From positions 5,412 through 69,411 of the forward strand of contig PHDM01000001.1 of the NCBI GenBank assembly GCA_002840985.1: a DNA stretch of 64,000 bases. Reading direction: 5' to 3'. Positions 1-64,000 of this stretch are shown here, piece after piece; the stretch's first letter is position 1; every line of letters begins with the position of its first letter. Source of the DNA: Bacteroidetes bacterium HGW-Bacteroidetes-17 (GTDB lineage Bacteria; Bacteroidota; Bacteroidia; Bacteroidales; GCA-2711565). The position numbers were made by a program, and so were the translations under genes. Below the pieces are notes generated by a model. That model ran no database searches, was not told where the DNA came from, and worked only from the letters and a program-made list of their open reading frames with translations.

Positions 1-1404
1 GGAGGGCAACAGTACGCACCTTATGTGATTGAAGTAAAAGGACAAACCATCGTGTTGTTCCAATCCAATCATGATAAAGGAGTGAGCGGTCTTTGGAAAA
101 TGGAACTGGATCCTTTTGATAGTCCAAAAACCGAAAAAATTGTGGATGGAAGAATTGGTGACATTGTTGAATCAAAGGATAAGATTTATGCATTGATTTC
201 CGGAACCATTCATGAATTAAATCTATCACAGAATAAAACATCAAAAATCGACGTGAGTTATCAGTTCAGCAAATTATTGAATGAAGAATTTGTTCAAATG
301 TATTATGAAAATTGGGCTGCGCTCGACGAAAATTATTATGATGGAAACTTTCATGGTGCCGATTGGAAGGAAATGCTTAAAAAGAATGAAAAATTCTTTC
401 CACATATCAAAAACCGGGATAATTTAAGAACCTTGTTGAACGATATGTTGGGCGAATTGAACGGCTCACATCTCGGTTTTAATTCGAGAGGAGATGAAGA
501 AACGACCTTCTATAAAGTAGCAACAGCAGAAACAGGAATCGTTTTTGACGCCAATGAACCTTTTACCGTATCAAGAATTGTTGATAATTCACCGCTTGAC
601 TTATTCGAAGCAAAGGTAATGACCGGCGATAAGCTCGTTAAAGTAAATGGCGAAGCGGTCGATGCCACTAAAAACAGGCAATCCTATTTGTCATTTGCAA
701 ATTTACCTGAAGAATTGACCCTTACATTTTTAAGGGCAAATAAGCAATTTGATGTAAATGTCCATCCGGTCGGTTCACGCCAAATGAATACATTATTGTA
801 TGATGAATGGATCGCCAACAATCAAAAACGCGTAGATGACAAGACAAATAGTAAAGTGGCTTATGCATTTATGAAAGATATGGGCGACGGTAGCCTGGCT
901 GATTTCATGATTGATATGACAACTGAAGCGATACATCGCGATGCGCTTATTTTGGATATTCGCTATAATCGTGGTGGGAATATACATGACGACGTGTTGC
1001 AGTTTTTATCTCAGTCACCCTACTTGCTTTGGAAACAAAGGAGTGGGAAAGTATCTACGCAACCAAATTTTGCACCTTCGGGCAAACCAATTGTATTGTT
1101 GATCAACGAACACAGTTTAAGTGATGCTGAAATGACTGCAGCAGGTTTCCGTAATCTTAAACTTGGAACCATCATTGGGACCGAAACCTATCGCTGGATC
1201 GTATTTACTTCTTCATGGGGATTGGTAGATGGATCATCAACCCGGATGCCTACCTGGGGTTGTTTCAACCTGAACGGGGATGATCTGGAAATGACGGGTG
1301 TTAAACCTGATATTTATATCAAAAATACATTTAAAGACCGGATTAACGGACAGGATCCTCAATTGGATAAGGCCATTGAGTTTATACTTGAAAAGCTTAA
1401 GTAG
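1..1404 (+). CDS. Tricorn-like / S41 family serine peptidase, C-terminal part (5' end lies outside the window)
   Basis: Frame 1 is open from base 1 (GGQQYAPY precedes the listed GTG at 25). PDZ-like middle segment, then S41-type block VLLINEHSLSDAEMTAAGF. The stop is followed by a strong terminator hairpin. Confidence 0.7.
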   Translation, partial: GGQQYAPYVIEVKGQTIVLFQSNHDKGVSGLWKMELDPFDSPKTEKIVDGRIGDIVESKDKIYALISGTIHELNLSQNKTSKIDVSYQFSKLLNEEFVQMYYENWAALDENYYDGNFHGADWKEMLKKNEKFFPHIKNRDNLRTLLNDMLGELNGSHLGFNSRGDEETTFYKVATAETGIVFDANEPFTVSRIVDNSPLDLFEAKVMTGDKLVKVNGEAVDATKNRQSYLSFANLPEELTLTFLRANKQFDVNVHPVGSRQMNTLLYDEWIANNQKRVDDKTNSKVAYAFMKDMGDGSLADFMIDMTTEAIHRDALILDIRYNRGGNIHDDVLQFLSQSPYLLWKQRSGKVSTQPNFAPSGKPIVLLINEHSLSDAEMTAAGFRNLKLGTIIGTETYRWIVFTSSWGLVDGSSTRMPTWGCFNLNGDDLEMTGVKPDIYIKNTFKDRINGQDPQLDKAIEFILEKLK

Positions 1405-1444
1405 CTTATCATAAATTTCATATGAACCCTGTGCGAGGGATTCA

Positions 1445-1478
1445 GGGGTGACACCCTGCAAAGGGTGTCACCCCTTTT
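1445..1478 (+). terminator. Rho-independent terminator
   Basis: Perfect 12-bp stem GGGGTGACACCC (1445-1456) / GGGTGTCACCCC (1463-1474), loop TGCAAA, then TTTT. Confidence 0.85.
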
Positions 1479-1559
1479 ATAAAAGAGCCTGCTTTATCGT
1501 TACGGTTTATTGATAGAAATTCATTATTTTTGAAAGATAACCTTAGTCAATCTAAAATC

Positions 1560-3860
1560 ATGAAGCGCAGATTAATCCAGAATTTTATTTTCTTATTGGG
1601 AATAACTTTAATATTTATAATTTCCCTGCTTACCTTTCAAGGCCCTGCACCCGTTAAAATTGAAGATTCTTCAAAAGAGTTTTCTGCTTATCGCGCTCTG
1701 GATCATTTAAATGTAATCGCGGATAAACCACGATCAATGGGAACTGAAGCGCATGAAATGGTGATGAATTATATTGTAAGTTACATGGATGAAATGGGCT
1801 TGGAAACCAGTATTCAACCTGCTTCGGTAATTGTTGACCGGAGAAGTCTTAGGGCAGCCTCTGTGTATAATATTATTGGCATTCTGAGAGGAACACAAAA
1901 CTCAAAAGCCATCATGATCGTGTCGCATTATGATTCGACCCCTCACACGCTTGGTGCTGCCGACGATGGGTCGGGGGTTTCGGCAATGCTCGAAACCATT
2001 AGGACAATAAAGGAGCTTGGAAGCTTTAAAAATGACATTATTTTTTTATTCACCGATGGTGAAGAATCAGGCTTGTATGGAGCGAGAGCTTTTGTAGATG
2101 AAAATAAGTTGGCCAAGGAAGTTGGTTTATTGCTTAACCTAGAGGCCAGGGGATCATCCGGGCCGGCCTATACTTATGAAGTGAGCCCGAATAACGGGTG
2201 GATCATGAGTGAATTTTTTAAAGCGGTACGATACCCCATTGCATCTTCACTGGCTTATGAGGTTTATCGGCTAATGCCAAACAGTTCTGATTTTACCATT
2301 TTTAAAGATGCCGGGTTGTCGGGCTTTAATGTAGCTTTTTTGGATGATTTTGTGAACTATCATAGCATGAACGATACGCCGGAAACAATTAGTTTGAGAA
2401 GTTTGCAGCATAGTGGCAGTTATGCTGTCGATATTATTAAACATTTTGGAAATCAGGAATTGATTGATCCCAAGACACCGGATTTGCTCTATTTTAACGT
2501 GATTGGCAGATGGGTGGTACGTTTCCCGCAAAGCATGAGTTTATATCTGATCATCTTAAGCAGTGTGTTATTTGCAATTGTCTTTGTTCTTGGTTTGAAA
2601 AGGAAAAGGGTTACCGTACCGAAATCTTTACTTGGAATTTTAATTTTCATGATAAGTCTGGCCGTTGCTGTTGGATCAATCTGGTTGCTGAATAAAGGAG
2701 TGTTGAATAAATATGCCATTTATAGTTCGTATTACAGTTCCAATTTTTATAATGCCCTTTATTATCTGGTAGCATACATGGCCATATCATTGGCCGTATT
2801 TTCATTTATTTATGCTTTGGTATATAAAAAGGTAGGCATCTTAAATCTTTTATTTGGCATTTTATTTATTAATCTGATCGCGTTAATTGCTGCTTTTATA
2901 TATATCCCAACCGCCATTTATGTAAGTTTGATCCCGCTATTTTTCATCTCGTTTGCCTTACTCTTTGTTATCCTTTTCAACTTAAGTTTGAAACATAAAC
3001 GGATGCTGTTTTTGTTCGTCAATTTAATTGTGTTGTTACCAGTGATTGGTTTTTATTTACCCATGGTAAAAGTGTTGTTTGTCACTTTCAGCCTGGAATT
3101 GCCAATCGCCGGGATCGCTTTATGGATCATTCTGCTGGGTTTACTGATGATCCCATTACGGGTGTTTTTCGATGTCAATCGCTGGGCTCTTACCTTAATT
3201 GCATTGATAGTTGGGATGATCGCACTTGTTGGGGCGCACCTGAAATCTGATTTTAACGAGCAACAACCATTACAGAGCAATATTATTTATGCACTCAATC
3301 ATGAAAGCAAATCTGCCCTATGGGTTTCTAGTGTGCTGAAGCCCGATGCATGGAATAAGCAGTTTTTTGAAGAAAATACGATTGGACCTTTAACCGAGAT
3401 TTTCCCACTTGCTTCAAGAGAAAGGCTTAAAAATAAAACAAATTTTGTTGCATTTGAAAAACCAGTCATTACCATCATTTCCGATGCCATCAAAAAGGAT
3501 GGGCTAAGAAAAGTTAAATTCAACTTAAAATCAATGATTGGTGCGGAGAATTTCCAACTTTATATTCATAAAACTGCCAGGCTTACATTTTTTGAAATTA
3601 ATGGTAAAACTGTTACTGATAAATCATTTTATACAGCGCCTTTTAACGATTATTATATCATGGATTATTTTGGCTGGCAAAAATCGGGCGTCGATTTTAG
3701 CCTCGAATGCAATGTAGATTTACCGATCGAATTATTGGTTTTTGAAAAGAAATTAGGCTTGCCTGCCGAACTTGATTTTATGCCGATGCCGGTCTCGGTT
3801 ATTCCACAAACCGGATATGAAAGTTACCTGAGTTTGGTGAAATCAAAGTTTGTATTTTAG
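1560..3860 (+). CDS. M28 family metallopeptidase fused to a polytopic membrane domain
   Basis: M28 metal-ligand blocks HYDSTPHTLGAADDGSGVSAMLE and FLFTDGEESGLYGARAF. About 9 hydrophobic helices follow (roughly residues 340-590). The ATG at 1560 (MKRRLIQNF..) is preferred over the listed TTG at 1530. Confidence 0.8.
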   Translation: MKRRLIQNFIFLLGITLIFIISLLTFQGPAPVKIEDSSKEFSAYRALDHLNVIADKPRSMGTEAHEMVMNYIVSYMDEMGLETSIQPASVIVDRRSLRAASVYNIIGILRGTQNSKAIMIVSHYDSTPHTLGAADDGSGVSAMLETIRTIKELGSFKNDIIFLFTDGEESGLYGARAFVDENKLAKEVGLLLNLEARGSSGPAYTYEVSPNNGWIMSEFFKAVRYPIASSLAYEVYRLMPNSSDFTIFKDAGLSGFNVAFLDDFVNYHSMNDTPETISLRSLQHSGSYAVDIIKHFGNQELIDPKTPDLLYFNVIGRWVVRFPQSMSLYLIILSSVLFAIVFVLGLKRKRVTVPKSLLGILIFMISLAVAVGSIWLLNKGVLNKYAIYSSYYSSNFYNALYYLVAYMAISLAVFSFIYALVYKKVGILNLLFGILFINLIALIAAFIYIPTAIYVSLIPLFFISFALLFVILFNLSLKHKRMLFLFVNLIVLLPVIGFYLPMVKVLFVTFSLELPIAGIALWIILLGLLMIPLRVFFDVNRWALTLIALIVGMIALVGAHLKSDFNEQQPLQSNIIYALNHESKSALWVSSVLKPDAWNKQFFEENTIGPLTEIFPLASRERLKNKTNFVAFEKPVITIISDAIKKDGLRKVKFNLKSMIGAENFQLYIHKTARLTFFEINGKTVTDKSFYTAPFNDYYIMDYFGWQKSGVDFSLECNVDLPIELLVFEKKLGLPAELDFMPMPVSVIPQTGYESYLSLVKSKFVF

Positions 3861-4103
3861 GGTTTATACGAATTTTACTATATTCGATATTCATTGATTT
3901 TTTGGTACTTACACTTTGTGCTATAATAAAATATATTCTTTAAAATTTTAATTTCTCAGCATAAAATAAATATTGAAATCGGTATAATTGTTGTGTTTAA
4001 TTCAACATGATTTAATATCAAATTATGAGTAAGATTTTGCCTATGATTACCCTCCCTCTTTTATTGTAGTTCATTTATAAACTGTACGTAAATCTTTCCA
4101 TTT

Positions 4104-6605
4104 ATGAAAAAGACTACCTTCTTCATTATCCTAATCATTTTATTTGTTTCAGGCACAAAAATTTCATTTTCACAAAATTCTGAAAACTGGCTTGAAAAAA
4201 ACGACCCTATTTCTTATGCAAAATTGTATCTGCATACCGATCGAGACATTTATTTTCAGGGCGATACCATTTGGTTTAAGGCATATTACCTGAATGGGCA
4301 AACACAGGTTTTATGGCCCGGATTTTATAATTTATTTGTTGATATAGTGGATGAAAGTGGGAAAACCATCCACACTCAGGTATTGCCCATAACCAATGGC
4401 TTAAGCTCCGGGTATGTAAAAATCCATAATAAGTTAGAGTCGGGAAGCTATTTGTTGCGTGCACTTACAAATGCACAAAAGCAGATTGGCGAAGATGCTT
4501 ATTTTTATAAAACGATTGAAATCTTTAAGATTCGAAATTCACCAGCACCTGAAGATAAAAAAACGGAAGGGCAAACACAGGAGTCAGATGGTCCGGATAT
4601 TTCCTTTTTACCGGAAGGAGGCTTTTTGCTTGCAGGACAGGTCAATCTTGTTGGCATAAAAGCCATTAACCCGAGAGGAAAAGGACTGACGATAAAAGGG
4701 AAGGTTATTGATTCAAAAGGCAGGGTTGTTTCAACTTTCAGCACTGCTTATAAAGGATTGGGGAAGTTATATTTAAGCCCTCATGTTGGAGAAACTTATC
4801 GGGTGGAGATTGAAGAGTTCCCGGATTTCAAATATGAATTCAAGGAGGTTAAACAAGAAGGGATCAAGATTGAATTTATGAGTGACAGCAAGGAAGGATT
4901 GATATTCAGGTCAACGACCAACGCAGAAACATATAAAGAAAAGAATTATTACTTCGCCATCATGAACAAGGGAAGGGTTTTGTTTTATCAGAGGTTTACC
5001 CAAAGGAAAAATGATGCCTTGATTAAGGTAAACCCAACAGATTTACTTGGAGGGATCAATCGGGTCATTTTAATGGATGCACAACTGAAGCCAATTTCGG
5101 AAAGGCTCATTTTTTCAAATAACTATGAAATTAACCAAGTGCAAATTGTTTCAAATCAGGAACAATATCAATCAAGGAGCCGGGTTGATTTGGGAATTAT
5201 AGATGAAGAAGATATAGGAAATTCCTTCTCAAGTCTATCGCTTTCAGTAGTTGATGAAAATACGGTAGTGAAAAATGAACCTTCACTAAATATTTTATCA
5301 TATCTGTTGATTGACTCGGAACTAAAAGGAATTGTGGAATCGCCATCCGATTATTTTATTGATGATGAAAATATCTTCTCAGAAGAAAAACTAAACCTGC
5401 TTATGCTCACACAGGGATGGAGCAATTATGTATGGAATGGATTGACCTCTCAAAATACAAGCTTAACTTATTTAGAAGATGGAGGAATAACGATAAAAGG
5501 GAGGGTCAAGCGCTTGTTTAATCAGAATCCCGTTACTGGAGGAAATGTAATTTTAGGGATCATAAAGAATGGTTCTTTTGCAACTTATGAAGCGAAAACT
5601 GATATCGATGGGAGGTTTTTGTTTAAGGATATGATCCTTACCGATACTTCATCGATTTATGTTCAGGCTACGAACAGTAAAGGAAAGAAAGTTACAGAGG
5701 TAGTATTAGATTCGATTTTTGAGAAAAGCCCGATTGTTTCCGGGTTATTCCTGAAAGCTATAAAAAGCGACACCAAATTACCACCCTTATTGCATCGCAA
5801 TAAATATAACAGTGAATTGGCCATGACTGCGTATGATCCTAATTACAAAGGCATCATGCTTGAGGAAGTGATTGTTAAAGCAGATAGAATTGAAGAAGAT
5901 GATGTCGCTTTCAGAGTATATCCGAAACCGAGAGTATCTTTGAAACCCGGAGTTGAGGCAGCTTCGTATCCAGACGTCCTCAGTTACTTATCAGCCGGTG
6001 CACCAGGTGCAAGAGTAGCTAATGGGGAGATTGCCATTCGTGGCCTGGGAAGCTTTTCTAGCTCAGCTCCATTGTTTCTGGTTGATGGATTTCCTATATT
6101 TATTGTTCCAGCTGATAGTAGAGGAAGGTCACCCCATCCTGAAGCTGCAACATCTATTTATAACATTATTAAAAGTATTCCAATGATGGATATTGATCGG
6201 ATTGAAATATATAAAGATGCGAATGAAACGGCATGGTTTGGCATGAGAGGAATGCATGGGGTTATCTCAATTTATACCAAGCAAGGACCTGAGGATAGAA
6301 AAGAAAACCCTTACACTAAAGGGGCCATTGCATCAACTATTGTTGGTTATGCAGGCTACCGTGAGTTTTATTCACCAAAATATACGGTGGGGGATATTGA
6401 TTCAAAAAGACCGGACAACCGTGTCACTTTATACTGGAATCCAGATATCATTACCAAAAATGGCAAGGCTTCTTTATCCTTTTTTACCTCAGATGATATA
6501 GCGAACTATAAAATATTTGTAGAAGGAATAACCAATGATGGAAGGGTTTGTGTTGGGAACGCTGAATTTTCGGTTAATGAATATAGTCCTAAAATATTAA
6601 AATAA
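4104..6605 (+). CDS. Large secreted protein with MG2-like N-terminus, carboxypeptidase-regulatory-like domain and TonB-receptor Plug-like domain (no obvious barrel)
   Basis: Signal peptide MKKTTFFIILIILFVSGTKISFSQ. YLHTDRDIYFQGDTIWFKAY block (macroglobulin MG2-like). GGITIKGRVK..GGNVILG..TDIDGRFLF block (CarbopepD_reg-like). IAIRGLGSFSSSAPLFLVDGFPI block (Plug-like). Confidence 0.6.
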   Translation: MKKTTFFIILIILFVSGTKISFSQNSENWLEKNDPISYAKLYLHTDRDIYFQGDTIWFKAYYLNGQTQVLWPGFYNLFVDIVDESGKTIHTQVLPITNGLSSGYVKIHNKLESGSYLLRALTNAQKQIGEDAYFYKTIEIFKIRNSPAPEDKKTEGQTQESDGPDISFLPEGGFLLAGQVNLVGIKAINPRGKGLTIKGKVIDSKGRVVSTFSTAYKGLGKLYLSPHVGETYRVEIEEFPDFKYEFKEVKQEGIKIEFMSDSKEGLIFRSTTNAETYKEKNYYFAIMNKGRVLFYQRFTQRKNDALIKVNPTDLLGGINRVILMDAQLKPISERLIFSNNYEINQVQIVSNQEQYQSRSRVDLGIIDEEDIGNSFSSLSLSVVDENTVVKNEPSLNILSYLLIDSELKGIVESPSDYFIDDENIFSEEKLNLLMLTQGWSNYVWNGLTSQNTSLTYLEDGGITIKGRVKRLFNQNPVTGGNVILGIIKNGSFATYEAKTDIDGRFLFKDMILTDTSSIYVQATNSKGKKVTEVVLDSIFEKSPIVSGLFLKAIKSDTKLPPLLHRNKYNSELAMTAYDPNYKGIMLEEVIVKADRIEEDDVAFRVYPKPRVSLKPGVEAASYPDVLSYLSAGAPGARVANGEIAIRGLGSFSSSAPLFLVDGFPIFIVPADSRGRSPHPEAATSIYNIIKSIPMMDIDRIEIYKDANETAWFGMRGMHGVISIYTKQGPEDRKENPYTKGAIASTIVGYAGYREFYSPKYTVGDIDSKRPDNRVTLYWNPDIITKNGKASLSFFTSDDIANYKIFVEGITNDGRVCVGNAEFSVNEYSPKILK

Positions 6606-6607
6606 AA

Positions 6608-6720
6608 TGTCAGTTCGAGCTTCCGCCGAAGGCGGATAAATGTCGAGAACTGGCATGTTCCTGGGTGGCCACATTTCGGCATGCTTCGACTAGAGCTCAG
6701 TACAAGTGCTCAATATGACC
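6608..6720. repeat. Hairpin-type intergenic repeat (TCGAGC...GTCGAG / TTCGAC...GCTCAAT family), degenerate copy
   Basis: GTCAGTTCGAGC..(CCGCCgaaGGCGG hairpin)..GTCGAGAAC ... TTTCGGCATGCTTCGAC..GTGCTCAATATGAC. Same arm motifs as the cleaner copy at 33394-33486. Confidence 0.6.
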
Positions 6721-6844
6721 GTAATTTATCACACGAAGCCTTGTAGAAACTGGATGCGCCCTTACAATATATTACCTCACAAAGCCCTCAAGTTTTTATT
6801 TTATAGTAATTTGTAAATGAGAAACATGGATGGTTTTTTATAAA

Positions 6845-6891
6845 ATACTATAAAAATAGTTTGACTTATTATAAATATAGTACTATGTTTG
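6845..6891 (+). promoter_or_regulatory. Putative promoter with two ACTAT/ATAGT palindromic operators upstream of the BlaI-like gene
   Basis: TTTG at 6860-6863 and TAtgTTTG at 6884-6891 (Bacteroidota -33/-7 pattern, 20-nt spacer, 24 nt before the ATG). ACTAT-aaaa-ATAGT at 6847-6860. Perfect 10-nt palindrome ATAGTACTAT at 6877-6886 overlapping the -7 box. Confidence 0.5.
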
Positions 6892-6914
6892 TAGTAGATT
6901 AAAATTTATTTCAA

Positions 6915-7295
6915 ATGAAATCACTCACAAAAGCTGAAGAACAAGTCATGCAAATCCTTTGGGATTTGAAAGAAGCCACCGTTAAAGAAGTGGTTGATGG
7001 CTTTGAAGAATCAAGACCGGCCTATACAACCGTCGCTACTGTTTTAAAAGTATTGGAGAAAAAGGGATTTGTTGATCATAAGCCAATGGGAAACACCTAT
7101 CAGTTTTACGCTACACTGAGCAAAAAAGAATACACCCGCGATCAGTTCATCTCATTGCTCACGAACTATTTTGGTGGCTCGTTTCCTAAAATGGCCACCT
7201 TTTTTGCCAAAGAAAATAATCTGGACATCAGCGAATTGGAGGCCATGATTAAAATGGCAGAAGACGAACTTAATAAAGATAAAAGCCATGAATAG
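6915..7295 (+). CDS. BlaI/MecI/CopY family transcriptional repressor
   Basis: 126 aa. N-terminal winged-helix pattern LTKAEEQVMQILW..ATVKEVV...AYTTVATVLKVLEKKGFV typical of the Penicillinase_R family. Overlaps the downstream M56 gene by 8 nt. Confidence 0.85.
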   Translation: MKSLTKAEEQVMQILWDLKEATVKEVVDGFEESRPAYTTVATVLKVLEKKGFVDHKPMGNTYQFYATLSKKEYTRDQFISLLTNYFGGSFPKMATFFAKENNLDISELEAMIKMAEDELNKDKSHE

Positions 7296-8907
7296 TCTCT
7301 TCACTTTCCTTGTCCTGTCGTCGGTTGGAATGTTGCTATTTTATATGGTGTACTGGGCCTTTCTTCGTAAAGAAACCTATTATACATCAAACCGGTTTTT
7401 CCTCCTGTTTGGACTTTTTTCCTCCACTTTAATGCCGCTCATGCCAATTCATTATAATGTGATGACAGAAGGAGTTGCGCGAAATGGTAATTTATTTACA
7501 GAAGTTAGTAGTGCTTTTAAAGGAATTCAACCATATACGGGTTCCGGATTCGAAGTATCGTATTCGCTAAGCTGGCTTGATGCGCTGCTGATAATTTATT
7601 TTACCGGTGCCGGAATTTTCATGCTTAGGCTTTTGGTACAAACTGGAATTCTTTGTATTCAAATCATAAAAAATAAAACAATACTATTGGATGGTTTACG
7701 CGTAGTTGAAACCGAAAAATATGGTTTGCCATTTTCTTTTTTCAACGTGGTTTACATCAATCCTAAATTCCATAAACAGGACGTCCTGCCAGAAATTCTG
7801 GCTCACGAAAAGGTGCACATTCGTGAAAAGCATTGGGTCGATCTGCTTATTATTGAACTGTTAACAGTCATCTTCTGGTTCAACCTGGTTATTTGGTTCT
7901 TTGAACATGCTATCAAACTCAATCATGAGTATCTCGCCGATCATGGGGTTATTTCAAAAGGCAGCCATGTTGGCAAATATCAGGCTTTATTAGTTAACCA
8001 GTTAATGGGAATGCAGATTATCGGGATCACCAATAACCTGAATTTCGGAATTAACACAAACCGATTAAAAATGATGACTAAGCAAAAAACACCCAAAATA
8101 AAGGCCATAAAATTGGTCTGGGCGATGCCCATTATTGCAATTCTTTTATTTGCATTTGCTGAGCCCAATTATAAAGTAATTCCAGAAAAACAAGACCCTG
8201 GCAAAAGCGCAGTTCAAAATGTGATTGAAAAAAGAGTTACGATGTTCACAGGGACAGTGGTTGACGAGAACGCGATTGGATTTCCAGGTGTTCAAGTTTT
8301 AATAGTTGGATCAACCATTGGTATCACTACCGATAAGGAAGGTAGTTTCACACTAGGGCTTATTAACGAAGTTAAGGTAGAATTCTCTTATGTAGGAAAA
8401 GAGACCTTGCAGTTTACAGGAAATGAATTACTATCAATGAAAGAGAAACGAATTGTGATGAAGGATATTGCAATTGTTTTGGATTTTAATCAAAAAACAG
8501 AAGAAGTAGTTCCACCTCCGCAACCTGTTAAAACTGAAGGTATTGTAGAGGAGATTATTGTTCCGCCACCACCTCTGAGAGCTTTTGATGAAAATGCCGA
8601 AGAACATATTTTTACAATTGTAGAACAAGATCCTGAATATCCGGGAGGTCATAACGCACTGAGGAAATATGTAACAGATATGCAAACAAAGCTTGCCAAT
8701 GATGAAAAGATCAAAGGAAAAGCAAAGGTTGGTTTCACTGTTGATGCAGAAGGAAAAGCTACCAATATCAAAACTATCGAACAGGATAATGATTTGGCTG
8801 GTAAAGGTGCTGCAACCATAGTGATGGGAATGGAAACCTGGACACCTGGAAAACAGAGAAACAAAGCAGTTTCCGTAAACTTTATTCTCCCTGTGGAATT
8901 TAAATAA
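7288..8907 (+). CDS. BlaR1-like M56 peptidase / signal transducer with carboxypeptidase-regulatory-like and C-terminal TonB domains
   Basis: N-terminal TM helices. HEKVH zinc motif in LAHEKVHIREKHWVD. FTGTVVDENAIGFPGVQVLIVGS..TTDKEGSF block (CarbopepD_reg-like). Pro-rich linker PPPQP..PPPP. C-terminal EQDPEYPGG...WTPGKQRNKAV block (TonB_C-like). Confidence 0.8.
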   Translation: MNSLFTFLVLSSVGMLLFYMVYWAFLRKETYYTSNRFFLLFGLFSSTLMPLMPIHYNVMTEGVARNGNLFTEVSSAFKGIQPYTGSGFEVSYSLSWLDALLIIYFTGAGIFMLRLLVQTGILCIQIIKNKTILLDGLRVVETEKYGLPFSFFNVVYINPKFHKQDVLPEILAHEKVHIREKHWVDLLIIELLTVIFWFNLVIWFFEHAIKLNHEYLADHGVISKGSHVGKYQALLVNQLMGMQIIGITNNLNFGINTNRLKMMTKQKTPKIKAIKLVWAMPIIAILLFAFAEPNYKVIPEKQDPGKSAVQNVIEKRVTMFTGTVVDENAIGFPGVQVLIVGSTIGITTDKEGSFTLGLINEVKVEFSYVGKETLQFTGNELLSMKEKRIVMKDIAIVLDFNQKTEEVVPPPQPVKTEGIVEEIIVPPPPLRAFDENAEEHIFTIVEQDPEYPGGHNALRKYVTDMQTKLANDEKIKGKAKVGFTVDAEGKATNIKTIEQDNDLAGKGAATIVMGMETWTPGKQRNKAVSVNFILPVEFK

Positions 8908-8911
8908 TTGA

Positions 8912-8945
8912 AAAAGGGTGACACCCTGCAGGATGTCACCCTTTT
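8912..8945. terminator. Bidirectional rho-independent terminator between convergent genes
   Basis: AAAAGGGTGACA (8912-8923) / TGTCACCCTTTT (8934-8945), 10-nt loop. An A-tract on one side and a T-tract on the other serve 7288-8907(+) and 8954-9373(-). Confidence 0.8.
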
Positions 8946-8953
8946 AAATTTAT

Positions 8954-9373
8954 CTACGCTTTCTTTCCCAAGCCCATCACCCAAACGGCTGCAATGCCTG
9001 CTAATGACCACATTATCGCACTGATGATTGTGTCAACAATGACCGGGGTAAAATTAAAAAACATATTACTCATCGAGTAAAAACTCAGGTCAACAGCAAA
9101 TGCCATTAACAATCCTATGGTTCCACCTACTTTTACTGCGTCGGCAAAACTCTTGGTGTTTGTCCAGTATAGTAATAAGGCCAATAAAAATCCTGAAGCC
9201 AGGTTAGACACAATCATGGCCCACCAAACCATGTCTTCTTCGGCTTTCATCATACTTTGATCCGAATTGCTTTGCATAAAATCCATTAATAACATTCCAT
9301 AGATTAACCATCCTAAAAAAAAGAAAGTAACAGCTGCCACGATCCCTCCAAGTAAAATTTTGTTTGTTTTCAT
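8954..9373 (-). CDS. Small integral membrane protein (DUF1761-like, tentative)
   Basis: 139 aa with 4 predicted hydrophobic helices. N-terminus ILLGGIVAAVTFFFLGWLIYGMLL resembles the DUF1761 pattern. No catalytic motif. Confidence 0.5.
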   Translation of the reverse strand: MKTNKILLGGIVAAVTFFFLGWLIYGMLLMDFMQSNSDQSMMKAEEDMVWWAMIVSNLASGFLLALLLYWTNTKSFADAVKVGGTIGLLMAFAVDLSFYSMSNMFFNFTPVIVDTIISAIMWSLAGIAAVWVMGLGKKA

Positions 9374-9506
9374 GTTTAGAAAATTTAGTTTGTACCAGAC
9401 TATTTTAATTGAAATTTAATGGATTAGGGATGTCAAAAATTCCCTAATTACTTCAAACATAAGCCATCTAAATTAAAAATCAAAATAATTTAATTTTCAC
9501 CATATA

Positions 9507-9543
9507 AAAGAGCCGGCTTTTTCTGGAAAAAAACCGGCTCTTT
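9507..9543 (-). terminator. Rho-independent terminator of the 9554-11638 gene
   Basis: AAAGAGCCGG (9507-9516) / CCGGCTCTTT (9534-9543), with a T-run on the minus strand. Lies 11 nt after the stop codon. Confidence 0.8.
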
Positions 9544-9553
9544 AACTCTACTT

Positions 9554-11638
9554 TTAATAGGTAACCAACCCTGCTTGTTTTAAGATTTCAAGGTAATTCA
9601 AAACATCTTCTAAATCTGTATTAGTGGGATATTGAACATCAATCATTTTTTTAATCTCTAAGGCGTTACGCTTTCCATTGCAAAGCAGATTTAGTTCACC
9701 GGAAGTTCTCATCAATGAAGGATAGGGATATTTATCCTTAATTTCTTTTGATAATTCACTGATAAATTTACCATAACCACGGTATCCATTTTCACTAACT
9801 CTTGAAGTTGGAACCGGAATTATTTTACTGGCATTTATTTCCAATGCTGTAGGTTTAAATTTTATCGGTGACAGTGAAATTTGAGTACTTCGCATCTTCA
9901 TTTGTTCTTCAGCTGCTTTTAAATTACTTGAATAAATTTGATTTAACGATTGAAGTTGCGCATTCAAATATTTGTTCATCGTAGCTTTATCAACAAATAA
10001 TTCGAAAACACTTTCAAGTGTTTCTTTTTCATTTTGATAGACGGCATCAATATTATAGATTCCATTTTTATAAACTTCTGCAAAATCGGATTTTGTCGCA
10101 TTGGCAACCTGAACCGAACTGATGGTTAATTGATGACCCATGCGTTGCATGGCATTTCCCTGTATTTCGGTGGCAATTTTCATGGCCGTTTCGTCATTAG
10201 CTGAAGCAATGGTATAAGCTGTGGCTGCACCTAAAAAAACAACCCTTTTTAATTGTGTCGGATCGCAAGCCTGTGGCCTGTCGTTGGAAGTATGATAAAA
10301 AGGATCGGGCCAGGTAATGATCATGATTCCGGGCACCCTTACCGACCAATCATTAAATACCGAATGATCGGATGCACCATTATTGGCCTCAATATTATAA
10401 TAAAATGGTTCTTCCGAACCTGTTGGAGCAACTATCGGTTTAAGGAAAAGATCGCGCGATACGGGAGTTAACCGGGCATGATTATTCTCTCCAACATAAC
10501 GAAAATAGCAGGCCATCACATCATTGATATAGTGGGGATTTCCCATAGTTGTTCTATGAAGGTTGAATGCAGATAAATTCTCGGCAATTTTCAGTCCGAC
10601 CATGTCCATATTGATGTTGCACAGGGTTCGTTTCATAATGTCCATATGCGCATTTACCCATGGGATGGTGCCTGAAAATTCAGGTACCCATATAAAACGG
10701 ATATTTCGTTTGGGCCGCTCCAATCGGTTCTCATCGTAAAGTGTTTTTAAAACCCTTACCACGTCCAATAATGAAGCACTTCCAGAAATATTGTCGTTTG
10801 CTCCCTGTTTCACATAACCTTCAAAAATATGAGCGCTAAAAATGATTTCTTCTCCGTCAGGTTCTGTTCCTTCGATTACACAGGTCGGGACCTGTAAGTC
10901 CAGTTCAACAGTTGTCGCTTCTACTTCAGCATGAACCTCTATCTTTTCGCCTCTTAACAATCGATCGCGTAAAACCCAACCATCGCGAGCTGTCACCCTG
11001 AAGGCAAACCCTTTATTCGCGTTTTCACCGCGAACTCTCATTCCACTGGTTGGAATTTGTAGCGGATCAATTAATGCCCGATCGTTTTCATAAGTCACAG
11101 CTCCCAATGCACCTTTTTCTAGCATCGCACTCAAATTGCCAAGACTACCGGAAGTAAAACAAATTTTACCTTTAATATCGCTCATTTCAAGCTCAGCTTT
11201 TGTCCCTTCTCCAACCCAAACCAATTCGGCTGTTACATCTGCATTATTACTGCCTGATGCCAGAAATAAAGGCAAATCATCGTAATCAACAATTTTTTGG
11301 AGCTTAGGGCTGATTTCCCATAATTTCCCTTTCAAACCCTTCCAGGTGCTTGTTTTTCCGAATCGTTCGATATGGGCATTTTCTACACCAAATCCTTTTA
11401 AAACTGAAATTACATAATTTGATTCCATCAAAGTTGTTGCATATTCATCCAATGGACGTGGCCGGTTGTATGCTGCCATCTCTAAAATATGTTTAAATGC
11501 CTGTTCACCGGAGGCTTCGCCAATAATTTCATCAAGTTGTTTTTCAGGGATTAACCCATACTGGCTATAATAATTCCATTGTGAGAACAGAGTAATACTC
11601 ATAAAGGATAACGAGATAAAAAGGAGCAATTTTTTCAT
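9554..11638 (-). CDS. Secreted M28-like peptidase with PA-type insert
   Basis: Signal peptide MKKLLLFISLSFMSITLFSQ (ATG at 11638 preferred over the listed TTG at 11662). Metal-ligand-like blocks GANDNISGSASLLDVVRVL, FIWVPEFSG, NINMDMVG and GASDHSVF. Confidence 0.6.
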   Translation of the reverse strand: MKKLLLFISLSFMSITLFSQWNYYSQYGLIPEKQLDEIIGEASGEQAFKHILEMAAYNRPRPLDEYATTLMESNYVISVLKGFGVENAHIERFGKTSTWKGLKGKLWEISPKLQKIVDYDDLPLFLASGSNNADVTAELVWVGEGTKAELEMSDIKGKICFTSGSLGNLSAMLEKGALGAVTYENDRALIDPLQIPTSGMRVRGENANKGFAFRVTARDGWVLRDRLLRGEKIEVHAEVEATTVELDLQVPTCVIEGTEPDGEEIIFSAHIFEGYVKQGANDNISGSASLLDVVRVLKTLYDENRLERPKRNIRFIWVPEFSGTIPWVNAHMDIMKRTLCNINMDMVGLKIAENLSAFNLHRTTMGNPHYINDVMACYFRYVGENNHARLTPVSRDLFLKPIVAPTGSEEPFYYNIEANNGASDHSVFNDWSVRVPGIMIITWPDPFYHTSNDRPQACDPTQLKRVVFLGAATAYTIASANDETAMKIATEIQGNAMQRMGHQLTISSVQVANATKSDFAEVYKNGIYNIDAVYQNEKETLESVFELFVDKATMNKYLNAQLQSLNQIYSSNLKAAEEQMKMRSTQISLSPIKFKPTALEINASKIIPVPTSRVSENGYRGYGKFISELSKEIKDKYPYPSLMRTSGELNLLCNGKRNALEIKKMIDVQYPTNTDLEDVLNYLEILKQAGLVTY

Positions 11639-11845
11639 TTTTATAGAGTTAAATAAGTTCAAAGAATGTAAAATAAATCATTTAGTGGGTGAATTTAGAT
11701 ATCCAAATTAAAACTAATTGAGTGAATAAAAAAAGTAGAGGTAAACATTTATACCAATACTTCATATTTCAGGATGAAAGTGTATGGCAACAGGGTTCTT
11801 TTACTTAAAAATAATTTATTTACATTTGAAAAGAAAAGTAGGGGG

Positions 11846-11975
11846 ATCAGTGATGAAATAAAGAAAATTCTTAAAATTGAGAACCGAATTTTCATTATTT
11901 CACCCCTCTGTCAGTCATTCGACTGACATCCCTGCCTGACGGCGAGGCAGGTCCCCTGATTTTCAGAGGAGAGTA
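11846..11975. repeat. Intergenic repeat, copy 1 (CCCCTCTG...CATCCCTGCCTG.CGGC..GCAGGTCCCCT family)
   Basis: AATAAAGAAAATTCTTAAAATTGA..CGAATTTTC..CACCCCTCTG..CATCCCTGCCTGACGGCGAGGCAGGTCCCCTG matches the reverse complement of 26557-26722. Confidence 0.75.
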
Positions 11976-12057
11976 TTAGGAACCCTCGAGGCAAGCCACG
12001 AGGAATTGTTTGATTAAATGACTAATAACTTTATAAATAATAAGCAAAATTGAAAGC

Positions 12058-12801
12058 ATGAAAAGGCTCTTTTTTTTAATCATCATTTTCTTTTGTCTTT
12101 ATTTTATCAGCCTGCAAGCACAAAATTTGGAGGAGATATTGAAGTCGCATTCAAAAGTCATGGGTTTTGAAAAATTAAAGGGGATAGAAACCATTACGAT
12201 TATCGGCGAAAATTATTTGGGCACTCAAAAAATTCCTTTCAAAACCATCATTAAAAAGCCTTCAAAATATTATCATGAACGTATTTTCATGGGAAATGAA
12301 TGGATACAAGTTTTGGATGAAGATAAGGCCTGGTCCTTGAATCCGATGAATGGGATAAGTGATATTTACGGTTCGCAATTAGCGATACTTAAAAAAAGCA
12401 GGGAGTATGGCGGAATATTGTTTAAGAAGGAAGAAAAGGGCTTATCGGTTATTTTGGATGGAACTGAACTTATTGAGGAAAAGAAGGTTTTTAAATTAAA
12501 AGTTACGGATCAGGATACTTTGATAACAGATGTTTTAATGGATGCTAAATCGTTTTACATCATTAAACAATCAACCAAACGTGTGTTTCAAGGCGATACA
12601 ATTACAGCTACAATCTTATTCAGCAATTATCGGGTAATTGACGGCATTGCAGTTGCCTTTAAAACGGAAACGATTTCGGATAAACTCATAGACGAGGATG
12701 AAAGCCGTAAATTGGGTGGTGGAGTGATGGAAATTAAATCTATTGAGTTTAATAAACCGATAGATGAGTCCATTTTTATTAAACCTAAAAAAAAATGGTA
12801 G
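12058..12801 (+). CDS. Secreted LolA-like / outer-membrane lipoprotein-sorting-like protein
   Basis: Signal peptide MKRLFFLIIIFFCLYFISLQAQ. Beta-rich 247-aa protein whose pattern resembles the LolA-fold 'lipoprotein-sorting protein' family. Weak assignment. Confidence 0.45.
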   Translation: MKRLFFLIIIFFCLYFISLQAQNLEEILKSHSKVMGFEKLKGIETITIIGENYLGTQKIPFKTIIKKPSKYYHERIFMGNEWIQVLDEDKAWSLNPMNGISDIYGSQLAILKKSREYGGILFKKEEKGLSVILDGTELIEEKKVFKLKVTDQDTLITDVLMDAKSFYIIKQSTKRVFQGDTITATILFSNYRVIDGIAVAFKTETISDKLIDEDESRKLGGGVMEIKSIEFNKPIDESIFIKPKKKW

Positions 12802-12831
12802 CAGTGGTGCGCTTTCTAAATGTTAGGATTT

Positions 12832-15093
12832 CTATAATTTTTTTAGGATTTTTTCCATCTTGTCACAAACTTCATCCACGTTTTTTTTGTTAAAACAGAG
12901 TGGGGGTTTCGTCTTGATTACATTGTCGAAAGGCCCGTCGGTACTGGTTAATACAAAGCCTTCTTTTAATTCTTCCTTGATTGTTCGAGCCAGCAAAGTA
13001 TCCGGCGATAAATCTGTGGGATGAACAATTTCAACACCTAAAAACAATCCTGCACCTCGAACATCTCCGATAACGGGGTAGCCATTTTTAAGTTCATTGA
13101 GCCTGGATTTGTAGTAATTGCCTGTTTCTAATGCTTCTTTTTGGAGTCCTTCTTCTTCAACAACTTCTAAAACAGCTTTGGCTGCTTTCATTGAAACCGG
13201 ATTTCCACCAAACGAACTGAAAAATTCCATCCCGTTGGCGAAAGCATCGGCTATTTCTGTTGTTGTGACAACAGCTCCCACAGGATGGCCATTGGCCATG
13301 GGTTTTCCCATTACAACAATGTCAGGGATAATTCCGTGATATTCAAATCCCCAGAAATGTGTTCCCAACCTCCCAAATCCTGTTTGTACTTCATCGGTAA
13401 TCGTCAAAATTTCTTCTGATTTCAAATAGTCCTTCATCGATTTTAAGTATCCGGGAGCCAACGGAACCTGGCCTCCACATCCTGAAATAGGTTCGTTTAT
13501 AAAATAGGCTGGTCTTTGTGCCGATGCGATGAGTTCTTCAATACGTTTTTTCGCATCTTCAAAATATTCATTGCCATTGTTAAACAGGCCATTAAATGCA
13601 TTTGGTAAGGGCAATTTATGAACGTAAGGATTACTTCCTTTTCCTCCGGGACCATCAAATTTATAAGCGCTATTTTCAATAGCCGATCGCGTGTGACCAT
13701 GATACCCGTGCTCTAAAACAAGCGAATGAATCCTTTCCGTATAAGTTTGGGCCAGTCGGATGGCTAAATCAGAAGCAGCACTTCCAGAGTTTACAAAAAA
13801 CACTTTATTTAATGGTTCAGGAAAATAGGAGAGGAGATGCTCGGCATAATCCATCAACGGATCATAAAGGTAACGGGTATTCGTATTCAATTTACGCTGT
13901 TGTTTGGCAATAGCTTCGTTAATTTTTGGATGATTGTGCCCAACCAACGGGATATTATTGTATGCATCCAGATAACTGTTTCCATGTGCATCATACATAT
14001 ACTGAAAGGCAGCTTGCTGCATGTAAATCGGCTTTTCATAACTCAAAGAAAGTGACTTCCCGAAATATTTTCGCCTACTGGTAAGCAGTTCTTCTCTAAG
14101 CTTTTCAGTATTTGGAATGGCAAAGCCACATGCTTTAAGAAAGGTGTTTTTTAGCATTTGAGGATTGTAAGTGACCCATTTTTCCAGTAAATCCAGTGCC
14201 GGTTTTTCACTAATTAAAATATAGGAAGTATCCTTTGCTTTTGACTTTGCATCTGCTGAATGACAAAGACTGGCACCTAATCGGGAAGCTATCAAATACG
14301 GTAGTAATTCCAATTCTTCCTTAAACAAGGGAAATGTTTCATGATATCCTTTCAATAAAAGTTTTGCAGATTCAAGCGGTTCAGCTTTATTAAACATCAC
14401 ATAGGTTAGTGCAATGGCAACTTCATTGATGAGCGGGGAATGGGCCATGTCACCAAAATCGATAAAACCCGAGATATCTTCCTCTTTTGTCAAAACATTC
14501 CAATCGTTCAAATCACCATGGATAATCTGAGATCTTAGTTCAGGTAAATGTGGTAGGACCTCATCCCGGAATTGCTGGAAATAATAATCAACCCATTTTT
14601 TATGAACGTGATTTTGGATCAGTTTTGCTTTTGGCCAATTAAGCAGGCAATGTTGAAGGTCCCAATGAATTTTACGAACTGCAATTGTATCACTTTGAAA
14701 ATTTGATAATTCCTTGTCCATCTGGGCAATCCGTTTACCAAACTGATATAGTAATTTCTTCGTTTGATCGGTTTCGGCCAGAAATTCTCCTTCAATATAA
14801 TTTAATAATCTTGAAAATGAACCATCAGGATAATGTGTAATTTCCTTACCATCAATATTTTTAAACGCTACGGAAAAGGAAAAATCTAATTTTTTAGCCA
14901 GATAGCTTACGAGTCTGCTTTCTTCTGAAATAAAGCTGAATTCGGTTTCATCAGGGTAGTACTTAAAAACCATTTTTTTGCCGCCACTCGTAACAATTTC
15001 AAAATTCGTGCTGATATAGCCTTCTAATTTTTTAAAACTAAAATCAGTTAACTGATACGGACGGAGTAATTCTTTTAGATTTATTTCAGTCAT
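12832..15093 (-). CDS. Fusion protein: aminoglycoside-phosphotransferase-type kinase (N) + class III PLP aminotransferase-fold enzyme (C)
   Basis: Kinase blocks IIHGDLNDWNVL and IDFGDMAH. Aminotransferase-fold blocks NSGSAASDLAIRLA, TDEVQTGFGRLG and VVMGKPMANGHP (PLP lysine). Confidence 0.8.
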   Translation of the reverse strand: MTEINLKELLRPYQLTDFSFKKLEGYISTNFEIVTSGGKKMVFKYYPDETEFSFISEESRLVSYLAKKLDFSFSVAFKNIDGKEITHYPDGSFSRLLNYIEGEFLAETDQTKKLLYQFGKRIAQMDKELSNFQSDTIAVRKIHWDLQHCLLNWPKAKLIQNHVHKKWVDYYFQQFRDEVLPHLPELRSQIIHGDLNDWNVLTKEEDISGFIDFGDMAHSPLINEVAIALTYVMFNKAEPLESAKLLLKGYHETFPLFKEELELLPYLIASRLGASLCHSADAKSKAKDTSYILISEKPALDLLEKWVTYNPQMLKNTFLKACGFAIPNTEKLREELLTSRRKYFGKSLSLSYEKPIYMQQAAFQYMYDAHGNSYLDAYNNIPLVGHNHPKINEAIAKQQRKLNTNTRYLYDPLMDYAEHLLSYFPEPLNKVFFVNSGSAASDLAIRLAQTYTERIHSLVLEHGYHGHTRSAIENSAYKFDGPGGKGSNPYVHKLPLPNAFNGLFNNGNEYFEDAKKRIEELIASAQRPAYFINEPISGCGGQVPLAPGYLKSMKDYLKSEEILTITDEVQTGFGRLGTHFWGFEYHGIIPDIVVMGKPMANGHPVGAVVTTTEIADAFANGMEFFSSFGGNPVSMKAAKAVLEVVEEEGLQKEALETGNYYKSRLNELKNGYPVIGDVRGAGLFLGVEIVHPTDLSPDTLLARTIKEELKEGFVLTSTDGPFDNVIKTKPPLCFNKKNVDEVCDKMEKILKKL

Positions 15094-15368
15094 TGATATT
15101 GATAATTAAGAAGATAAAAACTTTATCCAAGGGTATCTTCCCTGATGATTTTTCATCGAAATTACATATTTTTTGTAGAATTGTGCTTGGTTTATAGTTA
15201 TTGTATTTAAGAAATTATTCCTAACTTTCCCGTTACTAAAATCTTATTATTTCTAAACATCCTTGATAAAGTTGAAGACAATAGAACATTGCTTGAAAAC
15301 AATAATTTATAATTATAAAATTCAGTCTAGCATCTTGTTACTTATATCCTGGATCTAAAAATTTAATT

Positions 15369-18300
15369 ATGAAAACCTTGAAACTAAACATTTTAATTTC
15401 TTTGCTGGCCATCATGACCATTATTCCTGTTAGTCAGGCACAGCAAAGCAAAAAGGATAAAAAACAGGATAAAGAGCAAACCGATGTCTTAAAAGACTTT
15501 TCGTTCAATGCTTTTAAATTCAGAAGTATTGGGCCTGCACTCACTTCCGGAAGACTTTCTGATTTAGCAGTCAATCCTGAAGATAACAGTGAATTTTATG
15601 TTGCAGCAGCTGCAGGTGGAGTGTGGAAAACCACAAATAGGGGAATTACTTTCACACCGGTATTTGATGATCAGGGTTCTTATTCTATCGGCTGTCTTGC
15701 CATGGACCCGAATAATCACAATGTAGTTTGGGTTGGAACCGGGGAAAATAATAATCAACGCAGTTTATCCTATGGCGATGGGCTATATAAAACCATTGAT
15801 GGAGGAGCCAGTTGGGAAAAAGTGGGTTTGGAAAAATCTGAGCATATTGGAATGATTGCCATTGACCCCAATAATTCTGACATCGTTTATGTTGCAGCTT
15901 ATGGACCGGTTTGGAGTGCCGGTGGCGATCGAGGCATCTATAAAACAATTGATGGTGGAAAAACATGGCAAAAGGTTTTGGAAGTGAGCGAATACACCGG
16001 ATTTAATGAAGTACACATGGATCCTAGAGATTCTAAAGTGCTTTACGCAACTGCTCACCAACGTCAGCGCCGACAATGGACATACCTGGGAGGAGGTCCT
16101 GAATCCGGAATTTATAAATCAAGCGATGCAGGTAAAAGCTGGATTAAGATCAATAAAGGATTGCCAAGTGGTGACAAAGGTAGAATTGGAATGGACATTT
16201 CACCTGCCGATCCGGAAATATTATATGCCGTGGTTGAAGCCAAAGAAGGTCAATCCGGATTTTTTAAAAGTACCAATCGGGGAGCTTCATGGGAAAAAAT
16301 GAGCAATACGGTTACCAGTGGAAACTATTATCAGGAAGTGATTGCAGATCCGGTAAACCCAAACCGTGTTTATTTGATGAATGTTTTCACATTGATTTCT
16401 GATGATGGAGGTAAAACATTTAGGACCCGTGGCGAGAAAAGTAAACATTGGGATAACCATGCTTTATGGATCGACCCAAAAAACCCACTTCATACTCTTG
16501 AAGGTGGAGATGGTGGTCTTTATGAATCATTTGATGACGGGCAAAATTGGAGATTTTTCACAAATTTACCTGTAACTCAATTCTATAAGGTCCATGTCGA
16601 TAATGCCCTGCCATTTTATAATGTAATGGGAGGAACCCAGGATAATTATAGCTTATTGGGACCTTCTCAAAATATTAGTGCCCATGGAATCGTAACGTCC
16701 GATTGGATTGTAACCTCAACCGGTGATGGATTCGAATCAGGAGCGGACCCGGTAGATCCAAATATCGTTTATACTCAATCTCAACATGGAAATCTTGATC
16801 GCTTTGATAAGAGAAGTGGTGAATCGGTTTCAATTCAGCCAAAACCGGGCAAAGGCGAAGCAGAATATAACTGGAATTGGGATGCACCATTATTGGTCAG
16901 TCCACACGGAATAACCATTTATTTTGCTGCCAATAAACTTTTTAAAAGCACAGATCGGGGTGATTCCTGGGAAGTGATCAGCGGAGAACTTGATCGGAAT
17001 ATTGACCGTAATCTATGGCCGGTAATGGGTAAGATTTGGCCCATGGATGCCATTGCAAAAAATGGTTCTACATCCCGATATGGTGCCTGTATATCACTGG
17101 ATGAATCCAGGTTAAAAGCAGGATTGCTTTATGCCGGAACTGATGACGGACAAATCAATATTACCGAAGATGATGGTAAAAGCTGGAGACAAATTAATCA
17201 ATTTCCAGGAGTACCTGAATATACCTATGTTTACGATCTTCTTGCTTCCAAGCATGATGTAAATACCGTATTTGCTGCCTTTAATAACCATAAAGCGGGC
17301 GACTTCAAACCTTATATTTATAAAAGTACAGATCAGGGCAGGACATGGGTAAACATTTCAGCTAATCTTCCTGAAAAAGGTGCTGTTTATGCATTGGAAC
17401 AAGACCATGTTAATGCTGATATTTTATTTGCCGGTACAGAGTATGGCGTATTCGTGACGCTGGATGGCGGACAAAACTGGAAGGCATTGAAAGCAGGTAT
17501 TCCAACTGCCAATGTCAGGGATATGATGATTCAGGAACGCGAGAACGATTTAGTAGTGGCAACATTTGGAAGAGGTTTTTACATCCTGGATAACTATGCA
17601 CCATTACGCGAATTAAGCCAGGAACTGGCAAGCAGAGACGGACATTTGTTTGCAGTTAAAGATGCTTTGATGTTTAATACCTGGAAACCTTTAGGTGGTT
17701 TGGGAAGTGAAGAAAAAGGATTTCAGGGGGAAGACTATTTCAGTGCTCCAAATCCTGAAAAAGGAGCCATTTTTACTTATTGGGTAAAAGAAGATGTCAT
17801 TAGCTTGAAAGCAGAGCGAAACAAACGCGAAGCCAAAGCATTCAAGGATAATGAGAATATCCCTTATCCAAGCATGGAAGAATTCAAGGCAGAAGGCAAG
17901 GAGTTTCCATCATACTTAATTTTCACCATAACTGATGAGGAAGGAAATTTCGTAAGGGAATTAAGAAGCTCGGTTAAAAAAGGATTAAACAAAATGGTTT
18001 GGGATATGCAATATCCTGCCATGAATACAGTTGATGCAAGCGATGCTGCACAAACAAAGGGCTTGGAATCATCAGGTATTTTTGTTCTACCCGGAACTTA
18101 TAAAGTAAGCCTGGCAAAGAATATAAAAGGCGAAATAGCCCAACTTGCCGGTCCCATTTCTTTTAAAATTAATGAATTAAATAACAGGACGCTTCCTGCA
18201 AAGGACTACAAAGAAATGACAGTCTTTAAGCAAAAATCAGTGAAATTGGTTGAAGCGCTCGGAGCGACTTCTACAGTGATCAGGGAATTGAATGACCGGA

Positions 18301-18677
18301 TTGCACCTTATAAAGCTGCAACCAAAGCATTTTCCGGTGAAAAAGCGGTTCAACTTTTAAAAGAAGTTATCGGGCTTGAGGATAAACTCGAAGCAGTTCG
18401 CATAAAATTGAATGGTGACAGAACCTATGGAGAGCTTGATTTGGATGCACCTTACGCTTTAAACAGAAGAGCCGGAAGTGCTATTTACGATATCTATGGT
18501 TCTACATCGAACGTGCCCGGTTCATCGAAACGCAGTTATGAGATCGCTGCCGATGAGTTTGCGCCCATTTTGGAAGAAGTGAAAGCCTTAAAAGCTGAAT
18601 TCGAAAAGATGGATCAAAAATTAGGAACCATGAATGCGCCTGTAACCAAAGGCCGATTGCCGAATTGGAAGAAATAA
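15369..18677 (+). CDS. Secreted BNR/Asp-box repeat protein (sortilin/VPS10-like beta-propeller)
   Basis: Signal peptide, then many Asp-box repeats: SxDxGxTW (KTIDGGASWEKV, KTIDGGKTWQKV, SSDAGKSWIKI, STNRGASWEKM, SDDGGKTF, TEDDGKSWRQI, STDQGRTWVNI, TLDGGQNWKAL). Confidence 0.8.
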   Translation: MKTLKLNILISLLAIMTIIPVSQAQQSKKDKKQDKEQTDVLKDFSFNAFKFRSIGPALTSGRLSDLAVNPEDNSEFYVAAAAGGVWKTTNRGITFTPVFDDQGSYSIGCLAMDPNNHNVVWVGTGENNNQRSLSYGDGLYKTIDGGASWEKVGLEKSEHIGMIAIDPNNSDIVYVAAYGPVWSAGGDRGIYKTIDGGKTWQKVLEVSEYTGFNEVHMDPRDSKVLYATAHQRQRRQWTYLGGGPESGIYKSSDAGKSWIKINKGLPSGDKGRIGMDISPADPEILYAVVEAKEGQSGFFKSTNRGASWEKMSNTVTSGNYYQEVIADPVNPNRVYLMNVFTLISDDGGKTFRTRGEKSKHWDNHALWIDPKNPLHTLEGGDGGLYESFDDGQNWRFFTNLPVTQFYKVHVDNALPFYNVMGGTQDNYSLLGPSQNISAHGIVTSDWIVTSTGDGFESGADPVDPNIVYTQSQHGNLDRFDKRSGESVSIQPKPGKGEAEYNWNWDAPLLVSPHGITIYFAANKLFKSTDRGDSWEVISGELDRNIDRNLWPVMGKIWPMDAIAKNGSTSRYGACISLDESRLKAGLLYAGTDDGQINITEDDGKSWRQINQFPGVPEYTYVYDLLASKHDVNTVFAAFNNHKAGDFKPYIYKSTDQGRTWVNISANLPEKGAVYALEQDHVNADILFAGTEYGVFVTLDGGQNWKALKAGIPTANVRDMMIQERENDLVVATFGRGFYILDNYAPLRELSQELASRDGHLFAVKDALMFNTWKPLGGLGSEEKGFQGEDYFSAPNPEKGAIFTYWVKEDVISLKAERNKREAKAFKDNENIPYPSMEEFKAEGKEFPSYLIFTITDEEGNFVRELRSSVKKGLNKMVWDMQYPAMNTVDASDAAQTKGLESSGIFVLPGTYKVSLAKNIKGEIAQLAGPISFKINELNNRTLPAKDYKEMTVFKQKSVKLVEALGATSTVIRELNDRIAPYKAATKAFSGEKAVQLLKEVIGLEDKLEAVRIKLNGDRTYGELDLDAPYALNRRAGSAIYDIYGSTSNVPGSSKRSYEIAADEFAPILEEVKALKAEFEKMDQKLGTMNAPVTKGRLPNWKK

Positions 18678-18703
18678 TCAAATTTGCTTTTGAAAGTGTA
18701 AAT

Positions 18704-18745
18704 AAGGGATGGCATCCAATATGGGACGCCATCCCTTGTTTTTTG
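18704..18745 (+). terminator. Rho-independent terminator
   Basis: AAGGGATGGC (18704-18713) / GCCATCCCTT (18728-18737), followed by GTTTTTT. Confidence 0.8.
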
Positions 18746-18754
18746 GAAAGTAAA

Positions 18755-20236
18755 CTATAAAATTGCCTTTTTTTTCTCAGAAGATTTGAATAAGCCGAAA
18801 TTTGAAATTGCCGGAATATTATTTGCCTCAATGATTTTTAACTTTATCTTCGATACAGAAACAGGGTTAATCCTGATCAATCTCTTATAACCAATGGTTG
18901 TTCCTTCAAAAACGGTTTCCCAACTATTCTGATTGTCAATTTGAACCTCGAATTTACTGATCCGCTGTCCAAATTTAATGGGTTCCTGGATTAAAATACG
19001 GTCAAAATCAGTCTTATCATTTAATTCAATGATTAGTTCTGCTGACTTGATACCATCGTCTGTTGCCCAGTAGGATTCCGGGTCATCATCAATTATATGA
19101 TCAGGAGAAAACATTTCATTATTGAGTCTATAATTATCAGCGTTACATTCAGCATTCGATGCCAAATTTACTTTAAAAGTCTCATCAATAATCTTTTTAA
19201 ATTCCTGAAGAACTTTTACATCATTTGGGTGAATTTCGCCGGTTTTATCAGGGGGGAGGTTGAGCAGAAATACCGCATTTCTGCCAACCGATTTATAGTA
19301 AATATCGACCAGTTCCTGAGGGGTTTTCACCAGAGTATCTTCCGCTTCATGGTAAAACCAGCCGGGCCGGATCGAAACATCGCACTGTCCAATAACCCAA
19401 TGGCTACCTTTTGGTTCACCGATATTCAGATAATTAACGTCGGACGCCCCGATGCTAATTTTGTGCCGATTTATGGTTGACCAAAAAGTTTCACCCGCCG
19501 ATCCATTTTCATTCCCTACCCATCGAATATCCGGTCCACTGTCAGAGAATATTAAAATATTCGGTTGTAATTCTTTCACCAGTTTTATGGTTCCATCCCA
19601 ATAATAATAAGTTTTATTATCAATTTTTCTGGTCTCATTTGCACCGCCGTAAAACCCATCACCGCCATTGGCCCCATCAAACCATATTTCGTTAATTTCA
19701 CCGTATTTTGTAAGTAATTCCTTTAATTGATTTCTGTAATAAGTGATGTAGGTTTGATTTCCATAATCTTTATGATTTCTGTCCCATGGCGAAAGATATA
19801 AGCCAATCTTCAGCTCATGTTTTCTGCAGGCATCAACAAATTCCCTGACTATATCACCGTTGCCATTTTTGTACCGGCTGTTTTTGATACTGTGATCGGT
19901 ATATTGGCTGGGCCATAAACAGAATCCGTCGTGATGTTTTGCCGTTAGGATCAGTTCCTTTATCCCGCAGGATTTAGCGACTTGAACCCATTGATCCACA
20001 TCAAGTTCGGTTGGATTGAATAATTGCTCATCTTCATCGCCATATCCCCACTCTTTATTCGTGAAAGTATTGATCGAAAAATGAATAAACCCGACCATCT
20101 CCATTTGTTGATATAAAATCTGCTGAGTTGATGGAACAACTTTATTCGAACTGATATCAGGGGACCCTTTTTTAGTCGAACAAGCACTTATAAAGGTAAG
20201 TGCAAAAAAGAGTGCAAATATTCTGAATATTGTCAT
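18755..20236 (-). CDS. Alpha-L-fucosidase (GH29) with C-terminal F5/8 type C (discoidin) domain
   Basis: Lipoprotein-like signal (LTFISAC). GH29 block LTAKHHDGFCLWPS and WFDGANGG. C-terminal segment with a discoidin-like pattern. Confidence 0.85.
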   Translation of the reverse strand: MTIFRIFALFFALTFISACSTKKGSPDISSNKVVPSTQQILYQQMEMVGFIHFSINTFTNKEWGYGDEDEQLFNPTELDVDQWVQVAKSCGIKELILTAKHHDGFCLWPSQYTDHSIKNSRYKNGNGDIVREFVDACRKHELKIGLYLSPWDRNHKDYGNQTYITYYRNQLKELLTKYGEINEIWFDGANGGDGFYGGANETRKIDNKTYYYWDGTIKLVKELQPNILIFSDSGPDIRWVGNENGSAGETFWSTINRHKISIGASDVNYLNIGEPKGSHWVIGQCDVSIRPGWFYHEAEDTLVKTPQELVDIYYKSVGRNAVFLLNLPPDKTGEIHPNDVKVLQEFKKIIDETFKVNLASNAECNADNYRLNNEMFSPDHIIDDDPESYWATDDGIKSAELIIELNDKTDFDRILIQEPIKFGQRISKFEVQIDNQNSWETVFEGTTIGYKRLIRINPVSVSKIKLKIIEANNIPAISNFGLFKSSEKKKAIL

Positions 20237-20270
20237 TCCATCTATTTTTCGACCGCTAATTTAAGAACGA

Positions 20271-22043
20271 TTATTTAAATATGAGCTTCATGTCTTTTTC
20301 TTTACCTTTTAGCCACCATTCATTCGGTATTACACTCCAGTTGCCCGAAGCTTTGGGTGAGACGGTTTTTTCCTTTTCAATCCATTTCATCAAATAGTAA
20401 CGAAGATCCTTAGGCGTTGAATTGATAATTCTTCCGGTAATTTCATTCGCTGGAATTTTCGCACCAACCGTTAAATGGCCACCACCACCGTTGCCCCGGT
20501 ATGAATTTAGAGCGACGATATAATTCTTTTTTAAATCGAAGGATCTCCCATCGGCCATTGACTTAATGACGATTTTTTCACCTGCCGGTTTTGTAACATC
20601 AACTGTATAATTTATGCCGGCTGCAGATGAATAATTATAATAATTTGCTGCTAACTGAGGATTTCCGTTCGAGAGTGTAATATTTCCATTGGCATCTTGT
20701 TTAAATTTCAGCAAATGATCGTCCGAATTTTTCATCTCATTAAACCATTGACCATATGAGTATTCTAGATAATCCTTGATTTCCTGGCCACTCATCTTCA
20801 TGGTATATAAAAGATTTTCGAATTTGTACAAATTAAACATATCGCTTACATAAACTTCCCCTTTTTTAATCTCGGCATTAAAGGATAGTGGGGCCGCGAA
20901 GGAAACATCAGCTTTCGTTAAATCAAGTTGAATGTGATGAATAAGATCAACAAAAGGGGAGTCACCAAATATGGATTCACGTGTTGAAATTGTTTCCGTA
21001 AATGTACCAATCGGTTTTGCCACATAAGCTTTTACTTCTTCCATTTCAGGTGCAAATTGATTCATAAAAGCATCATCGGGTTTAAAATCCTTAATCTGAA
21101 TGACATTCCCTGTTGTTTCTTTTTCCCATTTACCGGATTCTTTGTTTTTATTTAAAATTACCGTGGCTTCAGTTGCGGTTCGGGCTGAACTCAGAGTGCC
21201 TAGAATCAGAACATTTTTCCCATCAGTATTCTTAATTGTTTTATTCCAGCTTTTATGGTCATGCCCGACAAAAACCACATCAAATCCGGACACTTGCTCA
21301 GCAACCAACTGAGCTGCATTTTCATTCCGATCCATATCGGCAGTCTGACCATTATAGTTCGCATCTAATCCGGCATGAAAAAGACCAATCAACACATCGG
21401 GATGCTCTGTTTCATTAATTATTTTGACCCATTTGCTGGCACTTAAAATCATATCCTGAAAATCGATCCCACTCCAAATATTTTCGGGAAGCCACATCGG
21501 GATTCCCGGGGTAATCAAACCAAGAATCGCGATTTTTATTCCATCGCGGTCGAGAATTGTATAGGGTTTGAAGTAGGGTTGATTTGTTTTTGTGTTCACC
21601 GCGTTAGCTGCCATCCATGGAAACTTAAATTCTTTTTCTAATTTATCATACACCGGATGCCCGGCTTCTATGTCATGATTCCCAATCGTGGCCGCATCGT
21701 AATTCATATAATTCATGACCCGGGCGCAGATGTGTTCGGGTTCAGTCTTCTCAAAATTTGAATAATAAACCAAAGGTTGACCTTGCAATATATCACCGTT
21801 ATCCAACAAAATGACAGATTGGCTCTTATCTGCTCTTTGTGCTTGCACGTAGGTATAAACTTGTGCAAGTGAAGCAGAGGTAGGCTTATTGTTGATAAAA
21901 TCCCACGGGAAAAGGGCCCCATGGACATCACTTGTTTCAATCAGTTTTAGTTTTATGATTTGTGCCTGAAGAGGAAGAAGCGTGGTGAATAAAAATAAAA
22001 AAACCACTAAGAGAATGCGGGAATTTATAGCGTTGTTTTTCAT
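20271..22043 (-). CDS. Bifunctional metallophosphatase / 5'-nucleotidase (UshA/CpdB-like)
   Basis: Metallophosphoesterase blocks TSDVHG, DNGDILQG, GNHDIEAG and VFVGHDH. C-terminal 5'-nucleotidase-like domain. The ATG at 22043 (MKNNAINS..) is preferred over the TTG at 22070. Confidence 0.85.
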   Translation of the reverse strand: MKNNAINSRILLVVFLFLFTTLLPLQAQIIKLKLIETSDVHGALFPWDFINNKPTSASLAQVYTYVQAQRADKSQSVILLDNGDILQGQPLVYYSNFEKTEPEHICARVMNYMNYDAATIGNHDIEAGHPVYDKLEKEFKFPWMAANAVNTKTNQPYFKPYTILDRDGIKIAILGLITPGIPMWLPENIWSGIDFQDMILSASKWVKIINETEHPDVLIGLFHAGLDANYNGQTADMDRNENAAQLVAEQVSGFDVVFVGHDHKSWNKTIKNTDGKNVLILGTLSSARTATEATVILNKNKESGKWEKETTGNVIQIKDFKPDDAFMNQFAPEMEEVKAYVAKPIGTFTETISTRESIFGDSPFVDLIHHIQLDLTKADVSFAAPLSFNAEIKKGEVYVSDMFNLYKFENLLYTMKMSGQEIKDYLEYSYGQWFNEMKNSDDHLLKFKQDANGNITLSNGNPQLAANYYNYSSAAGINYTVDVTKPAGEKIVIKSMADGRSFDLKKNYIVALNSYRGNGGGGHLTVGAKIPANEITGRIINSTPKDLRYYLMKWIEKEKTVSPKASGNWSVIPNEWWLKGKEKDMKLIFK

Positions 22044-22218
22044 GTTTGTCGTGATTATGTTTAATTTCAATTGAGCGTAAATTTAATAAAAATGGATGAA
22101 GTGTAGCGTATTTGAAATTTGATAAAAGTATTAGCTATACCAAGATAGATAATACCTCTATCTGGTCATAAAACTGCATGACTTTTAAAACCAAAGTGTC
22201 ACTTTCTTGGAGATTATA

Positions 22219-24486
22219 TTATTCATTTGCTTCTTTGGTTGCCGTAAATGGTATTTTCAGGTTTAATGCAATGTTTCTGCCAGGATTGTATAAACCTACT
22301 TCTTTTAAAGTAGATAAATGGTCGACATATTTCTCGTCAAAAAGGTTATTTAAGCTTAGACTAATATTCATAAATTGATTCTTCATTTTTATTTTACCCC
22401 CAACACTTAAGTCTAATAGCGTATAACCAGTCGTCAGTGTTTCGTCGGGAGCTGGATTATTTTGATTGAATGCAGTAGTTGTATGAATTGAAATGTATGC
22501 TTTTTTCAAAAATGTTAAATTTCCTTTTTCTGCCCTCAATTCAAAACGTAATTTGTTCGCCGGTACCAAAGGTAAGTAATCATTGTTTTTTTGCTTGCCG
22601 GTAACCGATGAAAATGTGGTTTCAAAATGCAACCACTCTATAAGCTTAGGATGAATATGTAAATCCAATTCACCTCCAAATAAAGTTGAATTTGCCTGTC
22701 GATACCTATATATATTAATCTCTGAAGTTGTTAATTCATTTGTCGGGGAAATAAAAATATAATCATTGATAATGTTGTAAAATCCTGCAATTTCAAAAGT
22801 GAAATTAGCTTTATGGTAATGAAAACTTAAATCGGTTTCGTATGCTTTCTCAGGCAGAAGATTATGGTCCCCAATTTCGTAACGGGTTTCGTGTAGCCCG
22901 TTTGATGTAAGCTCAGCAATATTTGGGGTACGGTATGCCGCTGCAAAGTTGGCTCTAAACAAAAGACTTTCCGATAAATTATAGGTAGATCCAAATGAAC
23001 CGCTGAAACTTCCATAATGCTTGTCAAAAGCGGCACGATAATTCATCGGATCTGACGGGGAACCAATTGCCTGGGTTGTAATGGATTTATTATCATAGCG
23101 GATACCGGTTTGCAATTTTAGTTTACCGAAAAAAGTATATTGCAATAAACCGAATACCGAATAATTATTTGTAGTGGCATCGGGCAATAACTTCGTTTCC
23201 CTATTATTTAAATTTGTATTTATTTGATTAAGCCCCTGAAGGCCAATAAGAATTTCAGAATTTATGGTTGATGGAAGGTACAGGCGGCTCTCGTAAGTTA
23301 GGGTTTGCAGTGACATTTCAATTGCGATGTAATTTGGTCCCTCCGAATGCATCAAACCAGATTTTTGAAAGGCTGAATTAATTTCTAATTTGAATTTATT
23401 AAGGAAAAATTTATTTTGAGCTGATAGTAAATGGTTCCCGAACAGCATATAATATACTTTTGGGTCACGCCCCCTGCCTTGTTCTTTTACATAATCGATG
23501 GCATCTTCTTCTGCCAGACCGATTTTATGGGTCCCATAATCATAAAACAAGTTTAACGCCATTCTGTGATTCGTAAAACCTGCGTTCAATAGCACTGTTG
23601 TGCCCCTGAAGCGAGTATTTGGTACAAATTCACCACCACCTTGTAAATAATCTGCATTTGTTTTATTCCCGATTCTAAAACTGGCATGAAAATTCTTTGT
23701 TGAACCTTTGATCCCAAGATTATTCGTCATTCCCAACGAGTTTGAAAATAATTGCATATTGTAATCGCCAATAACAGTGCCGACAGGGGCGGGTTTTTCC
23801 TTTATAAAATTGATGACCCCACCTATAGCATCAGAACCATAAAGCAAAGATGCGGGCCCTTTTATAATTTCAACATTTTCAATTCCGAATTCGTCGATTC
23901 CAATTGGATGATGGTCGGAATATTGGTAATTTTCAAATCGAACGCCATTATTTAAAATCAAAATATCGTTCATCGAAAGTCCGCGGATAACAGGTTTTGA
24001 AACACCACTTCCTTTAGAAATCATTTCAACACCAGGCACTTGGGTAAGTACTTCAGAAAAAGTTGGTGTTGTTTTGATGGTGTGGGGATCTAGTTTTAAA
24101 ACATCAATTTTAACAGCATTACTATGCTGCGTGGAATTATTAAAGCCGGAGATCACTACTTCATCCGCCTCAACCGCTGTCCGTATCAATATGATGTTTA
24201 TTTCAGCATCTGTTCCTTTTAATTCAAGGGTTGCAATTTGGTTAGCGTAACCAATAAATGAAAACTGAATCCTGATCTTTCCGTTTGGTAAATTATTTAA
24301 TTGATAAGCCCCGTTTTTATCCGACACTGCACCAATTTTTAAGTCTGAAATGAAGATCGTAGCACCGGTCATCGGTTCATTATCTTCATTTATTATATTC
24401 CCTGCAATTTTGTTTTGTGAATTTGCGATATGATACGACAATACCATAATGCAAAGAATTAATATCTTTTTCATTTTATTAAGCAT
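22219..24486 (-). CDS. TonB-dependent receptor (CarbopepD_reg N-domain + Plug + barrel)
   Basis: IAGNIINEDNEPMTGATIFI (CarbopepD_reg), IIKGPASLLYGSDAIGGVINFI (Plug), and a barrel ending in aromatic-rich strands (NIALNLKIPF). Confidence 0.9.
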   Translation of the reverse strand: MLNKMKKILILCIMVLSYHIANSQNKIAGNIINEDNEPMTGATIFISDLKIGAVSDKNGAYQLNNLPNGKIRIQFSFIGYANQIATLELKGTDAEINIILIRTAVEADEVVISGFNNSTQHSNAVKIDVLKLDPHTIKTTPTFSEVLTQVPGVEMISKGSGVSKPVIRGLSMNDILILNNGVRFENYQYSDHHPIGIDEFGIENVEIIKGPASLLYGSDAIGGVINFIKEKPAPVGTVIGDYNMQLFSNSLGMTNNLGIKGSTKNFHASFRIGNKTNADYLQGGGEFVPNTRFRGTTVLLNAGFTNHRMALNLFYDYGTHKIGLAEEDAIDYVKEQGRGRDPKVYYMLFGNHLLSAQNKFFLNKFKLEINSAFQKSGLMHSEGPNYIAIEMSLQTLTYESRLYLPSTINSEILIGLQGLNQINTNLNNRETKLLPDATTNNYSVFGLLQYTFFGKLKLQTGIRYDNKSITTQAIGSPSDPMNYRAAFDKHYGSFSGSFGSTYNLSESLLFRANFAAAYRTPNIAELTSNGLHETRYEIGDHNLLPEKAYETDLSFHYHKANFTFEIAGFYNIINDYIFISPTNELTTSEINIYRYRQANSTLFGGELDLHIHPKLIEWLHFETTFSSVTGKQKNNDYLPLVPANKLRFELRAEKGNLTFLKKAYISIHTTTAFNQNNPAPDETLTTGYTLLDLSVGGKIKMKNQFMNISLSLNNLFDEKYVDHLSTLKEVGLYNPGRNIALNLKIPFTATKEANE

Positions 24487-24538
24487 TAAATGTTGACTAA
24501 ATATTCAAACACCACGAAAATGGTGTTATAATTGAAAT

Positions 24539-24847
24539 TTATCCTTTTGGTGGGGCACGTAATAAAAATGAAAATTGTGAATGATTTAAATTATACCGGG
24601 AGTTGTAAATATTAAAATAAGCATCGTTGGGTTGCCCGTTTTGCAGATCAATATGTTCGATTCCTGACAGAAAATTCGATAATTCGAAATTGCATATGGG
24701 GCATTTCTCGACAGAAAAATGGGATTGTCGATCATTTAATGTTTCTGATGAGGCATACTGGTGGTGATGTCCAAGTTTAATTAATGAAGGCGAAAGAAAA
24801 GCCAATAATAAAAGTAAAGAAGTAATATAGTTAAATTTCCTATGCAT
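24539..24847 (-). CDS. Small membrane-anchored His-rich / CxxC protein, partner of the downstream TonB-dependent receptor
   Basis: 102 aa. N-terminal anchor, GHHHQY, CPICNF, C-terminal RAPP. It lies 52 nt upstream of the receptor on the same strand. I recall similar small proteins next to Bacteroidota receptors, but this is unverified. Confidence 0.5.
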   Translation of the reverse strand: MHRKFNYITSLLLLLAFLSPSLIKLGHHHQYASSETLNDRQSHFSVEKCPICNFELSNFLSGIEHIDLQNGQPNDAYFNIYNSRYNLNHSQFSFLLRAPPKG

Positions 24848-24890
24848 TAATCCGATATATGACAGATTATAAAGTCAGAACAGAATGGAA

Positions 24891-26402
24891 TTAACAAAAT
24901 GCCAGCCACGAACTTTTATCTTTATATTCCTCAATGGGTGAAATTTTTGTTTTGAATTTATAAGAACTTACCAGCATCGAAATTTCATGTTTGATGGTTT
25001 CTAACCCATCATTAATTAAATCGGACCGAAAACCTCTTGCACCCAATACTGCAACATGATTTGCTGAAACTACACGACTGATAATTTTACCCAGGTCAAC
25101 AATTTTTCGTTGTTGTAAATTGATGTCGACTTTAAAATCTAAAAGAGATTTAAAGTAATCGGCAATATTTTCGGTGAGATGGTAATTTTTTAAAAAATCA
25201 GAGAGATTCGAAATTTTATGTCTTCCCATAAGCTTGATCACCATTTCCGAAATTTGGGTATAAAGCATTTCGTTTGAGCCTTCAAATATTTGAAAAGGCT
25301 TGGAATCCATGATGCCCCTTGAGCCCACACTTTCGGTTTTATAACCATTCGCTCCATTAAGCTGGGTCAGGGTTTGGGCCGACTCCTGCATCAAATCGGT
25401 AATGTAAGCTTTCATGCTGTTGGCTTCTACAGCCGAATCGGCCAGATTATTTTCAATACCGCTAAAACCTGCACTTCGCGAGCACATTGCAGAACTTACA
25501 GTAAAAGCACTTTGAATCCGTGAAACCTGATGCTTCACCTGATCCAGGGACATCAGAGATTTACCTCCCACAAATCGGGAAGTTGTTTGATCTATGGCTT
25601 CATCCAACATCCTCCTTATAAAGCCCATCCCCATACCAGGGAATTGGAAACGGCTCCGGTGCAATAAATCCATCATTAGTTTAAGTCCGGTGGTTTCTGG
25701 TTTAAGTTTGAATTGTTCAGGGACATGAATGTCGATGATGTTTTTTCCGTAAGGGATGGGGTAGAGCCCTATATTGTTGTAGTATTCAGCAACCTGAATC
25801 GATTGATTGGGTTGCTGTTCGTCACAAATAAAAAAATCAATATCGCGTGCCAGATCCCCATTTTTAAATTTCTGACGCGAGGTCATGAGCCAGTAATCAG
25901 CCATTCCCGTTAAACCTTGCCAATGCTTGGTTCCTTGAATGTGATAATTCGAACCCTTTTTGACATTGGAAGTCCTCATGTTTAGTGCATCGCTTCCATG
26001 ATCAGGTTCGGTTATCATGAGCCCACCCATATTTTGCTGGGTCATGAACCGATGAAAAATATCTTTTTTAATTGATTCATCTGCATACTTAGCCACGGGT
26101 TCGAGAAATAAACCGATGTTAATTCCGAAGGCCAAAGACAATGGAAGGGATTCGTAAGAAGCGGCATCCAAAACACCCAGGCATTCTTTAACTTTAACAC
26201 CTCTTCCACCATACACTGTCGGGATAGCCACAGAAAACGGATTCGCGGCCATAATCTTTTTTAAAACCAAATCAGGGAAGCCTCGTTTTTGAACAAATTC
26301 TTCGATGTTATCAATTTCGTAAAATGCACTTTTAAATGTTTGTTTTAAAGAGTTCAGGAAGCTTGTTAAAGAAACCTGTTCGTTCAGGACAGCAATGCTC
26401 AT
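24891..26402 (-). CDS. Acyl-CoA dehydrogenase family protein
   Basis: 503 aa. MITEPDHGSDALNM (ACAD middle-domain signature), FEGSNEMLYTQI (C-terminal helical domain). Confidence 0.8.
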   Translation of the reverse strand: MSIAVLNEQVSLTSFLNSLKQTFKSAFYEIDNIEEFVQKRGFPDLVLKKIMAANPFSVAIPTVYGGRGVKVKECLGVLDAASYESLPLSLAFGINIGLFLEPVAKYADESIKKDIFHRFMTQQNMGGLMITEPDHGSDALNMRTSNVKKGSNYHIQGTKHWQGLTGMADYWLMTSRQKFKNGDLARDIDFFICDEQQPNQSIQVAEYYNNIGLYPIPYGKNIIDIHVPEQFKLKPETTGLKLMMDLLHRSRFQFPGMGMGFIRRMLDEAIDQTTSRFVGGKSLMSLDQVKHQVSRIQSAFTVSSAMCSRSAGFSGIENNLADSAVEANSMKAYITDLMQESAQTLTQLNGANGYKTESVGSRGIMDSKPFQIFEGSNEMLYTQISEMVIKLMGRHKISNLSDFLKNYHLTENIADYFKSLLDFKVDINLQQRKIVDLGKIISRVVSANHVAVLGARGFRSDLINDGLETIKHEISMLVSSYKFKTKISPIEEYKDKSSWLAFC

Positions 26403-26556
26403 TTCAGTTTATTTAGCAGTATGATAAATTTAGCGTTTGTTTTTTAGCTATTCTTATTTAGAATAAATAAAAACAAAGATAGTCATAATTAAATTGAATC
26501 AAATATATTGTTCTAATCTTAAAGTTCATCGATGCTTGCATCGGGGTTTCTAAATT

Positions 26557-26722
26557 TTCTCCCCTTCTTATAGGGGACCTGCTTTGCCGCAGGCAGGGAT
26601 GCCAAAGGCAGAGGGGTTAATAAAGGAAAATTCGATTTTCAGTTTGTTAAAATAAAGTTGGAAAAACACGCTATGGCTTGCTATTGGGATTGTCAACTTT
26701 AAGAATTTTCTTTATTACGCTA
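26557..26722. repeat. Intergenic repeat, copy 2 (inverted relative to 11846-11975, with an internal insertion of about 50 nt)
   Basis: The reverse complement reads ..AATAAAGAAAATTCTTAAAGTTGA..[insert]..CGAATTTTCC..AACCCCTCTGCC..CATCCCTGCCTGCGGCAAAGCAGGTCCCCTA. Confidence 0.75.
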
Positions 26723-26785
26723 ATGAATATTTGTTGATATACTATATTAATCAAGGTATGCGTGATAAAATAAGTAAAGAAGAGT

Positions 26786-28654
26786 TTACTTTTTAATTGA
26801 TAAAGAGATCATTCCGGATGGAGGAACACTAAATTCTTTGATTCCCTTATTCAATAAAATGTCCTTCTCAAGAAGAATTTTACCTGTGCAATCATTAATC
26901 TTAATGCTGTACATGCCTGATTTGTCAAGCAACAACATCATCTTATCACTTGCTTTTGCATTGATAAGATCCATTCGATTAATCTCACCGATCTCAGAAA
27001 TGATCATATCCTCGTAAACTACAGTAATTTGATGTCCATCATTAACAGTTGTTAATATAGGGAAGTTTGCAACCGGATTTGAGGGAATGAATTCTCCATC
27101 CAATAATACATTTCGGTTTTCATTCCAGTAAGCAAACCAGTATTTTATCATATCCAAATGGGCTTCAGGGATATCTTCTAACCTGACCGAAAGTTGAGGT
27201 ACACTGAATAAAATATTGAGAATCTGCAGGGCAGCACTTTCAACCGGTTCTTCTACACGCCAGATAAACATATCACTATGGACTGCCGTCTTTTGAGCCA
27301 TAATACGCAAATTTGTTGTTTCTATCCTATTTGCAACAGCATTATTAGGGCAATCAACACCTCTGAACATATTCCCGTATTTACGCATTAATGGACCAAT
27401 GTAAGGTTGTCGGAATTCAATTAAAATATCAGGTTTAAGTTCCGTTAATTTATTAGTAATCTCAGTCATCAGGGCATCGGTGGCCTCGTTTACACTTGCA
27501 TAATCCCTGCCATTTTCTTTGGTCAGTTTAGTATCGGCAACTGCAGTAAACCTCCCAATAAAATCAAGTTTAAAGCCATCCAGATTCCATTCTTCCAGAG
27601 CCTTGATGTAAGTGTTCACTATAAATTCCCTTACTTCAGGGTATCTTGGATCTAAAACATAAGTGCCCTGACCTTCCCAATAGCGAAGATACTTACCAAT
27701 GAATTTGGGATAATTTTGAGCTTTTTCACCGATGAAAGGTAATGAGTACCAAAGGATAAATTGCATTCCTTCGGCATGCACTGCATCAACAAATCCTTTC
27801 ATGTCAGGGATGCGATCAGGTTTCCAGTCGCCGGTATAAGCATAACCTCGGTTGCCATCTTTTGTTTGCCAGCCATCATCCACAATTACTGCTTCACAAC
27901 CCAGTGATTTGGCAATTTTACATTCTGCTACTATTTGGTCAGCTGTAATATTTTGATGATAACTGTACCAGGTTGAATACATCGGTTTTTTCGCATTATC
28001 AGGAACCTGCATAGGTTTATAACCTGAGCCGGTTACCCACCATTCAGCAACTTTATCAATCGCTTTGTAATAAGGGATGTTTCGGGTATCAATGCGCAGC
28101 GTTATTTTATAAGATGTAGTTTTTGGCATTTTTTCACGGAATAATCTGATTTCAGGATGAAATTTCACATCTTCTTCTCGGAGATAACTGATCATTTCGG
28201 ATTGATTTAAAGCATCGGAAAGGGCGATTGTAATTCTGTTTTGTAAAGCATTATTGTAAAATGAAAGCACAGGGGCGAAACTTGACGCTTTTGATGTAAT
28301 TGCGCTGGAATAATAATTCACTTTATCAACCGAAATTTCCGGATTCCAGAATCCATTGATGTCAATCGAAGGAAAATCAAATTTGATGCTTATTGGTGGC
28401 AATTCTGATGGAATATCAGAGGTAAAGGTAAATGTCAGCAATTGAAGATCGTTATCTTCCTGAACAATTGTTCTTTCTAATGAAAAAGGCCCTAATTCGC
28501 CTTCAATTTTGATACTATCAGCCACAATCTCGATTGGGTCAATGATGGTTGATTTTGGATGAGAATAATTTAGGTTAGAATCATGATTGCAAGAAAAGAA
28601 GAAGCCTGAAAGAAGAGTGAGACTGATAAAATTTTTCATTTTGATTGATTTCAT
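26786..28654 (-). CDS. Alpha-galactosidase-like glycoside hydrolase (GH36/GH27 clan)
   Basis: Lipoprotein-like signal (SGFFFSC). CEAVIVDDGWQ and GFKLDF blocks typical of melibiase-type (beta/alpha)8 enzymes. Confidence 0.65.
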   Translation of the reverse strand: MKSIKMKNFISLTLLSGFFFSCNHDSNLNYSHPKSTIIDPIEIVADSIKIEGELGPFSLERTIVQEDNDLQLLTFTFTSDIPSELPPISIKFDFPSIDINGFWNPEISVDKVNYYSSAITSKASSFAPVLSFYNNALQNRITIALSDALNQSEMISYLREEDVKFHPEIRLFREKMPKTTSYKITLRIDTRNIPYYKAIDKVAEWWVTGSGYKPMQVPDNAKKPMYSTWYSYHQNITADQIVAECKIAKSLGCEAVIVDDGWQTKDGNRGYAYTGDWKPDRIPDMKGFVDAVHAEGMQFILWYSLPFIGEKAQNYPKFIGKYLRYWEGQGTYVLDPRYPEVREFIVNTYIKALEEWNLDGFKLDFIGRFTAVADTKLTKENGRDYASVNEATDALMTEITNKLTELKPDILIEFRQPYIGPLMRKYGNMFRGVDCPNNAVANRIETTNLRIMAQKTAVHSDMFIWRVEEPVESAALQILNILFSVPQLSVRLEDIPEAHLDMIKYWFAYWNENRNVLLDGEFIPSNPVANFPILTTVNDGHQITVVYEDMIISEIGEINRMDLINAKASDKMMLLLDKSGMYSIKINDCTGKILLEKDILLNKGIKEFSVPPSGMISLSIKK

Positions 28655-28866
28655 ATTAAAGTATCATCAATAATGATGAATACACGAATCTATGAATTAC
28701 TTTTTGATTTCAAAAAAATGAATAAGTATTTTTAAATGAAATCTTTGACTTATTAACAAAGAAACCCAATTTCTTCGTTGACTCAATTAAAAGCAAGGAT
28801 GGTTCAGCCGAAAGACAGTTTTTATATCTTTGTAAGCCTTTACACATCATAACAGGTTCTGACTGG

Positions 28867-30717
28867 ATGAAATCATTATTGATCTATAACAAACAACTAT
28901 TTAAATATTTCATTTACTGGATAGCGATATTCTGGCTTGCTAAAATTATGTTTCTGCTATTCACTCTTGATCTATCTAAACACTTGTCATTCGGTGAAAT
29001 AGTTGGAATATTTGGTTACGGACTAATAATGGATATCTCAACGGCCTGTTATCTTTTAGTAGTGCCGGGGTTGCTGGTTGTATTTCGAACGATAATACCC
29101 GTAAGGTTCCTTAACCGACTGATGTGGTTTTATACTTTCTTGCTTCTTTTTATCTCAATCTTACTTATCATCATCGATCTTGGGCTATACCCATACTGGG
29201 GGACAAGAGTTAATGTGACCATTTTTAACTACATCAACGATACGGTATCGCTGAAGTCATCGCTTGCCTTTTTTGATATTTTATTGGGATTGTTCGTTAT
29301 AGGAAGTTTTATCACCGGTTTTATTTTCATTTATCGAATGATCTTTAAATCAGGTTTATTCCCGGAAGGTAACATAAAATGGACTGCTGCTTTGGTTCAA
29401 TTGTTTTTAGTTGCATCTTTAATCTTCCCGATGCGTGGAGGCTTGGACACCTCTCCATTAAACCTGAGTTCAGTGGCTTTTAGTTCGAAATTATACGTCA
29501 ATCAGGCTGCCACTAACTTTTTATGGAACTTTGCGAAATCTATTGATACCAGGGATCGGCTTTCTAATCCATGCATCTACATGACCAATGAAGAGAGTGT
29601 TAGGATCTTTGATGAGTATGTAAAGAATGATACCATCGTTACAAGACCGCAGCTAATCAAACTTGATCCTGAAAAACGACCCAATGTCATCCTGATCATC
29701 CTGGAGAGTTTCTCTAACAAAGCCATCGCTCCGCTAGGCGGATTGCAGGACATTACACCCAACTTAAACGCTCTGCACAACAAAAGTACCACGTTCTCAA
29801 ATTTTTATGCTTCGGGCAATCGCTCTGATCGTGGCATCTCTGCCCTACTTGGCGGGTATCCATCTTTACTCAGAACCTCGATCATGGTTTATCCCGAAAA
29901 AGCACAAAATTTAACTTTGCTTCCTGAATATTTCAACAGAAAAAACTATCATACTTCATTTTACTATGGGGGCGACATTAATTTTTACAATTTAAAAACC
30001 TTTGTTCTACAGGCAGAATTCGGGAAATTGACCACTAAATCTGATTTTCCGGCCGAATTGGGACGAATGTCGAAATGGGGGGTCCCTGATGGTTTTGTTT
30101 TTGAACGGGCTCTGGAAGATTTAAAGAGCGAGCAGGAACCTTTCATGAAAACCATTTATACCATCAGCAGTCATCCCCCTTATGATGTACCATACTCGAA
30201 AATCAAAGGAAATTCAAATGATGAAAAATATCTGAATTCAGTAGCTTATACCGATAGTTGTTTGGGGGTATTTATAGATGAATTCAGGAAATCTGCTCTT
30301 TGGGAAAATACATTGCTCATTGTAACCTCCGATCACGGAAGTTTGGTGCCGGGACCAACCAATGTAACGGAACCTGAATCTTACCGGATTCCATTGATCT
30401 GGACCGGCGGAGTGCTTGATTCGTTGCAAAAAATTGAAACGATCTGCCAGCAGTCTGATCTTGGAACAACCCTGATCCATCAACTTGGTTGGGAAACAGA
30501 TTCAGCAAAGTTTTCACGCGATTTTTTCAGCTCGAATCCACACGCCTTTTATATGCTCAATTCAGGATGGGGCTATGTGACCCCTGAAGGATATTACTAT
30601 TTTGATCAGGAAATTGGCGATTTTGTTTCGAATCCGGCGAATGACGGAAAACCCTTGGATCCGTATTTCCCAAAAGCATTTATGCAGGTATTGCACGACG
30701 ATTTCGTCAACAGATAA
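28867..30717 (+). CDS. LTA synthase / phosphoglycerol-transferase family membrane sulfatase-fold protein
   Basis: Five N-terminal TM helices, then alkaline-phosphatase-superfamily blocks VILIILESF, SGNRSDRG and IVTSDHG. Confidence 0.8.
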   Translation: MKSLLIYNKQLFKYFIYWIAIFWLAKIMFLLFTLDLSKHLSFGEIVGIFGYGLIMDISTACYLLVVPGLLVVFRTIIPVRFLNRLMWFYTFLLLFISILLIIIDLGLYPYWGTRVNVTIFNYINDTVSLKSSLAFFDILLGLFVIGSFITGFIFIYRMIFKSGLFPEGNIKWTAALVQLFLVASLIFPMRGGLDTSPLNLSSVAFSSKLYVNQAATNFLWNFAKSIDTRDRLSNPCIYMTNEESVRIFDEYVKNDTIVTRPQLIKLDPEKRPNVILIILESFSNKAIAPLGGLQDITPNLNALHNKSTTFSNFYASGNRSDRGISALLGGYPSLLRTSIMVYPEKAQNLTLLPEYFNRKNYHTSFYYGGDINFYNLKTFVLQAEFGKLTTKSDFPAELGRMSKWGVPDGFVFERALEDLKSEQEPFMKTIYTISSHPPYDVPYSKIKGNSNDEKYLNSVAYTDSCLGVFIDEFRKSALWENTLLIVTSDHGSLVPGPTNVTEPESYRIPLIWTGGVLDSLQKIETICQQSDLGTTLIHQLGWETDSAKFSRDFFSSNPHAFYMLNSGWGYVTPEGYYYFDQEIGDFVSNPANDGKPLDPYFPKAFMQVLHDDFVNR

Positions 30718-30832
30718 ATAATTTTAATCCAAGTTTTGTGAGCAAAGCAGATACAATAAAAATGATAGTAAAAGCACAAAAATATTTCAATCATCAATTT
30801 AAATCCTAATCATTTATTAAAATATTTTGAAA

Positions 30833-33337
30833 ATGAAAAAACTTAATTTATTCCTGATGCTGTTAATCTCGACCCAAATTCTATGGGCTCAGAAAACGGT
30901 CGAATTAAAAAAATGGATGATTTCAAATCCTCAAAAAATAAACATGCCTGCCTTTGCAGAGGTGAAAAGTGTGGATGATAAAACCTTCAAAGTTTCAGAT
31001 TTGCTTAGTAAAACCAAAGTTGATTTCGATAACAAATCGTTAAGTTGGTCAACCATTGAAATTGCCGCCGACAGCATCGTTTTGAACCAGCAGGCAGAAA
31101 ATGATTTATTTGTTCTCCAAAGTTATTTATCAGTTGACCGATGGATGAAAGGATCGTTAAACCTTAGCCTGAATGCAGTATACGAACTTTATCTGGATAA
31201 TGAACTGATTAAAACCAATGGTAATTCCAATTTAAAAAATTCTAAGATCGAGCTTGAACTTCAAACCGGAAATCATCAGATCAGACTTAAAGTACTTGGC
31301 TCAAAAGAGATCATGAAACTGGTTGCCAATTTTGAATTTTCCATTGGAGAAGCAGTTACAGGGCTGAATTCCGAAAGGTCTTTTAACATTAATGATGTGC
31401 TGGAATCGAAAACAGTTTTTTCAGCTAAGATCTCTCCATCCGGTAAGTATGTGTTGATTCGCTATTCAGAAGTGGCTCACGGAAGTGGAAAGAGTATAAG
31501 CTATTCAGAAATTTATGATCTTGAGAGTCAAAAGAACATAAGCTTTATCAGGAATAAAGATATCGCAAATGTAGGTTGGTTGCCACGTACTGACCGCCTA
31601 AGTTATACGGTTAGTTTTGAGGGTAAATCGGAACTGTTTGTTTACGATATTGCCGCTTCGGTTGAAACCTCAATTGCTAAGGATATCCAAAATATATCTG
31701 GGTTTACCTGGTCGCCTACCGAAGATTTTATCATTTATTCCGAATATGTAGAGGCTGAAAAACCTGGTGACTTAAAGCGTATTTTCGGATCGGACGATCG
31801 TCTGCCCTATTTCAGGGGAAGGTCATTCTTGCATAAAATTGATGTAAAAACGGGAAATGTTACCCAATTAACTGCGGGTAATCTTTCAGCCAACTTGCAC
31901 GATATTAAGGCTGACGGTTCAAAAATTTTGTTTTCAACTTCACGAATGGATTATAATGAGGTCCCATTCTCAAAGCAAAATTTGTATGAAATGGATGTGA
32001 AAACCTTGGAATTATCCACGATTTGGGAAAACAAGCTTTATGATGGGTACTGCACCTATTCTCCTGATGGGTCAACATTATTGGTGCTGGGAGCTCCGGA
32101 ATGTTTCGGAAATATTGGGGTAAATGTGAGTGAAGGAAGAATCCCGAACAGTTACGATGTGCAATTGTATCTTTATGATTTGCAAACAAAGAGCGTGGAG
32201 CCGATTACGAAAAATTTTGATCCGGCAATCAATTCAGCTTATTGGAACAATGCTACTGAAATCTATTTAGAGGTAGCCGAAAAAGACTATCAAAATTTGT
32301 ATAAATACGATCTGAAATCAAAAACTTTTACGCAGATTCCGTTATCGGTTGAGGTATTGGGCAACATCGATATTGCTTATAGTAAACCAGTGGCAGTATA
32401 CACAGGAACCAGTATTTCAACTCCAAATAAACTTTACGCATTAGATTTAAAGAAGGGGAAGAGCACTTTGTTGTCTGATCCTTCAAAAGAACGCTTTGCA
32501 GAGGTGAAATTTGGCAAAACTGAAGAATGGAATTTTGTTAATAAAAGCGGAACAACCATTTCTGGCCGGGTTTATTATCCGCCAAACTACGACCAAAATA
32601 AAAAATACCCTGTCATTGTTAATTATTATGGTGGAACTTCTCCTGTTGAACGTTCATTTGGTGGGCGTTATCCTTTGAATAACTGGGCAGCTAACGGTTA
32701 TATTGTTTATTTGTTGCAACCCAGCGGTGCAACCGGATTTGGACAGGATTTTTCAGCTTTACATGTTAATGGCTGGGGTTTCGATGCCATTGATGATATT
32801 ATCGATGGAACCAAGGAGTTTTTAAAAACCCATGCATCTGCTGATGCTGCGAATGTAGGTTGTATCGGTGCTTCTTATGGTGGGTATACCACCATGTTGT
32901 TACAAACCAGGACTGATATTTTTAAAACCGCGATTTCTCATGCCGGTATCAGTTCCATTACCAGTTATTGGGGTGAAGGCTATTGGGGATATTCATACAG
33001 CGCAGGTGCTACAAAGAACAGCTATCCCTGGAACCGTAAAGATATTTATGTGGAACACAGTCCGATTTACAATGCCGATAAATTCCAGAACTCGATTCTG
33101 CTTTTGCATGGAACAAGCGATACCAATGTACCAACAGGCGAAAGTTTACAGTATTATGCGGCTTTGAATCTTTTAGGCAAAGATGTCGAAATGGTATTGA
33201 TTGATGGGCAGGATCACCATATTTTGGATTACAAGAAACGCATCAAATGGCATTATACCATCATTTCGTGGTTTGATAAAAAGTTGAAAAATCAACCGGA
33301 ACAATGGAATGATTTATATCCGGAGAAGAATTTATAG
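30833..33337 (+). CDS. S9 family serine peptidase (prolyl oligopeptidase / dipeptidyl-peptidase-like, beta-propeller + alpha/beta hydrolase)
   Basis: Signal peptide. Nucleophile elbow GCIGASYGGY. LLLHGTSDTNVP and DGQDHHI complete the triad. The ATG at 30833 is preferred over the TTG at 30827. Confidence 0.85.
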   Translation: MKKLNLFLMLLISTQILWAQKTVELKKWMISNPQKINMPAFAEVKSVDDKTFKVSDLLSKTKVDFDNKSLSWSTIEIAADSIVLNQQAENDLFVLQSYLSVDRWMKGSLNLSLNAVYELYLDNELIKTNGNSNLKNSKIELELQTGNHQIRLKVLGSKEIMKLVANFEFSIGEAVTGLNSERSFNINDVLESKTVFSAKISPSGKYVLIRYSEVAHGSGKSISYSEIYDLESQKNISFIRNKDIANVGWLPRTDRLSYTVSFEGKSELFVYDIAASVETSIAKDIQNISGFTWSPTEDFIIYSEYVEAEKPGDLKRIFGSDDRLPYFRGRSFLHKIDVKTGNVTQLTAGNLSANLHDIKADGSKILFSTSRMDYNEVPFSKQNLYEMDVKTLELSTIWENKLYDGYCTYSPDGSTLLVLGAPECFGNIGVNVSEGRIPNSYDVQLYLYDLQTKSVEPITKNFDPAINSAYWNNATEIYLEVAEKDYQNLYKYDLKSKTFTQIPLSVEVLGNIDIAYSKPVAVYTGTSISTPNKLYALDLKKGKSTLLSDPSKERFAEVKFGKTEEWNFVNKSGTTISGRVYYPPNYDQNKKYPVIVNYYGGTSPVERSFGGRYPLNNWAANGYIVYLLQPSGATGFGQDFSALHVNGWGFDAIDDIIDGTKEFLKTHASADAANVGCIGASYGGYTTMLLQTRTDIFKTAISHAGISSITSYWGEGYWGYSYSAGATKNSYPWNRKDIYVEHSPIYNADKFQNSILLLHGTSDTNVPTGESLQYYAALNLLGKDVEMVLIDGQDHHILDYKKRIKWHYTIISWFDKKLKNQPEQWNDLYPEKNL

Positions 33338-33393
33338 AAGGGAAAATGATGTATAAAAGAGGCTGTCCAAAAAGTCAACATATTCTAAAACTT

Positions 33394-33486
33394 GTCACAT
33401 CGAGCGAAGTCGAGATGTTTTATTATCAATTATAACTAGATTTCGACACATTTCGACTTCGCTCAATGTTCAACTCAATCTGACTG
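33394..33486. repeat. Hairpin-type intergenic repeat between convergent genes (same family as 6608-6720)
   Basis: Arms ACATCGAGCGAAGTCGAGATG (33397-33417) and CATTTCGACTTCGCTCAATGT (33449-33469) are reverse complements with 2 mismatches. May double as a terminator for both flanking genes. Confidence 0.75.
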
Positions 33487-33533
33487 GTTAATAAGTCTTT
33501 TTAGCCTCTTTTTTTGTATGCTTAACCTAATTT

Positions 33534-33956
33534 TTATTTCTTTAATAAATCACGGATTTCGGTCAGTAGTACTTCTTCTTTGGTAGGTTCCGGTGGTGTT
33601 ATAGGAGCTTCTGCTTTCTTCTCCATTTTCTCTTTCATTTTGTTATATACTTTAACAACCATGAAAATGGCAAACGAAACAATCAGAAAAGTGATAATGG
33701 TATTAATGAAAACGCCATAATATATTGCTACTTCTGCAATGCTGTCACCGGCACCTTTAACCGATTCGGCCACCCCTGGTTGAATAACAATTTTAAAGGC
33801 TGAAAAATCAATCCCCCCTAGCAAGATTCCAATCGGGGGCATCAGGATATCGTTAACCAACGACTTAACAATTGCACCGAAATAGGTAGCCATGATCAAA
33901 CCAACCGCGATCTCGATCACATTACCTTTACTGATAAATTTTTTGAATTCGTTCAT
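33534..33956 (-). CDS. mscL: Large-conductance mechanosensitive channel MscL
   Basis: FKKFISKGNVIEIAVGLIMATYFGAIVKSLVNDILMPPIG is the canonical MscL N-terminus/TM1. 140 aa. Confidence 0.9.
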   Translation of the reverse strand: MNEFKKFISKGNVIEIAVGLIMATYFGAIVKSLVNDILMPPIGILLGGIDFSAFKIVIQPGVAESVKGAGDSIAEVAIYYGVFINTIITFLIVSFAIFMVVKVYNKMKEKMEKKAEAPITPPEPTKEEVLLTEIRDLLKK

Positions 33957-34076
33957 GTTTTTAATAATTTGGTGAATAATTGAAACGAATATAAATATTA
34001 TTATGAATATTTATATGGATAATTATTTTACCCATATCGGATGGATTGAAAAAATCATATTAAATGCCTGGGAAAA

Positions 34077-35117
34077 TTAGAGATAGCCTAATTTATCGGC
34101 CAGATAAATGAATAATAAGGACAATGTAAAAGCAATGACAGGAGCAATAATCCACATCAGGAAAAAACGTTTTACCTGTGTTTTTTTGAAAATGTTTTTT
34201 GAACCTAATTTGGCAACCCCAATCCCTAAAATGGCTGCGACATTTACCTGAACCAAAGAAGAAGGAATCCCTTTTATAATTGAAGCAAGCAGTAACAAGC
34301 TGGCAGAAACAAAGGCAATAATTACGGCTTCGAATTTACCGAAAAGCACAATTTCTTTTCCGGTATTTTGTAGAATTTTATGTCCGAAAATGGAGCTTCC
34401 AATTCCAAAACTTGGAGCAACAATCAGAGTCGAAATGATCATGATCAATGTAAAATTTTTATCGATCGAGATGTTAAGTTCATTTGCTGTCATGGATGCG
34501 ATCGGGCCGGCAGCATTGGCCACATTATTTGCGCCTATCGAAAATGCCACGTATAAGGACATAATCAAAATCAGGGCATTCCAAATGGGTTTCATGTTCT
34601 CATTTTGTGCCCTCGACATGGTTAATCCCCTTCTGCGCATGGGGCGGTAAATATACTTCCCTAAAAATAATGCGATAAAGAAGGAAATGATGGGCAGGAT
34701 AAACCAGGCAGGAATGATTTCCAATAATAATTTATCAGTATTTAAGCTGTTAAAGTAAATCGCCGGAGCTACAACAGAAAGTACTGTTGCCTGACTGGTA
34801 GATTGGGGAACTCCAAATAAGTTTGCGATAAGGAGAGAAATAGCCACCGAAAATAAAATAATTGACACAATGGGCAAGGTCATCATTTCAGGCGAAAGCA
34901 AATCCTTTCCCATCGTAGTTGCAGTTCCTTTACCTGCAATAATAGCTCCTAAAAAAACCATGATCCCAAACAAACCGGGGATTAAACTTTTACGGATGAT
35001 GTTGGCTCCATATGCCGCAGAAAAGGAAGGTCCAGTTCCACTTCCACCCATGGTAATAGCCAAAAACATAGCAATAATAAAGGGAATTAAAAGATGGCTG
35101 AAAAGTGGAGAAATCAT
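34077..35117 (-). CDS. Inorganic phosphate transporter, PiT family
   Basis: Polytopic, 346 aa. GANNVANA signature plus an N-terminal GGSGTGPSFSAAYGAN repeat half. Confidence 0.85.
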   Translation of the reverse strand: MISPLFSHLLIPFIIAMFLAITMGGSGTGPSFSAAYGANIIRKSLIPGLFGIMVFLGAIIAGKGTATTMGKDLLSPEMMTLPIVSIILFSVAISLLIANLFGVPQSTSQATVLSVVAPAIYFNSLNTDKLLLEIIPAWFILPIISFFIALFLGKYIYRPMRRRGLTMSRAQNENMKPIWNALILIMSLYVAFSIGANNVANAAGPIASMTANELNISIDKNFTLIMIISTLIVAPSFGIGSSIFGHKILQNTGKEIVLFGKFEAVIIAFVSASLLLLASIIKGIPSSLVQVNVAAILGIGVAKLGSKNIFKKTQVKRFFLMWIIAPVIAFTLSLLFIYLADKLGYL

Positions 35118-35190
35118 AACTGCAAAATATCAAAATGCTAAATTATGAATTAACAACGATTGATTTTGTACAAATTAAGACAAAAAAATA

Positions 35191-35601
35191 TTAAGAAGTG
35201 ATTTCAGTTCTGGTAATTTTGGCCACCAAATTTGATGTCGGATCAGGGCATCTTACATATTCCGTTGTAATCCCATCCTGATTAATCAGTTTTTCGTAAG
35301 GTGTTCCTTCGTATTTCCAGGTAAGGGTTACATCGTTTTCCAACAATCTTAAAAAGTCATTCAAACTGGTACGAAGCCAGGGGCAAATTTTACCAAAATC
35401 GGCCGGATATTCAAATTTGTCGCCCTTTTTATGGCACCAGGTATCTTCGCGGGCTTCATAAATTTCGATCTCGATTTTAAATCGTCTTCGTTTTTTAGGT
35501 TGATCCTGTTCCTGAGCAATAGCACTATTGACAAGAAATGGTGCCGCTGTAAGGCCTATCATCCCACATCCGGCTTTTTTAATAAAATCGGTACGGTCCA
35601 T
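35191..35601 (-). CDS. TIGR04076-like small Cys-containing protein with an N-terminal Tat-like/signal segment
   Basis: FKIEIEIYE..WCHKKGDKFEYP..GKICPWLRTSL...YVRCPDP pattern as I recall for the TIGR04076 family. N-terminus DRTDFIKKAGCGMIGLTAAPFLVNSAIAQ. Confidence 0.5.
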   Translation of the reverse strand: MDRTDFIKKAGCGMIGLTAAPFLVNSAIAQEQDQPKKRRRFKIEIEIYEAREDTWCHKKGDKFEYPADFGKICPWLRTSLNDFLRLLENDVTLTWKYEGTPYEKLINQDGITTEYVRCPDPTSNLVAKITRTEITS

Positions 35602-35674
35602 ATTTTTGATTTTTTTACGGGTTAATATAGGTAAGTGGTGAAAATCGTAAATGGAAACATATGGATGAACGGTT

Positions 35675-35857
35675 CTACATTCCCATATACTTAAAGGCTT
35701 CGTAAACCATAAAGGCCGGCCAAACTATTGCTTTAAGGAAACCAAGCACACCCATCCAAAAACTGCCGGCGGTTGAAATAAAATAGATGGCTGCACCAAT
35801 AAAGCCCAAACCATAAACTGCTCCTGAGGAAGCATTGTTGTGAATTTCTTTTTTCAT
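35675..35857 (-). CDS. Small two-helix membrane protein (hypothetical)
   Basis: 60 aa with two hydrophobic helices (GLGFIGAAIYFI.. and WMGVLGFLKAIVWPAFMV). No antisense competitor ORF. Confidence 0.45.
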   Translation of the reverse strand: MKKEIHNNASSGAVYGLGFIGAAIYFISTAGSFWMGVLGFLKAIVWPAFMVYEAFKYMGM

Positions 35858-35981
35858 ATTATTGTTTTATTTAGGTTTAAAAAGGAATCTAAGATAATTA
35901 TTTTTTTTAGTTTGAAGGAGTTTCAATGGTTGGTAAAATTGTTTGGATTCTAATCTCAGTTCTTTGTTATGCCGTTGTGCG

Positions 35982-36329
35982 TTATTCTAAATCAATAATT
36001 ATTTGTATGTTTTCTTTGACCAATTCTATCAAGTTCTTTGGTAAGTCTCCAACTTTATTTATTAGTCTTTTATTATCTATGGAACGAATTTGATCGATCA
36101 TGACATCGCAGTCCTGATTTAGATCAGCCATTCCTTTTTTTAGATGAACTCTTAATATTTCAGAGTCCTTTTTTATGTTTGTCGTGATAGGACAAACAAT
36201 AGTTGAAGGATGAGGGATTTTGTTCAGCAAATTAGTCTGGACGACTAAAACAGGTCTGGTTTTCCCAGGTTCTGTTCCAATCTGTGGATTTAGGTCAGCT
36301 ATCCATATTTCAAATTGTTTAATCAACAT
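35982..36329 (-). CDS. Type II toxin, PemK/MazF-family mRNA interferase
   Basis: IKQFEIWIADLNPQIGTEPGKTRPVLVVQTN..CPITT is the MazF/PemK fold signature. The ATG at 36329 is preferred and overlaps the antitoxin stop by 11 nt. Confidence 0.85.
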   Translation of the reverse strand: MLIKQFEIWIADLNPQIGTEPGKTRPVLVVQTNLLNKIPHPSTIVCPITTNIKKDSEILRVHLKKGMADLNQDCDVMIDQIRSIDNKRLINKVGDLPKNLIELVKENIQIIIDLE

Positions 36330-36549
36330 ATTCAATCTCCTCAAAATCTTTAAGTACAGACATTGAATCACTTTTAACTAATTCTGATTCGCTCTTTAGT
36401 TTTTTCTCAATAATTAATCGTCTCTGAATTTGGTTGTAATATTCCAGAGCCTCGTTAATATACCTATTTCTAGGTTTTTTCATTCTCAAGAGAATTTTTT
36501 CAGTTTCCACGAAAATAGAATCGTCAATTTTTAATGAGATAGTTTTCAT
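36319..36549 (-). CDS. Antitoxin, ribbon-helix-helix (CopG-like)
   Basis: 76 aa. MKTISLKIDDSIF...RNRYINEALEYY (RHH beta-strand + helices). Located immediately upstream of, and overlapping, the MazF-like gene. Confidence 0.7.
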   Translation of the reverse strand: MKTISLKIDDSIFVETEKILLRMKKPRNRYINEALEYYNQIQRRLIIEKKLKSESELVKSDSMSVLKDFEEIEYVD

Positions 36550-36609
36550 AATATTTTTGTTTTATACCACAAAAGTATATCATAAAAGCATATACTCCAA
36601 GTCTTTTTT

Positions 36610-36730
36610 GCATGCGGCATAACGGTTTGGAGCGCAGCGCATTTTGCGGCAGGTTTTCCTTTCCCCCGAGGGACAGGAAACAATACGAAAACCCTAAGGT
36701 TTTTATACCTGGCTTAGCGCCATGCTTTAT
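36610..36730. repeat. Cassette-boundary repeat A (long palindromic variant)
   Basis: GCATGCGGCATAACGGTTTGGAGCGC ... GGTTTTTATACCTGGCTTAGCGCCATGCTTTAT. Inner 11-bp hairpin TTTCCTTTCCC (36655-36665) / GGGACAGGAAA (36670-36680). Its ends resemble repeats B, C and D. Confidence 0.55.
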
Positions 36731-36755
36731 GATCCTTTGTAATGTAACTTTAATA

Positions 36756-37877
36756 TTAGTTTTTTGTCATGTATTGACTGATTTTTTTTTCGAAATTTCC
36801 AGTAAAATAACCTTCCCACTGTTCGACAATTTTTCCTTCGGGATTTATTAAAAAATATGTAGGAAATCCCAAAATTCCATATTTAAAACCAATTCCTGCA
36901 ATTATGCCTTTGCTATCAGAAATGTTTACCCAAGGAACATCATCTCTTTTTAAGCCTTCCTCCCAAATTTCTTCTTTTGTGTCAAGATTAAAACCTACAA
37001 TTATTAAATTATCTGTGTATTTTGAATGAATCTCTTTTAATTCCGGGATTGATTGAATACAAGGACCACAATTTGTTGCCCAAAAATCAATAAGTATATA
37101 TTTACCTTTAAAATCTGATAATTTGAATCTATTACCATTAATATCATATCCTTCAAAATCTGTTAGCTGATCACCTACTTGGGGTGGTTCTTGTTTGTTC
37201 AGAATGGATAATATTCCTTCAGCATACAAGGAATGAATATAGGTTGAATCAAATCTCTTATATACTTCACTTACTCTATCTTTTGGGATACTATTTTTAG
37301 AGGCAAGAATATAATAAAGCTTTTCTATAGCAATAAAACTGTTAGGCTTTTTTTCAATAGCATTAAATTCGATGCTGTTTTTGATTTTGTAAATTGAATC
37401 AATTTTAAAATTTACAACTTTAATAATATCTTTATTCTCTCTGTTTTTTGATCGAATTAATGCAAGGCTATCAATCTTTCTGGATAAATGTTTCGTGTTT
37501 TGAGTTATTTCATTTAAAATCTTTTGTTCAACCGTTTCACTTTCAACTGACCAAGATGATAAAAAAATGTTATCTCCTTTTACAAATATTTTTTGATAAT
37601 CAACCCATAGATCACAAGTTCCTCTAAAATTATTATAATCTCGAATCATTAAATACATTTTAATGGGGCTTTGAGATAACGTGTCTGAAAATTCAAAATA
37701 TCCATCAAAGATTGTATCAGTTTTAATTCTACTAGCTGATCCATCGTTTTCTGCATAAAGATCGATTATCGTTTCATTAGGTATGTTTCTGAGTTGACCC
37801 GAGATAACATATTTTTCTTGTTTTTTTTGACAAGATATTATGCTTATTAATAAGAGAATAAATAAGATTTTTTTCAT
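36756..37877 (-). CDS. TlpA/AhpC-TSA family thiol:disulfide oxidoreductase lipoprotein
   Basis: Lipobox LLISIISC. N-terminal beta domain, then a thioredoxin fold with FWATNCGPC (CxxC) and GFPTYFLINPEGKIV. Confidence 0.8.
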   Translation of the reverse strand: MKKILFILLLISIISCQKKQEKYVISGQLRNIPNETIIDLYAENDGSASRIKTDTIFDGYFEFSDTLSQSPIKMYLMIRDYNNFRGTCDLWVDYQKIFVKGDNIFLSSWSVESETVEQKILNEITQNTKHLSRKIDSLALIRSKNRENKDIIKVVNFKIDSIYKIKNSIEFNAIEKKPNSFIAIEKLYYILASKNSIPKDRVSEVYKRFDSTYIHSLYAEGILSILNKQEPPQVGDQLTDFEGYDINGNRFKLSDFKGKYILIDFWATNCGPCIQSIPELKEIHSKYTDNLIIVGFNLDTKEEIWEEGLKRDDVPWVNISDSKGIIAGIGFKYGILGFPTYFLINPEGKIVEQWEGYFTGNFEKKISQYMTKN

Positions 37878-37907
37878 AACAATTTAAATTTGTGTTCTTT
37901 AATTTTT

Positions 37908-37964
37908 ACACAACGTTTCAGCCGGGTAAGAATCCGCAAATGTTTTATAGCCTTTTTTATGCGC
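37908..37964. repeat. Cassette-boundary repeat B
   Basis: ACACAACG-TTTCAGCCGGGTAAGAATCCGCAAATGTTTTATAGCC-ttttt-TATGCGC. The 37-nt core is 33/37 identical to repeat C. Confidence 0.7.
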
Positions 37965-38015
37965 TGTTACTTATTATTAATTTCAAAACAGTCTTTTAAA
38001 TTTCTACAAAAATTA

Positions 38016-38552
38016 TTAATTTGGGTCTGAGAATTCATCAACTTCAATTAGTTCAACTTCAAATACTACAGTATATTTTTCTTTTAGTTTCGGTATGATG
38101 GCCCAGTTCATGGCATCATGCCCAATAGAGGGAATATTTAAGTATTCAATTTTTATTGAATACTTAATTGTTTTATTTAATGGGTTGTCAATTATTCTGT
38201 AGTTAAAACGTACATAGCTGCTCGGTGTATGAATATATTTCCCAATGATAGATTGTTTGTTAAAATCAAATGGAGGTAATGTAGCTGTTTCACACCCAAT
38301 CTGGTTTCTGCTAAGCTGAGCAATTGTATATGCACCAAATTCTTGATAGGCTGCATTATCAGTAAAAATTACCTCCCTTTGATATGCTTCACCTTTAGGA
38401 CTAAAGCAATTATAGAATGGATGGTTAATAAAATCAACTTGATCTGTAATGTCAGTAATGAATAAATCTTCTTTGTCATTACAAGTTGTAAAGAGCAAAA
38501 TAAAAAAAACACTTATCAGATTAAGATAAATGAAGAAATTTCGATTTTTCAT
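38016..38552 (-). CDS. Hypothetical lipoprotein
   Basis: 178 aa, lipobox LLFTTC, no recognisable domain. AT-rich. Confidence 0.6.
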   Translation of the reverse strand: MKNRNFFIYLNLISVFFILLFTTCNDKEDLFITDITDQVDFINHPFYNCFSPKGEAYQREVIFTDNAAYQEFGAYTIAQLSRNQIGCETATLPPFDFNKQSIIGKYIHTPSSYVRFNYRIIDNPLNKTIKYSIKIEYLNIPSIGHDAMNWAIIPKLKEKYTVVFEVELIEVDEFSDPN

Positions 38553-38570
38553 GGTTTATAATGTTTAATT

Positions 38571-38626
38571 GCGCATAGCGTTTCAGCCGGGTACAAACCC
38601 GCCAATGTTTTATAGCCGTTGTCGTG
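38571..38626. repeat. Cassette-boundary repeat C
   Basis: GCGCATA-gcg-TTTCAGCCGGGTACAAACCCGCCAATGTTTTATAGCC-GTTGTCGTG. Abuts the stop codon of the Roco gene. Confidence 0.7.
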
Positions 38627-38627
38627 T

Positions 38628-40592
38628 TTAGTTTTTTTTCATTTTCTTAAAATAGTCTTCAATTAACTTATTTATATTTATACCAAGACCAAAAAAGTTT
38701 GGTTGAAGCAATATGTATTTGTTAATTTGTTTTTTTGCAATCTCAGGATCATTATATTGTTTAGAAATTTCTGAGACAATTTTGTGAATTTCCTTAATTA
38801 ATTCTTTTTCATCTTCAATTGGTTCAAAATATCCCAGTAATTTACTTATTTCTATATCGCTAATACTTTTTAAGCATTCAATAGTTTTCTTGTTTTTTGA
38901 CTGAAACTTTCGCAAAGTGGAATAATTAAATAAGTGTGGATTATTAGACTCTTTACATTCTTCACAAATGCAATGAATCATTTCATTTACTTCTGGATTG
39001 TTTAAAGATTTATGAATATAATTCATGTCTTTTCTGATGATACTTAGAACGTCTGATTTATTTTCTCCATAAATAAATACATTGATTTTTTTATTTAAAT
39101 AGTCATTAATCAAAAGTGCTTGTGAACCTTCGTACATGATCAAAACTCCGTTTCTCCAAAAAATCTTATTTTTAATCAAATGATGATTTAATACAATAAA
39201 TCTTGTAAGAATAGCTTTGGGCATGAAAGAATAGTGATATTCAAATTTTAGATTATTTTGATAATCCCAAGGTATTTTTTCTATTGATTCAGGCAGTAAT
39301 TCAGGAATAATATATTCTTTAGAATCTGAGATTTCAAAACATAACTCAAATTTTTTCATGAGTTCCAATAAATATATATGGTTTTCTCTTGGGTAACTCT
39401 TCCAAAATGTGAGCAAGTCATTATAGTTAAACTGTCCAAAATTTTCAATAACCTCTTTCGTGTCTGTTAAAGAATAGACTGCATTTGTTGCCCATTCAGG
39501 TTTTAAGAAAATTATTTCTTTTAATATTGGATTTCCTTGAAAATGCAAGAATACACCCAAATCATGATAATATCTACTGAGAAATAAGGCTGAGCTCTCG
39601 TCAAGTGCATAATCAGAACAAATAGAGATGTATTCATTGAAATTCAAATAGTTTTTCTCCAGCGATTGTAAATGAATTCTTATATCAATCCATGCCTTTG
39701 GTAAAGAGTCTCCAATATGTTCAAGTTTAAATACTTCACTTTTAATACATTCAATTAAGCTTTCAATCCCAATATTGTTTTTTGCGCTAACATTATAAAA
39801 CCCAACAATGTTTGGGAAGTATTTCATTAGGCTTTTTTCATCTAAATTTTTAACTCTTTTATCAACTTTATTCTGAACTATAATAACTGGGGATGAATCA
39901 CTTAAAAGTTTAATAATGTTTAACCAATAATCTATACTAATATATTTATCTTCTTTTATTGAATCCCAAACAAAAATATATAAAGATCGTTTTGTTAAAA
40001 AAAACTGATGAGTTGAATGATATATTTCTTGTCCACCAAAATCCCAAATATTAATTTTAAAGTCATTTATATCATTGATATCTAATTTTAGTGTTTTTAT
40101 TTCAATTCCTTCTGTAGATGTGATTTCTTTGTTAAAGTTATTGTAAAGAATCCTATGCATCAAGGTGCTTTTTCCAACATATCCTTCTCCAACAATTAAT
40201 AGTTTTGCTTCAAACACTTTAGATTCATCAGATTCTAATTGTATGAAATAATTTTTAATTGCATCAAGACCTTGATTTACTATTTCAATTGGTGGTTCAA
40301 TCAAAGGATTGCCGCTAATTTCAAGTCTTTTCAAGTTTGGTAGAAAAACTAACTCTTTTGGAATTTTTTTTATTGAGTTATAACTTAATTTAATGCTTTC
40401 TAAATTCTCAAGTATTTTAATGTCTTTCGGAATTTCTGTAATATCATTATCAACCAAGTCAATAGATTTTAACCAAGAGAATTCCAATAAATCTATTGGG
40501 AAATAATTAAGTTGAATACCACTTAAATATATGTCTTTAATGACTTTGTTATCCTTAACTATTTTAAGTATATTTTTTGCTTCTAGATTCAT
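38628..40592 (-). CDS. Roco-family protein: LRR + Roc (Ras-of-complex) GTPase + COR domain
   Basis: About 4 N-terminal LRRs (LKSIDLVDNDITEIP, LESIKLSYNSIKKIP, LKRLEISGNPL). GTPase motifs LLIVGEGYVGKST (G1), WDFGGQ (G3), VQNKVD (G4), VSAK (G5). A long COR-like region follows, with a C-terminal CICEECK cluster. Confidence 0.8.
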   Translation of the reverse strand: MNLEAKNILKIVKDNKVIKDIYLSGIQLNYFPIDLLEFSWLKSIDLVDNDITEIPKDIKILENLESIKLSYNSIKKIPKELVFLPNLKRLEISGNPLIEPPIEIVNQGLDAIKNYFIQLESDESKVFEAKLLIVGEGYVGKSTLMHRILYNNFNKEITSTEGIEIKTLKLDINDINDFKINIWDFGGQEIYHSTHQFFLTKRSLYIFVWDSIKEDKYISIDYWLNIIKLLSDSSPVIIVQNKVDKRVKNLDEKSLMKYFPNIVGFYNVSAKNNIGIESLIECIKSEVFKLEHIGDSLPKAWIDIRIHLQSLEKNYLNFNEYISICSDYALDESSALFLSRYYHDLGVFLHFQGNPILKEIIFLKPEWATNAVYSLTDTKEVIENFGQFNYNDLLTFWKSYPRENHIYLLELMKKFELCFEISDSKEYIIPELLPESIEKIPWDYQNNLKFEYHYSFMPKAILTRFIVLNHHLIKNKIFWRNGVLIMYEGSQALLINDYLNKKINVFIYGENKSDVLSIIRKDMNYIHKSLNNPEVNEMIHCICEECKESNNPHLFNYSTLRKFQSKNKKTIECLKSISDIEISKLLGYFEPIEDEKELIKEIHKIVSEISKQYNDPEIAKKQINKYILLQPNFFGLGININKLIEDYFKKMKKN

Positions 40593-40869
40593 ATATTTTT
40601 AATACAGTTCTTAGTTTGATGGTATCGCTTTAAAAATTAAACACAACTAGTATATCTATTCATGTTTACAGAACAATACATCCCGTATTCGCGTGTATCA
40701 TTCATATTTCGTATAATTTTATTTATAAAATTTTTAATCATTCATCATGATTTAAATTTTTAAACGGGGAGAAAGTCAAATATATAAAAAAATATGATGC
40801 CTTCATTAAATGGTTTTTGATTAATGTAAGGTGATCGGTAGGAAAGTTATTTGAGTAAATTATCATTGA

Positions 40870-41026
40870 GACTTCTCGAAAATATAAATGGGAGAAGTCA
40901 AAAAAAAAATAAGACTTCTCTAAAGTAGAGCTTCAGGGACGACGTCCCCGGATGGGGACGTTGTCCCTCATATGGGACTTCTCAAAAATATAAATGAGAG
41001 AAGTCAAAATTGAAATGGGAGAAGTC
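40870..41026. repeat. GACTTCTC / GAGAAGTC hairpin-iteron array flanking a 15-bp GC-rich hairpin
   Basis: Two 36-nt hairpin units GACTTCTC-N14-GAGAAGTC (40870-40899 and 40976-41005). Lone GACTTCTC at 40913-40920. Lone GAGAAGTC at 41019-41026. Central hairpin AGGGACGACGTCCCC (40935-40949) / GGGGACGTTGTCCCT (40954-40968). Confidence 0.85.
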
Positions 41027-41114
41027 AAAAGTTGAGATGGAAGCAGTGTAAATTTTAAATTGCATTTGATATTCCTATGTAAGAATGAATTTCTGACAAA
41101 TTTAGATTCCGGTC

Positions 41115-41146
41115 AAAAAAAAAAAGCCCCGAAATTTCGGGGCCTT
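41115..41146 (-). terminator. Rho-independent terminator of the rubrerythrin-like gene
   Basis: Perfect palindrome GCCCCGAAATTTCGGGGC (41126-41143), followed on the minus strand by an 11-nt T-run. Confidence 0.9.
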
Positions 41147-41170
41147 TACTTATTAAAACATCAACCTGCT

Positions 41171-41830
41171 TTATGAATCGAGCGTAGTTATCTTGATGAA
41201 TTTTTCGGAGCCGGTCATTGATATTCCACATCGCTTTGGGGATTCGGTATCGTAGGTATTTCCACAGGTAGGACATACATAAAACACGCTTGGCAATGAG
41301 CTCACTTTATTGTTTTCTAATGCAGCAAGTGCATTTTCGTAAAGCGGTTTGTGCTTTTGTTCGGTTTTATAAGCATAATTCAAGCTTATCAGTGCGAATT
41401 GATTTCCTGCTTTATTTGCGTTGACCAAAAATTCGGGATACATGGTGGTGATTTCATAAGTCTCACCTTTAATTGCATCCATCAAATTTTCTTTGGTAGA
41501 ATTTACAGTAAATTCAGGGGTAAATTCAGGTGCTTTTTGTCCGCCTTCGGTTAATACGGCCTTGTGATTATTGGCATGTATTTTCTCCGAAATAGAAGCT
41601 GTTTTAAATAATAATGCAATTTCGTGGTATCCTTCTGCTTCTGCTTTTTTGCTGTATTCAGCGTACTTGGCACTTGCAGTGGTTTCACCAATGTAAGCCG
41701 ATTTCATGTTTTCGAAATTCAAGGTTTTTGCATCTTGTGCGTTTGCCTGTTTTTCGTTACTGATGCTTGTGAACGATTGCAACAATATTGCTGTTGCAGC
41801 TAAAATCATAATTATTGATATTTTTTTCAT
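41171..41830 (-). CDS. Rubrerythrin-family (ferritin-like di-iron) protein with N-terminal signal peptide and degenerate C-terminal rubredoxin-like tail
   Basis: Signal-like MKKISIIMILAATAILLQSFTSIS. IGETTASAKYAEYSKKAEAEGYHEIA, two ExxH motifs (SEKIH, EQKH). C-terminus YVCPTCGNTY..KRCG has only 3 Cys. Confidence 0.75.
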   Translation of the reverse strand: MKKISIIMILAATAILLQSFTSISNEKQANAQDAKTLNFENMKSAYIGETTASAKYAEYSKKAEAEGYHEIALLFKTASISEKIHANNHKAVLTEGGQKAPEFTPEFTVNSTKENLMDAIKGETYEITTMYPEFLVNANKAGNQFALISLNYAYKTEQKHKPLYENALAALENNKVSSLPSVFYVCPTCGNTYDTESPKRCGISMTGSEKFIKITTLDS

Positions 41831-41893
41831 GTTGAATATTTTTTATAAGTTTTGTTTAATGATGCAAAGATGCACCCATTCGTATTCGAACAT

Positions 41894-41925
41894 CCTTAAG
41901 CAATTCTTAAAATTTGCTTAAGAAA
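41894..41925 (-). promoter_or_regulatory. Three CTTAA direct repeats at exact 11-bp spacing upstream of the rubrerythrin-like gene (candidate OmpR-family response-regulator site)
   Basis: CTTAA at 41895, 41906 and 41917. The 23-mer 41903-41925 ATTCTTAAAATTTGCTTAAGAAA is 20/23 identical to 44547-44569. Confidence 0.5.
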
Positions 41926-41926
41926 C

Positions 41927-43303
41927 TCAGGACGGGAACTGTAAGTTGAAGGTAGTTCCGATGCCGATCCGGCTTTCTACCTCTAATTTGATGTTTTGTA
42001 TTTCGGCCAGTTTTTTAACAATGGAAAGTCCCAATCCGTTTCCTTTGATCATTGAGCTTCTGGAAGCATCGGCCCGATAAAAACGGTCGAACACTTTCGG
42101 AAGGTTTTCTTCCGAAATTCCAATTCCATCATCCTTAATCGATAGGGTTTTCAGGGTATCATCCCAATTCAGGAAAAGATTGCCGTTCATGTTTCCATAC
42201 TTCAGTCCGTTATTGATCAGGTTGGCAAGGATGAGTTCGACATAAAGTTTATCGCCCCATACCATCACCTTTTTGGGCAGTTGCTGATGAATGGTGATGT
42301 TCTTTTCTCCGGCAATTTTTTTGCATTTTGTGAAAAATACAGCAATGGTATCCGATAAATTGATTTGTTCCCTTTTGATGGTCAGTTGATCCGAATCAAT
42401 ACGGGCGATTTGCAACAATTGTTCGAGTAAAAGATCAAGGCGGTCGACCTGTTCGATGATGGTGGTAATTTTTTCTTCATAAACATGGGCTTCGCGAGGC
42501 CTGCGGATTAACACCTCGAGCGTACCCCGAATCGCCGAAAGCGGGGTCCTTATTTCGTGCGAAGCATCACTTGTAAATTGTTTTTGTTGGACCATGCTTC
42601 TTTCAATTCGCGCAAGTAATTCGTTGATTGTTTGCATTAACTGATACAATTCGTCTTTGTGTGCAGGCAAATCGAGTCGCGTACTTATATTTGAATCGCT
42701 TATTCCCGAAGCCGTTTTGATGAGCTGATGAACAGGTTTGATAGCCCTGGAGGCAGCGATTGAAGAAGCATAAAACTGAACCAAAAGAACAATCGGAAAG
42801 CTGCCAAACAATACCCAAATCAAATTGTTCAGGATCGCATGCGATTCCTGTTGCGACACGGCAATTGTGATTTGCCCAAGCGTATTTCCACCATCGTTTT
42901 TTAGAAGAAATTGACCCAGTCGGATTTTTTGCCCGTTAATTTCTCCATTAAAAAAGGAATCTTTATCATTGAGCGATCCATCTGATATTTGCCCTTCAGC
43001 CAAATTAGTCGAACGAAAAATGATTTTACCGCTGATATCCTGAATCTGAAAAAAAGTAGGATTTACTTCCACCTGGTTATGCTCGGCTTCTTCCCATTCG
43101 GGCATTTTATTGATGATGATAGAATCCTGAATGATCAACAGATTGCTTATTACTTCTTCTTTCTCTAATAAAATGTCTTCATCTAAATGAGAATACGCGG
43201 TTGTGTTTACAACAAAATAAATGACAAAAAATACCAATACCGTAATGATTGCTACAGCAAGGGTATTAAAAAGGGCAATTCGATTTTTGAATTTCAAACT
43301 CAT
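41927..43303 (-). CDS. Sensor histidine kinase (two TM, HAMP, HisKA, HATPase_c; heavy-metal/CusS-like architecture)
   Basis: H-box FTSDASHEIRTPLSAI. N/G boxes LINNGLKYG, DDGIGI, GNGLGLSIV. 458 aa. Confidence 0.85.
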   Translation of the reverse strand: MSLKFKNRIALFNTLAVAIITVLVFFVIYFVVNTTAYSHLDEDILLEKEEVISNLLIIQDSIIINKMPEWEEAEHNQVEVNPTFFQIQDISGKIIFRSTNLAEGQISDGSLNDKDSFFNGEINGQKIRLGQFLLKNDGGNTLGQITIAVSQQESHAILNNLIWVLFGSFPIVLLVQFYASSIAASRAIKPVHQLIKTASGISDSNISTRLDLPAHKDELYQLMQTINELLARIERSMVQQKQFTSDASHEIRTPLSAIRGTLEVLIRRPREAHVYEEKITTIIEQVDRLDLLLEQLLQIARIDSDQLTIKREQINLSDTIAVFFTKCKKIAGEKNITIHQQLPKKVMVWGDKLYVELILANLINNGLKYGNMNGNLFLNWDDTLKTLSIKDDGIGISEENLPKVFDRFYRADASRSSMIKGNGLGLSIVKKLAEIQNIKLEVESRIGIGTTFNLQFPS

Positions 43304-43977
43304 TCGTCATCTTCTATTTTGTATCCAATTCCGCGAACCGTAGTAATGATTGAGGGTTTGCCCGGTTCGTCGAGTTTTTTACGCAAGGCATTGATATAAA
43401 CATCAATCACAGAGGTGTCGTAATCAAAATGGATGTCCCAAACTTTTTCGATTATTCCGGTACGACGGCATACTTTGCCTTTATTGCGTAAAAAATATTC
43501 GAGTAACGAAAATTCTTTTTGAGTGAGTTCAACGGGAACCCCTTTTTTCGTAACCGAGTGTTTATCGATATCCAATTCGATTCCGGCTGCTGAAAAAAGA
43601 AAGGGTTGGGTTTCATTTTTGCGCATGTGTACCCGAATCCTGGCCAGCAGCTCCTCGAATGAAAAAGGTTTACGGATATAATCGTTGGCTCCGGCTTCTA
43701 ATCCAAAAATAACATCGTCAACCGTATCTTTTGCTGTTAGAAAAATGATGGGAACGACAGTGTTTTCTTTTCGGATATTACGGCAAATTTCAATTCCGTT
43801 AAGCCCCGGTAGCATCCAATCAAGTAAGATTACATCGTACTCTTCAACAAAATCGAGAGCAAGTTGCAATCCTTCTTTTCCATTGTCGGAAACATCTACA
43901 GCAAAGCCTTCTTCCTGTAATCCATCACGAATAAAATTAGCGATGGATGTTTCGTCTTCTACAATAAGTATGCGCAT
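43300..43977 (-). CDS. OmpR/PhoB-family response regulator
   Basis: MRILIVEDE, LLDWMLPG (phospho-acceptor Asp), winged-helix C-terminus TVRGIGYKI. 4-nt overlap with the kinase gene. Confidence 0.9.
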   Translation of the reverse strand: MRILIVEDETSIANFIRDGLQEEGFAVDVSDNGKEGLQLALDFVEEYDVILLDWMLPGLNGIEICRNIRKENTVVPIIFLTAKDTVDDVIFGLEAGANDYIRKPFSFEELLARIRVHMRKNETQPFLFSAAGIELDIDKHSVTKKGVPVELTQKEFSLLEYFLRNKGKVCRRTGIIEKVWDIHFDYDTSVIDVYINALRKKLDEPGKPSIITTVRGIGYKIEDDE

Positions 43978-44019
43978 GATATTTTATTGGCTTGATTGTA
44001 TCAAAGGTACAGAAATCCA

Positions 44020-44490
44020 TTAATCTATATCCAAATCGGCACCAAAATCGGGGAGTGACAATTCTACTCCGGCAGCATGCCGGTAAACCAATTGTCCGCC
44101 TAAATAACCTGTAGTTCCAACTGCTCCTACCAAAACTGTAAATAAGAATATAATAGCCCATTTTGTCCATTTCCGATTGTATTTAAAATAAGAAATGGCA
44201 ACCTTAAATAAGGATACAATAATCGCAAGCCATAAGGTGATGGTAGCTGCTTGTTCGTGAAGTTCAAGTGGTGCCTTAAGCGGGCCTTCTTCAATCCCTT
44301 CGCCTGCAAAATTGCCACTGATGTAAGCTACTATGGCACTTAAAGCACCAATGAGCAGAAGATACATTGCTGCATTTTTAAAAAAATCTTTTTTACTGAA
44401 GAGTGCAATCATTTCCGACAAAAAACCCACCATTATCAGGGCAATCGGGAAATGAATTACCATTGCGTGTAAATGTGTTGCTGAGATCAT
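44020..44490 (-). CDS. DUF2231-like four-helix membrane protein, first gene of the two-component operon
   Basis: THLHAMVIHFPIALIMVGFL N-terminus typical of DUF2231. 156 aa, 4 TM. Confidence 0.65.
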   Translation of the reverse strand: MISATHLHAMVIHFPIALIMVGFLSEMIALFSKKDFFKNAAMYLLLIGALSAIVAYISGNFAGEGIEEGPLKAPLELHEQAATITLWLAIIVSLFKVAISYFKYNRKWTKWAIIFLFTVLVGAVGTTGYLGGQLVYRHAAGVELSLPDFGADLDID

Positions 44491-44528
44491 AGTTTTTTAA
44501 TTTTAAGGCAAAATTAAATGCTGAAGGA

Positions 44529-44569
44529 TTTAAGAAGGATTAGGAGATTCTTAAGATTAGCTTAAAAAA
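44529..44569 (-). promoter_or_regulatory. CTTAA direct repeats (11-bp phase) upstream of the DUF2231-RR-HK operon
   Basis: CTTAA at 44550 and 44561. Degenerate ATTAG at 44539 and TTTAA at 44529. 23-mer ATTCTTAAGATTAGCTTAAAAAA (44547-44569). Confidence 0.5.
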
Positions 44570-44705
44570 ACAGAATTCCCTGATTTTTTTAAGGATAATC
44601 CGGTATTAAAATCCAATCACAAATCCTTTAAATAATAAAAATAACAAAATATGTTGAATAATTCGATATGTGTTGGTAATTCTTATCGATCAATAATTGA
44701 ATTTG

Positions 44706-45818
44706 TCAAACAATTTGCCCCTGATCTATAATAAGTTTATCCCCTTCTTGAATTCGTTTGTAATGACAAAACAACAAATCCCCATTTTCTTCATTGCGAA
44801 GGTGCATGCCGTTTCCTTCACAGTATTTAAAAAATTCACAATCGGCGCATTCACCGGTCCTTGTCCAGCTTCGATCCCTGAATTTGGCGTATTTGTTTTC
44901 CCAGATCTCTTTAAAACTGTCGGTATAAATATTACCTTGTATGAAATTGGACCTTAAATTCGGGCAGGCCGAAATGGAGCCATCGATAAGAACGGATGCA
45001 ATATTTATTCCGGCCCTGCAAAAGAATAAATTATCCCTGACTTCGGCCTCATAAGCACCTAAAAATCCTTCACAGCCATAATTGAGCTTGATATGACCCT
45101 TTTTACGTTCGGCTGCCATGAAATCGAAAAGTTGCTTAAACTGAACCGGATTTAATTGCAATTCTTCATATTCTTTAGCTCTTCCGATAGGAAAAACGGT
45201 AAATATGCGCCACTCTTTTAACCCTTTTGAAAGGAGCAGTTCTTTTATTTTTCCCAGTTCATGAAAGTTTTTTTGATTTACACAGGTCACCACATCGAAT
45301 CTCAGGTCGGGGATTTTTGCCAGGAGCCCGATTGCACTGACTGCTTTTTCAAAACTATGTGGATTGCCCCTCAGCCAATTATGCGATTCTTCCAGTCCAT
45401 CCAGACTGATGGTAACCGACCTTAGCCCCGCTTCCAGTAAAGAGCTGATCCGGCTCGGTGTTAGATGAAGTCCGTTCGAAACCATCCCCCAGGGAAAACC
45501 CCGGTCGTAAAGTTGTTTTCCGCAAACTTCCAGGTCTTTTCGCAAAAGTGGTTCGCCTCCGGTAAAAACGATCATGGTATTGTTCGGTTCAACGATGCTT
45601 TTAATGTCCTCAATGGCTCCGATAAAATCCTTGATGGGCATGTCTTTAACCATCGCATCTTTGGTGCAATCGCTGCCGCAATGCAAACAGTTGAGGTTGC
45701 ATCGAAGGGTACATTCCCAAAATATATAACTCAGTTGGTGGGTTTTTTTCGCATTGTTCCGGTACTTTTTAAAAAGTTCCAGTGCCATTTTTTTACGCAA
45801 GGAGAGTTTTAAACTCAT
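44706..45818 (-). CDS. Radical SAM / SPASM-domain protein (lipoprotein-associated)
   Basis: CTLRCNLNCLHC (CX3CX2C), GGEPLL, C-terminal auxiliary-cluster cysteines FFCRAG..ACPN..GECADCEFFKYCEG..FCH. The start overlaps the upstream lipoprotein stop (ATGA). Confidence 0.9.
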   Translation of the reverse strand: MSLKLSLRKKMALELFKKYRNNAKKTHQLSYIFWECTLRCNLNCLHCGSDCTKDAMVKDMPIKDFIGAIEDIKSIVEPNNTMIVFTGGEPLLRKDLEVCGKQLYDRGFPWGMVSNGLHLTPSRISSLLEAGLRSVTISLDGLEESHNWLRGNPHSFEKAVSAIGLLAKIPDLRFDVVTCVNQKNFHELGKIKELLLSKGLKEWRIFTVFPIGRAKEYEELQLNPVQFKQLFDFMAAERKKGHIKLNYGCEGFLGAYEAEVRDNLFFCRAGINIASVLIDGSISACPNLRSNFIQGNIYTDSFKEIWENKYAKFRDRSWTRTGECADCEFFKYCEGNGMHLRNEENGDLLFCHYKRIQEGDKLIIDQGQIV

Positions 45819-46270
45819 GATTCTTCTTTCAGTTTGATGTTCATTTCTTTGGAAGTTTCGCCTTTATACCAACTTTCTCCTCCTTCAAATACGGGGTTAA
45901 TGAATTTAACGGTCGTGTCTTTTGCCTGATAGCTTCCATGAGCAGCACCGTCAATGTCTTTAAATTCTAAGATATAATTATGATCCCTTGGAAAATCGGC
46001 AATACGTACTTCATAATTCCCGTAATAATCAGAAATGACTGTATCAGGCAATGGATATATTTGTTCGGATTTCATAATAACCCTTATTGCGGGTATATTA
46101 ATCCCATTTTCAGAAGTAACCTTGCCATAAACTTTAAAAGTTGCATATGGACTTCCATATTCGATACCACCAGATGGTATCTTGAATTTAGTGCAAGATG
46201 CTCCAAATCCTAAAATGGTCAAAAGAAATGCAATAAATAAATTGTATTTCTTTAGTGCTGCTTGTTTCAT
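45815..46270 (-). CDS. rSAM-associated putative lipoprotein, paralog 1
   Basis: Lipobox LGFGASC. Shares the YGSPYATFKVYGKVTSENGINIPAIRVIM, DYYGNYEV, FKDIDG and KDTTVKF...WYKGETSKEMNIKLK blocks with the next two genes. Confidence 0.85.
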   Translation of the reverse strand: MKQAALKKYNLFIAFLLTILGFGASCTKFKIPSGGIEYGSPYATFKVYGKVTSENGINIPAIRVIMKSEQIYPLPDTVISDYYGNYEVRIADFPRDHNYILEFKDIDGAAHGSYQAKDTTVKFINPVFEGGESWYKGETSKEMNIKLKEES

Positions 46271-46320
46271 TTTAATGCATTAATTAGGTTTATAGGTTGT
46301 TAAACTGCCTGTACAATATA

Positions 46321-46806
46321 TTATTCTCCTTCTTTTTTTAGCTTGATGTTTACTTCTTTAGATGCCTCACCTACATACCATGCACCTCCATTCTCAAACT
46401 TCGGATCAACAAACTTAATGATTGTATCTTTGGTTTGATAGGATTTTAAAGCTAACCCATCTGTATCCTCAAATTTTAAATTATAATCCATTTTGCCTCT
46501 ATCATCCATAAGTCTCACCTGATAATTACCATAATAATCTGCAATGCTTGTATCTGAATTTGTATAGGTGGCAAAGCTTGTGTCAGAAATTGGATAGGAA
46601 TAATCAGCCGACATAATAACCTTGATGGCTGGTATTCTCACCCCATCTTCTGAAGTGACCTTACCATAAATCCTGAATCCTGCACTTGGAGTTCCGTAAC
46701 CAGGACTGACCTCTTCTTTTGAGCAGGCAGTTCCGAATCCTAAAATGGTTAAGAGAAATGCAATGAATAAATTGTATTTCTTTAGGGTAAATTTTTTCAT
46801 TTTCAT
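46321..46806 (-). CDS. rSAM-associated putative lipoprotein, paralog 2
   Basis: Lipobox LGFGTAC. Same conserved blocks, with an 11-aa insertion (SFATYTNSDTS). Confidence 0.85.
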   Translation of the reverse strand: MKMKKFTLKKYNLFIAFLLTILGFGTACSKEEVSPGYGTPSAGFRIYGKVTSEDGVRIPAIKVIMSADYSYPISDTSFATYTNSDTSIADYYGNYQVRLMDDRGKMDYNLKFEDTDGLALKSYQTKDTIIKFVDPKFENGGAWYVGEASKEVNIKLKKEGE

Positions 46807-46852
46807 GAATTAATTTGAGTGATTGTGTATCGTAACACTAATACACAATATA

Positions 46853-47305
46853 TTATTCTCCTTCTTTTTTTAGTTTGATGTTCACTTCTTTGGAAGCTTC
46901 ACCCCGATACCATCCATTTCCGTTTTCATATATTGGATCTTTAAACTTAATAATGGTATCCTTTGTTTGAAAGCTTCCATGAGCTTCGCCGTCGATATCT
47001 TCAAATTTAAGAGGAAAATCATTGAAGTAATATGAAGAATCAAGAACCTTTACTTCATAATTCCCATCATAATCAGAAATTACCGTATCAGATTCCTGAT
47101 GAATACTTGCTGACATGATCACCATGATTGCTGGTATTTTTTCACCCTCTTCAGAAGTGACTTTGCCATAGACTTTGAAAGTTGCATGTGGTGTTCCATA
47201 AGCTGACATCGTTTCTTCTTCTTGCTTCGTGCAAGATGTAAATCCTAAAATTGAAAGCAGGAAGGCAATAATTATATTATGCGTTTTGATCAATCTTAGT
47301 TTCAT
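46853..47305 (-). CDS. rSAM-associated putative lipoprotein, paralog 3
   Basis: Lipobox LGFTSC. Same conserved blocks. Its 3' end and downstream 12 nt are near-identical to paralog 2 at the DNA level. Confidence 0.85.
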   Translation of the reverse strand: MKLRLIKTHNIIIAFLLSILGFTSCTKQEEETMSAYGTPHATFKVYGKVTSEEGEKIPAIMVIMSASIHQESDTVISDYDGNYEVKVLDSSYYFNDFPLKFEDIDGEAHGSFQTKDTIIKFKDPIYENGNGWYRGEASKEVNIKLKKEGE

Positions 47306-47414
47306 GGCTATGCTGTTTTCTTATTGATTCATTTTGTTGTGAAAAGGTTGCTTCCAATTTTATTTTTCCGGTATTCGATTTTCACACTATTGATTTTTGT
47401 ATAAAAGGTTCTTT

Positions 47415-47765
47415 TTACTTTCTTAAAATCTTTTCCATTGATTTACCTTTTGCCAATTCGTCAATCAATTTGTCTAAATATCTGATCTTTTGCATGAGTT
47501 TGTCATCGATTTCTTCCACACGATATCCGCATATGACACCCGTAATATTTGAAACATTTGGATTTATTTGTGGTGCCTCTGCAAAAAAGGTTTCAAAGTC
47601 GGTTTTATGATCGATTTGCTGCTGCAACATTTTGTGAGTGTACCCTGTTAACCAACAAATGATGGTATCTACTTCTTCCTTGCTACGGCCTTTCTTCACC
47701 GCTTTTTGAATATAAAGCGGATAGACACTTGCAAATCGCATTTTAAATACTTTTGAATTATCCAT
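47415..47765 (-). CDS. DUF2200 family protein
   Basis: [37 protein letters not shown] matches my recollection of the DUF2200 N-terminal signature. 116 aa. Confidence 0.7.
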
Positions 47766-48121
47766 ATTTCTTAAATAATATTACAAATTTACCATTTAGC
47801 CAGTACTTTTTTATAAAGAATTTGGTAAAGTTAACCCCAATTTCTGCTTTGAGCTATCAGCCAGTTCGCTTATCATTTCGGATGCTGTGTATCCCCCATT
47901 GCCTAAATTTCGTTGGAACATGCTATTTTATGTGATAACCAACTGATATTATGGCATCGGGATTATAAAACACCTGTATCTGCTGCATTTCTCTTTACCG
48001 ATATGCTGCCCCTATCGGGGCAATGCACGTTGAATTTCATTTACTCAATCTCTATTTTATCAATTTCTTTCATTCCTGCAAAAAATCCAATTTCTAAATT
48101 ATTTTTGCTAAAAAGCCATCA

Positions 48122-50506
48122 TTATTTAGGATTTAAAACTGTTTTGGTTACAGCTACTTCTTTTATTTTATCCAGCGAATAATAAACCGGAAAGTACTGA
48201 TCCCTGGCCCATGGTTCAAATAAGTTACTGTAAAAAGGACTGTCAGGATTGCCCGATTGACCCGGCCCGTTTGTTCCAACAGCTTCATCCCAATCTCCTG
48301 TATTTACGATCAAACGAAAAGAAGCACCGCTACTTTGTCGGTTGCCACCACCCGTAGAGCCGGTGGTATAGGCGTTTCCTCCCCTGGGTAGCGGACCAAG
48401 GTTCAGCTTCAGCTTAAGTTCATCGTTTACCAATCCTCCCAAGGGATGAACCATGTAGGTATGTTTGTACTTTTCCTGACCGTATTGCCAGCTGTTCATA
48501 TCTTTACCAAGCATTTTTTCGAGCGACGCAACTGCATCATCGAAGGCTTCTGTTAAAAATTGATCTCTGCCTGAGATCGGTTTTGGACCGAATTTGATAT
48601 CGGGATTCATTAACCAGTCAATAATTTTTGTGAGTTGGATGCCTGAAATGACATCCTTTCCATCTTCAGGGATAAATCTTTCATGGGCAAGTGATTTTAT
48701 CTTGTTTTCCCAGGCCACATATATACCGGCTGCAATCGACTGCGGTTCGAGCTTGTAATCCCAGTTTTTCAAAAAATCCCTGGCTTCGGCTGATTTGCCT
48801 GTCATTGAAAGATTGGCAAGTAAAGGAATTAAGGTTCTGGCAGGAATTGATAGGTAATCAACCTGCAATGCTTTCATATCATCCATATTAAGCTTTTTTC
48901 CCGATCCAAGTACTTCATTTGAACGATCTCCCCGGTAAGGATCTGACCAGGAGAACCCGATGGCATCCCAATATTCATAATCATCAGGAACCACATATTG
49001 ATTTGAAGTAGCAAAGAACCCTTTCTCCGGGTTAAATAAATGTGGTTTTTCTATGATAGGCAAATAACCGTCCCACTCATAACTGCCATCCCCAGGAACA
49101 GGCACCAGGCCGCTGAAATTTCTTCGAACAGGCGCAATTCCAACGGATTGCCAGCCAATATTCCCTTTCGGATCGGCCCAGATCATGTTTTCGCCCGGGA
49201 TGTGGCTATACTTACATGCTGCACGAAATTCTTCCCAGCTCTTTGCCTGATTCATTCGCAGAGATGCCAGATATGGCGCACCACCCGGTTCCAGCCATGC
49301 ACATCTGATAGAGTAAGCTTTGTGGTTTAAAGTATCAATATAAGTAACCGGGCCATGCCTTGTATACAATAATTCAACCTTAACTTCATCCTTTCCTTTT
49401 ATTTTTATGTTTTCATTAATTGAAGTCATTTCCTCCCACGAGCCTTTGTAACTATATTGTTTCAGGTTTGCAGGGTTCAGATCATAAACATAGAGGTCTT
49501 CACCATCCGTACTGAAAATTGTTAGGCCCCAAGCCCCATATTCATTATGTCCGATTGAGATACCCGGAATTTCGGGTTCGCCACCGCCGATGACATTCCA
49601 ACCGGGAGCTACCAAATGGGTCATATACCGGAGTGCAGGAACGGCAATGGTGCGATGAGGATCATTGGCCATATAAGTATTGCCATCTTCCATCAGTGCA
49701 CCACTCACTACCCAATTATTGCTTCCGATCGATAAAGGATCTTCTTTCGGATCGTCAGTTATTGCAAATGCCATTTCTTCTGGAGAATTTTTATAGGCCG
49801 AATCAATATCCTCCGACCTAAATCGTAAGGTTCTGCGGTAGGCATCATAAAGCTCCAGTATATTGTCTGTTAATAATTCCTTATTGATCTTCGGATCAAG
49901 GTCGATGATCGGATCCCTGGGATGAAACCAATACAGGTCTTTTACACGTTCTGACCCTAATTTGGCAACGGCCTGTCCAATTTGAAGTTCAGAACCAATG
50001 TTGCCAAGTAGTCCCTGGTGCCTTGAGATTACAACTTCAGGGGTCCATTTTTCGGGAAGGATATTCAGCATTTTAAACTCGATGGGAAGTTGTTCCGGAT
50101 TGGCCCTTATTTCATCTATGTAGGCATTTACACCATCAGCATAGGCAGTTATGATTTCTACCCCATCCGGATGATAATGGTTCATTTCCTCATTCATATC
50201 TCCCCTGAATTTAAAAAGCCGTGTGCCGATATCCCTTTTCAACTCACGTTCTCCCAAAATTTCTGCCACAGTTCCTGTAGCCTGTCTTCTCCAGACTTCA
50301 AATTGGAAAAGCCGGTCCTCGGCAGCAGTATATCCCTGGGCAAAAAACAGATCGTGCTGATTTTTGGCATAAATGTGATTGATCCCCCATTCATCCCTCA
50401 TGATTTCAACCGGTTCAAATAAGCCCGTCATATCCTTCTTAATGGTTGTGGAAGAGGTACAGGAGGCAAGAATGATCAAAACTGACAAGAATAGAAATTT
50501 TCTCAT
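48122..50506 (-). CDS. Penicillin acylase family (S45, Ntn-hydrolase; possibly an acyl-homoserine-lactone or beta-lactam acylase)
   Basis: Lipoprotein-like signal (ILASC). Autoprocessing/nucleophile site LSIGSNNWVVSG. 794 aa, typical length. Confidence 0.85.
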   Translation of the reverse strand: MRKFLFLSVLIILASCTSSTTIKKDMTGLFEPVEIMRDEWGINHIYAKNQHDLFFAQGYTAAEDRLFQFEVWRRQATGTVAEILGERELKRDIGTRLFKFRGDMNEEMNHYHPDGVEIITAYADGVNAYIDEIRANPEQLPIEFKMLNILPEKWTPEVVISRHQGLLGNIGSELQIGQAVAKLGSERVKDLYWFHPRDPIIDLDPKINKELLTDNILELYDAYRRTLRFRSEDIDSAYKNSPEEMAFAITDDPKEDPLSIGSNNWVVSGALMEDGNTYMANDPHRTIAVPALRYMTHLVAPGWNVIGGGEPEIPGISIGHNEYGAWGLTIFSTDGEDLYVYDLNPANLKQYSYKGSWEEMTSINENIKIKGKDEVKVELLYTRHGPVTYIDTLNHKAYSIRCAWLEPGGAPYLASLRMNQAKSWEEFRAACKYSHIPGENMIWADPKGNIGWQSVGIAPVRRNFSGLVPVPGDGSYEWDGYLPIIEKPHLFNPEKGFFATSNQYVVPDDYEYWDAIGFSWSDPYRGDRSNEVLGSGKKLNMDDMKALQVDYLSIPARTLIPLLANLSMTGKSAEARDFLKNWDYKLEPQSIAAGIYVAWENKIKSLAHERFIPEDGKDVISGIQLTKIIDWLMNPDIKFGPKPISGRDQFLTEAFDDAVASLEKMLGKDMNSWQYGQEKYKHTYMVHPLGGLVNDELKLKLNLGPLPRGGNAYTTGSTGGGNRQSSGASFRLIVNTGDWDEAVGTNGPGQSGNPDSPFYSNLFEPWARDQYFPVYYSLDKIKEVAVTKTVLNPK

Positions 50507-50806
50507 GGTCCAAATATTAGGTGCTTTAATGATATTATTTTTTGAATTTTTATTTTCCTTTGAATAGGCAATTAATGAAAAGGCTATAAACTGAACTTGA
50601 TCCCACCAAATATGGTTGCATCAATCACCTTTGTATGTATTTATATTGTAATTTCTCAACATACCTTATGATTTAAATTTTTAAACAGGTAGCATGAATA
50701 CAAGATATAATCGCAGTAAACCTAAGAAAAAAAGATGACACCCGAAACCGAGATGCCATCTTAATGATCAACCGAATTGATATTTTTGGGCAATAGATTT
50801 TAGATA

Positions 50807-50973
50807 CAAGACTCAAGACTCAAGATGCAAGACTCAAGATGCAAGACACAAGACACAAGATGCAAGACAAGACATCAAGTTTCAAGTAACAATTAACAAG
50901 TAACTAGTAACTAGTAACCAGTAACCAGTAACAAGAGACAACTGTCTAAAATCTAACGTCTAATATCTACTCC
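50807..50973. repeat. Degenerate heptanucleotide tandem array (about 24 units)
   Basis: The unit drifts CAAGACT/CAAGATG/CAAGACA -> CAAGTAA -> CTAGTAA -> CCAGTAA -> CTAAnnT. Strict 7-nt phase over 50807-50869 and 50876-50973 (one 1-nt slip). The array ends at the stop codon of the M14 gene. Confidence 0.85.
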
Positions 50974-52832
50974 TACATAGAGTCTATTTCAATGCGTTTT
51001 TTATCTTTTCCGCCATTCACCGATTCGGTATTAAACTCGATCCAGCCATCGGCACCATTGGTTTTTACCAGATAACGGATTCTTAACGAATCTTCACCAC
51101 CCAATAAGAATTCCGTTTCTTTCGTCCCGGAGCTTTTGGCTTTGGCCGAACTGGTGTTGGTTGGTATTGTTGTGCTTTCATCCGTAATTTCCAACAACTC
51201 GATATTTCCTGAAGAATTAAAGAAAATCTTGTCCTTCACATAATCACCTAGTTTTATCGTTCGGTCGGAAACCGTTGGATAAACCTTATCGTTTTTTACG
51301 ATCACATCCACCCATAAAAGGTTGTGAACCGCCGGGGTCACTTCAATACTTTCAATTTCAACCTTTGGGAACTGGCTTGCACAATACATCACGAACTGGG
51401 CATTTTTTTCGGCTTCCATTTCGATGTAACGGGCAGGTGGGGTGCGTCCGATATGTTTTTTTAAACTACCGCCCATCCATATTTCGCCCAAATCGGGATG
51501 ATTGAATTGATAAGGATTGATCCAGCCTTCACCGTTCAATTCTATATCTACAAATTCAACGTACTCTTCTTCCGTAATCCGGCCATCATCGTTTTTATCG
51601 GCTGCGAACACCGGCGAACCCCATAGTTCGATGAGGTAAGCATAATTGCCCAGCATTTCGTAAGAACTGGCTTGTGCTTGTCCCTGACCTCCTGAAGGAG
51701 TGGGGCGATAGTTTTTCAGGATGCGCGCTCCCATCTCAACAATCTTGGTTTGGGTTTCCATGTCGGTTTCATAGCCTTTTTGAACCTGATAATCGAAAGC
51801 CTGAGCATATTTGTTCTCTTTACGGCGCTCGGCCAATTGTTGGTCGAACCGTGTTTTTGCCTGGGCCACTTGTTCGGGAGTTCTGTTATCCCTGGCTTGT
51901 GGTGGTCTTGAAAACATGATCAACCTGCCGGTATTATGAAAATGGAAACTGGCAAAAATATTGGGATGTGCCAACTGAAATTCAAAAACATTGCGGGTTT
52001 CAGATTCAGACATGGGGTAAGGATTTCCGGCTTGTAAATTCCAATCGGAAGGGAAATTGCGGTTAGGATCAGGCCCACCCAAATCATCTTCGTTGATGCT
52101 GCCATCACCATCATTATCAAATCCTTCAGAACCGATACGGTTAAATCGCATTACCTTTTCGGCTTTATCGGTTATCATTTCAAAACGGCGTCCATCTATT
52201 GAAAGTTTGAACATCCCATTTGGATCTTCTTTATACATGGTGGTTAATTCACCATCCCCGTCTACATCTTCTGTTTGGTCCTCATCGTACAAACCGTCAC
52301 CATCATTGTCTTCGGGGCGATAAGGTTCGCGTGGGTTATTCTCGGTATTTGGAAATTTGACATACGATTCATTTGCGTCAACATTTAATCCGGGCAGGAT
52401 ATAAAAAGTTGTTTTATTCAACATTTCAAAAACGTAGGGGTCGTAATCGTAACGGGTGAGCAAATACCAGGCTGTATAAAGTGAGCACATGATCCCGTTC
52501 ACTTCATTTCCGTGAATTGCACCATCAACCCACATGGCAGGTTTCTCGGTATCCATTCCGGTTTTTTTGGCCGTAATGGTCAGTAAGTATTGATCTTTTC
52601 CCATTCTTGATTTTCCGATACTTTCGATAGAGGCCAGATTTGGATATTTTTTTTGCATATCGTGCATGATCTTGGTCCAATCGTTGTAGGAATAATAATG
52701 CTTCCAGCTCATTACAAAGTCCAATTCGCCATGATAGCCACCGGGTTGGGTTTGTTTTTTTTCTTGCGCGTTAACGGTTAAACTCAGAGAGACTGTTAAC
52801 AGCATACTTGCGATAATATATTTTACTTGCAT
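50973..52832 (-). CDS. M14 family zinc carboxypeptidase with Asp-rich calcium-binding-like inserts
   Basis: Signal peptide. Zinc-ligand block VDGAIHGNEVNG. DNDGDGLYDEDQTEDVDGDGE and FDNDGDGSINEDD inserts. NRNF block. Confidence 0.85.
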   Translation of the reverse strand: MQVKYIIASMLLTVSLSLTVNAQEKKQTQPGGYHGELDFVMSWKHYYSYNDWTKIMHDMQKKYPNLASIESIGKSRMGKDQYLLTITAKKTGMDTEKPAMWVDGAIHGNEVNGIMCSLYTAWYLLTRYDYDPYVFEMLNKTTFYILPGLNVDANESYVKFPNTENNPREPYRPEDNDGDGLYDEDQTEDVDGDGELTTMYKEDPNGMFKLSIDGRRFEMITDKAEKVMRFNRIGSEGFDNDGDGSINEDDLGGPDPNRNFPSDWNLQAGNPYPMSESETRNVFEFQLAHPNIFASFHFHNTGRLIMFSRPPQARDNRTPEQVAQAKTRFDQQLAERRKENKYAQAFDYQVQKGYETDMETQTKIVEMGARILKNYRPTPSGGQGQAQASSYEMLGNYAYLIELWGSPVFAADKNDDGRITEEEYVEFVDIELNGEGWINPYQFNHPDLGEIWMGGSLKKHIGRTPPARYIEMEAEKNAQFVMYCASQFPKVEIESIEVTPAVHNLLWVDVIVKNDKVYPTVSDRTIKLGDYVKDKIFFNSSGNIELLEITDESTTIPTNTSSAKAKSSGTKETEFLLGGEDSLRIRYLVKTNGADGWIEFNTESVNGGKDKKRIEIDSM

Positions 52833-52845
52833 GATTTTTCCCTCC

Positions 52846-54945
52846 TTATTTAATGGTTAATGATTTTACTTGTGTACCACCTTTTTGTGAACTCACTACA
52901 ATTTGCAGCGGACTGTTGTCTTCAACGGCGACTAACCATTTCACTTCACGGGTTGAGCCCATTTCTTTCTTTTCTGGTTCTTCCCCTCTGGGCTCTTTTG
53001 GAGCTGGCATGCCATAAAATCCTCTTTGTTGTGATGCATCTCTGGGAGGTATTGGCTTATATCCAGGGATTTTTAGTTTTCCCTGAATGACTCCTAATTT
53101 TTGATAGGCATCTCCTTGAAGGAAGGTAACTTTATCCCGATCGCCAATCAGCCAAACTACATCTTCACGGTTTAACGGAAGCTGTTCTCCGTTGGCACGT
53201 TGTGTGGCCAATTTCCCCATATTTTCAATGGTTGCCGTTACTTCAACAATTTTATAATTTCCTATCGAATTTCCTTTTTTAATATTGACTTTATTATCTT
53301 TCATCATTGCCTCAGCTTCGGCAGCAGTTGCTGAATAAAGCACTTTGGCGCTTGCTTCTTTGATCACAACTTTTGGCATGAGCTGTGCCCTGAATAATTC
53401 GAATTGCCAATGGGTTTCACATACATCGATCAGGGGTTGTCCGGGGAATGCATTGTTGCTGCCATACATCGGGATCCATCCTCCAATTTCACCGTCTCCC
53501 AATTCGGGGTGTTTGTATTTTTCCCACGGGATAAATAATTTTCCTCCGAACTTTTCGTCCTGATATTTTAATACGGCACGTTGAGTTTTAAGATATGCAT
53601 CCTCGCCAGTGAACTCAGGAATGTCTTTGATATCTTTACGGATGTTCCATAGTTCGGTAGTGGTTGCATAAACGCCCCATTGCATAAATGCCCAATCTGA
53701 TTGAAATCCAAACTGGATATTTTTGTCCACAATTTCATCGTAACTGGTGGTCCAGCCATGAGTAAATTCATAACCGCGTTGTATGGCGTATTTATTTTTT
53801 GATGTTTTCTTTAGTTCTTCTTTATAAAAACTGATTGAATCAGGATACAAATAGGCTTTGGGGATTTCTTCACCTAAAAGTTCCAAATATTTTTTACCCA
53901 TAACCATGTCGTAAACGGCTACATCATTACTGTGCATGCTTGCAGGTGATTGGGTACCGCAGGGGCGGATGGTATAACCGCCGGAGGTATGGTAAAACTG
54001 AGCCATGTAGATATTCGGGTGATTCGTAAAAAATTCTGCCAAGGCACGTGTTTCAGGTTCAGAGAAAGGATAATCTCCCTGTCCGCCTTTCATCCCCTCA
54101 TCTTTAAACCATTTTTCGGAGAAGTTACGGTTCATGTCAATGCCGAATTCTGAATCTTCTCCACGTTTTCCGTCATTGTCGTTGTCTTTATCTTCTCTAA
54201 TCACCGACCATCTTTCTTTAGCGGTTTTTTCATCTTTTTCTAATCGAATCATCAACCGTGGATCTGTTTCATCCATGATATACGTTCCTTTGGGATCTTT
54301 GTAACGGAATTGGGTGTAAAACCCGTCGTCGTTTAAGTCATCAGGGCCGTCCTCATTCATTTTCCCATCTTTGTCATCATCTTTTAACTTTGAATTCTGA
54401 CGCTGCGGAATTCCAATTTCCACACTGTTATAAACACCATCGGCATTCACGATCGGGCAAATGTAAAATGCCTGTTCATCGACCAATCGGGTGATGTTTT
54501 CGTCATTGCCATAACCACTTACTAATTTATCAATAATGTACAGACTGACCTCTGTACCGGTATATTCGTTACCATGGGTTGCTCCCGAAATCCAAAAACC
54601 CGGTTTGCCCAAATCAGAAGTCATTTTCGGAACATTATTGATGCCCTCTTTTCGCATATTGCGGAGTTCAACGTACTGATCGATGGTATTTCCGGTTTTC
54701 TGATTGGAGATAATCAGCAAATTGATGGGACGGTCAAAATTACTTCGGCCAATCTCAACCAATTGCGTGATGTTGGGATATTTTTTTGCAACATCCTTAA
54801 GATAAGTTTGGGTTTTTGTATATCCATGAAAGCTGTTGAAATCAATCGGAACTTTCTGTGAATAAGCGTTTACCCCGAAGCCGGACATGATTAAAAGACC
54901 AAATGTCAGGCAAATAGTCTTTTTGTTGGCAAAGAAAAGGTTCAT
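52846..54945 (-). CDS. M14 family zinc carboxypeptidase, second paralog
   Basis: Signal peptide. ISGATHGNEYTG. DDDKDGKMNEDGPDDLNDDG and DKDNDNDGKRGED inserts. MNRNF. 13-nt gap to the downstream paralog. Confidence 0.85.
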   Translation of the reverse strand: MNLFFANKKTICLTFGLLIMSGFGVNAYSQKVPIDFNSFHGYTKTQTYLKDVAKKYPNITQLVEIGRSNFDRPINLLIISNQKTGNTIDQYVELRNMRKEGINNVPKMTSDLGKPGFWISGATHGNEYTGTEVSLYIIDKLVSGYGNDENITRLVDEQAFYICPIVNADGVYNSVEIGIPQRQNSKLKDDDKDGKMNEDGPDDLNDDGFYTQFRYKDPKGTYIMDETDPRLMIRLEKDEKTAKERWSVIREDKDNDNDGKRGEDSEFGIDMNRNFSEKWFKDEGMKGGQGDYPFSEPETRALAEFFTNHPNIYMAQFYHTSGGYTIRPCGTQSPASMHSNDVAVYDMVMGKKYLELLGEEIPKAYLYPDSISFYKEELKKTSKNKYAIQRGYEFTHGWTTSYDEIVDKNIQFGFQSDWAFMQWGVYATTTELWNIRKDIKDIPEFTGEDAYLKTQRAVLKYQDEKFGGKLFIPWEKYKHPELGDGEIGGWIPMYGSNNAFPGQPLIDVCETHWQFELFRAQLMPKVVIKEASAKVLYSATAAEAEAMMKDNKVNIKKGNSIGNYKIVEVTATIENMGKLATQRANGEQLPLNREDVVWLIGDRDKVTFLQGDAYQKLGVIQGKLKIPGYKPIPPRDASQQRGFYGMPAPKEPRGEEPEKKEMGSTREVKWLVAVEDNSPLQIVVSSQKGGTQVKSLTIK

Positions 54946-55202
54946 AATTAGGATTAGATTAGGTTAAACAATAGAATATATAAACCTAATTAAAAACTTA
55001 GTGATAAATAAATAAAATAGACGTAAAGTTCGGATTTATCGATGAGTAAGGAGAGATGCACACTATAATTAAATTAATTGGTGTGTCCAGATTAAATGTT
55101 CCAATCAGTTTTGTGTTTTGGAAGAATTTGTTAGAGAATTTTTTATTTTATTGATCATACAAACATGAATTTTTCTTATTCAAAGAAGGTTAATCAATTC
55201 AA

Positions 55203-55251
55203 AAAAAACCGACCATTGGCCGGCTTTTAATTTAGTTGTGGAGTGGCAGGG
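55203..55251 (-). repeat. Degenerate duplicate of the tmRNA 3' end plus its terminator (att-like remnant)
   Basis: AAAAAACCGACCATTGGCCGGCTTTT..GTTGTGGAGTGGCAGGG versus 55800-55844 AAAAAACTGACCAATGGTCAGCTTTTTTGTTGTGGAGCTGCAGGG. Confidence 0.65.
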
Positions 55252-55543
55252 CTTTCTCGTTCCGCTTCACTTCACGGGATAGACTTCTCAATGAAATAAA
55301 GCCCATAAAAGCCACTAAGAAGTTTTCACGCTCTATCGACACTTAGAATCAGATCAACCCTAAGTAGTTAAATGGTATTACTGCAATGCATAATTGCCTT
55401 TAATGCTGGAGTTCTTAAATTATTTCCCTACTTGGGAATTAAATTGATTACCTTTATGAAAAGCACATCTTAATTTTCTTTCCTAAAAAGCTTGTTTTTA
55501 TTTGAAGATGTACCTATGGGACTGATATTAATACTAAACACCG

Positions 55544-55777
55544 ATGACAACGAGACAACTGATGGAAAAAAATGTTTGCGGAGTAAATAAATTCTTGAAA
55601 GCTAAAGTAAAAAACATGACAATAGCAGAATTGCTATACAACATGCATCCGTCTGATAGAGCAGACTTTTTAAGGGATAAAGAATTAGTAAAGCAAATTC
55701 CTGCAGATATACTAGTTAAATTGAACTTTGAGATAAATAAATTTTACGTTGAAAAACAAAAGCAAAAACAACCTTAA
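55544..55777 (+). CDS. Hypothetical 77-aa protein inside the segment bracketed by the tmRNA 3'-end duplicates
   Basis: ATG ORF with no recognisable motif, followed by the bidirectional hairpin at 55806-55820. Coding status is uncertain. Confidence 0.35.
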   Translation: MTTRQLMEKNVCGVNKFLKAKVKNMTIAELLYNMHPSDRADFLRDKELVKQIPADILVKLNFEINKFYVEKQKQKQP

Positions 55778-55831
55778 TTAACGGATTTCAACTAAACAAA
55801 AAAAACTGACCAATGGTCAGCTTTTTTGTTG

Positions 55832-56196
55832 TGGAGCTGCAGGGATTCGAACCCTGGTCCAAACAAGCAGTCAAAACGCTTTCTACATGCTTATCCTTTA
55901 GTTGATTGTCGGGAGATAACCGATGAAAGGCACACCTATTATCACCTTAGTCTTTTTATTTCGCTCGTGCACCAAGACCTTGCAAAAGCTAGCTCAACAT
56001 TTATGATGCTTCGGTCGGGACACCGTTAAGCGAGGTTTCCCGGGAAGCAGTAAGCGGCTTAATCTCTAGACTAAGCGGCTAACGCGTAATGATTGTCGCC
56101 AGTTAATGGCTGTGAGAATTAGGATTAACGAGGCATATTCACAACCCTCGGCATGCTTACATCTCCACTTCCTTGCTGTCAAAACCGGTCAGCCCC
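55832..56196 (-). ncRNA. ssrA: tmRNA (SsrA), tag reading frame GDNHYALAA-stop
   Basis: The minus strand starts GGGGCTGACCGGTTTTGACAGC and ends GGACCAGGGTTCGAATCCCTGCAGCTCCA (T-arm + acceptor with G3:U wobble; CCA not encoded). Tag ORF GGC GAC AAT CAT TAC GCG TTA GCC GCT TAG at 56100-56071. Terminator hairpin CTGAC/GTCAG at 55806-55820. Confidence 0.93.
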
Positions 56197-56559
56197 GAAA
56201 TATTGATGTTAAATGTAGAATTAATTATAGGCTAACAACCTATATCAGCTGCAAAATTACTAAAATTAATACAGCATATAAAATAATAATAGATTAAGCT
56301 TTTTATGGCGTACAGTATAATTTGAAATTTTTTAGAATCATGTAAATAAATTGCCTTCTGATATTAAGAACAAAGATTAGTTATTGAATCTGAATTACTT
56401 TATCCAGTAAATTTTTTTATCTGAAATTTAATTTTACTAAGTAGCTTATAACAGTGTGCTTATGTTAAAAAATATTTTATATTTACTCTAGGTTTCGATT
56501 AATTAAAACCCTAATTTTTTTGATCAATACATCTTAGTGTAAACCTAATTATCCTTCTA

Positions 56560-58275
56560 ATGAAAAAATCAACCCTCTTCTTATGCATTATTATTATTTC
56601 ATCATTAGTAATAAATGCTCAAAATGTTGCTCAATCAGGTAAAAAAGTTAAAGATCAAAAGGTTTCTTCTGATTATGACCGAAACTCAATGACCTTTTAT
56701 TATCTGGATTTTAATGAAACTCACAGCGATTTGGTAAAACAAAAATTTTCCTCATTTGCAGTACCCGATAAATTCTATGACAATACCTTGGATGTAAAAT
56801 TCCTTAAAATGCTAAATGACAGAGCTTCAATAACAAGCACTTCGGTATTTACGAAACAACTTAATACTTCTAGTTTGGATAATGTGTTAAGTGAAAATAA
56901 AGCCGGACAAAAATTGATTTCGAAATGGTTTAATCGCACCAATGGAATGTTTGGAGTTGACGTATTAAAAGAAAGGGGAATGTATAATGCTACCGATGCA
57001 GACTATGTAGTTGCTCAGGCATCGAAGAGGGGCAAGGCAGCGTTGATGGATATGGGCATGAATCTGGTAGATAAATCATATGTTTTGATGTTTGATTTTT
57101 CAAATGTCATGACCATGAATGAATACTATGAAAAGAATAAAACAGAAGCTAAGAACCGAACCAGTAACGGTTTTACGGCAGATGTCACGGGGTACTTATA
57201 TAAATTGGATTTTAACGATTCTGTTGCTGCAATCTTTTTTCAGGATTATTGGATTGGTGAAAATGACCCGAATCGTGAATCAAAAATGAAGGCTTTCGAG
57301 TCAACTTCTTTCCCGCTGAAGTTCGTATCCACTTTCACACAGCCACTTTCTGCATCTCAACTCAATCCCGGACAAAAGTTGGCTCCTAAAACGCAAAAAA
57401 GCAGCGATCAACTTATGCAGGATTTGGTGAATTCAGGAATGAATGGGATCATCACGAAAATAGAGAATAAATTTGATGAATTCAGGGTAAAAGCATTTGT
57501 AACAGGAGTGAGGCCCATCACCTCTAAAATTGGAAGAAAGGAAGGCTTGAAGTTTGATCAGCGATATTTTGTATACGAAAATATTCAAACCAATAGTGGC
57601 GAAACTATTACAAAAAGAAAAGGTGTTGTTAAGGCAATAAAAATTTCGGACAATAGAGATATCACCAGTGGCGAAACCCAACCCTCTCAATTCTATCAAA
57701 CTTCAGGATGGAAAATTGATAATTTCGGAATGTTCATGGAACAAAAAAATGCAGTAGGAATCAACCTCTTTTTAGGATTGACCAATACAGAATTTACCGG
57801 TTTTGCAGGTCGTGCCGAGTTTTATATATCAACACTGATTTATGAAGGAGCAGTGAAGAGGGGCAGATCAGGATTGCTAAGTTCACTTCATCTCTATATA
57901 GAGGGAGGATATGAAACGCAGGAAAACCTGAATACGGAATATGATTTCTTAAAACTTAGCGCCGGTTTTGGAAAAGAATTATATCCTATTCCAAACTTCC
58001 ATATTGCCCCATTTGTTGGATATGGTTTGGAAAAAGCTACTTGGGATAATGTAGCAGATAACAAAATATCAAGCCAGTTTGTGGAAGGTGGGTTACGTGC
58101 AGGGATAAACGCGACTTATAATATCCAGCTTGTAGGATCCGTTAATTACAAATATGTTCTTTTCTCCGAGGAACAAGATAAGGATGGAACCAAAGTTAAG
58201 GATATTACTTACGACGACACATTCCCAAATCGGGGCGGAATTGGGTATTCATTTGGAATTCGATTTATGTTTTAA
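56560..58275 (+). CDS. Secreted protein with C-terminal outer-membrane beta-barrel-like domain (hypothetical), gene 1 of a 4-gene operon
   Basis: Signal peptide MKKSTLFLCIIIISSLVINAQN. The C-terminal ~180 aa show alternating hydrophobic strands and end GIGYSFGIRFMF (terminal aromatic, OMP-like). Confidence 0.6.
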   Translation: MKKSTLFLCIIIISSLVINAQNVAQSGKKVKDQKVSSDYDRNSMTFYYLDFNETHSDLVKQKFSSFAVPDKFYDNTLDVKFLKMLNDRASITSTSVFTKQLNTSSLDNVLSENKAGQKLISKWFNRTNGMFGVDVLKERGMYNATDADYVVAQASKRGKAALMDMGMNLVDKSYVLMFDFSNVMTMNEYYEKNKTEAKNRTSNGFTADVTGYLYKLDFNDSVAAIFFQDYWIGENDPNRESKMKAFESTSFPLKFVSTFTQPLSASQLNPGQKLAPKTQKSSDQLMQDLVNSGMNGIITKIENKFDEFRVKAFVTGVRPITSKIGRKEGLKFDQRYFVYENIQTNSGETITKRKGVVKAIKISDNRDITSGETQPSQFYQTSGWKIDNFGMFMEQKNAVGINLFLGLTNTEFTGFAGRAEFYISTLIYEGAVKRGRSGLLSSLHLYIEGGYETQENLNTEYDFLKLSAGFGKELYPIPNFHIAPFVGYGLEKATWDNVADNKISSQFVEGGLRAGINATYNIQLVGSVNYKYVLFSEEQDKDGTKVKDITYDDTFPNRGGIGYSFGIRFMF

Positions 58276-58292
58276 TATAAAACCAAAGAATT

Positions 58293-58805
58293 ATGAACCA
58301 GAAAATGATTAATCTAAGTATTGTTTTTGTTTTTATATTTTCATTGAGCATGAGTGCTCAAACAAAAAAACAAAAAAAAATGGCAGGTTATTTAATAACC
58401 AACTATGAAGTGGAATGTATGGGTACAGGAATGGATGGCACCCAATTGGTAAAAATTTGGGGTTTTGGAAATAAACCTGAAAAAGCAGTTTATCAAGCTA
58501 AGAAAAATGCAGTTCATGCAATCATGTTTAAAGGAATATTGGGCGGTAAGCCCGGATGCATGCAACGACCTTTAATTAACGATCCGGCTGCAACCGAAAA
58601 ACATAGCGATTATTTTGATCTCTTCTTTGAAGATGGCGGAAGATATTTGCAATTTGTTTCGGAAACCGGTGATGGAACCATGGACAGAATTAAAGTTTCC
58701 AAAAAGGAATACAAAGTAGGAATTGTAGTATCTATAAGGCATTCAGCATTAAGAACGGAGTTAGAAACTGCCGGAATTATTAATAAATTAGGAAACGGAT
58801 TTTAA
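58293..58805 (+). CDS. Secreted hypothetical protein (possibly LPP20-like fold), gene 2
   Basis: Signal peptide ..IFSLSMSAQT. 170 aa. 17-nt gap to gene 1. The fold guess rests only on the pattern EKAVYQAKKNAVHAIMFKGI. Confidence 0.55.
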   Translation: MNQKMINLSIVFVFIFSLSMSAQTKKQKKMAGYLITNYEVECMGTGMDGTQLVKIWGFGNKPEKAVYQAKKNAVHAIMFKGILGGKPGCMQRPLINDPAATEKHSDYFDLFFEDGGRYLQFVSETGDGTMDRIKVSKKEYKVGIVVSIRHSALRTELETAGIINKLGNGF

Positions 58806-58817
58806 AACTTAAAACGT

Positions 58818-59774
58818 ATGAAAAGGATATTCTTTTTACTATTTTCAGTTATAATCACCATAAGCGTCTTTTCTCAGGCTAAAAAACCTACGATCATGAT
58901 TGTTCCCAGTGACAACTGGTGTATCAAAAATGGCTATTCAATGACACGCGACATCATGGGAAGTGCGCGTACTTTTCCGGATTATCGGATGGCCCTCCAA
59001 CAAGAAACGGATCTGCTTCTGGTTATCGGAAAGATCAACACATTGATGGCTGATCGTAGTTTCCCTTTGAAAAACTTGGAAAGTGTTATGAACACCATTG
59101 AAACCCAAGGTGCTGAGCTTAGTATGCTGACAAGCAATTCGGGAAGTGATATTGCCGAAACTCCTATTGATGTATTAAAAAGGACAGCAAATGCCGATAT
59201 CATCATTCAATTGAACTATGTAATAAATCAAAGCGGTCCGAAACGATCCATCACCTTCATGCTTCAAGGGATCGATGCTTATACCAATAAGCAAATTGCA
59301 GGAGCTCAGGGTACCGGTGAACCTTCTTTTGCGAGTGAAACAGCTATTTTACTTGAAGAAGCCGTACTTGCCCACCTGGATAATTTTAATGCAAGATTAC
59401 AGGATCACTTTAATGATTTACTGACCAATGGACGTGAAATTGTTTTTCAGGCAAGGGTTTGGGATAGTTCCCCATTTAATTTAGAAGAGGAATTTGATTG
59501 GAACGGAGAAATATTGGAATTGGGTGAGATCATTGAAGATTGGGTATCAGTCAATACCGTTGAAGGCAGGTTCAATACCTCAAATTATACCGAAAATCAA
59601 ATTTTATTCGAACAAGTTAGGATCGCCTTATATGATGATCGTGGCCGTGCACAGGATACCAGAAGATGGATCAGAGATTTGAGAACTCTTATTGGCAATC
59701 CTCCATTTTCATCCCCCGCCAAGATTTATACCCGTGGTTTGGGTGAAATTTGGCTGATTATCGGTGAAAAATAA
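58818..59774 (+). CDS. Secreted hypothetical protein, gene 3
   Basis: Signal peptide MKRIFFLLFSVIITISVFSQA, then KKPTIMIVPSDNW. 318 aa. 12-nt gap to gene 2. Confidence 0.55.
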   Translation: MKRIFFLLFSVIITISVFSQAKKPTIMIVPSDNWCIKNGYSMTRDIMGSARTFPDYRMALQQETDLLLVIGKINTLMADRSFPLKNLESVMNTIETQGAELSMLTSNSGSDIAETPIDVLKRTANADIIIQLNYVINQSGPKRSITFMLQGIDAYTNKQIAGAQGTGEPSFASETAILLEEAVLAHLDNFNARLQDHFNDLLTNGREIVFQARVWDSSPFNLEEEFDWNGEILELGEIIEDWVSVNTVEGRFNTSNYTENQILFEQVRIALYDDRGRAQDTRRWIRDLRTLIGNPPFSSPAKIYTRGLGEIWLIIGEK

Positions 59775-59801
59775 CATTTTTAATCATTTAAACTTTTAAA
59801 G

Positions 59802-60761
59802 ATGAAAAAGATACTTGTTTTATTGATGTTGCTGCCACTAATTGCTTTTTCGCAAAATAATTATGGTTCGGCCAACGATCAGGATCGGATTGCATTGACG
59901 GTAATTATTCCTCCAGGAGTTGATGGAATTCCGGAACATGCCAGAAGTTTACTGCAAAATAAACTTGATCAGGTTGCCTCGCAAAATGGTTTGGGTGGAA
60001 TTTCTGGAAGTCCACGATTTGCACTGACGGCAAAAATGTCGGTGATGACAAAAGATATCACCCCAACCCAACCCCCAATGGAAGCCTATACTTATGGTAT
60101 CTATTTGTATATTGTTGATATTGTGGAACAAACAATTGTTTCGTCCACTTCAATTACAACGAAAGGGGCAGGTACCAATGCGAACAAAGCCTATACCAAC
60201 GGGCTTAAACCTATCAATTTGAATAATACAGAGATTAAAAATTTTATGCAGGATGGTAAACGTAAAATCATCGAGTATTATAATTCAAAATGTGATTTTA
60301 TTATTTCCAGAGCGAAATCATTGGCTTCTCAAAATCAATTCGGACAATCACTTGCTTTATTATCCTCTGTTCCGGATGTTTGCAAGGATTGTTTTATGAA
60401 GTGTATGGATGAAATAGGCCCCATCTATCAGGATTATATCAACCACGACTGTGAAGCTTATGTAAACATTGCTTCAGGGTTATTTGCCGCGAATCCAAAT
60501 ACTACCGGTGCTGTTGATGCAACTGCTGTACTTTCATTGATCGATCCTGATTCTGATTGTTTCAAAAAATCGGGTACGCTCATCTCGAAAATTGAAAAGA
60601 AAATGAGAGAAGACGAAAAGCGTGATTGGAAATTTATGGAAAGGGTTTGGGGCGATAATGTGAAACTTGAAGCAATGAGAATTAAAGCTTATCGGGATGT
60701 TGGGGTTGCATTTGGTCAAGGCCAGCAACCTACCTATCAAAGTGTTTTATGGGTATTTTAA
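59802..60761 (+). CDS. Secreted Cys-rich hypothetical protein, gene 4
   Basis: Signal peptide MKKILVLLMLLPLIAFSQ. The helical C-terminal half carries 7 Cys (CDF, VCKDCFMKC, HDCEAY, SDCFKK). 27-nt gap to gene 3. Terminator follows. Confidence 0.55.
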   Translation: MKKILVLLMLLPLIAFSQNNYGSANDQDRIALTVIIPPGVDGIPEHARSLLQNKLDQVASQNGLGGISGSPRFALTAKMSVMTKDITPTQPPMEAYTYGIYLYIVDIVEQTIVSSTSITTKGAGTNANKAYTNGLKPINLNNTEIKNFMQDGKRKIIEYYNSKCDFIISRAKSLASQNQFGQSLALLSSVPDVCKDCFMKCMDEIGPIYQDYINHDCEAYVNIASGLFAANPNTTGAVDATAVLSLIDPDSDCFKKSGTLISKIEKKMREDEKRDWKFMERVWGDNVKLEAMRIKAYRDVGVAFGQGQQPTYQSVLWVF

Positions 60762-60766
60762 TTTGC

Positions 60767-60800
60767 AAAAAAACCGGAGATTTTTTCTCCGGTTTTTTTT
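60767..60800. terminator. Bidirectional rho-independent terminator
   Basis: AAAAAAA-CCGGAGA (60774-60780) ttttt TCTCCGG (60786-60792) -TTTTTTTT. Lies between convergent genes 59802-60761(+) and 60811-61980(-). Confidence 0.9.
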
Positions 60801-60810
60801 GTTCCGGAAT

Positions 60811-61980
60811 CTATCTTTTATGGGTTAATGGATGGGCAAAACGGATAACATCTTCAGGAGTGATTACCTTATCGCATAAAATAGCCAATCGTTCTAAAAC
60901 ATTTCTAAATTCACGAATATTACCGGTCCATTCAATCTTTTGGAGTTCGGCAATGGCTTCATCACTAATCTGCATGATTGCTTTTCCTGCCTGCGAGCTG
61001 ATGTCTTCAAGAAAATGATTTGCCAATATTGGGATGTCTTCAGTACGTTCTCTTAATGGCGGAACCTGAATTAAAATAACACTTATGCGGTGATAAAGAT
61101 CTTCACGAAATCTTTTATTTTCAATTTCTTCGTTTAAATCCTTATTTGTTGCAGCAATAACCCGCACATCAACTGTTATGTCTTTTTCTCCACCAACCCG
61201 CATAATTTTATTCTCCTGCAAAGCCCTTAATACTTTTGCCTGGGCAGAGAGACTCATATCGCCAATTTCATCTAAAAATAGGGTGCCTCCGTGAGCCAAT
61301 TCAAAATTTCCCTTTCGTTGTTTGATGGCCGACGTGAAAGATCCTTTTTCGTGACCGAATAGGTTACTTTCAATTAGTTCACTAGGGATAGCCGCGCAAT
61401 TTACTTCTACAAAAGGTGATTTTGCTCTTTTGCTTTGTTCGTGAAGTGCGCGTGCCACCAATTCTTTTCCTGTCCCATTTTCACCGGTAATTAAAACACG
61501 GGCATTCGTGGGTGCCACCTTTTCAATCATCTCCTTAACCTGCAAGAGCGCCTCAGATTCTCCGATCATATCCCATTTCTTCCCAACTTGCTTCTTCAGT
61601 ACTTTTGTTTCGGTAATGAGCTTGGATTTGTCCATGGCATTGCGAATGGTTACCAGTAACCGATTCAAATCAGGAGGTTTTGAAATATAGTCGTATGCGC
61701 CTTTTTTAATGGCTTCAACAGCGGTATCAATGGTGCCGTGACCGGAGATCATTATGATAGGAGTATCCGTTAATTCGAGTGTTTTGGTTAAAACTTCCAT
61801 GCCATCCATGCGAGGCATTTTGATGTCACAAAGAATAACATCATATTCATTTTGACTTATTTTTTCAAATCCAATTACACCGTCTTCAGCCTCATCAATG
61901 AGGTATTTTTCGCTTTCCAGTATATCCCGTAAAGTGTTTCTGATGCTGCGTTCGTCGTCGATGATGAGTATTCTGGCCAT
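60811..61980 (-). CDS. Sigma-54-dependent response regulator (REC + AAA+), apparently lacking the C-terminal HTH
   Basis: MARILIIDDE, CDIKMPRMDG, ITGENGTGKELVARALH (Walker A), EKGSFTSA (GAFTGA variant), LFLDEIGDM, GNIREFRNVLERL. Only about 25 aa follow the AAA+ domain. Confidence 0.85.
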   Translation of the reverse strand: MARILIIDDERSIRNTLRDILESEKYLIDEAEDGVIGFEKISQNEYDVILCDIKMPRMDGMEVLTKTLELTDTPIIMISGHGTIDTAVEAIKKGAYDYISKPPDLNRLLVTIRNAMDKSKLITETKVLKKQVGKKWDMIGESEALLQVKEMIEKVAPTNARVLITGENGTGKELVARALHEQSKRAKSPFVEVNCAAIPSELIESNLFGHEKGSFTSAIKQRKGNFELAHGGTLFLDEIGDMSLSAQAKVLRALQENKIMRVGGEKDITVDVRVIAATNKDLNEEIENKRFREDLYHRISVILIQVPPLRERTEDIPILANHFLEDISSQAGKAIMQISDEAIAELQKIEWTGNIREFRNVLERLAILCDKVITPEDVIRFAHPLTHKR

Positions 61981-62011
61981 GATAAATTTTAAATGTATTC
62001 AAAGATAAGCA

Positions 62012-62461
62012 TTAATCAGCAGTAGGTTTATTATAAGTTAATTTCAGTTTTTTAGCCTTATAATAAATTACTGCGTTGTATTTACTCAATAAATCTCCCC
62101 CAATAACTCCATGTATTTTGGGAAGTTTAAGTTTTGAGTATGAGTCATTGATGTTAGTAAGATCAAGGATTACAGCCATGTAATTTTTGATATTTAAGTC
62201 GCCAATTTTTAATGATTTTAAGCTAAATGCTAAACTTTTCATGGTATTGGTCCCCAATCCGGTTGATAATTTCTCATTAGTTTCAAAATCATCATATTCA
62301 TCCGGCAGATAGTTTTTTATCAGGGTTTCGTCAAAAACTGTTCGCGATGCGCCTGTATCGATAATGAGATTGGCTTTTTTGCCATTAATTTTTACTCTGA
62401 TCAACAGATGAAACCCATCATCTTCAATTGGTAATATTTCAATTGGTATGTTTGTTTGCAT
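62012..62461 (-). CDS. Retropepsin-like (clan AA) aspartic protease
   Basis: LIIDTGASRTVF (DTG active-site loop) and GVIGGDLL. 149 aa. Confidence 0.75.
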   Translation of the reverse strand: MQTNIPIEILPIEDDGFHLLIRVKINGKKANLIIDTGASRTVFDETLIKNYLPDEYDDFETNEKLSTGLGTNTMKSLAFSLKSLKIGDLNIKNYMAVILDLTNINDSYSKLKLPKIHGVIGGDLLSKYNAVIYYKAKKLKLTYNKPTAD

Positions 62462-62478
62462 TTAAAAAAGTTCAGTTT

Positions 62479-63189
62479 CTAGAAGTTTGGATGTAGTGCA
62501 TATTTTAGATAAAACTTATCAATGCAATTAACCGCCTCCTCGGCAGAATCAACAAGCTGGAAGATATCCATATCTTGTTCCTTGATATTGCCTTCACTAA
62601 TAAGTTTATCTTTTATCCAATCAATTAATCCACCCCAATAATCTTTTGAAATGAGAATGATTGGAAAATTTACTAATTTTTGGGTTTGAATAAGGGTGAT
62701 GGCTTCAAACATCTCATCCAAGGTCCCAAACCCGCCTGGTAAAACAATATAACCCTGCGAATATTTCATGAAAATCACTTTTCGAACGAAAAAATGATCA
62801 AATTCAAGGAGCTTGTCGTGATCGATGTAAAGGTTTGGGGTTTGTTCAAAAGGCAAACGGATATTGAGTCCGACTGATTTACCACCTGCAGTGTGTGCTC
62901 CCTTATTAGCGGCTTCCATAATACCGTGGCCCCCTCCGGTAATTACACCGAATCCTCTTTTTATCAACAATTCGGCAACTTCAACAGCAATTTGATAGTA
63001 AGGATGATCATCTTTTGTACGGGCCGAACCAAACACCGATACGCAAGGACCGATGCGGGCCATCTTTTCAAAACCACCCACAAATTCGGACATTACTTTG
63101 AAAATTTGCCAGGAATCGTAGGTTTTTATTTCGTTCCAGCTTTTTGATTTTAGCGCCTTACGGATTTTAACTTCATCTTTTTTATTCAT
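62479..63189 (-). CDS. LOG family / TIGR00730 Rossmann-fold nucleotide-binding protein (cytokinin-riboside-5'-monophosphate phosphoribohydrolase-like)
   Basis: GVITGGGHGIMEAANKGA and LPGGFGTLDEMFE signatures. Confidence 0.85.
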   Translation of the reverse strand: MNKKDEVKIRKALKSKSWNEIKTYDSWQIFKVMSEFVGGFEKMARIGPCVSVFGSARTKDDHPYYQIAVEVAELLIKRGFGVITGGGHGIMEAANKGAHTAGGKSVGLNIRLPFEQTPNLYIDHDKLLEFDHFFVRKVIFMKYSQGYIVLPGGFGTLDEMFEAITLIQTQKLVNFPIILISKDYWGGLIDWIKDKLISEGNIKEQDMDIFQLVDSAEEAVNCIDKFYLKYALHPNF

Positions 63190-64000
63190 CTGTTTTTGCT
63201 ATTGGAAGTGTAAAAGTAAAGATACTTCCTTTTCCTTCCTCACTTTCAACAAAAATTTCTCCTCCGTTAAGCTTGATGAATTCATTGCATAAAATTAATC
63301 CGAGACCCGTACCCGTTTCATTGGCTGTGCCCTTGATTTTAAAATCAGAATCGATTTTGAATAGTTTCTTTTGATTTTCACTGTTTATTCCAATTCCATT
63401 ATCGCTCACACTTACAACAAGATAATCATCCTTTCTTTTTGCGGAAACCTCGATTTTTCCATTAGGCATGGTGAACTTTATAGCATTATTGATCAAATTT
63501 CGAATGATCGTTATTAGCATATCTTTATCTGCATATGTAGTAATCCCTTCCTCAATGGCATATTTTATTTCCATATTTTTTGGCTCGGCCATTTCATCGA
63601 AATATTCAGCCTTGGAATTTATGATTTCAGATAGAATTAAGTTTTGAGGATTCACCGTTAAACTTCCTGATTGGGAACGTGCCCATGTTAGTAGGTTTTC
63701 GAGCAACTCGTAACTGAACTCTGAGGTGTTATAAATGGATTTAATGATTTTATCATACTTTTCAGCATCTTCTTTAATACCGGGTTCACTGATCAAAAGT
63801 TCGGCATATCCAATTAATACATTAAATGGATTCCTAAGATCATGGGCAATAATAGAAAAGAATTTATCCTTTGTTGCATTTAGCGCTTCGAGCTCTTTTT
63901 CATTTTCTTCCAATTTATTGATGGATATCTTTAGTTCTTCCGATTGTTGCTCAATAATTTCATTTTGATTTTTAAGATATTTATTTGTTTTTGATTTATT
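63182..64000 (-). CDS. Histidine kinase (HisKA + HATPase_c), N-terminus beyond the window end
   Basis: H-box FFSIIAHDLRNP. NLINNAIKF, DNGIGI, GTGLGLILC. The frame stays open from 63913 to base 64000 (..NKYLKNQNEIIEQQSEELKISINKL..), so the listed start is not the real one. 8-nt overlap with the LOG gene. Confidence 0.8.
   Translation of the reverse strand, partial: NKSKTNKYLKNQNEIIEQQSEELKISINKLEENEKELEALNATKDKFFSIIAHDLRNPFNVLIGYAELLISEPGIKEDAEKYDKIIKSIYNTSEFSYELLENLLTWARSQSGSLTVNPQNLILSEIINSKAEYFDEMAEPKNMEIKYAIEEGITTYADKDMLITIIRNLINNAIKFTMPNGKIEVSAKRKDDYLVVSVSDNGIGINSENQKKLFKIDSDFKIKGTANETGTGLGLILCNEFIKLNGGEIFVESEEGKGSIFTFTLPIAKTDE

Follow-up and report, generated by a model that had tools for sequence, protein, structure and literature searches.

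A conserved four-gene operon of the Bacteroidota predicted to encode a periplasmic complex at the outer membrane

Four adjacent genes in the analyzed DNA, a 64-kb stretch referred to here as the window, form one operon. We consider it somewhat probable (roughly 55%) that this operon encodes a hetero-oligomeric complex on the periplasmic face of the outer membrane, which would act as a collar or ring that docks a partner. All four open reading frames, like the domains described below, lie on the plus strand: gene 1 (56560-58275, 571 aa) for the putative outer-membrane anchor subunit, gene 2 (58293-58805, 170 aa) for a small subunit predicted to be periplasmic, gene 3 (58818-59774, 318 aa) for a DUF6175 subunit, and gene 4 (59802-60761, 319 aa) for a protein with alpha/beta and TPR-like helical domains. 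The ORF sizes and the spacers of 17, 12, and 27 nt (genes 1/2, 2/3, and 3/4, respectively) reproduced the tight set described in the original prediction, and the motifs GIGYSFGIRFMF and KKPTIMIVPSDNW quoted there were both found in the sequence. Gene 4 is followed by a bidirectional intrinsic terminator (60766-60800, no strand), recognized from sequence and folding energy, which is common to the four-gene set and a convergent sigma-54 activator gene. An A-run and a T-run border its hairpin (60774-60792, CCGGAGA-TTTTT-TCTCCGG). The folding energy of -19.8 kcal/mol and the z-score of -6.2 versus shuffled sequences agree with the strong terminator that had been claimed; the hairpin was missing from the output of a simple terminator scan.

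The four proteins carry signal peptides, with INA↓Q, MSA↓Q, VFS↓Q, and AFS↓Q at the cleavage ends of genes 1 to 4. None of the four contains a lipobox cysteine, in line with the assignment to signal peptidase I that had been made before. The signal peptide of gene 1 (56560-56619, aa 1-20) ends with ...LVINA↓Q, and Gln21 is nearly invariant in the family alignment. In the alignments of all four families, position +1 is always or almost always Gln, and this 'Q-rule' is a Bacteroidetes signature of signal peptidase I substrates (PMC5837995). The cysteines of two subunits point to an oxidizing compartment. In the gene 2 family, Cys42 and Cys89 are both present in 48 members and both missing in 26, and no member (0) has only one of them, while C164 and C197 of gene 4 are invariant and C217 and C253 are mostly conserved. 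The total for gene 4 had been given as seven cysteines, but the count is six (C164, C194, C197, C201, C217, and C253). The pI values of the mature proteins of genes 1, 2, and 3 (8.5, 9.3, and 4.7, respectively) are complementary, which speaks in favor of a complex.

The architecture of gene 1, a family with 1366 representatives at 50% identity, was derived from an AlphaFold2 model (pLDDT 81). The signal peptide is followed by an N-terminal part of about 360 aa and a C-terminal barrel of eight strands. The N-terminal part begins with an alpha/beta domain (56677-57489, aa ~40-310, in blocks of pLDDT 88-97), which contains the conserved motifs WFNR..DG and RGxYNAxD and for which no fold could be placed. 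The adjoining small all-beta domain (57511-57750, aa ~318-397) contains the motif P-I-x-A-K-I-G-K-K-E-G; its modeled strands comprise residues 335-343, 349-361, 376-383, and 391-395, and P319, G325, K327, and E328 are nearly invariant in 90 divergent members. The barrel (57757-58272, aa ~400-571) consists of eight long strands of 16-19 residues each and ends with a Phe, which is the C-terminal residue of nearly all family members. The outer-membrane barrel that had been proposed for gene 1 was thus recovered in the model, and it is backed by Foldseek matches in the PDB (E 5e-7 to 1e-3, TM to target 0.5-0.6) to Thermus TtoA, Ail, OmpX, the N-domains of OmpA and OprF, NspA, and OmpW, as well as by weak matches of 12 of 40 family members to PF13505 (OMP_b-brl). 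Like these small 8-stranded barrels, gene 1 ends in an aromatic beta-signal residue. However, the order of OmpA is reversed, with the periplasmic part N-terminal and the barrel C-terminal, and a novel two-domain unit of ~360 aa is found instead of the peptidoglycan-binding OmpA_C domain. The even number of strands places the N-terminal part in the periplasm. In Segatella copri, the N-domain and the all-beta domain form a stand-alone protein of 410 aa, and a small OMP-like protein is encoded by a separate gene. In one gene 1 relative (P0480), the N-terminus is extended by a stretch that visually resembles an LPP20-like domain and has no Pfam match, and others bear WD40 or CarboxypepD_reg domains. 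These fusion and fission events indicate that the modules of the system are linked.

All four proteins had been described as unrecognizable. This does not apply to gene 3, which belongs to Pfam family PF19672 (DUF6175, E = 1.1e-107; 5515 clusters of relatives) and has relatives by fold; nevertheless, DUF6175 has no known function, and no mention of it was found in the literature. The AlphaFold2 model of gene 3 was built from a shallow alignment (pLDDT 69, pTM 0.56). The top Foldseek PDB match of its N-domain (58881-59429, aa ~22-204) was GNA1162 (4hrv; E = 9e-5, prob 1.0, TM 0.54), and further matches, most of them at E ~1e-2, included 4uv2, 2iqi, 5t0z, 9h80, 4q6l, and 3w1e. The proteins behind the matches are GNA1162, CsgG, PelC, the PqiC-like 2iqi, LpoB, and FlgT, and we assign the alpha/beta fold of this group to the N-domain with moderate confidence. 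Its members have a conserved alpha/beta core in common, rings of 8, 9, or 12 subunits on the periplasmic side of the outer membrane occur among them, and in PqiC-like proteins a groove binds the C-terminal peptides of partners (PMC13631591). The C-domain (59430-59771, aa ~205-318) is alpha/beta according to the secondary structure of the model, with no placed fold, and is highly conserved, e.g., at D280-T-R-R-W.

Gene 2 had zero matches in Pfam, NCBIfam, and the PDB and has no placed fold, but its C-terminal Gly-Phe is invariant in the alignment. Gene 4 comprises an N-terminal alpha/beta domain (aa ~18-163), also with no placed fold, and a cysteine-containing TPR-like helical domain (aa ~164-319), and it ends with a W-V/I-F tail. 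ARM_TT21 or TPR models were matched by 24 of 41 family members (best E = 1.2e-6), though not by the protein of the window itself. Sequence profiles revealed no similarity among the four mature proteins. Likewise, the profile searches linked none of them to a family of known function, so that an assignment to unrelated characterized families, which would speak against a common system, was not obtained.

Several known systems resemble parts of the operon. The export system PelBC for Pel of Pseudomonas aeruginosa also combines an outer-membrane barrel, a PelC-type alpha/beta fold (matched by the gene 3 N-domain with 5t0z, 5t11, and 9h80), and a TPR module (cf. gene 4). PelBC is situated at the outer membrane on its periplasmic side (PMC12141448; PMC13631591), with a dodecameric ring of PelC seated on PelB (PMC12141448). 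In contrast to gene 3, PelC is a lipoprotein; the barrel of PelB, a porin, has 16 strands and that of gene 1 has 8; and PelB carries both TPR and barrel, whereas in the operon a soluble protein of its own bears the TPR-like domain. Genes for Pel biosynthesis are absent, and there is no relationship to PelBC at the sequence level. The PqiC-like outer-membrane lipoproteins (PqiC, PA3214, and XCC0632, of MCE lipid transport) and LptE have the alpha/beta core in common with gene 3, which matched 2iqi. PqiC-like proteins form an octameric ring under the outer membrane, and the partner is bound by its C-terminal peptide in a hydrophobic groove (PMC13631591). They are lipidated, unlike the operon proteins; gene 3 has an additional C-domain of ~115 aa; and the operon shows no linkage to MCE, PqiA/B, or Lpt genes. 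That the known members of the gene 3 fold are lipoproteins and the operon proteins are not counts against the proposed complex. The outer rings of Vibrio flagella (FlgT, FlgP, and FlgO; LPHT ring), in which LPP20/FlgT-type domains assemble under the outer membrane, are an analogy of architecture only, as 3w1e (FlgT) and 8z5n (a chain of the LPHT ring) align over full gene 3 with low scores (TM 0.2-0.25). The window and the fetched loci contain no flagellar genes, and Bacteroidota are not known to have flagella.

The third resemblance, to csgG-type clusters (curli CsgG/E/F, or the widespread combination of csgG with GNA1162 (DUF799) and an LPP20-like lipoprotein), raises the question of whether the subunits might themselves oligomerize into an outer-membrane pore and export a protein or polymer as a self-contained CsgG-type channel. 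The csgG-type clusters are likewise small operons of exported envelope proteins; the csgG/GNA1162 cluster also has no known role and is a suspected transport system. GNA1162 and then CsgG are the best fold matches of gene 3, which resembles PelC as well, and an LPP20-like element is weakly represented by the extension of the gene 1 relative and by an extra lipoprotein, encoded after gene 4 in some lineages, with a sub-threshold LPP20 match (E = 0.007). A possible substrate is a secreted protein of 1000-1400 aa whose gene directly adjoins the operon in various lineages (at least 13 loci and, in addition, L003). However, this protein is missing from most loci, and genes for amyloid subunits, glycosyltransferases, or other substrates are found neither in the window nor at most loci; curlin genes are absent. 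The 8-stranded barrel is the sole membrane element; it is of a monomeric type and too narrow to let a polypeptide or polymer pass, in contrast to the 36-stranded oligomeric pore of CsgG, and CsgG-type amphipathic transmembrane hairpins are not evident in gene 3. In addition, no operon protein matches the Pfam models of CsgG, DUF799, or LPP20 at the curated cut-off, and none is a lipoprotein. Such a channel is therefore unlikely.

An improbable reading, too, is a module for envelope stability or tethering, comparable to Tol-Pal, Lpp, OmpA, or LpoB, that would connect structures in the periplasm with the outer membrane or control enzymes of the cell wall, with no transport involved. The fold group of gene 3 includes the TolB N-domain and LpoB, the WD40 propeller on one gene 1 relative recalls the architecture of TolB, TPR-like domains such as that of gene 4 are typical of periplasmic scaffolds, and the gene 1 barrel is OmpA/OmpX-like. 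Yet neither the four proteins nor the accessory proteins contain a peptidoglycan-binding domain (OmpA_C, LysM, or SPOR), and linkage to tol, pal, or PBP genes is not conserved; only one locus has a PBP gene in its vicinity.

The original prediction of an outer-membrane-anchored complex, periplasmic or on the surface, is supported by the signal peptides, the cysteines, and the gene 3 fold, but the periplasmic version is preferred because the 8-stranded barrel puts the N-domain of gene 1 into the periplasm. A surface-exposed set of adhesins or antigens, as for Ail, OmpX, OpcA, Lpp20, and HpaA, would fit the length of the barrel strands (16-19 residues, cf. Ail, OmpX, and OpcA) and the occurrence of HpaA and a related H. 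pylori protein among the fold matches of gene 3. It is nevertheless very doubtful: genes 2-4 have no lipid anchor, T9SS C-terminal domain, or barrel, and thus no known route to the surface, and the conservation of gene 3 between families (47-73% identity) is atypical of surface antigens.

The operon is widely conserved. In 63 of 65 related loci, i.e., those with at least 2.7 kb of DNA after gene 1, the set is colinear, with gene order and strand unchanged, and the median spacers are 22, 19, and 17 nt. These loci span Prolixibacteraceae, Lentimicrobiaceae, Salinivirgaceae, Tenuifilaceae, Rikenellaceae, and Saprospiraceae, and the synteny across Bacteroidia and Saprospiraceae goes beyond a chance arrangement. 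Gene 3 is the best conserved of the four (median identity across loci 60%). The ssrA tmRNA gene (55831-56196, minus strand), to which adjacency had been noted, is indeed located 363 nt upstream of the operon in the window, but this is incidental, since no tmRNA was found near the operon at 53 other loci. Although integration is common at tmRNA genes, the synteny essentially refutes both a chance grouping and the insertion of a mobile or defense island beside ssrA, and the searches agree: plasmids and IMG/VR yielded no relatives, the single 'phage' record is a chromosomal fragment of Segatella copri, PADLOC and PHROGs gave no real matches, and no integrase or repeat was seen adjoining the operon.

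Taken together, a complex probably attached to the outer membrane from its inner side remains the preferred reading, and it might assemble as follows. Sec would export all four proteins, and signal peptidase I would cleave them before the conserved Gln. BAM would insert gene 1 via its barrel, and the ~360 residues left in the periplasm may recruit gene 2 (small, basic, and presumably disulfide-bonded), the acidic gene 3, and gene 4 into a physical complex. Given the fold of the gene 3 N-domain, the assembly would most likely be a collar or ring beneath the outer membrane. Rather than forming a pore of its own, it might serve as a docking site or guide for a partner at the membrane, comparable to the role of PelC for PelB or of PqiC for PqiB. 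Because the PqiC-like groove binds the C-terminal peptide of a partner, docking might be mediated by the conserved tails of two subunits, the invariant Gly-Phe end of gene 2 and the W-V/I-F end of gene 4. The window contains no gene for a partner or substrate; in a subset of genomes, the adjoining large secreted protein is a candidate partner.

The operon, which is conserved between Bacteroidota as distant in habitat as those of groundwater and Segatella copri of the human gut, would thus represent an uncharacterized system of the cell envelope, one subunit of which appears to have the fold of known ring-forming helpers of outer-membrane transport, a group located beneath the outer membrane, in most cases in the form of rings.

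The window matches the MAG Bacteroidetes bacterium HGW-Bacteroidetes-17, to whose proteins g3 and g4 are 100% identical. All four plus-strand open reading frames of the original prediction were recovered, i.e., g1 (56560-58275, 571 aa), g2 (58293-58805, 170 aa), g3 (58818-59774, 318 aa), and g4 (59802-60761, 319 aa), and the spacers between them are only 17, 12, and 27 nt long. The last gene is followed by a hairpin at 60774-60792 (-19.8 kcal/mol, z = -6.2). It is flanked by an A-run and a T-run, and therefore termination is possible for the operon and the convergent gene alike, in agreement with the strong bidirectional terminator that had been proposed. Signal peptides without a lipobox, also part of the original prediction, were found for all four proteins and end in INA/Q (g1), MSA/Q (g2), VFS/Q (g3), and AFS/Q (g4), with the slash marking cleavage. 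The Gln following the cleavage site is invariant or nearly so in the alignments of all four families and corresponds to the Bacteroidetes Q-rule for substrates of signal peptidase I (PMC5837995). In the 363-nt spacer upstream of g1 the Bacteroidetes-type promoter motif TAnnTTTG was absent, and a scan of this region for sigma-70 promoters gave a score no better than that of shuffled sequences.

The operon turned out to be widespread and highly syntenic. When a single genome of each GTDB species was scanned by pattern, 213 genomes turned out to contain g1 relatives; 80 loci were retrieved. An exhaustive profile search yielded 1366 g1 representatives at 50% identity (662 with E <= 1e-30); relatives of g3 and g4 form 5515 clusters at 90% identity and 578 clusters, respectively. 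Conserved gene order in related genomes had been named as a check, and it held: the order g1-g2-g3-g4 and the strand are kept in 63 of the 65 loci that contain at least 2.7 kb after g1, with median spacers of 22, 19, and 17 nt across loci. A circularly permuted order (g2-g3-g4-g1) was found at two loci, L003 and L059, and lone or additional g1 paralogues exist in a few others. The taxa include Prolixibacteraceae, Draconibacterium, Mariniphaga, Lentimicrobiaceae, Salinivirgaceae, Tenuifilaceae, Rikenellaceae, Paludibacter, and Saprospiraceae. The median identity to the proteins of the window is highest for g3 (60%) and g2 (58%), followed by g4 (47%) and g1 (39%).

The genes flanking the operon vary from genome to genome. 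In the window, the tmRNA gene ssrA (55831-56196, minus strand; tag peptide GDNHYALAA) lies 363 nt upstream of g1. A tmRNA gene was not found near the operon at any of 53 other loci, and thus the adjacency, which had been pointed out originally, is incidental. The tmRNA gene has its own terminator-like hairpin (about 55799-55827), and the spacer to g1 is AT-rich. On the other side, the convergent neighbor (60811-61980, minus strand) encodes a sigma-54-dependent response regulator of 389 aa with receiver, AAA+, and lid domains, and a Pfam scan detected no C-terminal DNA-binding HTH domain. It uses one bidirectional terminator together with the operon, an adjacency that is not conserved elsewhere. 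Downstream of this activator, the region 62012-63913 (minus strand) encodes, one after the other, an aspartyl protease of the retropepsin-like type (149 aa), a 236-aa protein of the LOG/'lysine decarboxylase' family, and a short histidine kinase core with HisKA and HATPase domains (243 aa), the gene of which overlaps the LOG gene by 8 nt. Further upstream, a penicillin-amidase family protein (48122-50506) and two tandem secreted M14 zinc carboxypeptidases (50973-52832, 619 aa, and 52846-54945, 699 aa; both minus strand) are encoded, and in each of the latter long Asp-rich inserts of the DxDxDG type interrupt the peptidase domain. A functional tie of the operon to the M14 pair, the penicillin amidase, the sigma-54 activator, the aspartyl protease, the LOG protein, or the histidine kinase was rejected, because none of them recurs beside the operon elsewhere.

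Searches of the four proteins against Pfam, NCBIfam, PADLOC, and PHROGs gave a single assignment, DUF6175 for g3; PADLOC returned only noise (E >= 0.004) and PHROGs nothing. The view that none of the four belongs to a family of known function was upheld for g1, g2, and g4, but it has to be amended for g3, which is a member of a Pfam family (E = 1e-107), albeit one without an assigned function. Profile searches also gave no assignment to unrelated known functions, and the family-wide Pfam matches were confined to weak OMP_b-brl hits for g1 and ARM_TT21/TPR hits for g4. The best E-value in sequence and profile searches of PDB chains with all four families was 0.046. An apparent hhalign match between g1 and g4 (probability 83%) vanished after trimming of the signal peptides. 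All trimmed pairs scored at most 1.4%, and paralogy of the four proteins as copies of one domain was therefore rejected at the sequence level; it is possible that they share a fold.

The AlphaFold2 model of g1 was built with 40 homologues and has a pLDDT of 81. In it, residues of about 40-310 form an alpha/beta domain and those of about 318-397 a small beta domain, which is followed by eight long strands between residues 401 and 570. Foldseek retrieved exclusively small outer membrane barrels from the PDB (TtoA, Ail, OmpX, OmpA, OprF-N, NspA, and OmpW; E = 5e-7 to 1e-3), with a probability of 1.0 for TtoA, Ail, OmpX, OmpA, OprF-N, and NspA. The eight strands are of membrane length, and the C-terminus thus has the architecture of the 8-stranded OmpA/OmpX/Ail class, which bears out the barrel that had been predicted. 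The protein ends in ...GIRFMF, and the tails of the family (RFMF, RIMF, RIEF, KIMF, and similar) likewise provide the aromatic beta-signal residue for BAM. The g1 protein of the window matched no Pfam model of outer membrane barrels at E <= 1, and among 40 family members, 12 gave weak matches to PF13505 (OMP_b-brl), the best of which (E = 4e-4) did not reach the curated cut-off. According to the established topology of porins, an even strand number puts the two termini of a barrel on the periplasmic side, and therefore the N-terminal 360 residues of g1 should be periplasmic. Some relatives from the representative search (50% identity) carry N-terminal additions, i.e., a WD40 propeller in P0474 (910 aa, from Bacteroidetes MAGs of RIFOXY/GWF2 samples) and a CarboxypepD_reg domain in P0428, both confirmed by Pfam. 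The N-terminal extension of a third relative, P0480, resembles LPP20 by eye and had no Pfam match. Taken together, TPR, propeller, and CarboxypepD_reg modules may recall the T9SS protein PorE.

Membership of g3 in DUF6175 is unambiguous (PF19672; E = 1.1e-107, 359.9 bits versus a cut-off of 23), as residues 22-316 align to positions 1-293 of the 293-position profile, and its relatives are annotated as 'DUF6175 family protein'. No other Pfam family was detected at E <= 1, including CsgG (PF03783), DUF799, LPP20 (PF02169), and PqiC-like models; NCBIfam gave no match, and a profile search of PDB sequences returned nothing below E = 1.3. In the literature, the term 'DUF6175' was found in no paper, and no paper combines DUF799, DUF4810, and LPP20. 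The alignment is shallow, which limits the AlphaFold2 model to moderate quality (pLDDT 69, pTM 0.56). Foldseek matched its N-domain to GNA1162 (E = 9e-5, probability 1.0, TM 0.54), CsgG, the PqiC-like XCC0632, PelC, LpoB, HpaA, and FlgT, and in this model the domain has the alpha/beta core shared by the PelC/CsgG/PqiC/GNA1162/LptE/LpoB group. The same set (2IQI, 4UV2, 5T0Z, 5T11, 3W1E, 3BGH, and LptE) was retrieved independently in a 2026 paper on PqiC-like lipoproteins, according to which the members have a conserved alpha/beta core in common and are located on the periplasmic side of the outer membrane (PMC13631591). Ring sizes in this group are 8 subunits for PqiC, 9 for CsgG, and 12 for PelC, and C-terminal peptides of partner proteins occupy a hydrophobic groove in PqiC-like proteins (PMC13631591); the PelC ring rests on PelB (PMC12141448). 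By analogy to these proteins, g3 might form a homo-oligomeric ring of 8, 9, or 12 subunits under the outer membrane. A lipid anchor is absent throughout the family; the signal peptide of g3 ends in VFS/QAKKP, without a Cys at +1.

In g4, the N-terminal part is an alpha/beta domain, which is conserved, and the C-terminal half is helical. The helical half matched PF25058 (ARM_TT21; best E = 1.2e-6) in 24 of 41 relatives and TPR_19, TPR_8, or ANAPC3 in a few; the protein of the window itself matched no TPR/ARM model of Pfam at E <= 1, and the g4 profile matched TTC29 weakly in the PDB (E = 0.07). The g4 protein contains six cysteines and not seven, as had been counted originally, and C164 and C197 are invariant. 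For g2, no match to Pfam or, with the profile, to the PDB was obtained. Its two cysteines are both present in 48 members and both absent in 26, as one would expect if they formed a disulfide in an oxidising compartment, and g2 always ends in Gly-Phe.

In other lineages, additional genes occur directly next to the operon on either side. At Tenuifilaceae/Rikenellaceae-type loci, g4 is followed by genes for a lipoprotein of about 190 aa, which has a weak, sub-threshold match to LPP20 (E = 0.007), and for a 430-aa protein, the N-terminus of which looks similar. A secreted protein of 187 aa (25 loci; e.g., L006:1364-1930, minus strand) and a lipoprotein of about 220 aa (20 loci; e.g., L006:2037-2693, plus strand), both unannotated, recur just upstream of g1 in Prolixibacteraceae, Lentimicrobiaceae, and Saprospiraceae. 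A giant secreted protein (1000-1400 aa) with a Gly-rich hydrophobic segment is encoded beside the operon at 13 loci and, in addition, at L003 (L012:14251-18360, minus strand; L015:6287-9772, plus strand; L003:3799-7908, plus strand; and 11 further loci). This unannotated family is divergent, with a median pairwise identity of 22%, and its members contain a linker rich in Ser and Thr, extended helical regions, and the conserved segment AGIMIVGIGAVGFGSAALVEAYGAEAAAAIYGPKILGAIYGG; it matched nothing in Pfam, NCBIfam, PHROGs, or the PDB. The giant protein could be a partner or cargo of the complex. None of the five accessory families gave an informative family match, and none has relatives in the window.

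A split version of the operon is present in MT836698.1 (L085, 1-9077), a record from human faeces labelled 'UNVERIFIED: Bacteriophage sp.'. Its DUF6175 and g4-like proteins are identical to 'MULTISPECIES ... [Segatella]' proteins found on at least 1000 contigs, and no phage genes were recognised; the record appears to be a fragment of the Segatella copri chromosome and not a phage. Here the periplasmic part of g1 is a separate 410-aa protein (g1 profile positions 1-386, E = 3e-74). Genes for a separate OMP-like protein of 192 aa, two paralogues of g2, DUF6175, and a relative of g4 come after it in one string. A role in anti-phage defence or an origin from a phage or plasmid was rejected on the grounds that no family matched and the sole 'phage' record is S. 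copri DNA. Plasmid and IMG/VR searches yielded no relatives of the operon proteins, and together with the lack of tmRNA linkage at the 53 other loci this led us to reject an ssrA-linked island or mobile element.

Our preferred interpretation, to which we assign a probability of roughly 0.55, is that the operon encodes an outer membrane-anchored periplasmic hetero-oligomer. In such an assembly g1 would be the anchor in the outer membrane, and g3 would contribute a module of the PelC/PqiC/CsgG type, which probably assembles into a collar as an oligomer. The adaptor, of the TPR type, would be g4, and g2 would serve as a small subunit; the C-terminal tails of both are conserved and would be candidates for groove-binding peptides. 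The operon structure, the export signals, the barrel, the conservation, and the fold class of g3 are shown by the analysis, although the key structural element, the fold of g3, rests on one model of moderate confidence; we infer the binding of the proteins to one another, the ring geometry, and a docking or guiding role. A more far-reaching proposal is that the operon forms the core of an unrecognised Bacteroidota envelope machine, widespread from relatives of subsurface Prolixibacteraceae to S. copri of the human gut. It would be a non-lipoprotein, barrel-anchored ring of the PelC/PqiC/CsgG fold, joined by the large glycine-zipper proteins and the small accessory proteins that many genomes encode nearby, and would constitute a new type of transport or trans-envelope system close to the outer membrane instead of a passive scaffold; this is considerably more speculative and at present doubtful.

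The four proteins could instead build a CsgG-like secretion pore, which the CsgG match of g3 would suggest, but the barrel of g1 has only eight strands and genes for substrates are absent, so that this is somewhat less likely still. A Tol/OmpA-like tether would fit the OmpA-type barrel and has a similarly low standing: a peptidoglycan-binding domain is missing, and Pfam detected no OmpA_C, Pal, or TolB propeller in the four families, WD40 occurring solely as a rare fusion in one g1 relative. A set of surface adhesins is improbable, as there is no route to the surface and conservation is high. A chance or mobile cluster is refuted by the synteny and retains next to no probability.

The hetero-oligomer would work like PelC-PelB, PqiC-PqiB, CsgG-CsgE/F, and the csgG-GNA1162 clusters, but the operon is a member of none of them: profile membership, a lipid anchor, and linked pathway genes are all lacking, and the barrel differs. 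In contrast to curli systems (CsgA-G), neither the window flanks nor the recurrent neighbors in the 80 loci contain genes for CsgA/B repeats, CsgE, or CsgF. In contrast to Pel export (PelA-G), the window contains no linked glycosyltransferase, deacetylase, or inner membrane Pel genes, and the PelB porin has 16 strands versus 8 in g1. The proteins would thus represent barrel-anchored, non-lipidated subunits of a ring-forming outer membrane alpha/beta fold class. As the proposed mechanism derives from fold analogy, the operon is for now a lead and not a discovery.

The PelC/PqiC/CsgG ring fold is normally attached by lipids, whereas here attachment would run via a partner with its own 8-stranded barrel. 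The envelope of Bacteroidota differs from that of Proteobacteria in several ways, e.g., by additional subunits of BAM, the T9SS, and the Q-rule, and the operon would add a conserved component with subunits that lack an assigned function. It is widespread and reaches a major species of the human gut, S. copri, and it lends itself to experimental tests. Since this species is amenable to genetics, DUF6175 could be studied there together with three families that are absent from Pfam.
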